Part shown: positions 1 to 64,000 of the stretch, piece after piece
Layout of the letters: every line of letters starts with the position of its first letter
How positions within the stretch are numbered: the first letter of the stretch is position 1
Source of the DNA: Dimorphilus gyrociliatus
Taxonomy: Eukaryota > Animalia > Annelida
Assembly: GCA_904063045.1 (NCBI GenBank)
Contig: CAJFCJ010000014.1
Coordinates: 1,609,643-1,673,642, forward strand
Direction: 5' to 3'
Length of the DNA stretch: 64,000 nt
Notes under the pieces: generated by a model
The model's input: only the letters and a program-made list of their open reading frames with translations
The model's database searches: none
Told to the model about the DNA's origin: nothing
Program-made: the position numbers and the translations under genes

Positions 1-2662
1 AATTCAATCCCTATTCAATAATAATTATGCTTGGCGAGTGTCACACAATGAAGTTAAGATTTACTTGCCTCATCATGGCGTATCTAATCTGAACAAGAAA
101 ACAATAAGAATAGTCTTTGACAGCGCCGCAAAATACAAGATCTATTCCCTGAATTATACACTTCTCACGGGACCTTCCTTACTGTCAAACCAAGCTTACA
201 TCCTTACATTATGGCGAACCCAACCCTATTTCATACTCGCAGACATCCATCAAACAGATGTTTATGAACATATGTGTAGACATAAAACACCAACCCTACT
301 TCAGTTTCATGTACAAAGACCCTAAAAAGGACAATAATATTTTATCTGCCGTCATGACACATCATATATTCGGTGCAGCTAGTTCCCCGTTCATTACTTG
401 TACAGCATTAAATGCCACAATTAAACAAGCAGTCTCATTGAATAGTGAAGAAAAGAAGATTATCTTGAAATCCTTCTACATGGACAACCTTATCTTGGTA
501 GGAGACAATGAGAGACAACTTGAAAATTTAGCCTTCCATCTGCACCAAGAGCTGGCAGCCAAAGGCCTACCCCTAATCAAATACACCACCAACAATGAGT
601 GGATAAGTACTCATTTCATCTTGAACATCAAGCTCATTCAAGAACCCGTCAAGGTCCTAGGAGTGACATACCAAATCGAGCACCTGAACAACACAAAAAA
701 AACATCTTTTTTTATTCTCTCATCACGAAAATCTATGATATTATGGGATTCATCGAACCAATAAAGTTACAGGCAAAAATCCTGATAACCTAGTTTCATG
801 GTCTTAATTGGGATGATACATGTCAAGATCAAGAAAGCCTCATAAAGGTACTGAAGGACATATCAGGCTCAATCTCGAGATACATACCACCTCCTGAAAA
901 TATACATATCTATGCCGACGCCTCAGATATCGCCTATGGTGTGGCAGTATATGGCGTCCACGCCGGAAAGGGCTATCTTTTGGCTTCATCTTCCCGCCTT
1001 TTCTCCTTGCCAAGGTCATCAATCCCACAAGCAAAATTGACATTGCAGTCAATATCTGCTCCATGGAATTCACATTCGAAATATTGGGATAATGGAGTAA
1101 AATGAGATGGACCCTGGCGTGGCTGTTAAGATTTAAATCAAACACGCTGTCCCCCGATCCTGTGATAGAGTAAAAAAATCGAAGCAGCCGAGCAACAATT
1201 ATTCAAACTTGTTCAGACCACTATGCCAATAAACAAATTAATGGATCTGTACTCGCTGCTGGAGGACAAAAATGGCGTCTACATCACGATGGGAAGGCTA
1301 GATGACACAACCGAAAAGAAAAAAGTTATAGTCTATGCTCGTCATCCTATAATCAGTAAGCTGATATACTATACGCATCACGAGATGAAACATGTCTCAT
1401 TAAGAGCCATTTTGGCAAACTTAGTCAATAAATTAAATCTTCTATATGCAATGTCAGGGCTCACGAGTGTTTTAAAAAGGTTTAAATTGTGCACTTCGAG
1501 GAATCACAAGAAACTGGTCCTACAAATGGTTAATTTACCAGAGCCCCGAACTGGAGAGTTTACCAATCTGTTTGAAAACATCACCATGGATTTTACCGGA
1601 CCTATATGCAAAACTATGGAGGGAAACAAAGTTTACCTACTCGTCACCTCTTTCTTGAGATCTAGAGCAGTACAAATTCTACCTACCACTTCCCTCTCAA
1701 CGAAGGTACTAATGACAGAGATCCAAATATTTATGAACAACTGGAGCTGGCCCAAGTCGATCATTTCAGACTCAGCTACAACCTTCAAAAAACTGTCCAA
1801 ATTAATCAACAATCACTACAAAAAACAATCTAAAGTGAAACACATTCTTAGGAAATTTAATTCCCCTCATTCCACTCACAAAATGGAAGTTGTCGAGAGG
1901 ATCATCGGATTAATCAAACCAATGATACAACCGAAAAAAGAAAGAATACCTGCCTCGATTGGGACACTATACATCTCACAATCTCGGCCATCGAGAACCT
2001 GATGAACAGTCCGCCCCATAAGCTTCAGAATCAACGACTTTGGAGAACCAATGACGGTGTCACCAGTGGATTTCATAAAAGTGAACAAATTACCGATAAA
2101 GAATGGAGAGTACGACCACGCTATTGTCACTCGTGAGCGTCAAATTCTGAATGACAAATGTTGCAATGAGTTGTTCAACAGCATTCACAAGAGAACAAAA
2201 TAGCACAAGGACAATTACAAGCCGAATATACATCCCAGACACACCATTCTATACTTTGACCAGAGATCAATATGTAAACTCAAATTAGCGAAAAACACCT
2301 ATAAAATCACCGAACGTACCTTCCAAATCTACACTGGTCACAGTAATATATAGAGAGACGTTAGAGATATAATCCCCGACCTACTAAATGAAACTCTATC
2401 TTTTCCTCTTCCTCTGGCCAGTGTAATCGACGAGCACATCATCTAAATTTGGCAGCAACCCAAATTATCGTTACGTCAATATCCATACGTTTTATACAAT
2501 TTTACAACCAACTGTTCTTATCCAGTTATCTTTTCCTAGTGTATGTGTATTACTTATAACTACCGGTTATATTACCAGTAAAGACTTTAAAACTAAACTT
2601 ACTGTACTGTTAAGTCAATGACATATCAGCGTATTATGTGCGCAACCCACTCAACGACTACA
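1..2662 (+). mobile_element. Degenerate BEL/Pao LTR retrotransposon: pol remnant (RT, RNase H, integrase) plus candidate 3' LTR; 5' end lies outside the window
   Basis: Broken ORFs carry RT motifs (LADI, HIFGAASSPF, FYMDNL), an RNase H-like YADASDIAYG segment near 905-935, and an integrase core (FENITMDFTGP, ISDSATTF, VERIIGLIK). RT-RH-IN order with multiple stops and frameshifts. Confidence 0.85.
2422..2662 (+). repeat. Candidate 3' LTR (241 bp) of the BEL element
   Basis: Begins TGTAATCG and ends CGACTACA (7/8 inverted match, TG...CA ends). Sequence right after 2662 resumes the host Ig6a-Ig6b intron seen in other cassette copies. No clear purine-rich PPT, and the matching 5' LTR is not in the window. 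Confidence 0.55.
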
Positions 2663-2725
2663 TTAATGTATATTTTATGTTAAAATAGAAAAAACACATA
2701 GATACATTTATATGTATATTTATAG

Positions 2726-5700
2726 AAAAAACTAGAGATAGATGGAAACACATTCAAGATCGAAGGAGCTGATAATAAAGAGAAGAATCTAATAATTGAT
2801 GCAAAAAGTAAAAGAATATTTGGTAAATACCAATGTATAGGAGATAATGGATATACTGAAGATGTTTCGACTGAAATACAATTGAAGCACTCGTTTAATC
2901 GTAAGTTACCAAGACGATTGTCTATTTCTTATATAACTTATACAGTAAACAAACAAAAATCGCATAACATATATAGATGACCTGCTACAAGAAATTCAAT
3001 TTCCACCCACAATTATTAACCATCCGGCTCGTCTAAAAGTTTACGCTGGTAGGGAGGATCTTAATATAAATTGTGGAGCGAAAGGTCCTAATGGTGATCT
3101 AGTTGGACCAAGCGGAAAGCTTGATTATGAATGGTACCACAGGAAAAGTGAACAGGATCCATGGGTAAAGATTAACATTATCGGAGAAGCTGGTTGGGCT
3201 TGGACTTCTGAGAACGATAACGGAAATATCAGAATCAAACAGGAAATTGTTTCAGATGATCGGGCCAAATATTCGGGAGAATATCAATGTATTGTGTCTC
3301 TTGACAATCACTATAAAGTTAAATCTAGTATTGGTCTACTTGTCCACTACGGTAAGTTAACAAAAATTACATAAATGTCTTCGTCTATGAGAAATCCTTC
3401 TTTTATTCTAACAGCAATTCCTCTCACAAGTAACACTCCTGTGCATTTGGATATAAATCGACACACGCACTTCATTATTGAACCAAAATATATAAAACTT
3501 GATTGTAATTTAATTGAATGTCAAAATTTTCGTATAAGACCTAAAATTGAAGGCAAACCTGATCCTGGTATCTTCCGCTCTTCTCGAATGGTTTATGATA
3601 GAGAAACTGGTCATTTTATAGTAATGCGAGCTGATTCAGAAGATAATGACAGACGATTTCATATACTTTTTGATTTTATTGAATCAAGTGTAGGTGAAAC
3701 AAATGACCCACGTGATATTAGAATTACAGGCGATCAAAGTAACATCAATAACGATATTATTTATCATACAACAACAAATAATAACAACCAGAACGAATTT
3801 CATCGTTTTTCTAAAGAAGATATTTCATTTACTTGTGCCGTGAAAGGAAAGTAAGTATAAGATAAACTTCAATCTAAATTTCCCAAGATCCTTTTTAAAA
3901 CCTTTACCTTTTTTTTAGCCCCCTTCCCTCTCTAACCTGGTCAAAAGAGAGTGGAAGTATACCACCAAAAGCTGATAGGAGTGAACCATACCGTCTAAAG
4001 ATAGGTATATGTTAAGAAAACATCTAACAGCTAATTTCTGGATAATTTTACATAATCTTTAAAATCAATATCTATTGGTAACCCGATAAAGATGCTCCAT
4101 AAATGATTATTTCTTTATCACCATTCTCTGTTTTGAATTTGACTCAGAGTTAGCATTTACTTTCTCTACTGATAATTAAAGAACTCATTTTTCAATCTAT
4201 TTTCAACTACTGTGTTACAATTAAGAAATATTTCTTAATAGGTGATCTTCAACCTGGCGACTCGGGAGTTTATAAATGCTCCATCGGATCTGGAATTGAA
4301 AAAACATTCTCTCTTAAAGTAGAAGGTTCAGTATTTCAGAAAAATAAGTGTATTTTTTCCACATTAACATGTCTTCTCTTCGAAAATAGATTTCTTCGAT
4401 TTCGAGGATAAACCGGAAAACCAAAATGCTAGTGTTGGTGACACGAATATACAGTGGAAATGTAGAGGAACACCTGGACAGCACAACTATGAATTTAACG
4501 TTAATGGAGAAAAACCTGGTAAATTATAATTTATCTTTTCAAGTTTATAATTCATCATTGAAATCCAACTTTTTCATCATTCAGTTAGTGACTTTTATGT
4601 TGCAAACTACATCATGAATTTGGAGAAGGTAGAGAGAACTCATGAAGGAGTAATTCAATGTAATATCAATAAACCGTCGACAAGGGAAAGTAAAAGTTCA
4701 TCAGCCTACTTTCTGGTCTTTGGTTAGTATATTTTAATGTTAGATAAATGGGATATGTTGATATTTATTCATTTCACATTTGTAGATAAAACAACAATAA
4801 CTGCTAAAAATGAAGCTGAAATTAATGTTACTCACGATATGGATAAGATCAAACTAGAATGTAATGTTTCAGTAGATAATAGATTGCCATTTTCACTACA
4901 CTGGTATAAAGATGGAGTAAGGAATAAGAGATTTTCTCTTAGAATTGGATAGATTAATACAGTATATTAATATATATTTTAAATTATTATAGGAAAAACT
5001 AGAAATAGATGGAAACACATTTAAGATCGAGGGAGCTGATAATAAAGAGAAGAATCTAATAATTGATGCAAAAAGTAAAACTATATTCGGTAAATACCGA
5101 TGTAAAGGAGATAATGGATATTCTGAAGATGTTTCGGCAGAAATAACATTGAAGCCCTCAACTAATCGTAAGTTTCCAAGACGATTGTTTATTTCTTTTA
5201 CAATTTATACATTCTACAAACAAAATCGTATAATATAAAGTGAGCTTCATAAAACAATGGACACCGTAAATTTTGATAGGCCAACTTTTAATTAACGGTT
5301 AATATTGTTTTTTCGCTGTAAATTATTTTTTTTGATCTAAATTTCTATAAAAAAGGGTTATATTCACGTAATATTGAAAAAAATTTACGAAATGATAAAT
5401 TTATGAATATTATAAGCAAAATATTTTTGGTCATTTTCATCAATTATATATTTATTTGGCGGCACAACATATTTATTGGAATAGTCAGTTGACATCCGGT
5501 TTGGCATTCAAATAGATGTAGCAAAAACTTCGAATCTGAGGATGAATTGTGGAAAATAATCAAAAAATGCTCTTATGAACTTATAAAAGAGCAGTCGGAG
5601 TTTTTACCACGTCTATATGATGGAATGGGGCATAGATTCAGGCAATGTATCGAAAAAGAAGGTAGCTATATTAAAAACTAAGAAAAATCAGAATATTTTT

Positions 5701-8316
5701 GTTGGTGTTCAAATTATAATAAAGTGCGGCCAAATAAGAAAAAAAACAACAAAACAGTATATAATATAAACAAAGAAAGTCATGTAAATTTTTACTTAAA
5801 TCGGTTTGAAAGAAAATTATGTATAAATTTCAGTTTCATATAACATTCTATGCAGAAGAAATTAAAAAAATATCTTTTTTCTTAGTGAAAAAAATCTTTA
5901 ATATGTTATCCTACTCAAAATTTGTGGTGTTCCAATTTTTATGAAGTTTGCTTTATTTAGATGTCCTGCTACAAGAAATTCAATTTCCACCCACAATTGT
6001 TAACCATCCGGCTCGTCTAAAAGTTTACGTTGGTAGGGAGGATCTTAATATAAATTGTGGAGCGAAAGGTCCTAATGGTGATCTAGTTGGACCGAGCGGA
6101 AAGCTTGATTATGATTGGTACCACAGGAAAAGTGAACAGGATCCATGGGTAAAGATTAACATTATCGGAGAAGCTGGTTGGGCTTGGACTTCTGAGAACG
6201 ATAACGGAAATATCAGAATCAAACAGGAAATTGTTGCAGATGATCCAGCCAAATATTCGGGAGAGTATCAATGTATAGTGTTTCTTGACAATCGCTATAA
6301 AGTTAAATCTAGTATTGGTCTACTTGTCCACTACGGTAAGTTAACAAAAATTACCTAAATGTCTTCGTCTACGACATATCCTCTTTTTATTCTCACAGCA
6401 ATTCCTCTCACAAGTAATGCTCCTGTTCATTTGAATATAAATCGACTAGCACACTTCATTATTGAGCCAAAATATATAAAACTTGATTGTAATTTAATTG
6501 AATGTCAAAATTTTCGTATAAGACCTAAAATTGAAGGCAATCCCGATCCTGCTATCTTCCGCTCTTCTCGAATGGTTTATGATAGAGAAACTGGTCATTT
6601 TATAGTAATGCGAGCTGATTCAGAAGATAATGACAGACGATTTCATATACTTTTTGATTTTATTGAATCAAGTTCAGGTGAAATAAATCAACCACGCGAT
6701 ATTAGAATTACAAACGATCAAAGTAACATCAATAACGATATTATTTATCACACAACAACAAATAATAACAACCAGAACGAGTTTCATCGTTTTTCTAAAG
6801 AAGATATTGCATTTACTTGTGCCGTAAAAGGAAAGTAAGTATAAGATAAGCTTCAATCCAAATTTCCCAATATCCTTTTTAAAAATTTCATCTTTTTTTA
6901 GCCCCCTTCCCTCTCTAACCTGGTCAAAAGAGAATGGTAATATATCATCAAAGGCTGATAGGAGTGAACCATATCGTCTAAAAATAGGTATATGATAAGC
7001 AAATATCTAACAGCTAATTTCTGGATAATTTTACATAATCTCTAAAATTGATATCTATATATAACCCGATAAAGATGCGCTATAATGATTATTTCTTTAT
7101 CACCATTCTCTGTTTTGAATTTCACTCAGAGTTAACGTCTACTTTCTGTACTGATAATTAAAGAACTCATTTTTCAAGCTATTTCCACCTACTGTGCTAC
7201 AATTAAGAAATATTACTTAATAGGTGATCTTCAACCTGGCGACTCGGGAGTTTACAAATGCTCCATCGGATATGGAATTGAAAAAACATTCTCTCTTAAA
7301 GTAGAAGGTTCAGTATTTCAGAAAAAATAAGTGTATTCTTTCCACATGAACATGTCTTCTCTTCGAAAATAGATTTCTTCGATTTCGAGGATAAACCGGA
7401 AAACCAAAATGCTAGTGTTGGTGACACGAATATACAGTGGAAATGTAGAGGAACACCTGGACAGCACAACTATGAATTTAACGTTAATGGAGAAAAACCT
7501 GGTAAATCATTATTTATCTTTACATGTTAAAAATTTATCATTGAAATCCAACTTTTTCATCATGTAGTTAGTGACTTTTATGTTGCAAACTACATCATGA
7601 ATTTGGAGAAGGTAGAGAGAACTCATGAAGGAGTAATTCAATGTAATATCAATAAACCGTCGACAAGGGAAAGTAAAAGTTCATCAGCCTACTTTCTGGT
7701 CTTTGGTTAGTATATTTTAATGTTAGATAAATGGAATATGTTGATATTTATTCATTTCACATTTGTAGATAAAACAACAATAACTGCTAAAAATGAAGCT
7801 GAAATTAATGTTACTCACGATATGGATAAGATCAAACTAGAATGTAATGTTTCAGTAGATAATAGATTGCCATTTTCACTAGACTGGTATAAAGATGGGG
7901 TAAGGGAATAAGAGATTTTCTCTTAGAATTGGATAGATTAATTTCGTATATTAATAAATTTGTTATGTTATTATAGGAAAAACTAGAAATAGATGGAATC
8001 ACATTCAGGATCGAAGGATCTGACAATAAAGAGAAGAATTTAGTAATTGATGCAAAAAGTAAAAATATATTCGGTAAATACCGATGTAAAGGAGATAATG
8101 GATATACTGAAGATGTTTCGACTGAAACAACATTGAAATTTTTGGATTTGAAGCCCTTAGGTTAGTTTCTATGACGATTGTAAGAACTTCTTATGAGTGT
8201 TTTTTCTTTCAGTTGGTACAGCCACTATAATGTCATTTTCGTGGTTGGTTTTGTTATCTGTAATTTGGAGTAACCATCTTCTCGGTATAATCAATGGAGA
8301 ATTTTTTTTTAATTGA
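2726..8316 (+). CDS. L1-family-derived Ig concatemer with GPI-like C-terminus, 5' partial: Ig6b + two full (Ig1-Ig2-Ig3-Ig4-Ig6) cassettes + hydrophobic tail; 1131 aa in window
   Basis: GT-AG exons: 2726-2900; 2977-3351, 3415-3850, 3919-4004, 4242-4325, 4390-4518, 4585-4722, 4786-4916, 4993-5167; 5961-6335, 6399-6834, 6902-6987, 7224-7307, 7373-7501, 7568-7705, 7769-7899, 7977-8160; 8213-8316. Sum 3396 nt, phases consistent, no internal stops. Last exon encodes VGTATIMSFSWLVLLSVIWSNHLLGIINGEFFFN*. Confidence 0.75.
5236..5955 (+). mobile_element. Internally deleted Tc1/mariner-type DNA transposon in an intron
   Basis: About 45-bp imperfect TIRs (TAAAGTGAGCTTCATAAAACAATGGACACCGTAAATTTTGA... 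versus reverse complement TAAAGCAAACTTCATAAAAATTGGAACACCACAAATTTTGA...) with TA at both ends. 5517-5681 encodes a Tc1-like transposase C-terminus (ELWKIIKKC...LYDGMGHRFRQCIEKEGSYIKN*). Confidence 0.8.
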
Positions 8317-8619
8317 TTGATGGAAAAAGAAAGAGTTTAGTATCTACTAAATGATGTTAATTCCAGAAAAATGTGTTAATCTATTCAGTAACTAAATATT
8401 CGTCGCTTAAAGCTTTTCCTCTTTGACAATGAAATAAACAAACTATATTTAATAATAAAGTAAGATATATTATTTTTTCAATTAGAAAAGCGTTTTTTAA
8501 TTATCAATAAACAATTGATATAATGTTAGCGCACTTTTTGTGTATGAGTTATCATTTGTTACCAACTTTTTTCATTTAATGAATTGATAACGGTGGAATT
8601 TTTTATAATATATCTAATG

Positions 8620-9560
8620 AAGTATAAATAGGAAGAACTTTTTTCGATCAAGATGCAAATAAGAAATCGAAACAATGGAAATGGACTAATCCTAAATACA
8701 ATGGTAACATTATGTATGATCCTTCCAAATTATTATAGAAATTTTATGGAAATAAAGATCATTTACAAGGACAGTGTCGTTGCACTGTATCTATAGATGA
8801 TCTTTATTACGTTAAGTCAATTGTATCGATTTTAATATATCACAGTTAGCTTGCTTTAGATATTCATCTACAATGATGAATAACATTCCATTTTTTTTCA
8901 TATTTTTAGAGATTACAAGAATCAATAATCCTTCAGAAGTTAAGGTTATTACTGGGAATGAACCCTTAGTTATACCGTCGAAATGTGATCATGGAGATCG
9001 TTAGGAAATTGAATGTCAAAATTTCAGTCTAAGGAAAAACTTTACTGATCCAACTTTCCCGGGTACTTTCAATAAGTCAAGAATGGTTATTGATAACTAA
9101 TCAATCCAAATCGTTTATTGTTTAATAAATAATATATAATAAACTTTCTTAAGCTATTCCAACCATTTAATCGTTTTCGGTTAGTTAATTAATAATAATT
9201 CTTTCGCTTTTTCCTTTTCTTCCTTATATTTGTTTTACAGAAAAACCAACTTTTATCCATAAAAAACTAGAGTGAACGTTAAGACAATCGAAACTAGGCT
9301 CTATTGTAAATTTCAGAATGACGAAAGACTTCCTCTTTCTATAACGTGATATAAAAAATAATGTTAGTGTCGTTTTTTAGAATACAGAAAAAAGTAGATT
9401 ACTTAATATCGTTTTGCAGAAACGCTTAATTATCGATAATGATAAATATCGGATCAAAGATTACGAAAAATATAAAAAAAATTTGATAATTAAGGGTCAA
9501 GAAGGTCATTACAAATGTCTAGCTTTAAATGGTTTAAATGGTCTGATGAGATTGATTGAC
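8620..9560 (+). pseudogene. Diverged, decayed L1-like Ig cassette (remnants of Ig1, Ig2, Ig6a, Ig6b)
   Basis: Recognisable homologous fragments: QGQCRCTVSIDDLYYVKS, IECQNFSLR...NKSRMVID, RLYCKFQNDERLPLSIT*YK, KNLIIKGQEGHYKCLALNG. In-frame stops present; Ig3-Ig4 not found. Confidence 0.55.
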
Positions 9561-9991
9561 ATCAACAGCCTCAGGTTTGTAGCAATCATCAACATAAACA
9601 ACATAATCTACCAATATTATCAATATATATAACAATCCTAAATATATTGTTTGCAGTATTAGAACGACCGAAAATCATCTTTTATTGCTTTATAATTGGA
9701 CTCTTATCATTAATTCAATAATATATTATAATTTTTCATACAGAATATAAACATCCTAAATATTTAATAATATTTCTACAGGCCTATTTATACAAAATAT
9801 ATTAAATATTTAATAAAAATTCTAATTAACGTATATTTAATTTAAAAAAGAAATAAACAAGGTAAAAAAAACAAAATAAAGCAAAATAAAAAACGATATA
9901 AACAATAAACACAATTAGATAAATAGAGACCCAACTGACTTTTGAATATTTAATAATTTTAAAGGGTTTAAAAGAAGAGTAAATTATTATT

Positions 9992-11070
9992 ATGGAATTA
10001 ATTAGAGAGAATATATTAAATGAATTACGTACAAGTAATAAATTAATTGAGCAGAATGATTGGACAATATCGGATATTTATAATATAGATAAGACTTATA
10101 GTATATTTGGTCTTATTATAATATTAATTAGTATTGTTTCGTCAACCTATATTAATTTATTCTTAAAGAATATCTTATCTAGAAAAGAATTACATTTTAA
10201 TAAGTAATATAAACTTATTATTTAGTTTGTTTAGTTGTTTGTCATTCTTTATTTTTTAGATTAAAAGAATTTTTAACTTTGGATTATGAGAATTACGATA
10301 ATCATAAAGATTTAATCCAATTTGAATATAATAATGATACATTTCTAACACCTAATAGCAGAAACGACCAGGTTATAAAATTCACTTTCAGGAGGTTTAT
10401 ACTATGCATTGACCGATCGGAAAGTTCCTCAATGATGCTTGATTGTATAAAACATTTATAGAAATACATTCATACATATATATATATTTATATAGATGTA
10501 TAAATACTATGAAAATTCTAGGGTTCTCTTCCAACTTATATAATAGAGATGATGTTGTCCTACTTATACCATATCCTATTGATGAGAAATGTAAATGTTT
10601 AGTAATCGTTGAAATAATTAATATTTAAATATATCATCTCTTCAGTTTCCAATAAATACGATAGATTAATGAAAGAGAAAGAAAAGAATAAAGAACTATT
10701 TCGAGATTATATTCTTAAGTGCCACTTTTACGGAGTAAGTATGGTTTACGGTTAATTATCTTTAATATAGATTTTATAGTTCCATTCATTCTTTAAGATA
10801 AACTCTTTAACTTGCGCTCCGAGTTGTCGTTCGACTCTTAAATTTATTGAAAAAGTTACTAAAAATCAATCTGCTGATATGATAATTATGTGCGATGAAT
10901 GGAATGGAAAGGATAATCAATCTCTGCTTAACGAATTAAGAAAACGTTTAGCAATACCATTGATTATTTTTGGCCCTAATTTCTCAATTGAAAAGAGTAA
11001 TGGTAAAATACCGGCGTTTGAAAAAGATAGCGAAATCAGCTTGAATGATTCAGAAGATGAAAAAGATTAA
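9992..11070 (+). CDS. Putative spliced gene: N-terminal TM segment plus divergent universal-stress-protein (UspA)-like domain
   Basis: Exons about 9992-10203, 10260-10444, 10496-10588, 10646-10734, 10799-11070. Motifs RFILCIDRSESS, DDVVLLIP, ADMIIMC and IPLIIF follow the USP pattern. One splice junction (near 10444/10496) does not phase cleanly, so it may be a pseudogene. Confidence 0.4.
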
Positions 11071-11639
11071 TAACTGAATTAGTAAGAAATGAGTAAAGAA
11101 AGAAAACCCTATTGAATACGAATGTCTAAACTTTATGAAATAAATCCAACAACTACTTTTTTACTTCCTTAATGTGTTTTTATATGAATTGTTCTTTCTC
11201 AAATATATGAGGAAATAGTACAGATATTCCTTATTATTAATATCGCTTCTATATCGCTGCTATATATAGTATGAATTTTATTAAATTTCTCTATAGTGTG
11301 CAAAATATCTAGGTATAACAAAGGAGGGAAATATTTGGATTGTAAATATATGTAGTTCCCTTAGAATCTTTCATGATTAATCAATTATTGCAGTCGAAGG
11401 TGTTTTTTCAATACTTCTTCCTATAATTTATCTTGTTTAGCTGATTCAGTATTCTTGATAGTTCGAAAATACAATAATATACAACACTGGATAATACAGT
11501 AATTGGTGTTTTGCCCCCTATTTTTGCTGTACTATCCTTCTAGGGAAAAAAGGCTCTCGTATTCCTGAAATCTAACAATTTCTATAATACTATTCTAAGT
11601 AGATATCAGTACAATTTCTCTTTAAATACGTTATGATTC

Positions 11640-12980
11640 GAGAATCAGAGAGACAATTTTTCACAACGATAACCACGCCACCAGATACAATTCTATCCAA
11701 ATTGTTATCCATAATGAACCTAATGGTTGTATTCTAATGATAGCTGATTCAAAGTGATAGTGATAAACGATTTTATATCATATTCAATTATGTTGAATCA
11801 AATATCAGTGAAAGTAATAGCCTAAACGATATTATTATTTTGAAGTTATCAAAATAATGTCGAATACGATGTCATTTACATTATAAATAGGGATAAATGC
11901 GTATGGTTTTATCTAAGGAGATATTCTATTTATTTGTCAAGTAAAAAGGACAGAAAGTGGAACAATTTATTTATGGGCGAAAACTAAGTAAAAGGGCTCA
12001 ACTTTATTTGTAAAATATTCAAGTTCTCTATTCCAGCTTACACGTACAAGAGAAAACGGCGGTATCTCCTCAAGCAGAAGCGACCTCTATCTTCTAAAGA
12101 TAGGTATATATCCGATTCCTAAAACAGACGCTACCGAAACGTAATCAAAGTGAACAGAGTGTTTATGAGATGTTATCGTATGATTTTACAAACTAACAAC
12201 GTCCCTAAGAAATCTCCAGAAGGAATTTCTGCTTGCATGGAAGTATTTGTAATAACCAGTCTTTATATATAATTCTTTGATGTTATTTAATCTTTAAAGT
12301 CAATATCGAAGTATATCTCGATAGAGAGGTGCAATAAACTTACTTGTCTTTATTGGAATGCTATATTCTGAATTTTAATCATTTTTCACATTGAGGTACG
12401 AACTCTTAGTAAACTCATTATTTAAATTGTCTATTAATACCACAACGTCGTCTATAATTGAAAGATTCCATGGCTTGCGGATGCTATTTTAACGTCTAAT
12501 AAACAATTCACGTTTTTTATTAAAGTGGAAGGTACAGTATTTATAAACAAAATGTTTACATGTATATTGTCCAAAGTAGGGATAATGAAAGAAAATCTCA
12601 ACTCTTTCAAACAGAATACTCTAAGTTTAAGAGAGAAGCCGCGTAAGCCTACAATGCAAGTGTCTTTAGGGTAACAATATTAGTTGCTAGCTAAAAACGA
12701 AAATTAGTAAGTATTAGAATGCAATCAAACTGAATAGAGAAATGAAGTAGATAATAGGCTACCATTTTCATTAGATTGATTTAAGGATGGGGTAAGGAAA
12801 TGATAAATTTGTGTGAACAAACAGAGAGCTTAATACGTATCGTGCTTTACCAAAAAAAAACTAAAATAACCGGAAATACATTGGAGATCGAAGGATCTAA
12901 GGACAAAGAACAAAACTTATTGATAGATGCAATGGCTAAAAATAGATTTCTGGGTAAATAGCACAGTAGAGGAAGATGTT
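11640..12980 (+). pseudogene. Second decayed L1-like Ig cassette (Ig2 to Ig6)
   Basis: Collinear DNA remnants of cassette exons: GCTGATTCA...AAACGATTTTATATC, CTAAAGATAGGTAT, TTAAAGTGGAAGGTACAGTATT, TTTTCATTAGATTGATTTAAGGATGGGGTAAGG, AAGATCGAAGGA-like GAGATCGAAGGATCT. Many stops and indels. Confidence 0.6.
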
Positions 12981-14744
12981 TATATCTAAAATATTGCTTT
13001 ATCAATAGAGTTTCGACGCTTCTGTATACATTGATATGTTTATTAAAAGTTTAATTGTATTGAGGTGTACACACAACATTTTCCCTACTTTTGCAGTGGA
13101 TATTTGTCTTAAAAGCTGTAATTCTGATATTTTCTACACCTTATTTACTTCTTAAATATTATTCTTCCTTCTATATAAATCTTTATAATATTCATATATA
13201 AATTCTGCTAATATACTCCGTATAATTCTTTACACAACGCCTATTTAAATCTTTTTATGGAAAGTTCAAAATCTTTAAGACTAAAGATAAATTCTTGCTC
13301 TCTTTTTAAATAATAAATAAACATTATATTTTCTTCTAAACAAATAAGATAACCTAATTTAAATGAATTTTTCAGTATTATTAAACTTTATTCTATATTG
13401 TTATGTTGTATATTGATCGTTATTGTTTCTCTAATGAACATACATTACAACTAGAAGAGTTTAATTTCTTCATTTTTTACTTGCAGTTTGAAAGAGTAAA
13501 ACTAAAATTTGGATTTTTTTTTGATATAATGAATTACCTATTTATTACTGGATTTCTATACAGTTAAGACACACTTAAAAGCCAACTAAAACATAACATC
13601 CGGCTTTATCTTTGTATGACTATAGCTATTATAGGACTAAATACATGGAATATAATTGTTTTCCCTATAAACAGTAATTTTTGGAATTAATATATTTTAT
13701 TTATTGAACGAGATCAGATACTTAAAAACACGAAGAAGCCTATTAAAACAACAAAAAAACAGAGAGGAGGATAAAAAAAGCTAAGGTTAACTTGAATCTG
13801 TTCAACTTTTGATGAAAGCTAATGAAAAAAGTCAGTCCTTCTTTTGTCGATTGTATATCCTAAAGGCTCAAGTAGAATTTACAAAACGTAGTATTAATAT
13901 TATGTTTAATACAATCAATTCGTATAATACTATTAAAGACAAAACGAATAGGTTTCTATTTTCAGTTTAGGTGTACCGAAAGCAAGAAAACAACCAAGAC
14001 ATGTATGGATTACTTTCTATATGCTAAATCGTGTTGCTTTTCCTCTTCCTTTCCTTTTTTTATATCTTTTAAGAATATTTCTAAATAGTTAAACATTTAC
14101 ATAGGCCATTCTCATCTAGTAATAATATCAACATAAAGTTTTTATATATGGAAATATAACAGATATTTCTTCTCTTTTTTTAAAAAAAAGAGGTAGTCTA
14201 TTGTTGAATCAACTGACTATGGTTGTGTTTGCATTATGTTGGTAAAGTCTACGAAAGCCTATAACTTATAATAAAATAATTACTATTTCCGTTTTATCTT
14301 GTTTTTTTTTCATTTTATTTAATTTACAAAGAAAATGAATGTCGGAATGGAAGACGAGAGATAGAAGGAAAGTTGAAAGAAATAGAAGAATAATCTTTAC
14401 AATGGAAAGAAGAGAAGGAAAGGGAGCAAAAAAAGAACTAAATACTTGATACTGAAAAACCTTGTACACTTGAAATTCACGTGAAAAACAATATAAATTT
14501 TTTCAATTTATTTTATAGACTTCTTTATTTAGGTCTTTAGAAAACATTGAATAAGACAGTTAATATTTAGTTGATTTATCGTAAACCAGTATTTATTTAC
14601 GTTCTTTGATATAAAAGCCAAAGTTTTCTATTGTATTCATGTAAAGGAAAGAGTTATAAATTGATAATAAACGATGCTAAAAATGCTAAAATTGTTACAT
14701 AAAAGTTAATGTTGAACATATATTTTATTTATTTCTCCTCAATC

Positions 14745-14830
14745 TCTCTGTCTATCTCTTTCTTTCTTTCTTTCTTTCTTTCTCTTCTTTTTCTTTGTCT
14801 CTCTCTATCTCTCTTCCTCATCCCTCACCC
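14745..14830. repeat. CT/CTTT-rich low-complexity tract
   Basis: Direct reading of the sequence. Confidence 0.8.
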
Positions 14831-17542
14831 TTCCTATATCTTTGCTTTAAAAACATAAAAGTTATTTATCGTCTGCTATATATCAACCAAATCGACTTTA
14901 GTGAAATTTCAACGAAAGATGCTCATCGTAAAATGAGAAAATTATCGTAATTAAAGCTGTAAAAGAGGTAGCAAATCTTCCAGTATTATCTATATGAGAT
15001 TTCTACTAAGTCCTCTAAACTTCTGGTAAATCTTCCCAAGATAATTTATAAAGGCTCGTTGATAAGGATGATACAAAGCAGTATACGAAGATTCGGATAA
15101 AAGGGACCAACAACAATGACCTTTTTTTATCATCCACTCTATCAACTAAATGGATTTACACGTCCATATTTGATTTAGATTAACAGGAATAAAATTGTTG
15201 TACATATAAACCATTCCATTTGACCTTTTAACCTTTTTCGTATACCCTATTACTAATTTCAATGAAAAGAAGGTAATCTTTAATAGAATAAATATTATAT
15301 AAATTGATGAATCTAAGTGAAATTTTACAATGTTCTTTATTATAGTTTATTCAAAGGTTTCACTTAATAAGGACATGCCATTTTTTTAAGGAGGAAAAAT
15401 CTGGTCTCTGTCACAAATTTAAACCAAAATAACTTCAAACCTCAAAGGGAAAAAAGAGCGGAAAGGAAAGTTTGGTTAAATTCATTTTTATGACACATCT
15501 GTTAATCATCCGGAAGGACAAATGAATAACATAATTGTTAAGCTCGTATGATAATCGCGGAAGGAATTTACAATAATAGGATAAGGATTTGTTTACGGAA
15601 TTGCTCATTAAAGGAAAAGTTACGCAATATATCAGACTCATTAATCATAAAAGCTATGCTTTACTAAATAATACCATCTGTTACTGTCCTTTTTTCTTAT
15701 ATATTTATCCCTTCTCCTCTCCTTTCAAGTAAAACATAAAGAAGAGTATTTTTAACTAAACTCTTTCCATTTGAGTATTATACCGCTTTTTTTGTCTTCC
15801 TTTGTAATCTCTTACAAAGCGTAGGCCTATTTACAACAATAAATACAAAATAAACGGAATAAATTCGGAAAATATATGGACGGTTGAGCAAATATGTATA
15901 AGCCGTTAATTATATGATAATAATAGATTATGGGATATGTATAGTTTTTTCTTTTTACGCTATTATTCAGGAATGAGCAATGCTTAAAAGGTTTTCATTG
16001 ATGGAAAACATAAAAGGGTTAAAGAGTTCTAGCAATCAAAACAATACGCCAAACCCTAATTTATGACCAAAGGCTGTAAATAGTAAACACCATTGAATGC
16101 TCTGGGTCGTTTCTGCTTAGCGGATTACATTAAACTGACTAGCATCCATCAACAAACAAATAAATGGAATTGGAATTTGTCTTATCTATTCTCTCCTTAA
16201 TAACCTTTAAAGTTGTTTATAAATTGATTCAAGACATCAACATTACGAAACGCCTAATTCTTTCATCCTTACACTTTCCCTGTCTGTTTTTAAATGTTTA
16301 TTCTCGTTTATAACAAAACCAATGAAAATCTTCCTTTTAGCCTTGGTCTATTCCATTCCACTATTGGCACATGCCTTGCTTTGTGACAAGCTATTTGTTA
16401 TGTTCTTATAATTCTTATCTACTCGGTATTTTTATCTTTTATGTTTGAATTAGACAGCTGCTAGATGGAGTATACAACTTTTCTTCATCTGACTGTTTTT
16501 ATTATCAAAATGAATTTATAACTTTGATCTCTTTGTCTTATTATCTTTCCCTTCTCCTTGCACTTTTTCTCCTTACAAAACGTAACTTTCCTTTCCATTC
16601 TAATTATGGTATCAAATAATGAATGCGTCTGTTTAGCTTTTCACGGATAAGATAGATAGCAGCATTTTACTATTTTATCTTAAGTCGATAACATGTAATG
16701 AGCGGTTAAAAATACGTTAGGTTCCTTTTTTTATGAATAAGTGATGTATACAATACTTTATAATAGTATTATTCATCTAATATTTTGTTTCTTACTCCTC
16801 ATCCTCCTTCACCACCCCCGCAAAAACTGTTCACTTTCCCTTAAACAACCAAGCGCTTTCTCTTAAGAATAAAGCCTATAGGTTTTTTTTTCAGACTTTC
16901 AACAAACCCGAAGTTTATTTATTAAAGGCCTTCGTCAAGTGCGTTCAAACGAATGGTTCGTTTACTCGAATTATACCTAGATTGCTAGTTCATCTAAGCC
17001 TATATTAATGTTGGACCTCTCTTTCATATTAGTAATTAAAATAATAATAAAAAAGTAAAAATGTTCAAGCATATATTATATAAAATTTTATTACCAACTA
17101 ACTACAATTCAACCGGAAGTTGTTAATAAAAATATAATATAAGGATTTCATATAAAATATACTAAAGATTTATAATGAATTTTTATTATTTAAAATGATT
17201 AATGAATCCGTGTAGAGAACTTTTGCAGCTAACAATGAGAAACAAAAGAGTATCATGTTTGGCGGGAACAAACACCTACCGGTGAAATACGCCACCTACA
17301 CGTTCAATTTCCATTAGATACCGATTGTATAGCGGAGAAGTAACATTGGATAAGCGATTTTTTTATACTATAGTTGATTTTAATACTCTTATTCTACGTA
17401 CTTTTAATATTACGTGAAAAGACTTGAGTTCTATGTAGTCAGAATCTCTGACTAATTTTTAAAATAAGGAATATTTGCAGTTTTCCTTCCTTCTTCACTA
17501 TATTTTTTACAAATATATTTCATATATACAAACTCTCTCTCA

Positions 17543-17572
17543 ATATATATATATATATAATATATATATATA
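17543..17572. repeat. (TA)n microsatellite
   Basis: Direct reading of the sequence. Confidence 0.9.
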
Positions 17573-17739
17573 AATATTGTTATATCTTCCTCTCAATTTC
17601 TCTCTTCTACTAAGAGTAAAACAGGTAAGAAATCATAAAATTTGTACTTTGAACGGACGCTTGATAACAAAATTTTTTTACCTGAAAGAAATTTATCGAG
17701 CCGATAAACAATATAAAATACGATAACTAGATCTGACCT

Positions 17740-20700
17740 ATGGATAAGTTTTGGTTTATTCTGCCCTTCATCTTCAATTTTTACCTTTCAGGTTTGTCAT
17801 TTTAATACTATTTCTTATATAATTTATACAGTATAAAAACAAAAATCGTATAATATATATAGATGTCCTGCTACAAGAAATTCAATTTCCACCCACAATT
17901 GTTAACCATCCGGCTCGTCTAAAAGTTTACGCTGGTAGGGAGGATCTTAATATAAATTGTGGAGCGAAAGGTCCTAATGGTGATCTAGTTGGACCAAGCG
18001 GAAAGCTTGATTATGAATGGTACCACAGGAAAAGTGAACAGGATCCATGGGTAAAGATTAACATTATCGGAGAAGCTGGTTGGGCTTGGACTTCTGAGAA
18101 CGATAACGGAAATATCAGAATCAAACAGGAAATTGTTTCAGATGATCGGGCCAAATATTCGGGAGAATATCAATGTATTGTGTCTCTTGACAATCACTAT
18201 AAAGTTAAATCTAGTATTGGTCTACTTGTCTACTACGGTAAGTTAACAAAAATTACATAAATGTCTTCGTCTATGAGAAATCCTTCTTTTATTCTAACAG
18301 CAATTCCTCTCACAAGTAACACTCCTGTTCATTTGGATATAAATCGACACACGCACTTCATTATTGAACCAAAATATATAAAACTTGATTGTAATTTAAT
18401 TGAATGTCAAAATTTTCGTATAAGACCTAAAATTGAAGGCAAACCTGATCCTGGTGTCTTCCGCTCTTCTCGAATGGTTTATGATAGAGAAACTGGTCAT
18501 TTTATAGTAATGCGAGCTGATTCAGAAGATCATAACAGACGATTTCATATACTTTTTGATTTTATTGAATCAAGTGTAGGTGAAACAAATGACCCACGTG
18601 ATATTAGAATTACAGGCGATCAAAGTAACATCAATAACGATATTATTTATCATACAACAACAAATAATAACAACCAGAACGAATTTCATCGTTTTTCTAA
18701 AGAAGATATTTCATTTACTTGTGCCGTAAAAGGAAAGTAAGTATTAGATAAGCTTCAATCCAAATTTCCCAAGATCCTTTTTAAAAACTTCACCTTTTTT
18801 TAGCCCCCTTCCCACTCTAACCTGGTCAAAAGAGAATGGTAATATACCATCAAAGGCTGATAGGAGTGAACGATACCGTCTAAAGATAGGTATATATCTC
18901 AAGAATAACTTTTCACTTTTAAGCAAACATCTAACAGCTCTTTTCTGCATAATTTTACATAATCTTTAAAATCGATATCTATATATAACCCGATAAAAAT
19001 GCGCCATAAATGATTATTTCTTTATCAGCATACTCTGTTGTGAATTTCACTCAGAGTTAGCCTCTACTTTCTATACTGATAATTAAAGAACTCATTTTTC
19101 AATCTATTTTCACCTACTGTGCTACAATTAAGAAATATTACATAATAGGTGATCTTCAACCTGGCGACTCGGGAGTTTATAAATGCTCCATCGGATCTGG
19201 AATTGAAAAAACATTCTCTCTTAAAGTAGAAGGTTCAGTATTTCAGAAAAATAAGTGTATTCTTTCCACATGAACATGTCTTCTCTTCGAAAATAGATTT
19301 CTTCGATTTCGAGGATAAACCTGAAAACCAAAATGCTAGTGTTGGTGACACGAATATACAGTGGAAATGTAGAGGCACGCCTGGCCAGCACAACTATGAA
19401 TTTAACGTTAATGGAGAAAAACCTGGTAAATTGTTATTTATCTTTTCAAGTTTATAATTTGTCATTGAAAACAATCTTTTTCATCATCCAGTTAGTGACT
19501 TTTATGTTGCAAACAACATCATGAAGTTGGAGAAGGTAGAGAGAACTCATGAAGGAGTAATTCAATGTAATATCAATAAACCATCGACAAGGGAAAGTAA
19601 AAGTTCATCAGCCTACTTTCTGGTCTTTGGTTAGTATATTTTAATGTTAGATAAATGGATTACGTTTATATTTATTCATTTCACATTTGTAGATAAAACA
19701 ACAATAACTGCTAAAAATGAAGCTGAAATTAATGTTACTCAGGATATGGATGAGGTTAAACTAGAATGTAAAGTTTCAGTAGATGGTAGATTGCCATTTT
19801 CACTAGAGTGGTATAAAGATGGGGTAAGAAAATAAGAGATTTTCTTTTAGAATTGGATAGATTAATACAGTATATTAATATATATTTTATGTTGTTATAG
19901 AAAAAACTAGAGATAGATGGAAACACATTCAAGATCGAAGGAGCTGATAATAAAGAGAAGAATCTAATAATTGATGCAAAAAGTAAAAGTATATTCGGTA
20001 GATACCGATGTAAAGGAGATAATGGATATTCTGAAGATTTTTCGGATGAAATTTTGTTGTATCAAGGTGTTCCAACACCAGCTCGTAAGTTTTCAAGTGA
20101 AATTTATGTGTTTAGTTATCTTTGAGCATGTAATTTTTTTTCAGCTGTTGTGCAAAAAAGTGCATTTCCTTGGTGGATATTTGCAATAATAGCCGGGGCT
20201 CTTATATTCTTTATTGTCGTTTTATGCATTTGTTTATATATACAGGTAAGTTTTTGCTATTAACGTGCGTTGTTTTTTTTTAAGTAGGTCAAATGGCCTT
20301 GTTTTTAAGTTTGTCATATGACACTAGTGATTACGCATTCTTTTAGATAAGAAACTTTGTTTTTAAATGCTTTTTTTAAAAAATCGTATATCTTGCTGAT
20401 TAGTCGAATATTTGAAATTTTGTGATTTGTTTTTTTTCTGTTCTATAGAGAAACAAAGGTGAGGAATACAAAGTCGACTTATTGGAGAGAAAACAAGGAT
20501 TGGATCCTGAAGCTGAATTAAGAGCAGAAGATTTTAAAGAGTATCAAAGACCGTAAGTGTAATCTTTTATATATTTACTATATCGATAAATGTAATCATT
20601 TATTATAGGGATGATTCGAAACCTTTGTATGATGAACCATTCAAGATTCATACATCGGAGGAATCTCTTGAGGAATACGGAGAGGAAATTCGTGAAGATG

Positions 20701-20762
20701 GATCATTTATTGGCGCTTATAAACCTCCGAGAAATAATTATAATAGAGACACAGACGTCTAG
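17740..20762 (+). CDS. L1CAM/neuroglian-family cell adhesion molecule, truncated architecture: signal peptide, 5 Ig, TM, ankyrin-binding tail; 657 aa
   Basis: Exons 17740-17791 (MDKFWFILPFIFNFYLS), 17863-18237, 18301-18736, 18804-18889, 19149-19232, 19297-19425, 19492-19629, 19693-19823, 19901-20084, 20145-20245 (TM FPWWIFAIIAGALIFFIVVLCICLYI), 20449-20552, 20609-20762. Sum 1974 nt in frame. Tail RNKGEEYKV...FKEY...SLEEYG...EDGSFIGAY is the L1-family cytoplasmic signature. Confidence 0.9.
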
Positions 20763-20845
20763 TTCTCCATAGTGTTCTTAATTGACTATTTTAATTGTTA
20801 AAGTACTTTAGCGTAATAGAATACAACATTTGAGTTTTTACTTTT

Positions 20846-22085
20846 CTATTTAATTCCGCAATTCCTCATTGTTGGAACCTTGCAATTTCCTTTACCAGCT
20901 GCGTTCCATACTTCACCTTTGTATGAAGCGATTCCTTGTTCATCTATTTTCAAATCCGGTTGTATAGCTTCCCAAATCTTCTTCTTAGGGTTTAACAATG
21001 CATCCGCGTCGCCAGGGTATGCGTCGACGGTTACACGATCACCAATGTTAACTCCCTCTGGTGGAATGATAATTTCCACTTTTTCAGGAGTTGAGGCACA
21101 CATAATCATTCCTTCGGATAAAATTCCTCTCATTTTGGCTGGTTTCAAGTTTGTCATAAATATGGCAATCCTATTTTTCATCTAAAAAATTTTATTGCGA
21201 CTGATTACTTTTACGTGTTCAATAAAAGAAAATTATGGTATCCGAACCTGTTCTAACGGAACGTGCTTAACTAAACCGGAAACAATAGTACGTGTTTCCG
21301 AACCAAAATCAACAGTTTCAACGTAGAGACTGTCAGCATCTGGATGCTTTTTGACATCAACAATCTTTCCTATTCTCATACTTAATCTTGAAATATCTAA
21401 TTTTTCAACAGTTGTAGGTGCTGCTGTTTTTCCACCCTTTTCTTTGGGTTTTTTAGGCTGTTTTTCAGCTTTTTTATTCTTTTCATTTCCTTTAGCTTCA
21501 GGGGCATCTCCTGCCTTTTCAACTTGTTTTTCAGAAGCTTTTCCACATGGTTTTGGTTGTTCCAACACAACAACAGGTCGTTGAGAAGGTATAGGTACTT
21601 GTAAGACTACAAATTTAAATAAGCAATATTAAGATGGAGTAAAATTAAAAGAATCTTAAGAACTGACTTCCGCTATCGATTTGAAGCTTTGTTAATGTAT
21701 TTTTCAGCTCTTGAACTTCTTGTTTTAAACTTTCGTTTTCATTTATCAATTTTTCTTTAGTAGAATTGCTACAAACCGAGACATTTCCTGAAAAATTAAT
21801 TATAATACTTATTACATTTGTATAGTTTTAATAGACAAAGTAGAAATACAAACTCGATTTTATAAATTCCACTTTCTGACGCAATTGAAGGAGTAATGCT
21901 TCTGCTTCGTCAGCTCTTTTTATCGCTCTCGCCAAAGCTGAAAATTTTGGAAAGTACTTGAATTGGAGTTTATATTTTCTAAGTATATTCCTTAAAAAAT
22001 CATTAATGACTGGAAATCGCGTTATTTTCGTCGCACCTAAGCTAAAAGACCTTAGTATCAATGACATACCGTTATCACTGGCCAT
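20846..22085 (-). CDS. AIMP1: Aminoacyl-tRNA synthetase complex-interacting multifunctional protein 1 (p43/pro-EMAP II)
   Basis: N-terminal coiled coil ([17 protein letters not shown]), Lys-rich linker, tRNA-binding OB fold ([25 protein letters not shown]; [18 protein letters not shown]). Several short introns. Confidence 0.92.
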
Positions 22086-22626
22086 TTCACGTACACGGTT
22101 CGACCAAGAAGTATTCTAACTATTTTCAAGCGATTGTGTGGTGTCCTAATAAAGCGCAAAAAAGTTGAAACTTCAAATATTAAGAAATGGAAAAACTACT
22201 TTCAGACATAATCTATTGTTTAAATGATAGAAACAGAATCATTGTATCAATTATTCAAAGATAAGAAAATCTTGAATTCTTAAATGTATTAATAAAACGA
22301 AAAACTTCAATTCAACTCAAAATGGCATTGATAGTTAAATTTCTTTTTACTGCAGGAATTAACCAGACAGCTGTGTTATCACAGTACAAGAAAATAGGTA
22401 GAAAATTTAGAAGTTAAGGCTAAATATAATAAGCACAAGTTAAATACGTTCCTTTAGTGTCTCGAAGTAATTTAATCTATAGCGGTTTAAGTATTACCCA
22501 CTGTTACTTCAACTATTTTAAGCGTATACAATAGTTGTAGAAAAGAAAAAAGAAAGAGATAAGAATGTTCAGACCGGCCATCACAAAGTAAAGGCCGTTT
22601 CGAGGCGTAATTAAATCTCGGCTCAT

Positions 22627-24695
22627 TCACAATTTATCCGTCAAGACTTTCTTTGCTCTTTCATAAATAACGTATGAAATAGAGACAGCTGGCAAAACTT
22701 TCATAAAATTCGGTGCAATGCCTGAGTACAAGCCTTTAAAGCCATTTTTCTTCACGATGTTTTGGGCCATCTTTACCATTCCATCTTTTGCAACTTCTGG
22801 GGGCGCTGCTTGTAATCGAGTTCTGACAAGTGCCAAGGGATATGACGCCAACTGGCCACAAGTGGAGCTAATCGTTCCGCACGCCAAAAGCACAAGCACC
22901 CCAGGATCACTAACTCCAGGGTTTGACTTGTTGTAAAATTGCTTGAGTGTTTCGTAAACAGATAAGTCGATGCCGGCATATGGAATGATGCCAAGTATGT
23001 TTGGAAGATATCCTCTATACAATGCCTGAGGTCCTTCGTGTTTTACAGTTTGCAACAGGCAGTCTAGCATTCCTTTGTATTGTCCTAGAGAACAAAAAAA
23101 AATCAATGCTTTACTTCCATCTACTTTTAAACAAACCTGTTCTAGCAACGGCGAGTCTAGTTTTAACAACTTCCATTGGATAAATGGAGGTTTGTGCTGT
23201 TGCTCCAGCAAGGGATCCAGCAGTAAATCTCTCTAAAGTTCCAATTTGATTTGGATCAGATTGTATTAAAGATTTAAGTTTTTCGTAAGCAGCAAATTTG
23301 ATAGCAGTCTCAGGTGCTATTTTAATGACGTTTGTTCCATTTCCTCGCCAGAGGGACTTTATTCCTCCTTCTTTGACCATTAGCTTTAGGCTCTTGGCAA
23401 TTGACATGTTCTTGCCATGAACTTGTAACATAATCTTTACTCTATCCAAGGGAGCTGTACAAGTTCTAGAAACAGCACCAGCCACTGCACCAGCAATTAA
23501 ATGCTTGATCCATTCTCCGGATTTCTTTTCCTTTGCAGTAAATTCAGGGGGAACTGTCAGTTGTTCACCAATATCTATCATCTATAAATATACGAATAAA
23601 AGAAGCCATATTTATATTCAAAGTATATTAGCTAAAAAAACAAACAAACTAGAGATTGTCTCCAATGTCTGACAATCGATTGAAAATCTGAATCTGGCGA
23701 AAACTCAAAAAATGTCATCCATTCTTGCCAATCAACGCTCATATTTCCATCTTTATCGATTCTGTTTTTAAGAATGGCAGCGTATACTTTCATTTCAGTT
23801 AATTAATTAGAAGTTTAATAGAAAACAATAAGAAAAGTTTAATCTATTAAATTATTAATAAAATATACAATAATTTATTACTGTTCGAGTAAAGACTCAG
23901 CCATTTGACTAGATAGATCAAGCTCCAATTTTTTAAAGGCTTGGCGCATCTCCTCCAAATCAATTCGACCTATAAATATTCATAATTCATGCAAAAGTTA
24001 GAAGTTATTAATTTTCACTCTTATTTTTTTCTTTTTGCAATATCAGATATAAACCATCAAAGGAATAGTCCTATATGAAAACTAACAGTTTTTTTTCAAT
24101 ACGAATATATTTTTCTATTGATTCTCTACTATGAAGTGAATCGTTTTATGTTTTTACATATAGTTGTAGCATTTTCATTTTTAAAGTCTGCTTTTTACTT
24201 TCATAACAAATATCATTTTGTCTAAATATTTACAAGTATTAATTTTTATTAGTTACCATAGTGACTATTCGTATAGAAACAATTGTAGCTTAATGGAAGA
24301 TGTTCTTTTTTTATCTTAAGTTAATAATAACTATTTGTTCAATACTAATACTGACCATCCTTATTTTTATCTAGTTTTTTAAACACTGATAATAAGTTTG
24401 CTTCATGTTGAACCATATATTCAACAAATTCGTCAAAATCCAAAAACGAGTCATTGTTTGTATTAATTTTACCAAATATCGACTGTAATGGAAATAAATT
24501 AACCAAAGTTAATGCAATTTTTAATTATTATTCATTAACCTGGGCGTGATGCTTAGCTTTATCTGCAGAGAGACGACGTTGTCTCAAAGCTTGAGCCAGC
24601 TCACTGCATTGAATCTTTCCATCATTGTTGACATCCAATGCATTAAAAAGTGCTCTGTAGCGTTTCTTATCAGCCTCTGTTATAGTCCTTGACAT
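22627..24695 (-). CDS. SLC25A25: Calcium-binding mitochondrial ATP-Mg/Pi carrier (SCaMC; SLC25A23/24/25 family)
   Basis: Upstream exons give four EF-hand-like motifs (MSRT...LDVNNDGKI; [14 protein letters not shown]; [14 protein letters not shown]; [14 protein letters not shown]), then MIDIGE..VP.EF and three carrier repeats ([34 protein letters not shown]). Paralog assignment within the family is not resolvable. Confidence 0.92.
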
Positions 24696-25220
24696 TCTTG
24701 TATCTGTGGAGTTGTGTATAATTATAATAAATGTTTGTTTGTATTGTTGACTATTTTGTATTGCACCTAAATATAAACGGGTGTTTCAACAGTTTTCAAG
24801 TTATCAAAAGTAAAACATCCGGTTCTGGAGAGCGCCATCTATACAGTATGTTTAAGATATTGAAAGAAAGACTTTTAAAGTGCACAGAAGTTATATAATG
24901 AACTTAACTTGACCACATTTTACACATTAGTTCCATTAATCTGAATTTCTTTTAAAGTTTGAACGAATATACTTTTTTCATATTAACAGTTTAGGATATA
25001 AGCATTATATCTTGGTGTATGAATTATGAAAGAATGTAAAAACAACCAGTTAATAAAATGGTTTCATATACCTAATAAAACACATCGAGATTTGTTTTAG
25101 ATTAATCAGAGATTTAAACTATTATACTTTTCAACTATGGTTATCGAATAGTATTCCAACCCAGTTCGTCTACAGTACGATTTTTATTTTTACTGAATCT
25201 AAGCCATTATATGTCAAAAT
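24696..25220. promoter_or_regulatory. Bidirectional promoter between SCaMC and PQBP1
   Basis: Head-to-head starts 525 bp apart. Contains ETS-like ACATCCGGTT and YY1-like GCGCCATCT near 24815-24840. Confidence 0.5.
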
Positions 25221-26123
25221 ATGCCTCTTCCCGCGGCTTTAGCAGCAAAGTTACAGAAGCGAGGACTACTCGCCGCAGATGAAGCAAGAGCAGGTATAAC
25301 GATTAAAGGAAACTTTAACATTATTGTTTTATTCTTATTTTATCGCTCAGAGCACGAAGAAGAAGTCTTCGCTGAAGATTACGACGATCCCGATAATGAA
25401 GAACCATATATGTATGGCTCAAAATTTTGCTACGAGGCTGTCGACTGTCCTAATAAGTAAGGATTTTTAGTCCGTTTAAATTTTATATTGGTTATATTTT
25501 ATAGTCATATTAAAATAAACGATAATATAAAAAACACTTGGTGTTTGAACAGGAACAACGATTTCCATCAATGTTCGTCGTATTGCAAGAAACGTTACGG
25601 CTTGAAACGATTTCGACCTGAACCTATTATGGATAGGAGAAGAATAAAAATGCTTAAAAGGCACCCAATTCCGCCTGGATGGGTAGAAGTAGCTGATCCT
25701 GACACGGGAAGATACTACTATTGGAATACAGGAAATGATAAAGTTTCGTGGTTTCCACCTACGCATCCTAAATGTCGAATGTCATTTTCCAACAAGAAAG
25801 AGATTGATCCCAAAAAAGTTGAATCGGATTCTGACGAACATCCAGATTTTGAGGAATTAGAAAGAGATTTAATGAGAGAAAAAGAAAAAGAAAAAGAAAA
25901 AAAGAAAAAGGGAAGGAGTCATAGAAGAAGATCAGATTCTCCATTAGATCCAATGGATCCCGCATCATACTCGGATATACCTAAAGGAAAATGGAGTGAT
26001 GGTTTAGAAGTCGGTAGTCAAAAAACAGGAGCCGATAGTAGCGTTACAGGTACTAATTTTCAACAAAGACCTTATCCAAATCCTGGAGAAGTTTTGAAAA
26101 TGAACGACGAACATTCAGATTAG
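25221..26123 (+). CDS. PQBP1: Polyglutamine-binding protein 1
   Basis: MPLPAALAAKLQKRG start, EE.FAEDYDD, CPNK..FHQCS, WW domain (IPPGWVEVADPDTGRYYYWNT..DKVSWFPP), C-terminal LDPMDPASYSD.PKGKWS.GL and QQRPYPNPGEVL. Two short introns. Confidence 0.92.
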
Positions 26124-28084
26124 GAAAGACAAAAGAACAAAAGAGAAAGTTGAAAATTGGAAGATTTCATTTATTTTTTACAGAGAAGATAAAAAAAATC
26201 GTCGTGTCCGTTAAATCATTGTATTATTGTCATTTTATTGTTTATCAGTTTGGTCAAATAGATTCTGTTTCTTCTTGAATTTACATCAACTGTATATATT
26301 AACATTTACATTTAATTTGAGATATTTAAACCTTTATCTTTATTTATATAAAGTATAATATAAATAAATTTAGAAGATAATTTATATAAGATATTTGTTA
26401 TTGTTTTATTAAAAGTCATTTAATTAGGTCAGTTTTTGAAATAAAAGTTTTGTTATGATTTTTTTTGTTCTTTTATTTCTTGGAAGTTTTAAAAAAATAT
26501 TTCAAATTGGAAGTTTTATATAAAAATTTTAGAATAAAGATCAAGAATAAAATTGTTCTATTTTTGTTTAATACAAATTTCAAAGACTCGTTAGCGCTTC
26601 TCAAAGGAATGTACTCACCAATACCTATAAAAGTGTGAAAATTTTCCCATTCGAGTGCGGTTGTCGTTCCGTCTGGAGGAAGAATGTTTTCTGCCTAAAC
26701 AGTGTTATAATCGGCGATTGTCCTCCTTCGTCCTCTTTCTTTTTTAGAACAAGTAAGTTTTTTTCAGTTTTTATTACGTCTTTCTAAAATATCTTTCTTA
26801 TTAATAGAGTTTGCTATTTATGGCCACCAAACTGAATTTTTCTTAAAGAATAATTGTATGAAAATTGATGATTGTGATCTTTCGGTGTTGCTCTTTAACA
26901 CCGCCATTGTTGTACATTTATTCAAAATTTATGAACGAAGACAAGCCAATTGATTTGCAGTACCGGTAGATAAGCAGAAAGACACAGAAAATTAAGAGGA
27001 AGGAGTTATTTACGTGTTCAACGTCAAATTCATTATTCATTTGACGTTTAGAAAACTGAATAGAGGACGATCTCCAAGATTATACAGAAGAATAACGGTA
27101 GAATAACGTTTTCGATATTAAACAGGGACATTATCGCTCTCCAACTTTTGAGACCTGTTTGAAACCCTAAAAATTGGCAAATTGTATATGATAGTGTCAT
27201 TATTTGTGTATTGTGTAAAAGCCAAATTTAGGACGGGTTATACTTTCCAAAAATAGGAAAAAATTGTTTTCAATTGAGTTTGGAAATTAACAAAATAATA
27301 GAAACAAACAAAAATAAAATACAGTTACTTTTTATTTTTGTTTTTCTTCTCTTTGTGTTTTTTGTTAGAAATATTTTTGTAAATTCCAAAAGTCACGTGA
27401 TTAAAACAATTTTTTTCATACTGGAAAGTAAAAATATTTGTATTGTTGTAAAGAAAGAAAGAAAAAACAAAATACTTTTCAACAGATCAGAAAACAACTT
27501 TATATTTTCCCTAAAATCTCTGATAAATTATTATGTTAAAAGGAAAAAAAAGCATAAAATATGAAAATAATGAAAAAAAACCAGTTTAAATATGTCCGGA
27601 GTTTTTAATAATAAAAATAAAGCACTAAGAAAATGTTCTTTTAATGTTCTATTCTATTTTATTTTTGATTACGTAATCTAAAGAATATATTAGGTTTAAA
27701 AGTATAAAGGTCAAAGTTGTTTGTGTTTTAGAGAAAATGGTTATATTTGGAACACTGCGGACGTGTAACAGTACTTAACTCTATTATTGAATCTAGTTAA
27801 AGGATAGACTTATATTAGCTTATACTCAATTAACTTTAACTATTATATACAGTACATATTCTAAGGTGATATAGGCTGATAAAATGTCCTAATTAAATGA
27901 ATGACGAATTGAAAATTATTATTTAAAAGTTGAAGATAGTTTTGAATTGACTCAAACCTATTAACATAGTTAATACAAAACCTTCGTTCTCTATAAAGCT
28001 CTGTACTTTAAAAGTGTTTTCTATTTGATTCTTTGTTGTTGTCTATTTCTTTGTTTTTTTTTACCCTTTGAATTTCTCTGTATC

Positions 28085-29173
28085 ATGAGAATGAAAGTAG
28101 AATTACTTTTCTTAATTAACTTGCTTACTCTATGTTTAATTTGTCATGGTGAAAAGTTGAATATCGGATTCCTCGATCTTCATCAACATAGAATTATTGA
28201 AGGACAAGTTTTTCTATCTAGATTTGGATTTTTGGATAATAAATTTCCTATTGATATTAAACAGGTTGACGTATCTTTAAACTGCATTTCTCCTGGAAGG
28301 GATGTTGAAGTTTCTCCTAGGGAATTCATCTTTAGGAAAGGAGAGGAAACTGATAGATATATCGATATTTTTATTGCAAATGATAAACACTTTGCCGAAA
28401 ATGAAACTGTTAGTTGTAATGCTTTATTAATTGGACATAGAGCTGACTCTTCAAAGGTACAATATACATCTTCGTACCTGCCCTCTATCGATATTATTAT
28501 CAACGTGGCGTACGATCACGATATATCGCAGATTGTTAAGGGAGTTGATAACGATGGAAAAGATGTATTAAAGTTGATATGCTACAATTTTCTCGGAAAG
28601 AAGTTGAAAAATATTAATTTATTGTCAGATCTACTTTTAGGCTTTTCTGTTATCGGTCAATTAAGTACGAAACACCATATGCAACAATTTATTCTCGATA
28701 GTAGATTGGGTAGATTTATAATTAATCCAGTCAATATTGTCCTACCAAATGGAGAACATATTGAATGGGAAACTTTTATGGAATTGCATTACGGCTTCAA
28801 TCCTTCAATAGTAATGATAATGGACCAAGATACAATTGATATAAATGTATTTAGTGGGAGTAGAGATTTAAAATTAACAGTTGAAAGGTTTAAGCAAGCT
28901 GATAATAGTTATTATTTGAATTTCAATATATTAAATTTATATAGCGGTTATCAAATTGATAATTTCACAAGGGGTGTTCTTGGACTTGTTGCAAAGAATA
29001 AGTATACGTTTATTGAAGGAGAAGGTGAATTATCAAAAGTTTTGGTTAATAATCGCTTAGTTCATTCATATAAGAAAAAGATATCATCGTCTGGTAAATT
29101 ATGTTATAAGCTTGATTTGAATGATATCGTTAAACTTGAAGAAAAGTTTACACTCCCTGGATTTCATATTTAG
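28085..29173 (+). CDS. Intronless secreted protein: one Calx-beta-like domain + inter-alpha-trypsin-inhibitor heavy-chain C-terminal-like domain
   Basis: Signal peptide MRMKVELLFLINLLTLCLICHG. FIFRKGE...IDIFIANDKHFAENETV resembles Calx-beta. C-terminal ICYNF...LLSDLLLGFSV...RGVLG resembles ITI_HC_C. Clear paralog of the next gene. Confidence 0.7.
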   Translation: MRMKVELLFLINLLTLCLICHGEKLNIGFLDLHQHRIIEGQVFLSRFGFLDNKFPIDIKQVDVSLNCISPGRDVEVSPREFIFRKGEETDRYIDIFIANDKHFAENETVSCNALLIGHRADSSKVQYTSSYLPSIDIIINVAYDHDISQIVKGVDNDGKDVLKLICYNFLGKKLKNINLLSDLLLGFSVIGQLSTKHHMQQFILDSRLGRFIINPVNIVLPNGEHIEWETFMELHYGFNPSIVMIMDQDTIDINVFSGSRDLKLTVERFKQADNSYYLNFNILNLYSGYQIDNFTRGVLGLVAKNKYTFIEGEGELSKVLVNNRLVHSYKKKISSSGKLCYKLDLNDIVKLEEKFTLPGFHI

Positions 29174-29794
29174 AATTATAACTAAAAGATGAACTGTTTT
29201 ATTATGTGTCTTCTGTTCATAAAAGGATAATTATGTCAACTTTATGAATAAACAGTTTCAAGTAATAAAGTATAAGAATAATTCACTCTTTTGTATTATA
29301 TTCAAAATAACGGCTTAATTTTTTCTGTCCATTCTATCTCTCTCTCTGCTATACAGCTAATATTATAGCTTTCTTATTTTTTGAAGTGTTTAATGAAGAT
29401 TATAAAATTATATGTAACGATCCGTTGTCCTAGATATTATAAACGATAATTGATCTAGATTTAAAAATTCCAGACAATTTATCACAAAAAACTAGGTTAA
29501 ATGAAAAGAGAGACAGAGAGCGATGTAGAAAACGGAAAAGTGGGGAGATTCTTTTAATAAAATTTGAACTTAAATAGGAGATTGTTTGAAAAATTAACTC
29601 TAAATTTTAGATATAAATAGGTCAATGCTATTAAAAAACATGAAAAAAAACTTTAAAATGCTCTTTACAGGTTGAAAATACTCACAAACATGGTAGAAGC
29701 TGCTAGATTGTACTCAATTTTTCCTATATAAAAGGTCGAAAATTTAGTTATTGTATGGTCGTGATCAGCTTAATGCCATAAATATTATAAAATA

Positions 29795-31231
29795 ATGCTG
29801 TACTTGACTGTGTTTGTTGCTTCTTTGGTAATGATGGCTTGTGGCCATGTACAATTGGGTTTTATTGGTCATATTGATGAAGCAATACCGGAAGGAGTAA
29901 CTAAAACCATGAAATTTGGGTTCTTGAACAATGTACGTTTTCCGGAAGATACACTTGGAATTGACGTTGCTTTGAGCTTTACCTCTCCAAAAAGTATAAT
30001 TAGTGCTAAGCCCGAAAAAATTCGTTTTTTACCTGGAGAACATAGATATTTCAACATAGATGTTTTGGCAGAGGATAATGGTATTATTCAAGATTCGATT
30101 GTTGGTTGTACATTTTCTATATTCTTTCGGTTTACAAATGGTTCCCGAGCAGTACAACCTTTCGAGCAAGAACCTATAAATTTTTCTCTTATTGATTCTT
30201 CTAAATTAGTTTCGTTTGGTTTTCTTGGTTATTCTGGTCAACCGCTTACTGTTGGACAGAAAACTGACTTTTTATTTGGGAACTATGGTTCTTTTCCAAC
30301 TGGAGTTAGTGAAGTAATGGTTAAGATTGAAGTGACATCACTTGGAAGGCATATTAAGATTACTCCCGAAACTCTCACGTTTACACGATCGTCATCATCA
30401 ACCCAGACTTTGACGATAGTCGTTGAGAAATGCTACGAAAAGGAGATTGATAAACGAGTAGCGTTTTCTTCAAGCATTCGCATTACTGACAATCAAGGCA
30501 ATACAGAGACTACACTGTCAACTCAACCTACAATATTCGCTTCGATTCATGATACGTCCCAAGATCCTTTTATCATGCAAACGGTAAGGGGAGAAGATGA
30601 AAATGGTCGCAGCTCATATGAAAATATATGCTACGAATTCAAGAGTGAAATGGGTGAACGTCTAGAATTTTTAAACGATCTTCTTCTAGGCTTTTCAGCC
30701 GTTTGCGAATTTAGAGATAGTTATCATATTGAACGCATTTTCGTCAAGACTAGATTGGGAACAATAGTTATTTCTGTTAGGAATATTATATTGACTAGTG
30801 GTATGATTTCCACGTGGGAAGATTTAATCGAGCAAAAGTTAGGCTTAGATCCATTCGTTGTTATTCAAACTTATGGTGATAGAGTGTCAATTAAAGCGAA
30901 GAGTGGCGAAAGAAAACTAGTAGTAGATATTGAGAGAATCAACGACAGCGTTGTCAAGAGCCATTTAAATTTAATCATTCAACAAACATCTAAAGGGAAT
31001 GAATTAGATAAATTCAATGGTGGTATTTTTGGCATTGCTGCAAATAACAACTACAAATTTCTACGACCCGTTCAAGGTGACGAAGGAACAATTGTCATAG
31101 TAAATGATCAAGTTGTGTCGGCAACCTTGAAGAAATATAACAAATCTGAAAGTAAATGTTTCTCTCTTTCATTGGACGATATTGTTGATATTAGAGTAGT
31201 ATCAGCATTTACGACAATTGATGGAATATGA
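29795..31231 (+). CDS. Intronless secreted paralog: two Calx-beta-like repeats + ITI heavy-chain C-terminal-like domain (478 aa)
   Basis: Signal peptide MLYLTVFVASLVMMACG; internal repeat (LGFIG...PEKIRF / FGFLG...PETLTF); DPFIMQ...ICYEF...FLNDLLLG...HLNL...GGIFG...C. TATA-like CTATATAAAAG at about 29724-29734. Confidence 0.72.
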   Translation: MLYLTVFVASLVMMACGHVQLGFIGHIDEAIPEGVTKTMKFGFLNNVRFPEDTLGIDVALSFTSPKSIISAKPEKIRFLPGEHRYFNIDVLAEDNGIIQDSIVGCTFSIFFRFTNGSRAVQPFEQEPINFSLIDSSKLVSFGFLGYSGQPLTVGQKTDFLFGNYGSFPTGVSEVMVKIEVTSLGRHIKITPETLTFTRSSSSTQTLTIVVEKCYEKEIDKRVAFSSSIRITDNQGNTETTLSTQPTIFASIHDTSQDPFIMQTVRGEDENGRSSYENICYEFKSEMGERLEFLNDLLLGFSAVCEFRDSYHIERIFVKTRLGTIVISVRNIILTSGMISTWEDLIEQKLGLDPFVVIQTYGDRVSIKAKSGERKLVVDIERINDSVVKSHLNLIIQQTSKGNELDKFNGGIFGIAANNNYKFLRPVQGDEGTIVIVNDQVVSATLKKYNKSESKCFSLSLDDIVDIRVVSAFTTIDGI

Positions 31232-31495
31232 AGAAAATTTTTTACACAAAAAAATGAAAAGAAAATGAAATTAAAAAACTGAAATCTAGACTTTGATTGA
31301 ACCAAGAATTTTTTTTGTATATTTTATTTTTTTTCGTTAAAAAATGTTTTTGCAACCGAAAAGAGTTAATGCTTGTATCTCTCTCTCTCTAAATCTTATA
31401 TTCTTTTATACAAATAAGTATTTAGCTTTTTTTTGTAATTCAATTTTAGAAAATTTAGAAAATAAATGCAAAATTAGTTCTGATTCAATTGTTTT

Positions 31496-31524
31496 CATTC
31501 ATTCATTCATTCATTCATTCATTC
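31496..31524. repeat. (CATT)n microsatellite
   Basis: Direct reading of the sequence. Confidence 0.9.
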
Positions 31525-31962
31525 GCTCTCTCTCTTTGGTCGTAAAAGTTTTGGGCAGGGTCAAAAAAATAGATAATAAAAAAAATGATTAGAATTATTG
31601 CTGAGAATTTTAATATTTCGAAAAAATTAACCTATGCGATATAGAATTTTACAATGCTTTTAAAATTATTGAAGAGGGATATGAGGATGAAAAAAATCAT
31701 GGGATAGCATATTATTTTATGGCTCTTCGACTTGTAAAATATAAGATAAATTGTAATAAAATAATATAAAAACAATAGAAGAAGAAAAATAAAAAAGAGA
31801 GAGGAGAGAGAGAAAGACACTCGTTGAATATAATCTAATTCATTTTTTAGTTCTATCCTTATAGTTGTTTTTTTCTAATCGTGATTTGTTTATTTTAGTC
31901 TATTTTAAGTGACAGAGTGAGAAAGAGTTAATTCTCTCTCGCATTTAACAATTCCTATATAA

Positions 31963-33269
31963 ATGACTCAATGTAATTGGAATAGAAGAATTTACTTTAG
32001 TTTTTACGTAATAATTCTATTATGTTTAGTTGACAAAAAGGTCGACTGTCAATTTAATTCTTTTACTAAGAATATTGCAGTTTATACTGGAAGATCCAAT
32101 TTTGATTTTACAATCGATTCTAATACTTTTGATTATAAGGGTAGCGCATTTGGAATAAAAGATGGTGAATATCAGCTAATTGGTAATGAAAATGGTATTG
32201 TAGATAGTCAAAAATATCGTTACAAGGAAGAAGGATCTGGGAATAAAAGGAAAATTATATTTACCCAACCAACGTTTAATTATTCGGATAATTTATATTT
32301 TGATTTGCATACAAAATTTCTTGATGGATACGAAGGTGTTACCTTAGTAACTAGAGTTGCTTTAGTAATATTGTGTGAGTATCTCTTTCTGTTTGAATAT
32401 ATCATCAATCATTTAAAGATATATTTTTGCTTACTTTTATGTTTTTTAGCCGATTTTACAACAACTTGTCCTAATGATTCTAAACAGAAAGTCCTATTAA
32501 ATGAAAGCAATAATACATTTTCATTCGATGTAAGCGTTAAATTCCAGCATTATTCACCAGCTCTTACTTGCGAAGTTTATGGTGGATTGGCAAATTTGAA
32601 TAAAGAACTTGAATATACTAGACAAGATTTTGACAAACCTTTGCAAGGTTCTGTTAAATATTCAATTACTATTAGAAACTTCTTTAGGGGTGGAACCGAC
32701 GTAAAGTGTTACTTCTCCTACGACACATCTCAATATGTTGATGATAATGAAAAAGATCATATGCTTTCCATTCCACCAAACAAAACTGTCGGAATTACGT
32801 ATCAGTTTAGAACTGAAACTAATCAACCAACTTTCTTTTCCGACAATGACATTAAAAGTGTTACGAATACATTTTCCATCGATATCCACTGTAAATAGAT
32901 TGATTAATTAGTATTTATTTATATATTAATTAGTTAAATTGTAATTAGATGGACCTGAAGACGTTTCAGCTAACCTACATCCATTGAAGAGTAACTTTAC
33001 TTATTGTTTTTATAAAAGTGGCTTCGTAACATTAACAAATGTAACTTGGACGGTAAATTTTACAAGTTAAAAAGTTTATCCAAAGTTCATAAAAATCTAT
33101 TGAATCTAAGGTGAACGAAATAGAACAAAATGAAACAACTCGAGAATTAGACATTAAAGAGTTAAACGAGAGACCATTGAATATAACTTGTAAGCCATGC
33201 GTTAAATATGAAGATAACTCTGAAAAATGCGTACTTAGCGAGACGTTTACATTGGAGAAAGGTTTGTAA
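31963..33269 (+). CDS. Secreted Ig-superfamily protein with one triple-Ig-like unit and no anchor (371 aa)
   Basis: Exons 31963-32374, 32450-32890, 32949-33052, 33111-33269; sum 1116 nt in frame. Signal peptide, YGP linker, NVTWT|VN split domain; same exon layout as the units of the next gene. Confidence 0.75.
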
Positions 33270-33714
33270 GGCTTACTAATTTTTTTAAATAGGTTAATGT
33301 TTCTGTAATATCTAATCCCCAAAACGAAATAGTTAGATTTTATAGCCTACATAAAAGAATTTAGCTTGATATGAGAAAATAGATATCCTCTCATAGTACT
33401 TACTGAAAACAAGCTGATATAGATATATTTTAGATTAGATGGAGGGAGAGAGATACTTAATATAAAGTTATGATATAATTTTTCTCATTCTGTTTCAGTC
33501 TCTGAAACGTTCGTTTGCATTTTCATTTTCTTTTTGTTGTTGTTTTTTTGTTTTTACTTTAAAATCCTTTTCAAACTACTTTCCATTCGTTCACAACCTT
33601 TATATATCTTCTATTCATTTTGTTGTTTTGTTCCTATTCTTTCTTTCTCTCTTCTTCTCAATTTCTCTCCATATTTCTTTATTTTTTTGTGAGAAAACAA
33701 TTGAAAAGTTCTAA

Positions 33715-36700
33715 ATGAAATTGCTAATATATTCGATATTAAATTTATTATTTATTGGAGTATTTACTCAACCTGAACCACCTCATATTGCGGTTTACGA
33801 AGGGATGTCAAATTTTTCATTCTCCTGTCCAATCGTCTTTGAAAGGGAAAATATAACAAGTATTGGATACGGAGTTGATAAAGATGATGATACAAAAAAT
33901 TTGTTGATTGCTGACGCAAATGGAATAGTGGACGATCAAAAACATAGATATTCTCTTAAAATATTCAATGAAACTTGGAAAGTAACATTTACACAAGAAA
34001 CTCAATCGTACGAAGATAATGCTTATTTTAGTTGTATTTCTAAAACAGAAAGTTTAAGAGCAGTGTTTGTTTTATTATGTAAGTTTTAGAAATGAATAGT
34101 AATATTGTTATTTCTCTTATATTTCTTTAATAATAGCCAACTACGAATGTGATAAACAAGGAAATGTTGATGTATTACATGGTGATAAGATGAATTTCGT
34201 CATGAGTACCAATTTTACTCATTTTAGTCCGTTTATTGTTTGTCAATCGAGTGATGAATTTCTATCTATTACGAAAACCGAACGAGTTGACATATTCAAT
34301 ATGATAGATACATATGAAGCATTGAAAGGATTCATTGAAGGACAAATATCTGTTGAAGGATTCGATAAAAAACCAGCTAATTTAACTTGCTCCTTCACTT
34401 TTGACCCAGAGAAGGATCTTGATTCAGAACAGTATATTCGTCTGTCGCTTATGCCACCAATTTTTTCTCAGGTTTCTTCTACTCAACCATCCTTCCACGA
34501 TAAGGGTGATCAGAGTAAATTAGCTTGCAACATAAATTTCAATGTACAGTGTAAGTCTCTGTCTAGATGTTTTAAAGAGATTTAATACTTTGTTATTATT
34601 CTTTCTTCGTCTTTTGCTCCTTCCCCTCCCCCTCCACCCAACGACCCCTTTTAGATGGTCCTGATAGCGTAACGATAACAGAAATTGACAACACAACCGT
34701 ACGATGTCAGTACAAGGCTAACTACTCAAATAGATTGTATACCAATTGGACGGTATTGAGAATATCAATACATCCTTTTCTTCTTCAGATAATCAAATAT
34801 TTAATTAACAGATTAACGGAACTATTGTAAATAATGAAACTAAGGATATTTTGGATTTAAGTAGTTATCATAATGTTCGTCCCATATTTGTCACGTGTAG
34901 GCCCTCTATAGAATTTTATAATAGCCAAATAAATAGCTCGGAAAGTGAAGTTTTTGCTTGGGGATTAGGTATGATATAGAAATATGTAATTATTATATAA
35001 AGAGTGATTTATTATCATATTTTACTGTTCTATGATATATTCATTATACTCTATACTATATCTTTGTTTAAACGATGTTTAGATGCTGTACCACCTACTC
35101 TTTCTCCTCCTCCTCTTGACCGTCATATACCATCAAATTTGGCGTTGTATGAAGACCAGGACAAACCTTTTCAATTTTTCTGCCATGGTTGGCCTGCTGT
35201 TCCACCAATTATAGATTACTCCTCTTACGGGCCAACTGATGATGGAAATGATAAAAAACTCATTGCTGATAGAGATGGTATTGTTCCTGGAGAAAGTCAT
35301 AGATATCAAATGGAAGTTGACGAATACTTTAGTAGAGTTATCATTTATAACGCTTCAGTCAAATCATATGAAGATAACGCCTATTACGAATGCGCCACTG
35401 GTAAAGAAGCATTTAGATCCGCATTTGTAGTTTTATGTAAGTAATTGACAAATTTTTTATATATCATGTATATATACTAATATATTCTAAGATATATATA
35501 AAATTTATATATATATTTATATATATATATATAATTTATAGCCGATTTTAATTGCCATACGAGAACTTTGTTCGGAGTTGAGGATTTACCTTTGGAGTTT
35601 GAAATAAGCGTTAATTTTACTCATTTTGCACCACTTTTCAAATGTGAAAGTGATACCAATGTAACACTTATCCCCGATTATAACTATTACATGAATGATC
35701 CTAACAAGCCAATGAAAGGAACTGTTACTGGAAAAGTAACACTAGGCAATCCATCAAGAAATGCAACATATCTTCAATGCTATTTTACATACGATTCAGA
35801 AGATTACGTATTCTTTAATGAACTGAATCATTTGTTAAGTATTCCACCAGCTCAGTCTTTCGCTGATTCTCTCCAACCGAAATTCGCTTATGAAGAAGAT
35901 AAAGATAAAGTCTCTTGTCGTAATCCACTAAATATTCAATGTAAAATTTTTCATTTTATTATCTTTATGATGTTTTACTATGGTTAAAGGATATTTTCTC
36001 TTTCCATTTTAGTCGGTCCCGACAATGTAGAAATTAAGGAAAATGATACTGTAAATACTACAGTGGAGTGCCATTTCATCGGTCATTTCAAAGAATATAA
36101 GTATACTAATTGGATTGTAAGTGTTTTTAATTATCATTTTATTGAAAATTTAGCCCAATTTTTAACATGTTTTATTAAAACTAGGTTAATGGCGAATTGA
36201 AATTTAATAGAACTCAAGTGTATGTAGATTTATCCCCAATTGAAATTGAAGCAGATATTACATGTGAACCTTGCGTGGAATTTTTCAACGAAGTAGTCAG
36301 ATGTAAAGAAAGTAGTAATGTTTATCATTGGAAGCCGATTGGTTAGATATATTCATTTTTTCATCAACAATCCATCTTACAATGATTTTACACTATTCTT
36401 TTATTCCATAGTTACACCACCTCCTCCTACAACTGAAGCACCCATACCAATTAGAGAAAGTCCCACAAATCTAGTAATATTTGAAGGAAGAAAGAATTTT
36501 TCTTTCTCTTGTTCACCATTTCCAGCAAACGCAACGATCATTGGAGATTCTGTTAAATACGATAATCAGCTAAAGGGCGTGCTAATTTCTAATGAAACAT
36601 CAATACTTCCCGAATACGATGATCTTTACGATATAACGATAGAAGATGACGGCACACGAACAGTATACTATACAGAGACAAGTGATAAATATAGAAATAA

Positions 36701-39384
36701 TTATTACCACGATTGCGTAATAGAATCAGCCGCGAATATCGTACATTACAGAGGAGCTGTTGTCGAATTAAGTAATATTAGAACAACGAAACTTTCTTAT
36801 AATTTCATATAATAAGTTAATTGATTATTAAAATTTGTATTTTGCAGCAAATTACCATTGCAGCAATGAGAAAGTCTACGCAATTGAGCATAAAGTTCTA
36901 ATTCCCAATATGAATGTATCTTTTACTCATTTCTCTCCAAAATTTCAATGCACAAACGATAGAGGTGAAAAAATGAAAACTCTAGCAGTCTCCACCTATG
37001 ATTTTGGAGATAGTAAACCTATGAAGGGATATACTCTTGGCAATATCGATATTGAAGATAAGGACTTGAAAAGTTTAAAATGCATGTACACATATGATAG
37101 GACAGAATATGTACTGGGTGCGGAACTCACATACTTTTATTTACTTCCCCCGTTGGCTAGTTTTGTCAGTGATAGACAGCCGTATTTCTATTATGAGGAA
37201 GATAGAGACAAACTAATATGCGAGTTCGACATAGAAGTGCAATGTAAGTAGCTTACGCCCTCTGGTTGTGCACCTGTATAATAAATATGCCTTTTTAATT
37301 CAATAATTATATCTAATATATTGTAGATGGACCAACTGATGTAAATATTTCTGTAAGTGACGTTGATAAGAATATTGTTCATTGTAATTTTACTGGAAGA
37401 TATGTAAACTTGATCAATACAAACTGGACGGTAAGTTTTTATTAATCTTTATCCAATTTTCTCCTCCTGTGTAAACAGTAATGTTATTTTGTTCAATTCC
37501 AGGTGAATGGAGAACTTCAGCTGCCTACTGAAAATTTCATTGATTTATCGAATTTACCGTCTCCATCAAGAGTTACTTGTGAGCCTTGCCTCGAATTCCA
37601 AGACGGTAGTATACAATGCAAACAAAGCGAAGAATTTATTTGGACTAGTCCAAGTAATAAATTATGCATAAATAATTATATAATCATTTTTTACTAAAAC
37701 GATAATTCACCTATGAAAATAGTACCCTACATTTCTGTTTCTCCTACAAACTTTGCTGTTTACCAGGGCCGAGCTTATTTCTCTTTCTCATGCTCGCCAT
37801 ATCCAGAAGATAATAAGATTGTAGGTAACGCATTTAAAGTTGAAAACAACGATATATCTGTTTATATGGCGAATGAGAATAGAATCATTGCTGAATACGC
37901 TAATGATTATGAACTGGAATACAATGGAGCAGTAAGAACCATCTTTTATACAAAGCCAACAGATTCGTATAAGGATCATCTCTATCATGAGTGTGTCCTT
38001 AAAGAGAACAGATACAGAGCTACTCTGACAGTTTTATGTAAGGGGATCATCTATTTATAATTTAAAATCTTATGATGTAATTATTTAAACCAACAGCCAA
38101 TTTTCAATGTCAAGATGACCCTCTGATTGTTATAGAAAGACGAAACACTTCAATGATTATGAGAGTTGATTTTGTACATTATTCACCTGAAGTAGTATGC
38201 ATAGGAAATGAAGGATTATTAAGTCAAACTTTCGGTATAACAGAATATACTAAAACTGATGTCAAACAACCAATGGAAGGTTTTACTAATGCTTATGTAA
38301 CAATCAATGATAGAAATGTTAAAAATATCCAATGCGCATTCATGTACGATCCTAGTAATTATGTTCTTATTGATGAAGCTATCCACGCTTTTTCGCTTCC
38401 TCCCGAAGGCTCATTTATAGACCTTTTTCAGCCCACAATGGCTGAAAATGATGATATTGAGAAAGTAACCTGTAAACGGCCAGTTGAAGTTCAATGTAAG
38501 CGATTTTTATTTACACAGTTTTCACAATCTGATTATTTTTATAATCTCGATATGTTCTTTTATTTCGAAAAAAAGATGGTCCTGAGAATATCAGATGTGA
38601 AGAAACAGCTGCTAATTCGAGAATTGTAAAATGTATTTACACTGCAAAAGTGACAAGACTTTTAAGAGTCAACTGGACGGTTTGTACAACATATTAGAAG
38701 GAAAGAATACCTTAAACAAATCAATAATATATCTAAAATAGGTTAACAATGATGAAGTTAACGGTCAAACTGATGAAACTATTGATCTTACCGATAGAGA
38801 AGAGGAGTTGTCTGTAAAATGCCTACCGTGCGTTGAATTCTATAACTCAGAGATCAATTGCGCAGAAGGAAGTGTGTTAAATCTGCCAGCAATTCAAGGT
38901 AATATTTATATACTAAAAGTTACAATCTAATTAGTATAATCAAGTTACGTATTAAATACAAGAAAGTGTAATTACAATTATAATTTCAATAGGATCAACT
39001 TCAAAAAATCCAACTTCAACAGAAAAGACTACAACAAGATTGACTTCAACAGTAAAGACTACACCGGAATCAACTTCAACAGAAAAGACTACAACAAGAT
39101 TGACTTCAACAGTAAAGACTACACCAGAATCAACTTCAACAGAAAAGACTACAACAAGATTGACTTCAACAGAAAAGACTACACCAGAATCAACTTCAAC
39201 AGAAAAGATTACAACAAGATTGACTTCAACAGTAAAGACTACAACGAGATCGACTTCAACAGAAAAGACTACACCGGAATCAACTTCAACAGAAAATACA
39301 ACTCCCTCTTCAGCCACAAAGATATACTTTAGTTGGCTATATGCTTCAATTTTCTCGATGATTTTTGCCTTAATTCTATCGTAG
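33715..39384 (+). CDS. GPI-anchored Ig-superfamily protein: signal peptide, four tandem triple-Ig-like units, Thr-rich stalk, GPI signal
   Basis: Four 4-exon units at about 33715-34968, 35082-36344, 36411-37653 and 37723-38898. Shared motifs: A(V/L)YEG..NFSFSC; Y.C; NFTHFSP.F.C; C.FTYD; YGP..V; NWT|VNGE; TC.PC.EF. Last exon 38993-39384 gives the stalk and SSATKIYFSWLYASIFSMIFALILS*. Confidence 0.8.
39013..39312 (+). repeat. Coding minisatellite: 10 x 30 bp, mostly alternating TSTEKTTTRL / TSTVKTTPES
   Basis: Unit ACTTCAACAG(A/T)AAAGACTACA + ACAAGATTG or CC(G/A)GAATCA. Confidence 0.95.
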
Positions 39385-39605
39385 AACTTCATTTCTAATA
39401 GAGTATATGAATTTTATATAATATGGATTTCTTATTTGGAAATCGATGATTTATCATAACCAATTAATTAATTAATTACTTAATCAATTAAGCAATTTAA
39501 CAAGTTTAATACAAATTTAGCAATAATTGTATTTTTGTAATATTTTATATTAGAATGCAAGTATATGCTATTTTATATAGATATAAATTACATAAAATAG
39601 ACGTT

Positions 39606-41287
39606 TTATATTATAGTTTCTATATATAGTGGCACAGTTTCAAAATTCTCCCTATCGCATTTACTTTGACAAAATTTTGATAACAAAAAACAACCTTCAC
39701 CATTTTTACTTGTCGGAATAAATTGATCTAATTGATAATTTTCAAATAATCCGTATTTCAATTGATCGTTCATCCAATAGGATTTAAATGATAAAGTTAA
39801 TAAAGAGAATAAGTCAAATAATGCATAATTTTTATTTGATGGGTCGGAAATAAATTGACGAATATTTTCTGTTATATAGTATGAACTTGGAAGTAGATTA
39901 TCCTTTTCAATAAGAAAACGGCACTTTTGTAAGCACAGAAACCATAAACTAGGTGGCCAGGTTTGAAAAATATCGCCTTTTAATGTTTTAATCACTAAAT
40001 TTCTTTGAATAGGCTCGTTTAATTCTTTTAAAAGTAAACTAATTAAATGTAATCCATTACTTCTTATTAGTAAGCTTTCAATAATAAAACGTGACATTAT
40101 CTGGAATCTTGATCCAAAATCTTTTTGCTTTTGTAGATAGCCGACCAATGAAAGATTTATGTTTGCAGGATGAGTGATTGGGCTCAAAAATGTAAACCCT
40201 AATTTATTCATTAGTGTTAAATCAGTCTTATTCCATCCGTCTAATTGATATTCTAGATCGGGTGAAAGAATTTTATAATCAACTTGAATTTCAAACATTC
40301 TCCATTGACAAACCGAATTGGAACAAACTTTTTGCAACATACGGGAACATTTACAGTTCTTAAAATGGGATATTACAATTTCTCGCAAGTGCTGTTTACG
40401 AAGCTTTTCCCTGTAGTTTGAGCATAATTGAATGCTATAGATAATTGACTCATTTCTCGCTATAGATTCTTCCAAGAATTCATGATAAATTTCATTCATT
40501 TCCGGTTTGCAAGAATGCTGATTATCCGTAAAATATTCTTCTCCGTTAAATGTTATTACTTTAAGGCCACGGTTAAATTTATAAGTTATAAAAGAAATAT
40601 TTAGTTCTGAATGGAAGCTGTCTTGTTCAATTTGATGAACTACAGCAGCTGAATTAACAATACGATAATCCGTAAATAGATTCTTTATCTTCTCTAACTG
40701 ACATTTCATAGGAAAGACAGCAATAGTAGATATTAAAGAGACGAATGACGAAAGTAGACCGAGAGTAAAACCAAATCCAAACTCAATTTTAACAGTTTTA
40801 TTCTCTGTTTTCTTGACCCAACTATGCTTTGTACAGCCGATTGAAAAAATAATGCATGCGATAGTCGTTAAGAGGAATGTAAGAGAGCAGAGAGGGAATA
40901 TAATGCACTTTCCAATAACGGGTGAACGAACAATGGTACAAACGAAAAATGTTACGTTATGTTCAACTATTATTAAAACGGCACTTGTTATCATGATAAT
41001 TGTAGTAGCATCTCTCCAAACTATATAAAAAAAAGCGTTAAAACAAATATTGACTTGTTTTAAATATAAGCACGGCACTAACCTAATGTTGAAATAAACT
41101 TGAGAAAATTTGACTTGTCTTCAAATAATCCCAAGTTTATTTTTGTTGCGTTATCCTCTGACTGTTCGATAATCTTCACTGTAAGCCAATCCGATGAGAA
41201 TAATGATTTCATGTGAATGTACAGATTAAGACACGATAGTAGTATAATTGCTGCTAATAAAGAGTAAGTCTTAGTTGTTAGCGCCAT
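39606..41287 (-). CDS. Claudin/PMP22-like four-TM domain fused to a probable Mab-21/cGAS-like nucleotidyltransferase-fold domain (539 aa)
   Basis: Exon 1 41287-41083, 62-nt GT-AG intron, exon 2 41020-39606. W...GLF motif in loop 1, four hydrophobic helices, FGFGFTL before TM4. C-terminal IQVDY, LGFTFLS, FIIESLL, IKTL, W, CLQ, LP.SYYI.EN parallel Mab-21 motifs. Domain identity is inference. Confidence 0.6.
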
Positions 41288-41384
41288 AATCTCGTTATAT
41301 TTCAATACATCCAGAGACTAGCGACAGTTGTGGAAGATCCAATAGTAGGCATATGAGAACGAAAACCAGAGGGACACAGAAAAG

Positions 41385-41780
41385 AGAAAGAGGGAGAGCA
41401 GAAAGAGCAGAGAGAGAGAGAGAGGGAGAGAGAGAGAGAGATAGAGGGAGAGAGGGAGAGCAGAGCAGAGAAAAAATTGAGCGCTTATAGTAGTAGTAAG
41501 GAGAAAGCAGAAGGAGCGAAGGTAGTGAGATTGGGATGGCTGACAACAAGTAATAGAGTAAGAGAGAAAGAGATACAGTTGAAAAACAACTAGAGATGAA
41601 AGTTGAAAGAGCAATAGCAAAATTAGAACTAGATTTAAATGTAACACTATTTGCACACAAATAAAAATAGTACGAGAAAAATAGTGAAATTTAGAGATAT
41701 GCAAATTGCCGAACAGAAGACAGAATAACAGCGAGGGAGAGAGAGAGAGAGAGAGAGAGACAGATAGGAGAGAGAAAAAG
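41385..41780. repeat. GA-rich microsatellite blocks (about 41385-41475 and 41735-41780)
   Basis: Direct reading; accounts for the spurious Ser/Leu-rich minus-strand ORFs at 41295-41803. Confidence 0.85.
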
Positions 41781-44109
41781 GGAATGTTAAAAGAAGAGAG
41801 CAAAAATTGTAAATCGAATAGACTGTAATCTTTCTATCTTATGAGAATATACAGCGAATATAGCACAACTTTTCAACTATGAATCATCCTGCTCTTTGTA
41901 TCTTTTCAGTTTCATTGAAGTTTCCATTCTATATTACATAATAATAGGTGAATTTTAATACGAAAAGAAGTGTTTTTATAAACTCTATACAATATACATC
42001 ATCATATAAAGTATATAAACTTGTTTTTGAAGAGTTTCTTTAATATTTTCTAAATAATACTTGCGTGTATAATAATTAACATAAGCAGCAATGAATATTT
42101 ATCCAATAAACCCGTAAAACGTAAATTTTTATTTAATAGTCGTATGTTTACAACTATGCAATAGATAGCTAAATATAAAAGCGTATAGTATTCTATTATA
42201 AAATATTCAAAGATATTGAAAAATTTAGGTTAAATTACAACATTATAGAGTCTCGCAGAGAAATATTGTATATAGTTTATACGTTAAAACAAGAATTGCT
42301 CTCTAATTACGATTTTAACAGTAAAATTATTTCGTTAATTAAAGAATATTATAAAATTTAAATATTTATTAATTATTACATAACAATAATATTTTATTTA
42401 GATATTTTATAGCATTCCCATCTCTTCCACTGATTATTTTTCATCGCTCATTATATTTAATCTTTCAATAGATAGATTCAATTTAGTGAATAAAATACCT
42501 ATACCATAATTTCCCTATCTATTTATTATTAATGAGATTAAAAAAAACAACTAATGAATTAATGGACACCTTAAAGCTCCTCTTTTTATTTATTTCAATA
42601 GAAATCATACACAGAATACCATTAATGTGTGCTATCCATTTAACTTTATTAGTTTGTTATTATACCTAAAAGGTAATTAATCTATTATTATACTCTCTCT
42701 CCCCAAATAGAGATTTCTAGATTTTTATCGACCTTTTACAGTTTTTAAAACTTTTAGCCTACTTTAGTAGGATTAAGTAATACTTTTGGATATTTCCTTC
42801 ACAATAACATATTTAATATAGAAGATATTTAATAAAATAAAACGAGGTAATTAACAAAAGAGGAAGAATACATAGAGTAAATTATTATTTATAACCAAAT
42901 GGTTGTAATTTTTAACGCATGATTGATAAAAAGGAATTATCTTTATCATCTCGACATTTACTCTATAAGATTGTAATTCGTTGTATAAAAGCCTGTCCTA
43001 AAATCGGTATAATTGTATACAATAACTCGGTATTACTATTGTATCGACTCTTTAGACCCTAAAGTTAGTTATAAAATAAGTAAGTATTCTATTTTATGAA
43101 GCCAGCTTGTTTATTACTAGAACAGAATTAACTTACCTTCAAAATAGTGAGAGTACTTCAATATCTTCCAACCAAGTTAAGGAGCAAAAGTGACATATCC
43201 CATAATGCAAAGAAAATAAGAATAAGAAATATAGGACAATGAGCTTACAAAAGCTAAATGATTAAAGTTAATGGTTGTGTGTTAAAGTTTATCCATAAAG
43301 TAAAGAATTTACAGTATATACAGTATATATATACATACTGTATATGATACTTAATAGGTATAAAGTGAAATTGACAGTTGTACAGTACATAGAACATATG
43401 TAAGAAGTATTTTAGGTTAATAATTATATTTAATTATAGTTTATAATAAATTTAATATGTGTCAGCAAATACTCGGAATAATATACAAAAAAACAAACCT
43501 TAAAAACCTAGTTGAATATGTAATAAGAAACCAGACTGTTTTGTAAACACCTAGTTGAAATGTTTGCATTTAGGGCTTTCATCTTAAGTAAACAGTTAAA
43601 AAGGCAGGAGTTGAAATAGAATTTTTGTCACCTTTTTTTTAACCTCTTCTACTTAGAGCTTGATATGAAATTCTTAGCTGTATATTCTGATATTTATATA
43701 TAAATATATATATAGTAACCACTTTATGTCGTTTATTGTTATATCAGATCTTTAAAGTTGATTCTTTTTCAGAACAATAAAGTATTGTAAATACTCTTCG
43801 TAAATGGAAAAGAAGTAGCCATAAATGAAATAGACATACAAAATATTTTTGATATGATGTCGGGTATATTTAAATTTATACGAAAATAATAGAAAGAAAA
43901 CATTATAGCTAAGAATGGAAAATTGAAGATTTTGTTTTTTTTTTCACATATCAACAACACATCTTCTCTCAGTCTTTTTTTTAAGCATTAAGATAATTAA
44001 CAAACAGTTAAATCCCTTTTGAAGAAAGCTGAAAAAGAATACAGTATAACAAGAACAAGAAGAAGAGGAGGAGGGGGAAACGCGTGGGAAGATTGATGAT
44101 ATTGACGAA

Positions 44110-47100
44110 TTATAGATTAGAAAATTCGTTTGTCAAATATCCTTCTTCATCGACGTATCTACTAAACGGCTCCTCGAATATTGGAACTCTTGCTCTCCGA
44201 CATCCTTCTTTTTTCACATCTTGCTTATTTCTTCTATACATGTATACTAGCAGAAAGGCAATTGTAATGATCAGAATAAGAGCAATTCCTAAAAAAGATT
44301 TTGAAAATAAAGGTTATTAAATGAAAGGACAAAAAGTAAAAGAGAATCAAAGGTCACATACCCAAAAGCACAAACGTAATTGGAAAACTTTGATTGGCTT
44401 CCATAACTTTAGTACTTGTAACTTTAGGGCAAGAAACCCCTTTCGCATTAGATAGATGAAACTCGTTCCAGAACGCCACTGACCTGGCGCTAGGAAAAAT
44501 GAACGAATATAAGTATAATTAAGAAAACATATTTAAATATATGCAGTCTACAACTTACCGAAAGTCACTTTTCTGTGAGTTTTTGGTTAATTGACTAGAA
44601 AATTCAAAATAATGGCGATTGAAGAAAGTGTAAGAGTACCAATATAAACCTTCTTTGTTGAAACCTTTATTCTTCCTTCCATTAGGGTTTCTAGAGCATT
44701 TAAGACAAGAGATATTTTTAATTAAGTGGAAAGCACTCTAACATCCGTTACATTAAAAGATAATCCTATTTAGTGGTATAACTCTTAAGAGTTAGTCTTA
44801 AGAACTAGGCTCATATAATTTTATCTTAATATTTGTCAGCTTAACATTCCTAAATATTTTAATTAGACATTATTAGTTAGCTTAACCCTTAAAAATTTGA
44901 TTTTCAAAGGATAGTAATTATTTACTAGGGTTTATAAGAAAATTCTATTGACAAATGGAATTAACAACAAGACTCTAAAGGATCCAATAAGGGCAAACGA
45001 TTCTTTTGAAGTCGATAACAAAACCAACCCTATCTGTTCTAAAATTCTTTTAATAACAAGTATTTCCCACTTTTCTCTTTCTTTTCTGTTTGGTTTAAAG
45101 TCCTCTTCTTTTTTTATCATTTTTGTTTCAGAGTACACCGAATATCGAGCGTATTCAAATAGCCAACATAAATTTTAACGAACAATAGATAGCGATGTTG
45201 ATAAATCGGCAACAACTTAACCGAAGCCTTTACAGCGTAAACTGTCACAACAGCCTATTATTTAGTAGTTTAGATGTCAATTGATACATAACCCAGTTAG
45301 ATTATTTTTCTTTAATTAAGTAGGGCATTTTTAAATAACAATGCCTTGTCGGTGCATTCTATTCTCTCGAAATATCTGTTAAATTATTCAATTAAAGGCT
45401 AATTAAATAATTAATTACAAGATGACATAATTGTTAAATGCTCGTGTAGTATTAAAAAAAAGTAAATTTAGAAAGGGAGAGTAGGAGTGGGTATGTGCGA
45501 GCGTGTGTGCCAAGGAGGGTTACTTAGACATCTGGCGTGATAAAATCAAATAACATTTTTTCCGATATTTTGTCAATAGTACAACAATACTAGAGAATTT
45601 TTCATTAAAAAGAGGTGAGAAGGACAGTTGTGAGATTAAAAACATCCATGTCGTTAATCGAGATTGTATAACATCTAAGAGTTCAATTTCTTTGTCCTAG
45701 AGAGAAACAGTTCTTTGTTTTTCAACTACTCCATCTATGTTATTATTTACCGCACAAAGCGACGCACCTGGCGTTCTGTATATTTTTTTGACAAAGACGC
45801 TGAACAATGTATAACTTTTGCGTTCGGCGTATTGCAAACTTGATAGTTTGTAAAGCTAACCGTTTTTTACTCCGTTATAAATAATTAAGCCCATAATATA
45901 TACAATGGACAGTAACCGTAAACAAACGCCTTTGTTAATAAACATTATAATATTGATAACCTATACAATCTGACCAGCGTTTCGCATTGTAATTTCCAAT
46001 GGCTAAATGGGAATTTGATTATAGTGATAACGACTCCCAATCTCCCCGACATATTTTCCCTATCAATCGAGTGGGTCGTTTTCTTATTTTCTTTATAATC
46101 TAGAGCTGACAGATTGCAAATGAATCAAAGAGAAGCTAAGAAACTCTGGCGACAAGCTTAGTCTTATAATCTCAGCAAGAACACCAAAAAAAAAAAAGCT
46201 CTGTGACAACTAGTCTCTTCTTAATCAGTATCTAATCTCTACAATTTCCAAATTTGTCCATACTTAACTACCTTTGTTTTTTCAATGGTTAGCCTTGAAT
46301 TTCACGGTAATTTGAACTGCTGATAACTTCTTTATCTTATTTTTTGATACAATTTTATTATTCTTTAACCCTAACTATTTATATATTAGTTGCATAATCT
46401 ATATTACCATGGAATAAACACTAATAAAAACATAAACGCTTGTTTGCTATGTAGTTAACTTTTAAAGATATTCTTATTTTAGTTGATTGATCTAATAAAC
46501 TTTAGTATTTAACAGTTGATGATAAACACAGGACCTTTATTTCGTCAACTAAACCCATACTTTAGCACGTACTTGATAAAAAAATACTGAACCCCTTAGC
46601 GTACATTCAGTAAACTTTCGTACTTTCTTCCCCTAGTTTATACAAGATAACAAGTCCACAGAGATTACATAATCTGTATGTTCAACACGATGTACGTTAA
46701 CGCCTTTCTTTTCTATATAGTATCTAAAGTTTTGAATAGATTTTATATATATTAAACAGTATATATAAACTAAATATATTGCATATAAAAAAAGACTATT
46801 ATGGTGACTCTTTATGAAAGATTAATATCTGATAATACAAGCACTTACAGGAATGGTTCCGACTAAAAATAAGACAATAATAATAGTTTTCATTGTTATA
46901 GTTATTGAAAGAGACTATTTTTTTCGTTCAATAAATAAAATAAAAAACCCTAAAACACAAATTTACTTGTTCCTATTTTGTATAGACATATATTTATATA
47001 AATAAATATAAATATAAATATTGAACGTATTTAACTTAAGAATAGCTATGCTAATAGCTTCCTGTTAATTCAAAGCTTTTAGGAAAAGAGCAAAATACTA

Positions 47101-48364
47101 ACCTTTCTTTAATGAAGAGTTTAAACGCGCTTAAAAAGTAGTCTTTTAACTTCAAATCCGAGTCAGAAAGACCCCCCAGATCGGTGAATATAAGATCACT
47201 AATACTGTAGTTTCCAATATTGTTAAAAAGATACAAATAATTGTTATTATTATCGATTAAATTAGCTGATAAAGCATTCATATATCGTATAACCGGAGAA
47301 TTGACAAACAAATCATTGATCAATTCTTGCTTGTTATCTGTTCTACAATCTCCATATTCCAATCGTAATAGAGCTATAAAATTATTGATATCGGATAAAA
47401 ATTCAGAATGAACCGATTGTTGAATACTGAAAGTTTTTCTTAACTTTTCAATTCCCATCATAATTGGAACGAATATTTTTGGTTTAATTCTTCTAGTTAT
47501 TTCCTTAGAGGTAGGAGGATACCAATTATAGTTTTTAGACACTGAGAATAAAGTTTTTAAAGGCAAGTTCCTTGTGCAATCTAATAGTGATGAACCTGAA
47601 CATTTAAAGTCATAAATGAGATCTCTTTCCGAGGCTAATTTATAATTGTGTAAATAAGATCCACCAATGAGTATAACAGAATGTATCTGAGACATTTTAG
47701 ATTCTCTCAGAGAGTTTTCTCCGTTCAATAAATGACTTACACATACGGCATTTAATTCGCTACCATATAAAGATATAGACTTTTTGTCACCTCCAAAAAA
47801 GTCTAGCTGATCTGTTATCCAGTTGAATGCTGTTTTTTGATCCTCCAAGCCTATATTATGGCTTAAAAATCCTAATATATCATTTCTATATTGAACTTCT
47901 ATAATTATGATGTTAAGACTGTTACTTAACTTTGCACATGTTCTCCAATTCAATTTCTTTGTGGAGAAGACGACAAGAACGGGAAGCTTATTTCGAATAT
48001 TTTCGTAATTATATAATACGGTTTTATTTAAGGGAACGTATATATCCAAAAATAGGCAACTCTCTTCCGAATTGAGATTTTCACTATTTGGGCAAGGTGC
48101 ACGAAATTTTCCAGTTTCGTCCGCCCTTATAATATAATTAATATAACTGTTTGACCATCTTGGATTTGCTTTATCCAACTTAGCGTACTCGATCCCGCGA
48201 AACAACGAAATAAGAAATTTTCCTCCATTATCGCGAATAGTTTGACTCTCCACTTTTCCTCCTTTTATACCAATAAGAAATTTTTCTTCCCGAAAAAATT
48301 CAGTTTGATTATCATAGAATGATAAACAAATAGTTACTTGCAGTAAAAGATAGATAAACAGCAT
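44110..48364 (-). CDS. Non-catalytic carboxyl/cholinesterase-like type I membrane protein (neuroligin/gliotactin-like; 566 aa)
   Basis: Exons 48364-47103, 44690-44559, 44489-44362, 44288-44110; sum 1701 nt in frame. FRGIEYA, SEESCLFLDIYVP, GLEDQ.TA..WI.D....FGGD, RNPN, RARSVAFWN, then TM PITFVLLGIALILIITIAFLLVYMY. Nucleophile elbow reads YGSELNA rather than GESAG. Confidence 0.85.
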
Positions 48365-48951
48365 ATTTCATGTTGTTTTCAGTGTATACTTCATAGCGGC
48401 TTTCATATCTACTTTTTGAACAAGAAAATGGTGTACGCGTTTCACCGTACAATTATTCTCGAGCTCGCTGATTCGATAATTTTTTCTATATTTTTTGATA
48501 TATAAATTATATATTCAATACAAGTTTACAATTCTTATTAGTTTATAGTATAAATTGTATTTATTTTAACACGTATTTTATTTCTCATTTGAGCGAAAAA
48601 ATGTCTATTGAGCTAAATTTGTTCAAAGTAAATAATCTTTTTTTTTGCAACTCTTTATAGTTTAAGCTTTCTTTTATTTTATTGATATTTAATCAGGTTT
48701 TATTAAAACATTTATTTACATAGCAAGATAACAAGTAAAAAAAATTATCAGAAAATGAATGGTGATGATCTTAAATTCAAATTCTCTTTCAGCTATCAGC
48801 GCCATCTATTCGATATTTTCGTCTCTTCAATCGATCTTCAAGACTATCTGTAGTTTTTAGGGAAACTTTTAAATACTAATCGTTTTTGTATAAAAAGTTC
48901 GTTTTTAGAAATTTATAATTTATTTTGACAATTGTTTGAAAATGTTTGGTT

Positions 48952-51088
48952 TTACACTGTTGAAATACTTAAGTACTGCTTACCACAAGTAGGCCTAGTA
49001 AAGAGAGGTTTATAATTTTGTCCTTTAGCTGGACCACCTAACCAATCACTTAAGGAGCCGAAAGACTTTTCGGACATATCTTCCGTTCTCTCACGCTTTC
49101 TGGATTTTTCAATTGACCTAGTTTTCTTCATATAGTCTTCCTCTATCGTTTCAATCATCTTTTTCATCATGGTATTTCTAAACGAAAAAATAAGACATAT
49201 AATAGCAAATAATATTCATTTTTAACTCGCAATAGTTGTTCATTTCCGAGAAACAGTGTTGCTATATAAAATTCAAGGCCATTGAAAAATTAATATACCC
49301 ACTTTACTTCACTTTTCGCCCAATTTTCTTTTAAAATTTCTACTATTCCTTTTAAGATTTCTTCATCAAAATTCCAATCAACTTCCTCGAATTCACAGTC
49401 AAAGAGCACTAAAGGGATCTCTATTATTGAAAAAAATACGACCTTGATTATTATTATTACGTCTAATGGAATTACAACATACCTGATGCTATATTATACT
49501 GAGGTTTACAAGGGTGCTTTTCAACATCCAACAATTCTTCTATTATCTAAAACAAATCGAAAATATCATATTAATATGATTGAAACAGGTCTATTTCAAC
49601 TTGATGGTAAAGTATATTTTATTTTAATCAACCTAAAACAATATTTGACTTAAATTTCAAATAAGAACCTTCGATAAACTTTCTTTTTCGAATAAGAAAT
49701 ATCTAACAAATAACGTTTCAAATAAATGAAATATCTTTAGATTTCGAATTAAAAATATATAAAACAAATGCGCTATAATTATAATTACAATAAAATTAAT
49801 AATTAGAAATCTAACCTTAGGGCTTTCCTTTCCAGATCCAATAAGTATTAAAATAGACACAATACAACGTATTTGATGCCATAAAAAAGCTTTTCCAATC
49901 ACAGTTAGCTCGCAAACCGAATATTTTTCATCTCTAGTTAATTCAATTTTAATTTGATTAGTATTCAATAAATAACGATTAATTTATTAACCTTTCGTAT
50001 AAAACTTTAATATCAACATAAGTTATACGCCTTGTGTAATTTGTCACATTGTTAGCTATATCCATTTTACATAGATTTCTAAAGTCGTGTTCACCTATCA
50101 GAAGAGATGACGCTTCCCTTATTGCCTATATAAAGTATTAGATAAAACTGATAAAAATCTTCCAAACAGCATACTCTTATGTACTTCAAATAGTACTGAA
50201 CGAATATTATACAATTACATATAATAACCAGCTTTCTTTCTTGATACATAATAAGTACATAAGTGTCTGCAATTTTATTACATACCTCAATAGAGAGATT
50301 GTCTTTCGGGAAAAAGTACTTATAGGTACGTTTTGTACAATTAAATCTTGCACTAAAATCTTCATCAACAGGACACCAAGCCAATGCTCTTATGTCTTTC
50401 GGTAGGACGCCATTTAACATTTTACAAAACGGTAACTCATTTTCTATTTTTATTTCTGTTTCTTCTCCCTTCAAATTAGATCTCACCTCTAAACTAATTA
50501 CTTGGCCAAAAGCGCTTACTCCTCTATCCGTTCTTCCACATCGATGGTAATTTGAAGTTTCTCTAAAGAATATAGAAGCGTTTCAGGACGTCAAAAATGT
50601 GGATAAGAAGGTTGTATATTTATTTTCTAAAACCCACATATACCTGGATTCAATTAATTTCGTTTTGGTCAATGCTGAAAAGAGATGACCTTCAATAGTA
50701 TTGCCGCTTTCTTCTTGGGATGCAAATCCGTGATAGTCCCATCCCAAATACATTATTTTCAGAGCAATTTTTCTCTTTCTAATCCTATAATAAAGTTTTA
50801 TAGTATTACTTTTTTTTTAATTTCAAGTAGAAAAGCTAACTTTTTGAAATCGAATGGCTTTCCTTTTCGATACTTTTTAGCTAATTTTCTATCCGGTTTT
50901 GATAGTACATTTCTTAGCTGCTGGACGTGAGCTTCTAGCTTACGTATACGCTTGATCAAAGCCTTAAAATTTAAATACTATTGTTATCACATCAATAAAT
51001 GTTTTTGATATATACTTCTTTACTTAGATCTTCTAAATTTGTAACTGGCTTTTCCATGTGAGTTTCTGAATTTGGCAAAACATTCCAT
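48952..51088 (-). CDS. PUS3: tRNA pseudouridine(38/39) synthase
   Basis: N-terminal coiled coil (ALIKRIRKLEAHVQQLRN), TIEGHLFSAL, YHRCGRTDRGVSAFGQV, LNGVLPKDIRALAW, FSARFNCTKRTYKYFFP, GKAFLWHQIRCIV. Multi-exon. Confidence 0.92.
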
Positions 51089-51506
51089 TTAGTCTTCATA
51101 ATTAGATGTAACATTGTTTTTAGAAATTCAAAATGGCTTCCTTCGCGTTTTTAATATACGCCATTTTTAGTAAAGTGCAAGCGGATCTTACACTTCAATC
51201 TCTACTTGTGACCTGTTCAGTCACAATATTGTGCAATTTTTGTTTTGCTTGTCAAGTGTATTCTTTCCGGTTTAAATAGGAAGACAACAATGATGAAAGG
51301 AAGAGACAATATCTATAAGCAAAGGTGATTTAGAAAGTTTCAATCACAAACATATTTGCATCAAATATCATCATACATTAAATAAGTTAGCATGCTTTTT
51401 TTGTAATAAAACCTTTACATCACTACTCATTTATTTATTGTAGTTTACAATTAGCGTTTCGTTTGAATTAAATAGAATAGAAACTGAATTACTGAACGTA
51501 AAAAGA

Positions 51507-53370
51507 CTAAAATTCATCGGGTAACTTTCTCATTCTGATTTTAAAGGTGTCTGGCTGAAGAATAATCCCCAATAGAAAAGATCTAGGATCGGCGCAAGTT
51601 TGATAATCAAAATTATCATTGTCATGGTAAATTTCAAAATTTTGCAGAAGAACTACAAAAAACATGAAAAGCCTCTCCTTAGCCAATGATTCACCTAAGC
51701 AATGGCGCTTTCCGGCCCCGAAAGGTAATAGATATTTATGGTTGATCAAAACTCCATTGGAAATAAATCGAGACGGCTTAAATGACCAAGGATTTGGAAA
51801 TATCTTTGGATTATGATGCATGGCCCAGAGATTTAGGATTATCTTATATTGAACAATAAAAATAAGTGAATCAGTTAATCTAGAAACTTTTTAACTCACT
51901 TCTGAATTTTTTGGAACGTAATATCCGGAAATTTCAGTATCTTCCAATGCCAAATGTGGTAAACTCAAAGGTACATGAGACAGATATCTTAATAGTTCTA
52001 AAACAGTTGCTTGAACATAAATCATTTTTTCTCTATTCAGAAATAAAATGTAAATAAGGTTAAAACAAGCATTTTGTAAACAAAATAAAATAATTACTTG
52101 TCTTGAATAGTTGGCCATTTCTTTTGAATAGCTGAATAAATTACTGTTCTTAATTTATCTTGTTCTTCCGGGTATACAGCCATTAGTAATAGAAATGAAT
52201 TCAGAGCAATAGACGTTGTGTAAGTTGCTGTTAAATCAATTAAGTTATCTCAATTAAGAGATGAAATAGCTTAACATTATGAGAAGAAACGAAATATTAC
52301 CTGATACGATTAAATCAAGAAAAATGCTTCGAACGTCATTCTTTTCTAATTGTGGATCATCTAAGAAATAATCGAGAAAACACTTAGGATTTCCCTTTTC
52401 CCATCTCGTTTGTACTTTCCTAAATTCAGTGTCAATCAGTTCGTCCATAATTGCCCTTCCTTCGGTTAATAGTGGCATATTAAACATAGGTAGATGGCGG
52501 AGAAGAGGAAAAATTTCCAGTTCAAATCCTCTAATAGGTGAGCAGATCTGACTGATACGGGATTTGAAAGAGGCAGTTAATCGACTTATATACTATTTTT
52601 GGTATAAGTCATAATTTTCTCCAATGTTATGACATGTCTCAACATTTACCTGAAAATCTCTGTTGCTTTCTTATACTTCTTCATAGGTTCGTCATCATAT
52701 CTGTAGGTGGTGTTTGTTGCCTAAACAGAAAGATTAGACGAAATTAAATGAATGTTATACATTTAGAAATTTTACTTACAGATTTTGCTACAATATTCAC
52801 GACAGCGGTTAAAACTAACAAAGCAGGATCGAAAGCAACGTTCTTTGAAGCGAATGTTTGAAAATTTTGTATCATATCATCCAATTCTTTTTTCGTATTC
52901 GCTTCAACAGACGTTAAGGTATTATCTTGAAATTTCCTTACTGCAGCTGCAGCCACTTTTTTCATGTAAGCCCATTTCTGAAGACCATCACCAAATATAA
53001 TATCTTTTTGGAAATGAAATCCGTAAGCAACTCTCCATATATGTGGTCTTCCACCCAGTTTACTATTATGCATTGCCTCATAAATAGATTCTGGTTCACT
53101 TATAACTAACATATCTTTACCCAACACCTTCATCCAATACATTGCACCGTATCTTTTGACAAATTTTGTCAAAGTTAAGTGAGGCCTGTTTACACTTATG
53201 AAAAATGTTCCAACAAAGGGTAAACCTCGAATATAATGCAAACCATACTTGACGTTCGGAAAAATTCGAAAGTATAAGTTTCTAACGCTCACAATTACGA
53301 TAATAACTAAGAACCACCATCCAAAAACTATAAATGGAAAGAATTTGTCAAATGTTGATGACGGTTGCAT
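51507..53370 (-). CDS. Cytochrome P450, clan 2 (CYP1/17/21-like)
   Basis: N-terminal TM anchor, GLPFVG, ELLRY (ExxR), FKPSRF (PERF), PFGAGKRHCLGE heme motif; several short introns. Confidence 0.92.
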
Positions 53371-54797
53371 GTCTGTATCAAAGGTTTTGACATCACAAAT
53401 TTTAAATCTCGTCCAATAGGACGCGCTGTATGCGAATTTATTAAAATTAACATCTGTAATTATACTCCATCTTTTGTTTTATGTAAATGGAATAACTATC
53501 CAAGAAATAGGATATACTCTCAACGAAAACTATTCTTTTAATTAAAAGAATTTTTAATTTATCCAAGCTGCTTGCCATCTTCCTATCTAAAAATATGACA
53601 CCTACTCAAGAGTAACCATTCCAGTCAACAGAGTATAAAAAATGTATCAATTATAATTTCAGCTTAATGAGAATTGTTTATTATAAACTACAAGATAAAA
53701 TTGAATTATTTAGCAAAGTTAGTTTTACGTATACTGTAAAATAGCCTTATGTATAGTTCAAATGAATAAAGTATGAGATAACGTATACATGTATTTGTAT
53801 AAATGAAACATGTGAATTGAATATATTAATAAATAATAAAAATTGAAAATAATAGACACGCTCATATTCTTTAAATTTCAGTTTACCACTGAGAATTAGA
53901 TAGCGGTGGCGCTAATAGACAAATTGAATTTCTCTGTATTTTCGTAATAGCTCTGAGTAACTTCCCTTGCGACTACAAGCTGACAAATGATAAGACTAAC
54001 ATATCAAATAGATGGATAAGTCTTTGGTTAGAGAATGACTTTAAAGTGAATATTTTGTAAAAGTATTTGCACATAATTCAATAGCTTATTTTATATTTAT
54101 AATTATTGTCGATCGTTTCTACATGCAATTTTTTTTATAATGCAGTCTTCTTTCTTTCCTTTCTCCCACCCTTTTCCTTTGCATCAGTATTAATGCGTGT
54201 TATTTTACACCCTTAGGGTATCTTCCTTGCTTTTCGAGTCCCGCCGAAGGTGTAGCAAGGAATAGAGATAACTAACAAGCTCGTATTTAGATTACAAACA
54301 CCATTCTCACAGCTTGACTCTTCCCTTCCATTTCCACCAATAAATTTCTATATAACTTAATTGTAATATCGTTTCGTCAGTTTAGACATATTGATAATAT
54401 CTCGTATATATTTTACCGGGAAATCATTGACTCTCTTTAAAAAGTCTAATGCAGAGAACTAATATATTTCGGCTTAATTTAAGATTAGTGGAGACTCTAT
54501 CAATAGAAGATTACTCTTAAACATATAGCAAATATAATATTTATTACGTTAGTATAGAATTTATAAATATGAGAGAAGAAAATTTGTTGAGAGTTTATTA
54601 TATTTGTAAAAAAAAAATGGCTGATTAATCAAAATGCTTTAAATATTTAAAGATTTTCCATGATAAAAGTTTCTTCACGATTGAATTTTGGTTTGTTTTT
54701 TTTTTTGATGTTTTTTTGTATTTGTAGAAAAAAAATCAATGAAATAAAGTAAAAGTGTTTTGATTGAAATTTTAGTCCTTTTATTATTATTTATTTA

Positions 54798-55471
54798 CTA
54801 TCTAGCACATTTCATCATCGACTCAAAGTCGTTATATGTTACACGTCCGTCTCCATCACTATCTATATGTCTGAAAGGTTGCAAATTAAATTAGATAGCG
54901 AATGGTATTATATTACACTACCTGAAAGCATTTTCTACTAATCGCTTGTTTAGGTTTGGCGCTACTTTAACAAATATAGAATAAACTTGGTCCAAAGTCA
55001 AAAATCCCCTTCTAGCATCGTCGAAACAAAGGAAAGATTGTCTAATATTTTCATCTTCGCTAAATTCTTTAAATTTAACAAGTACAGCATTTCTAAACCC
55101 ATTCTTGTTTAAACCTGTTTCTTAATTCAATAGAATACATAAATTATTACATTATATTAGTTTCATTTATCAAATGCGCTTTTCCTACCATGATCACTCC
55201 CATATCGTTCTATAAGACTATTAACTTCATACTGTTATATTGAACGCACAAAAGATTTAATATTAATTATAGAAGCATATGTATATTTACTTTTGATGGC
55301 TTGTAACCAAAAAGTGAACAAATTGCAAATTTTATTTCTAGCTGGGTTAGAAAACCTTTGGCATTTTCATCGTAGCTGCTAAATACCTAAAACATATTAC
55401 GTCATGACCTAATTGACGTTAAATGAGAGCGCGCGCACCTTGTCAATCAGCTTGTTGTTTTCTTCGTTCAT
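54798..55471 (-). CDS. EFCAB11: EF-hand calcium-binding domain-containing protein 11 (145 aa), absent from the ORF track
   Basis: Exons 55471-55439, 55386-55291, 55231-55189, 55114-54922, 54870-54798; sum 438 nt in frame. Protein MNEENNKLIDKVFSSYDENAKGFL...LFGYKPSK...FDDARRGFLTLDQ...VAPNL...IDSDGDGRVTYNDFE matches the EFCAB11 pattern. Confidence 0.85.
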
Positions 55472-55816
55472 GATGCAAGTTGAAACGCGCTCAGAAAAGC
55501 TCGAAAGAGTCTGCGTTGTTGGGAAAAAATTTTAATTAATTAGAACTTGTAGCTTTTATATAAACCAAAAACCCACTATTTTTCAATATGCGCATAAAGT
55601 TCTTGTCAAATGTAAAACGATAGTTTTATGAAAGATAAATACAGCGTTTGTTTACCCGTTTTCACAAAAGGCATACCTTATTATAATAATCAATATTGGT
55701 TGGCTGGGACGAGTCACGTGACGAGATAATTTTATGGCGAACAAAATGGCGGAATAGTAGTCTTTCTTTATTTTGCGTTGTCAAATTTCGTTAAATCGTC
55801 AGCCGCCAAATTCACA
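55472..55816. promoter_or_regulatory. Bidirectional promoter between EFCAB11 and FBXO11
   Basis: Starts 345 bp apart. Palindromic E-box GTCACGTGAC at 55713-55722, inverted CCAAT at 55695-55699, YY1-like CAAAATGGCGG at 55742-55752. Confidence 0.55.
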
Positions 55817-58800
55817 ATGTCGAGCTCATCATCAAGATCAATGCGTTTAAGTGTTCGCCGATCGAAAAGAAAGACTAAAAGAAGAACATCCTCACCACTA
55901 CCCGGTACAACAGGTAATGTTTTGGATGGTCGCGCATTGCTTCAACACGATCAGACAAATAGTTTTCGACTTTTTAAAAACTATTTAACAAAGATTATTA
56001 TTGTTTTTAACTTGCAATTATGCATCGATATATGCATTAGATTACACTTAAATAATGAAAGTAGTTTATTATGCGCAAGTGTCGATTCCATGACCCAAAT
56101 CAGTTTAAAAGAGTAACTTTTTTACTTCTCAAAATAGCCGCCCAAGCCAGACAACGCGATGGAGCAAGTAGTGACATTCGCTTCAGTTCAGCTCAACATT
56201 CATATGATTTACGGCGAAAGCCGAGTCATGCGTCTGTAACATCTTCATCTTCCTCCGAACATCTTTTTCCTTCACCGCCCAAACGTTCGAGAAAATCGAA
56301 AAGCTGCTCGCAGACGACGTCAACCAAGACGAAGTCGGGCGTTGGTGCTCGTTACTTGCAACACGAACTACCAGACGAAGTTCTACTGCATATCTTTTCT
56401 TACTTGCTCGAATTCGATTTATGTAGCGCTGCTGCCACTTGCAAACGTTTTTATACGATTGCACATGATGCTGAACTATGGAAGAACTTATACCAGGCAG
56501 TTTATGAATATGATTTACCAATTGTCAATCCAGAACCTAAAGTCTATCAATTCGTTCAACCGGTCGAAGGGTCCGGAAACAAGTGGAAGGAAAGCTTTAT
56601 AAAAATGGTAATTATCTCTCTTTTTAATATTTATTGCAAACTTCTGAAAGTATAGAATATTTATAAAACTTTTCATTTATTTGTTTATAATTAAGATTAA
56701 TTATTTCGCTTATTTATTTAATAGTATCGGTCCCTTCATGTACGTGTTGGTTATAAAGAAGAATATGATAATAACTCAGAAAGATATAGAGGCCGAAATA
56801 TATTATATTTCGACAAGATTGACGCCGCCCTTACATATGCTGAAGAAGAAACAGAAAATGCAACCATACTTGTTCACTCTGGTCATTATCCAGGAGAATA
56901 CCTTGTTATAGACTCCAATATAACACTGATTGGTGCTGGTAATATATCTTTTTAACTAGATTTGTCGAAGAAACGAATGTAATAATTATTTAATATTGTT
57001 CTTTATAGCCCCCGGTACTATAACCGAATATGTAATAATCGAAAGACCTAGTGAGTCAACGTTAACGTTCAGTGAAGGAGCGACTCACGCCTATTTAGGT
57101 TTTATAACATTGAAATTATCTCCTGACGTTGTTGCCGCCGTACCTCATCATAAACATTATGCCCTGGAAGTTACAGAAAACTGCTCACCAACAATTGATC
57201 ATTGCATAATACGCAGTACATCAGTAGTTGGTGCTGCGGTATGTGTGAGTGGTCAAAATGCTGACCCATTAATACGTTTCTGCGATATCAGTGATTGCGA
57301 AAATGTCGGCCTATTTATTACGGATCATGCTCAAGGAACATATGAAGATAACGAAATTTCTCGGAATGCTTTAGCTGGTGTATGGGTAAAAAATCATGCA
57401 AATCCAGTGATGAGGCGGAATCATATTCATCACGGTCGAGACGTCGGCATTTTCACATTCGATAACGGAATGGGTTATTTCGAAAATAATAATATTCATG
57501 ACAACCGAATAGCCGGTTTCGAAGTTAAAGCTGGTGCCAATCCTACAGTAGTACAGTGTGAAATCCATCACGGCCAAACTGGAGGAGTATATGTGCATGA
57601 GAACGGCAGGGGACAGTTCATCGAAAATAAGATACATTCCAATCAGTTCGCTGGTGTATGGGTAACATCTAATAGTGATCCAACAATATGCAAGAATGAT
57701 ATTTTTAACGGTCATCAGGGAGGAGTATATATTTTCGGTGAAGGAAGAGGACTAATTGAACACAATAATATATATGGTAATGCCCTTGCCGGAATTCAAA
57801 TTCGAACAAATAGCAATCCCTTAGTACGTCACAATAAAATACATCATGGACAACATGGAGGAATTTATGTACACGAAAAAGGATTAGGAATTATCGAAGA
57901 AAATGAAGTATATGCCAACACACTTGCAGGAGTATGGATAACAACAGGGTCTACTCCTACACTCAGACGTAATAGGATACATTCTGGGAAGCAGGTGGGT
58001 GTTTATTTTTACGATAACGGTCACGGAGTCCTAGAGGATAATGACATATTTAATCACTTGTATTCTGGTGTTCAAATACGAACTGGTTCGAATCCATCAA
58101 TTCGGCGAAATAAAATATGGGGTGGACAAAATGGAGGTATACTTGTCTATAACTCTGGTTTAGGAGTAATCGAACACAACGAAATTTTCGATAACGCTAT
58201 GGCCGGTGTATGGATAAAAACCGATAGCAATCCAACTCTTCGATATAATAAAATTCATGACGGCCGCGATGGTGGTGTTTGTATCTTTAATAGTGGTCGA
58301 GGAGTATTAGAATATAATGATATCTTTCGCAATGCTCAAGCTGGAGTCTTAATTTCGACACAATCACATCCGACTCTCAAAGGGAATCGAATTTTCGACG
58401 GTCAAGCGGCAGGTGTTGAAATAACAAACAATGCTACCGCCACACTTCAAGCCAATCATATTTTCAACAATAAGTTTGGCGGTTTGTGCCTTGCGTCTGG
58501 TGTTAAACCGGTTTTATCGGATAACAAAATTTACGACAACCACAATATGGTCCATAAAGCCGTTTCGACTGGACAATGCTTATATAAGATATCCAGTTAT
58601 ACAAGCTTCCCCATGCACGATTTCTTTCGGTTTGTTTTTGTTTAATCTTACCTTATTCAAGCTGTATTTAATATCTTTTCATATCGCAGGTGTAAAACAT
58701 GTAACACGACAGATAGGAACGCAATATGCATCAACTGCATAAACACATGTCACGCCAACCACGACATCGAATTCATTAGACATGACAGGTGAAGGCTGCT

Positions 58801-59132
58801 TTTTTTAATTTATGATATATATTGATATAGGCGGTATGCGTTGAGATCTACATACTGTATATATATATATTTATTTCATACTATTATATACATGCATTCT
58901 TTTATTTATTTATTTCATACATTTATGTATTTACATACCTAATTTGTATTTTAAATAGTTTTAATTTTGTTCAAATCATAACGTCTATTCTTAATTATTT
59001 AGGTTTTTCTGCGACTGTGGCGCCGGAACTCTTAATAACCAATGCAAATTACAAGGTGAACCTACGCCTGATACAGATACACTGTATGATTCTGCGGCCC
59101 CTATGGAGTCTCATACGTTGATGGTGAATTAA
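55817..59132 (+). CDS. FBXO11: F-box only protein 11
   Basis: F-box ([19 protein letters not shown]), long parallel beta-helix CASH repeats ([15 protein letters not shown]...), UBR-type zinc finger (CYCRCKTC..TDRNAIC..C...[20 protein letters not shown], split by introns), conserved end [15 protein letters not shown]. Confidence 0.95.
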
Positions 59133-59685
59133 GTGTATAAATATGCCTCGGTCGACGATCTGCCTGCCATTTCTATTTTTTTTAAGAAAAAAGAAAAATG
59201 CTTCTGTTTTTTGCGTGGCGTGAGGATTTTTTTCTCTTTCGAAATTCAGTGACTGCCCTCATCTGCTACGTGACCATCTTTGTATTATTCTCACCGTAGT
59301 CTAGAATAATGTGTTTAGGCTCTAAAATTATATTATTTGTCGTAATTCTTTTGTGATACGAGTTCAATGAAGTGTGAAATTGTAGGATATGTTTCGTTAG
59401 CGAGTATAATTTGATATTTTTTTTTCCATCCCAAGAAGAATTTCGTCAAAAAAAAAAAAGATGTTTGAAATGCAATAATCTTGTTTACGAGTGTTAAAAA
59501 AATAATTTATTTAGATTTTCAATTTTGGTTGCTAGACGTTGAAGAAAAAAGAACTCGCTGTGTACAGCATGTATTATTTATTTCCTTTTACATGTGTATG
59601 CAACTGTTTTGCTTTTCGTACAAACAATTGATACAATCATGCCATATTCAATTTAGAAAATGTTAAATAAAATATTTAACCAGTT

Positions 59686-60777
59686 CTACATCTCGTCTAG
59701 ATCAAAATCTTCTTCTGGAAAGTCGCCCACAGTTACTTGATTAGGCTTTACGAAACTTCCGTACTTGTTTGGACATTCGAAATACCTATGCCCGCCCACG
59801 CTAAACAGATAAAAACATTATTTAACAAAAGGTTGCTACCAACATCCTACATTTAGTCAGGCGCTTACGAAAGTGATTATTTTGTTATTACGTAATACCT
59901 TCCGTCGTTTTTGCCGTGAGGCTCATCGTATTGAACTCCTACCCAAAACCCTTCCTTAAATTTCGTTTTCCCAACATATCTGACAGTTCCTCGACGAGTT
60001 GGCATACCAGCTGTACGTACCTCACATCTAGAAACCAGTTTCAACTCGATTACTATACAGTCATTTCCGGTCGACAATAGAATAAATACCTATCGCCTGT
60101 TTTTATGCGGTCAGCTGCCGCCTGTTCCTCAGCCAACTTCCTTTTCTCTTCTTCCTCCCTTTCCTTTTCATCGACCATGTGTGTGTCCGAAAATCTACCC
60201 AATTTATTTCGTAGTTTGAAAGCCTTAACCGAATCTGATCTTTTATTATAGTCATCTGTTGACATTTCAAATTTTGGAACGGCGCTTGTATCCTCAAATT
60301 CTCCTACACGAGTACTTTTATCTTCAACCTTTGAAAATACACAAAATACGAATTTTTGATGTCTCCATACTCTTTTATATCAAATATAATACATGGTATA
60401 TTTACAATTAGATAATATTATGTAATAAAAAGAGAAACGCACGTGCAAGATCATACCGTCATCAATATGAAACGAACCCAGAAGTGCATCATTATTATCT
60501 AACGAACAAACTATTTTTTCCTCTTTTGTTTTTACTACAATGGTCATTGTGTGCATAGAGCCTCCCGTTAATAATTCCATCTTTTGCTAATTGAGAATAA
60601 GCGGTTATTGGATATTTATTTAAGTATTTAAGCGCGTTCGCTTACTTTCAATTCTAACACAGTCATTCCTCTGTCAAATCTTCTTTCCGACATAAAAGAA
60701 TTGAAATTACTCGTAACAAAAACATTTACAAATTGTTTGCCTGATTCTATTAGATTTATATCACTGGCTGTTGCCAT
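59686..60777 (-). CDS. TBCB: Tubulin-folding cofactor B
   Basis: UBL domain ([25 protein letters not shown]|QKMELLTG), [23 protein letters not shown]-Gly ([30 protein letters not shown]; [14 protein letters not shown]), end DLDEM*. Confidence 0.95.
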
Positions 60778-60968
60778 ATTTTCCCGTTAAAATTGATTTC
60801 AAAGAGGCTAAGTAGATTAAGCAAGAAACGGAAGTTAAAGTAATAAGTTTATTTTCGTATTTCAAATTATTTCTTTTAAAAATATTATTTTATACCAATT
60901 GAAATAAATAGAGATTGTTCCCTTATTTATTATGAAATACATAATAATTTACGAAAGAATTGTTTGAT

Positions 60969-60998
60969 AGTACCATAGCAACGTAGTTACTAGGTTAT
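60969..60998. promoter_or_regulatory. RFX X-box-like motifs just upstream of enkurin, in the 230-bp TBCB/ENKUR bidirectional promoter
   Basis: AGTACCATAGCAAC at 60969-60982, followed by GTTACTAGGTTAT; ETS-like ACGGAAGT near 60828. Enkurin is a ciliary gene. Confidence 0.55.
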
Positions 60999-61007
60999 GA
61001 TGTGAAA

Positions 61008-62465
61008 ATGGATCAAGAAGAGAATATATACAATTTGATTCCTCGAGAATATATCAGGCCTCCAAAGCCACCAAGGTTTATAAAATTAAATAATTAATTA
61101 TTTGGAGAGTAATATACCCAAAATCAATTTCAGATATACATCTAAGTTTAAGAGTGAGGCTAAAGATGATATTATCGGCGGTAAACAAGCCCAAAAAACG
61201 ATGGGACCACCTAAAGAAGTCGTTAGGCAGCCAGCTGAATTTCTAAAAAAGAATGAGAAACATCCTCCTCTACCTGAAAGTAAGTTGAGAGATATTGTTT
61301 ACCTTTGTTTATAGTAATTGAGGCAATATGTACATTAGAAAAAGAATTCAAGTATCCCGACTCTGATAAGAGAAAGCCGAAGATTCCACCTACCGATGAA
61401 AAGCCAGTTATGGGAATGAGAACGACTAAGAATTTTATAACTCAAAATGCCGTCCAAAATATTATGTCTGTTGCTAAAAGACCCGAAAAGAATTATGTTG
61501 ATACTAGGAAAGGAGATGCTCATGCCCTTCCCCCATCGGGCTTAGAGCCTAAATTCATCAATAGAAAGGTACAACAATGGTCACTCTAATAAATATTTAC
61601 CTTAACTTACGTAATTTTTATCTTTAAAGGATTATGGTGAAGTACCCGTCTATCTACACAAAAGAAAAGAAGATATGGAAAGGGCTCAACAGGAATACAA
61701 CGCCTACGTTGCCGAACATTTTCGAAGAGGAGCTATGGAACAACTATCAGACGAAATTCGTCAACATATCATCGATGGCCTTAAAGCTAATTGGGAAGAG
61801 ATTCATCGCGAATTTCAGGTAATAAATTAGTCAATTATTTATAAAACTAATTTAATAGATAACAAAAAAGCGAAAAAGCTAAAGATTAGGCATTGTTTCA
61901 TCCACTAGATGGCTTTAGCTATATTGGTGAATATCTAAAATTTATCACTAGTCAATCCCTAAAGAATGGAATAGCATGAATTCAAATATAAAAAGGATTT
62001 ATCGCTTACGTAATTAACATCAAAGCTGAATAAATGGGCCGAACTTTACTTTAAACATACATACGTTGTTATTTTGTTAACTTTGTGTCTTAAACATTGT
62101 ACTATACAGGAAAATGTATATTTACTTTACATTATACCTGTAGTATTAATAATAATTTAGATAAGCGACAATTAACGACAGTAGATAGCAATTCGCTTTA
62201 GTAAGATATTTAGATCATGTGGCCTTATTCTCCCAGAGTTTTTCATACCATTATGAAACATTATTCGATCGATTACAATTTAAATTGATCGAATTTCCTA
62301 AAATACAATATTTTCATTAATGATATATTTTCGCAGGGCTTGTCCGTTATGACTGATACCATACCGAAGAAAAGTAGAAAAGAGAGGATGGAAGCAGAAA
62401 TGGCACAGTTAGAGAAAGATATTGAACTAATGGAAAAACATCCAGTAATCTTTATTGCTAATTAA
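61008..62465 (+). CDS. ENKUR: Enkurin
   Basis: MDQEENIYNLIPRE, RYTSKFK, KTMGPPK, P.EFLKK, KNFITQNAV.NI, GLEPKF...DYGEVP.YL, GLKANWEE.HREFQGLSV.TDT..KK.RKE.ME..M.QLEKDI...EKH. Confidence 0.93.
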
Positions 62466-63056
62466 ATTATATCTAATTATAATAATTAATTATTTGGATT
62501 TCTTTATTTATTTTACTTTATCTGACAAATACAGTATATAAATAGAAAAGTATATTTTACGAAATCCTTCTTTATTTGACCAATTAAAAAGCTTTAGAAG
62601 AAAGTTACGTACTGGAATGATATTTACACGTCTCATTCTTATATAAGGAATTTTTTAAACCTTTGACTTTATCATATTAGTAATAGTTTAAATATATATA
62701 TCAAAGGTTAACGAAAGGTAAATTTTCCTACCATGTGAAATTTAGTATTACCCTTTAGAACTTTTTGCTGTCTACTTTGCAATGAAAGTTTTAGATTTAT
62801 GTCAAACTAAGCCTATAAACATTCGGCTAGCGAAACCAAAAATCTGAGGCCAAGTTATATAAATATTAGAACCAACGCTCTTACGAATTGCGCTCTTCAA
62901 TTTGTTAGAGTTACTATGAATCACTGAGTTAATTGTATACTATCCGCGAAAATATCACCTAAAATGAAACAGAAATGAGAGATAGATAGGGAGAGACTAA
63001 CAGACAGGCAAAAAAAAGTCATGTTGACCGTTACCCTTTCTCTCGCTATCTATTTG

Positions 63057-63074
63057 TCTATCTATCTATCTATC
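63057..63074. repeat. (TCTA)n microsatellite
   Basis: Direct reading of the sequence. Confidence 0.8.
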
Positions 63075-63610
63075 TCTCTTCCTACTGTTCCATCATTTTT
63101 ATATTTTTACTGTATTCTATAAGAGAACAAGTCACAATTAATATACTTAGAGGGTGTCAGCCAATAATTCAATAGCAGCATCATTAGCATTCCTAAATAA
63201 GCGACTGATTAATAAATCTAAAGTTATAATTGATAAAATGTTAAATAAACATTCTTCGAATCGCAAATATACAGTCAATTGTATACTATATAATCACTAT
63301 ATATATACAGTATATATATATATATAGCCTCAAAATTTATGCAAAACATTCGTATTGTATTGAAAACTATGGACAGAAAGTTAAAGTTAGATTCTAGTTA
63401 AAAATGTTTGCTTCCTGATTTTTCGTTTTTTTTTGATAGCTCTACAATATAAAACTAAATGAAATATTAATACTTAAAAGGCGAGAACAAATTACCTAAT
63501 ACTAAATACTAACTGTAACAAAACTATGACAAATTCATAGCAGATGCGCGAAAACAAAAGGAAATATTTTGAATGATTAAAGAGTGTTTTTTTTTTTTAC
63601 TACTAAAAGA

Positions 63611-63760
63611 TTAATCTTTCGTACCTAAAATTCGTTTGTAGAGTGACTGAAATAGAAATTGGACACGTTTGCCACCTCCTTTCGGTTTTGAGGATTCTGA
63701 AGCGGTTTCTGACTGTTTATCAATCGACAATAAACTTTGACAAACCGCTCCAGCTAATTG
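63611..63760 (-). other. Candidate stop-codon readthrough extension (49 aa) with 3' stimulatory hairpin
   Basis: TAG (63763-63761) is followed by CAA TTA, then an open frame to TAA (63613-63611) encoding QLAGAVCQSLLSIDKQSETASESSKPKGGGKRVQFLFQSLYKRILGTKD. Hairpin at 63753-63697. Confidence 0.7.
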
Positions 63761-64000
63761 CTAGCTGGTATCTTCTTGCGGTACTGTCACTTTTCTTTTT
63801 ACGAGGTCTTGATCTGTGCTCGATTCTCCATCGTAATATTCTTTTCTAGCTACATCTTCAGGAATATCAGCAGCGGGATCTTCTCTTAGAGTATCTCCTT
63901 TCAAGCTCAAAGCATCAGCTTCATAGCTTTCAAACCTAAAAATAGAGTTTCTAGTTCTTGTGTACATATCCCATAGACCAGCTATTAATTCGGCAGATAT
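63761..64000 (-). CDS. C-terminal end of a probable innexin (5' part outside the window)
   Basis: Frame is open from the window edge: ISAELIAGLWDMYTRTRNS...PQEDTS*. The first segment resembles the post-TM4 'xxELxxxLWxxY' helix of spiralian/nematode innexins. Only 79 residues are visible. Confidence 0.6.
   Translation of the reverse strand: MSAELIAGLWDMYTRTRNSIFRFESYEADALSLKGDTLREDPAADIPEDVARKEYYDGESSTDQDLVKRKVTVPQEDTS

Follow-up and report, generated by a model that had tools for sequence, protein, structure and literature searches.

Does a tandemly repeated immunoglobulin (Ig) cassette encode one long cell-surface protein, or does it belong to a gene that is being lost? This question is raised by a locus at the start of a 64,000-nt stretch of DNA from the annelid Dimorphilus gyrociliatus (contig CAJFCJ010000014.1, positions 1,609,643 to 1,673,642), hereafter called the window. 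A first-pass annotation had described an L1-derived five-Ig cassette of eight exons and 518 amino acids, repeated head-to-tail in one protein with a GPI-like tail. The reading which we favor tentatively, at slightly less than an even chance, is that of a young, species-specific tandem array of five-Ig cassettes in a 'mini-L1' paralog that has no tail; its intended product would be membrane-anchored, with at least ten Ig domains and no cytoplasmic tail.

Layout of the cassette array

The array consists of two full head-to-tail copies of the cassette (A and B), preceded by a lone copy of exon 8 (E0) and followed by a terminal exon.

2659-2725, + strand: remnant of intron 7 ahead of E0; some 37 nt including the acceptor are locally duplicated
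2726-2900, + strand: E0, lone exon 8 copy (second half of Ig5), open frame, phase-1 donor
2901-2976, + strand: junction intron 1, a chimera; its first 22 nt or so resemble the last intron, the next 53 nt or so the intron after the signal exon
2977-5167, + strand: cassette A, eight exons, five Ig domains, 1554 nt
2977-3351, 3415-3850, 3919-4004, 4242-4325, + strand: cassette A, exons 1-4
4390-4518, 4585-4722, 4786-4916, 4993-5167, + strand: cassette A, exons 5-8
5168-5960, + strand: junction intron 2, chimeric breakpoint as in junction intron 1, interrupted by a transposon
5241-5945, + strand: Tc1/mariner-like insert in the A-B junction intron, 705 nt, imperfect terminal inverted repeats
5961-8160, + strand: cassette B, eight exons, the last one (exon 8'') longer
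5961-6335, 6399-6834, 6902-6987, 7224-7307, + strand: cassette B, exons 1-4
7373-7501, 7568-7705, 7769-7899, 7977-8160, + strand: cassette B, exons 5-8''
8161-8212, + strand: last intron, GT..AG, RNA joint 8158->8211 (cut +2) in sets X2 and X3
8213-8316, + strand: terminal exon, 104 nt; Val-Gly-Thr-Ala, a moderately hydrophobic stretch, stop at 8314-8316; diverged transmembrane (TM) exon without a donor
8317-8466, + strand: 3' UTR, AATAAA at 8433-8438

The annotated cassette is confirmed, with eight exons, 1554 nt and 518 codons; the copies are direct repeats with start-to-start spacings of 2267 and 2984 nt and 88-97% identity including introns. All cassette exons of A, B and E0 are bounded by AG (acceptor) and GT (donor), and none contains an in-frame stop. 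Donor phases across exons 1-8 are 1,1,2,1,1,1,0,1, so that exon 8 with its phase-1 donor is compatible with exon 1 (phase 1), and the predicted exon 8/exon 1 junction codon is CAT (His) at both junctions. The locus is an in-frame tandem duplication of an exon cassette in which phases match, frames are open and splice sites are intact, as the earlier description of phase-1 junctions, stop-free full copies and a preceding partial copy had it. Ahead of E0, positions 2659-2695 match the end of intron 7 and start of exon 8 of paralog C (19871-19907, see below) at 86%, and the intron 7 homology in the alignment ends upstream of 2659. Exon 8'' equals the other exon 8 copies plus 9 nt and joins the terminal exon in phase 1 (8160|8213) across an intron of 52 nt.

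Cys...Trp...Tyr-x-Cys motifs together with the exon layout indicate five Ig-like units per cassette, the second of them without the usual second cysteine. Pfam searches with single exons gave weak Ig matches because the domains are divided across exons. Exon 1, folded by itself, is predicted to form an I-set Ig domain (pLDDT 69.5); its matches to Robo, Dscam, contactin, neurofascin and sidekick are of equal quality, which gives no support to the proposed assignment of the units to Ig1-2-3-4-6 of L1.

Paralog C and the origin of the array

About 10 kb downstream of the array lies an expressed single-cassette TM form of the gene, paralog C.

17740-20762, + strand: paralog C
17740-17791, + strand: signal exon of C
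17863-20084, + strand: cassette of C
20145-20245, + strand: TM exon of C
20449-20552, 20609-20762, + strand: cytoplasmic exons of C, Bravo_FIGEY

Over exons 1-7, C and the array cassettes are 95-99% identical. Exon 8 of C is followed directly by the TM exon across a 60-nt intron, in agreement with RNA contigs. The last exon scores 26.1 bits against Bravo_FIGEY (Pfam cut-off 23.8), the preceding exon 16.8 bits, and the cytoplasmic tail carries a FIGAY motif; no fn3 Pfam match was obtained on any exon of the array or of C. The L1 origin is upheld through this near-identical paralog with its TM exon and above-cut-off Bravo_FIGEY match, and the array would derive from a cell-adhesion gene of 'mini-L1' type as its tail-less paralog, with an L1 ancestry that rests on C.

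The terminal exon of the array aligns with the TM exon of C and has lost the donor; cytoplasmic exons or a Bravo_FIGEY tail were not found in the array, which stops at 8316. The best KD hydropathy is 1.6-1.7 over 19-21 residues, versus 3.1-3.2 in the TM exon of C, and 2.1 over 15 residues; 32 residues follow the Gly, and no basic residues follow the stretch. The short hydrophobic terminal exon with AATAAA at 8433 is borne out by RNA contigs (see below). The tail described as 'GPI-like' is a diverged, truncated TM exon of weak hydrophobicity, and the product may be anchored either by a weak TM segment or by GPI.

The junction introns suggest how the array arose. Junction intron 1 is identical to the 3' end of C intron 0 at 48 of 53 positions and to 8161-8182 at 17 of 22, and 5168-5240 in junction intron 2 is 85% identical to 2901-2973. 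A chimeric breakpoint common to both introns points to a single illegitimate join that was amplified later. As judged from the sequence, two adjacent single-cassette paralogs would have fused in a single event. One breakpoint would lie about 22 nt inside the intron that follows exon 8 of the first paralog, the other about 53 nt ahead of exon 1 of the second, so that a tail exon and a signal exon were deleted; since both joined introns are of phase 1, the reading frame would have been preserved. Unequal crossing-over may then have multiplied the unit, which would explain the common breakpoint, while gene conversion among the array copies, and between these and the expressed TM paralog C, would have kept the cassette interiors alike.

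Cassette A is a mosaic of C-like and B-like parts. Over the 811 nt of exons 1-2 it differs from C at 8 positions (about 98-99% identity, with intron 1 100% identical), and over the 398 nt of exons 5-7 it differs from B at 2 (99.5% identity). The first 88 nt of E0 equal exon 8 of C, the remainder being unlike every other copy; towards the 3' end of exon 8, copies differ from each other at 5-13 of 71 nt (7-18%). With 85% identity in the junction introns versus about 99-100% in the interiors, the junctions are older than the cassette interiors; diverged junctions with near-identical interiors fit concerted evolution. Relatives carry only single cassettes, one in each gene, in line with the lineage-specific array proposed before.

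A false tandem array could also result from the stitching of near-identical single-cassette genes or alleles during assembly. DNA run X1 contains 63% of the words of the stretch, and its contigs show combinations of letters that occur neither in A nor in B nor in C, at a word depth 5-8x that of the flanks; cassette variants are missing from the assembly, so that copy number and exact mosaic may be misassembled. A largely artefactual array is nevertheless improbable. The chimeric junction introns are absent from the single-cassette genes, and their two copies are 85% identical, one with its own transposon. One DNA contig (5101-5285, 0 mismatches, single-copy depth) runs from exon 8A through the junction intron to the edge of the transposon; further ones cover 5607-5888 and 7913-8105. 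In addition, splicing from the donor of exon 8A, beside the insert, is seen in an RNA contig.

Transcription, transposable elements and decay

Three public sets of RNA contigs (X2, X3 and X6) were used. Contigs with 0 mismatches from two studies cover exon 7B, exon 8'' (7976-8158), the terminal exon and the 3' UTR, with exon 7B joined to exon 8'' by the joint 7898->7976; the array is transcribed at least across its 3' end. These contigs stop 10-16 nt past 8450, some 25 nt downstream of AATAAA, which agrees with a poly(A) site without proving one. RNA depth at the 3' end is 165 and 32, versus 1200-2280 and 150-306 for C (about one tenth). Nearly all other RNA contigs matching the cassettes derive from C. 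No joint from exon 8 to exon 1 is listed in the contigs of X2, X3 and X6, sets which are dominated by C; likewise, no RNA contig lies on 2700-2891 (E0) in these sets or on exons 1-2 of cassette B. Such contig sets lose minor variants beside a ten-fold commoner paralog, so the missing contigs are weak counter-evidence. The splicing of the last Ig of one cassette onto the first of the next, as originally proposed, would be compatible with frame and splice sites, but the joint itself is absent from the three sets.

The insert in junction intron 2 is called Tc1/mariner-like from the look of a transposase C-terminus and its inverted repeats, a probable naming; its 62-aa open stretch gave no Pfam match. 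At its edge lies a cryptic acceptor (5240|5241). The joint 5167->5241 (GT..AG, one X2 RNA contig, depth 17) demonstrates that the exon 8A donor is in use, and leads from exon 8A into the transposon, where nine codons are followed by a stop; this is the sole transcript seen leaving exon 8A. The interior of the insert is present in RNA (5414-5633, 0 mismatches), and RNA depth declines along the transposon, being 274 at first and about 4 ahead of exon 1B, with an AATAAA within the insert. The output of the array is compromised by the competing acceptor and early stop of the transposon.

A second element precedes E0.

1-2658, + strand: decayed BEL/Pao-like LTR retroelement, 3' part, with sub-threshold matches to RVT_1 and Pao peptidase/RNase H

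The BEL element noted upstream is there as a Pao-like element, but decayed and with matches below threshold; its reading frame is broken many times and no second copy was found within the window. E0 appears to be cut off by it from anything upstream, and this old element probably also compromises the output. A search between 2200 and 7769 gave no convincing candidate for a signal-peptide exon.

Downstream of the array lie two further relatives.

8640-9721, + strand: psi1, dead single-cassette relative with in-frame stops and a truncated exon 1
11640-12990, + strand: psi2, decayed cassette remnant with weak exon 2, 3, 7 and 8 matches and stops

Psi1 is the ortholog of an intact single-cassette gene in L001/L002, and its hydrophobic terminal exon (9659-9721) is conserved. 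The first-pass annotation had laid no stress on these two remnants, on the insert between A and B or on the decay of the retroelement. Psi1 and psi2 show birth-and-death turnover in the cluster. That two neighboring family members are already dead counts against the favored reading.

It is quite possible that the array itself is a transcribed but dying gene, functional in the past or at no time, which the retroelement separated from its promoter and signal exon and in which the transposon traps splicing, the RNA being non-productive or truncated. The spliced stop, the fall in depth and the AATAAA inside the insert speak for this, as do the missing RNA contigs on E0, the lack of a good signal exon upstream of the cassettes in the window and the turnover in psi1 and psi2. 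Open frames would be explained by youth and by overwriting of exons 1-7 from functional C; given the evident conversion tracts from C, these exons could stay open without selection on the array. The unconverted exon 8 copies have a dN/dS of 0.4-0.7, not significantly below 1.

Against decay, all 17 exons and their splice sites are intact, and the unconverted 3' halves of exon 8 and the terminal exon are open despite 7-18% divergence. The 3' end is correctly processed, at one tenth of the level of a highly expressed gene. Indels are absent from 1.5 kb of exon versus several in 0.6 kb of intron. In favor of the young array, the coding sequence shows constraint: exons diverge by 3-5% versus 7-9% in introns, with 0 gap columns versus 4-24. 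For the pair A-B, dN/dS is 0.37 (p 0.0008), for the pair B-C it is 0.47 (p 0.012), and of 17 amino-acid changes in exons 1-2 of B only one falls on a position conserved among the relatives.

Very improbably, the locus makes two products, a secreted form from the upstream cassette or cassettes, with a short tail encoded by the transposon, and an anchored single-cassette protein from B alone, made from a new start. The B-specific 3' contig is much deeper than the exon 8A-transposon contig (165 versus 17 in X2), but contig depths are not comparable. A candidate ATG-led hydrophobic leader of 28 aa (5403-5487) ends at a phase-1 GT in phase with exon 1B, and the insert interior (5414-5633) is present in RNA; however, its donor is poor (GTTGAC), the X2 contig is unspliced through 5487 and the joint 5487->5961 is not listed.

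An unlikely further reading is a functioning gene of variable copy number, with a signal exon beyond the retroelement, at least three cassettes and a GPI-anchored product of at least 15 Ig domains, which would evolve in concert with the abundant neighboring TM 'mini-L1' as its tail-less partner or decoy. If true, a newborn recognition or adhesion system would have been caught during domain amplification. The favored reading, a young array in a tail-less paralog, makes the locus a moderately interesting snapshot of domain-cassette growth, with a putative function.

Comparison with known systems

Members of the L1 family (L1CAM, neurofascin, NrCAM, CHL1 and neuroglian) resemble C in their single-pass TM segment and Bravo_FIGEY tail; the I-set Ig of exon 1 is of the neural CAM class, with neurofascin and contactin among its matches. 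They have six N-terminal Ig domains, whereas the array cassette has five, and three to five FN3 repeats before the membrane, of which none were found in the array or C. Their cytoplasmic ankyrin-binding tail (FIGQY-type) is kept in C and lost in the array. Ig1-Ig4 of the L1 family form a horseshoe, an arrangement that the array may have in repeated form, as proposed before. To our knowledge, a tandemly repeated cassette has not been described from any L1 family member.

Contactins have six Ig and four FN3 domains and a proven GPI anchor. Like contactins and axonin-1, the array is tail-less, with a hydrophobic C-terminus after small residues and TM relatives adjoining; unlike them, it has no FN3 that could be found, and a truncated, modestly hydrophobic TM exon makes up its tail.

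Hemolin of Lepidoptera is a lineage-specific, Ig-only horseshoe of four Ig domains related to neural adhesion molecules, according to a passage in PMC9163686 that cites Su et al. 1998. Hemolin shows that such CAMs can lose FN3, TM segment and tail and gain new roles. It is one secreted four-Ig unit, whereas the array repeats a five-Ig unit with a hydrophobic anchor and has no indicated immune role.

If cassette-to-cassette splicing is true, the locus would be a natural model for the birth of multi-domain adhesion proteins, and also for the derivation of a tail-less partner, possibly linked by GPI, from a TM adhesion molecule; otherwise, it would be an ordinary case of birth-and-death turnover among the lineage-specific Ig genes of a cluster. 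In-frame duplication of phase-1 exon blocks is the presumed way in which long Ig-superfamily proteins lengthen, and titin, obscurin and hemicentin acquired super-repeats through tandem duplication of multi-exon phase-1 Ig cassettes. We know of almost no case in which the founding events of such growth are visible. The array shares the mechanism, with symmetrical phase-1 exons duplicating in frame. It differs in being recent: no more than 20 kb of a highly compact genome contain parental gene, chimeric intron, amplified copies, conversion tracts and the first disruptive transposon hits, and the single-cassette paralog from which the array grew can still be seen beside it.

Structure and Ig content of the tandem array

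The array occupies an AT-rich window (about 30% G+C) and appears there as a direct repeat at 2720-8210, the copies of which are 88-97% identical. Their start-to-start spacings, 2267 and 2984 nt, are unequal because of a 705-nt insert. Exons were called by reading the three forward frames and then checking each boundary; introns measure 52-260 nt. The repeat resolves into two complete cassettes, A and B, and a lone copy of the last exon, E0, ahead of A.

Features of the array
2726-2900, forward strand: E0, lone last-exon copy
2977-5167, forward strand: cassette A, 8 exons
5961-8160, forward strand: cassette B, 8 exons

The eight exons of a cassette (375+436+86+84+129+138+131+175 nt) add up to 1554 nt, or 518 codons. 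All acceptors of the array exons are AG, all donors are GT and there are no in-frame stops. The donor phases of exons 1-8 are 1,1,2,1,1,1,0,1; the phase-1 end of exon 8 is thus compatible with the start of exon 1, also phase 1, and CAT would be the codon at both exon 8/exon 1 junctions. The last exon of B (exon 8'', 7977-8160) is 9 nt longer; its phase-1 donor leads to a terminal exon at 8213-8316, with AATAAA at 8433-8438. The first-pass annotation had described such a cassette, repeated head-to-tail, and this description was right in each detail checked. E0 was also considered as an isolated chance ORF; this was ruled out, since it copies exon 8 and is followed by a diverged junction intron of its own.

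By motif each cassette encodes four canonical Ig units and a second unit that lacks the second cysteine; Pfam, run exon by exon, returned only weak, sub-threshold Ig matches. Exon 1, which encodes the sole domain contained in one exon, is predicted to fold as an I-set Ig (pLDDT 69.5), with Robo, Dscam, sidekick, contactin, neurofascin and axonin alike among its structural neighbours. Sequence searches were all run with single exons. No significant match to exons 1 and 2 was found in PDB, and a word search with exon 1B gave no match. Exon 1 was further used in an exhaustive profile search of 1.84 billion representatives, which delivered no protein more than 50% identical and hence no annotated model of the array gene for comparison; it did deliver two single-exon ORFs from relatives, together with generic Ig repeats, some of them bacterial. 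A literature search for this worm and L1CAM yielded L1CAM cancer papers only.

The public DNA run X1 contains only 63% of the words of the stretch. Its contigs match without mismatch, at single-copy depth, at 5101-5285 (exon 8A, junction intron and transposon edge), 5607-5888, 7913-8105 and 8234-8450, and therefore at least one cassette-to-cassette junction is real DNA. On cassette exons X1 contigs have a word depth 5-8 times that of the flanks, a depth that does not equal copy number. X1 contigs at 3468-3766 and 5967-6245 carry letters or combinations present in none of A, B and the neighbouring paralog C; these variants hint at more copies or alleles than assembled, or at graph mosaics.

Paralog C, cassette remnants and related worms

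C is a single-cassette gene downstream of the array.

Features of C and of the two decayed remnants, psi1 and psi2, between it and the array
8640-9721: psi1, decayed cassette remnant with stops, exon 1 truncated and stop-bearing
11640-12990: psi2, decayed cassette remnant, pieces of exons 2, 3, 7 and 8 with many stops
17740-17791, forward strand: signal exon of C, phase-1 donor
17863-20084, forward strand: cassette of C
20145-20245, forward strand: transmembrane (TM) exon of C
end at 20762, forward strand: two cytoplasmic exons of C

The gene is complete and highly expressed, a 'mini-L1' with signal exon, five Ig units, no FN3, TM exon and a Bravo_FIGEY tail. The Pfam family Bravo_FIGEY matches its last exon with 26.1 bits (cut-off 23.8) and its penultimate exon with 16.8 bits; the tail motif reads FIGAY. 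Because of this tail C is an L1-family derivative: the tail is common to both, but C has five Ig units and lacks FN3. The L1 derivation claimed for the array holds by way of C, to which exons 1-7 are 95-99% identical, whereas the array's own Ig sequences give generic matches only.

DNA contigs of related worms were reached via the two single-exon ORFs, which share 35% and 44% identity with exon 1. In L001/L002 gelsolin lies upstream, as in this genome, followed by one gene in which a signal exon leads into a single cassette and the terminal exon is short and strongly hydrophobic, and the neighbour gene on its 3' side stands in the same order as here. This intact gene (L002 3460-5908) is the ortholog of the dead psi1, whose terminal exon (9659-9721) is identical to that of the relative at 16 of 20 positions (our own count, translation against DNA read). 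Just 3' of the psi1-type Ig gene a small gene is conserved in position and sequence (window 9990-11070, L002 6065-7304). Contig L003 carries a C-like signal exon (81% identical) and then exon 1. The related-worm contigs display the older state. On none of them (L001/L002, L003) does cassette follow cassette, which makes the array lineage-specific, as had been proposed.

Probable founding join, gene conversion and selection

The same composite make-up is seen in the intron that separates E0 from exon 1A (2901-2976) and in the one following exon 8A (5168-5240 plus 5946-5960). Their first ~22 nt resemble the gene's own last intron (17-18/22), and the remaining ~53 nt the 3' end of the intron after C's signal exon (48/53). 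The array would have been founded by one illegitimate join, in which the intron behind exon 8 of one paralog was linked to the intron ahead of exon 1 of the next; such a join would delete tail exon, spacer and signal exon and keep the frame. The breakpoint common to both junction introns points to a single such join, later multiplied by unequal crossing-over.

The two junction introns share only 85% identity, and among the four copies of exon 8 the 3' part varies at 5-13 of 71 nt. The interiors of the cassettes are far closer: A and C are equal in intron 1 and show 8 differences over the 811 nt of exons 1-2, A and B show 2 over the 398 nt of exons 5-7, and the first 88 nt of E0 are identical to C. 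Such a mosaic of close interiors and diverged junctions is the pattern expected of concerted evolution. Judged from these comparisons, the array is probably older than its interiors look, with gene conversion acting within it and with C.

Divergence amounts to 3-5% in exons vs. 7-9% in introns, about half, and gap columns (4-24 per pair) are all intronic, with none in 1538 exon columns. The dN/dS ratios, determined exon by exon after Nei-Gojobori with p from Fisher tests, are 0.37 for A-B (p 0.0008), 0.47 for B-C (p 0.012) and 0.49 for A-C (p 0.07). Only one of the 17 amino-acid differences in exons 1-2 of B falls on a position conserved in relatives. These values show that purifying selection has acted at some point in the past of these sequences, not pinned to the array itself; selection specific to the array is not implied, because C is functional and a source of conversion for the array, and part of the divergence may be older than the fusion. 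The 3' ends of the exon 8 copies escape conversion, and their dN/dS of 0.4-0.7 comes from too few sites to decide.

Transcription, the intron insert and the possible fate of the gene

Six public runs were found, all as Logan contigs, and four were compared with 2700-8450; X2, X3 and X6 contain GT..AG joints and so are RNA-derived. Contigs show presence, not absence. As the source of the abundant cassette RNA the array was rejected, since the mismatches on A (3, 5, 4 and 3 in exons 1, 2, 5 and 6) are exactly the A-C differences. Most cassette contigs derive from C. Two of their loose ends match it, in the signal exon (17760-17789) and at the end of exon 8 (20053-20082); three other loose ends have no match within the window. 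RNA contigs enter exon 7 (4783/7766) and exon 8 (4982) from sequence outside the window, which may stem from additional members of the family or from unrelated transcripts with about 30 A-rich letters in common.

One contig class is array-specific. Free of mismatches, it starts within exon 7B, continues across exon 8'' and the terminal exon, and extends to 10-16 nt past position 8450, an end that agrees with a poly(A) site past AATAAA. In X2 it reaches depth 165 (C: 1200-2280) and in X3 depth 32 (C: 150-306). The 3' end is thus transcribed and spliced as the first-pass annotation predicted, at about a tenth of the level of C. Neither cassette-to-cassette joint (2900 to 2977, 5167 to 5961) is listed in the RNA contigs of X2, X3 and X6, and none of these contigs lies on E0 or exons 1-2 of B; these absences weigh little, because contig building drops minor paths beside one ten times deeper.

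The terminal exon, in which a GPI-like tail had been proposed, aligns to the TM exon of C with matching acceptors and a 24-nt core identical by eye at 19/24 (Ser-Phe-x-Trp). It has no donor and continues to a stop. Its best hydropathy over 19-21 residues is 1.6-1.7 vs. 3.1-3.2 for the TM of C; Gly-Thr-Ala precedes the hydrophobic stretch and no basic residues follow. These features would suit either a GPI signal or a weak TM anchor followed by a stub; the tail of the psi1/L002 type is a more canonical GPI-like end than that of the array.

The intron between A and B carries the 705-nt insert (5241-5945), which has imperfect terminal inverted repeats and lies a few nt ahead of the exon 1B acceptor. 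Pfam gave no match on it, so the name Tc1/mariner-like is one we infer. Its left edge creates an AG at 5239-5240, 73 nt past the exon 8A donor, and one X2 contig (depth 17) joins the donor at 5167 to 5241, using this AG as acceptor; the frame then stops after nine codons. X2 RNA depth over the transposon drops from 274 to about 4 ahead of exon 1B. Given this drop and an AATAAA of its own near 5719, the insert may work as a terminal-exon trap. Within it, 5403-5487 is an ATG-led, strongly hydrophobic 28-residue stretch that ends at a phase-1 GT and might on paper provide B with a new signal exon; its donor is poor, and one RNA contig passes through unspliced.

Upstream, homology to cassette intron 7 ends about 65 nt ahead of E0, including a local 37-nt duplication. 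Beyond lies what remains of a Pao/BEL-like retroelement, a 3' part whose frame is interrupted many times; two retroelement ORFs gave no record in a database look-up. The window holds only two signal-exon candidates ahead of B, 2388-2420 (phase 0) and 5403-5487 (phase 1), both weak, and any signal exon serving the array must lie beyond the retroelement. Gelsolin is about 11 kb upstream, a distance that we estimate to leave space for at most about one more cassette.

The structure and origin of the array are well supported. That some multi-cassette product is made from it, as the stop-free frames and the spliced 3' end would allow, is a close call that we place slightly on the doubtful side. The main rival, a transcribed, transposon-damaged gene on its way out, accommodates the same RNA together with the stop after exon 8A and the depth drop over the insert; we regard it as a serious if somewhat improbable account. 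In-frame amplification of Ig cassettes is of a known kind, encountered here in an L1-derived mini-CAM family.
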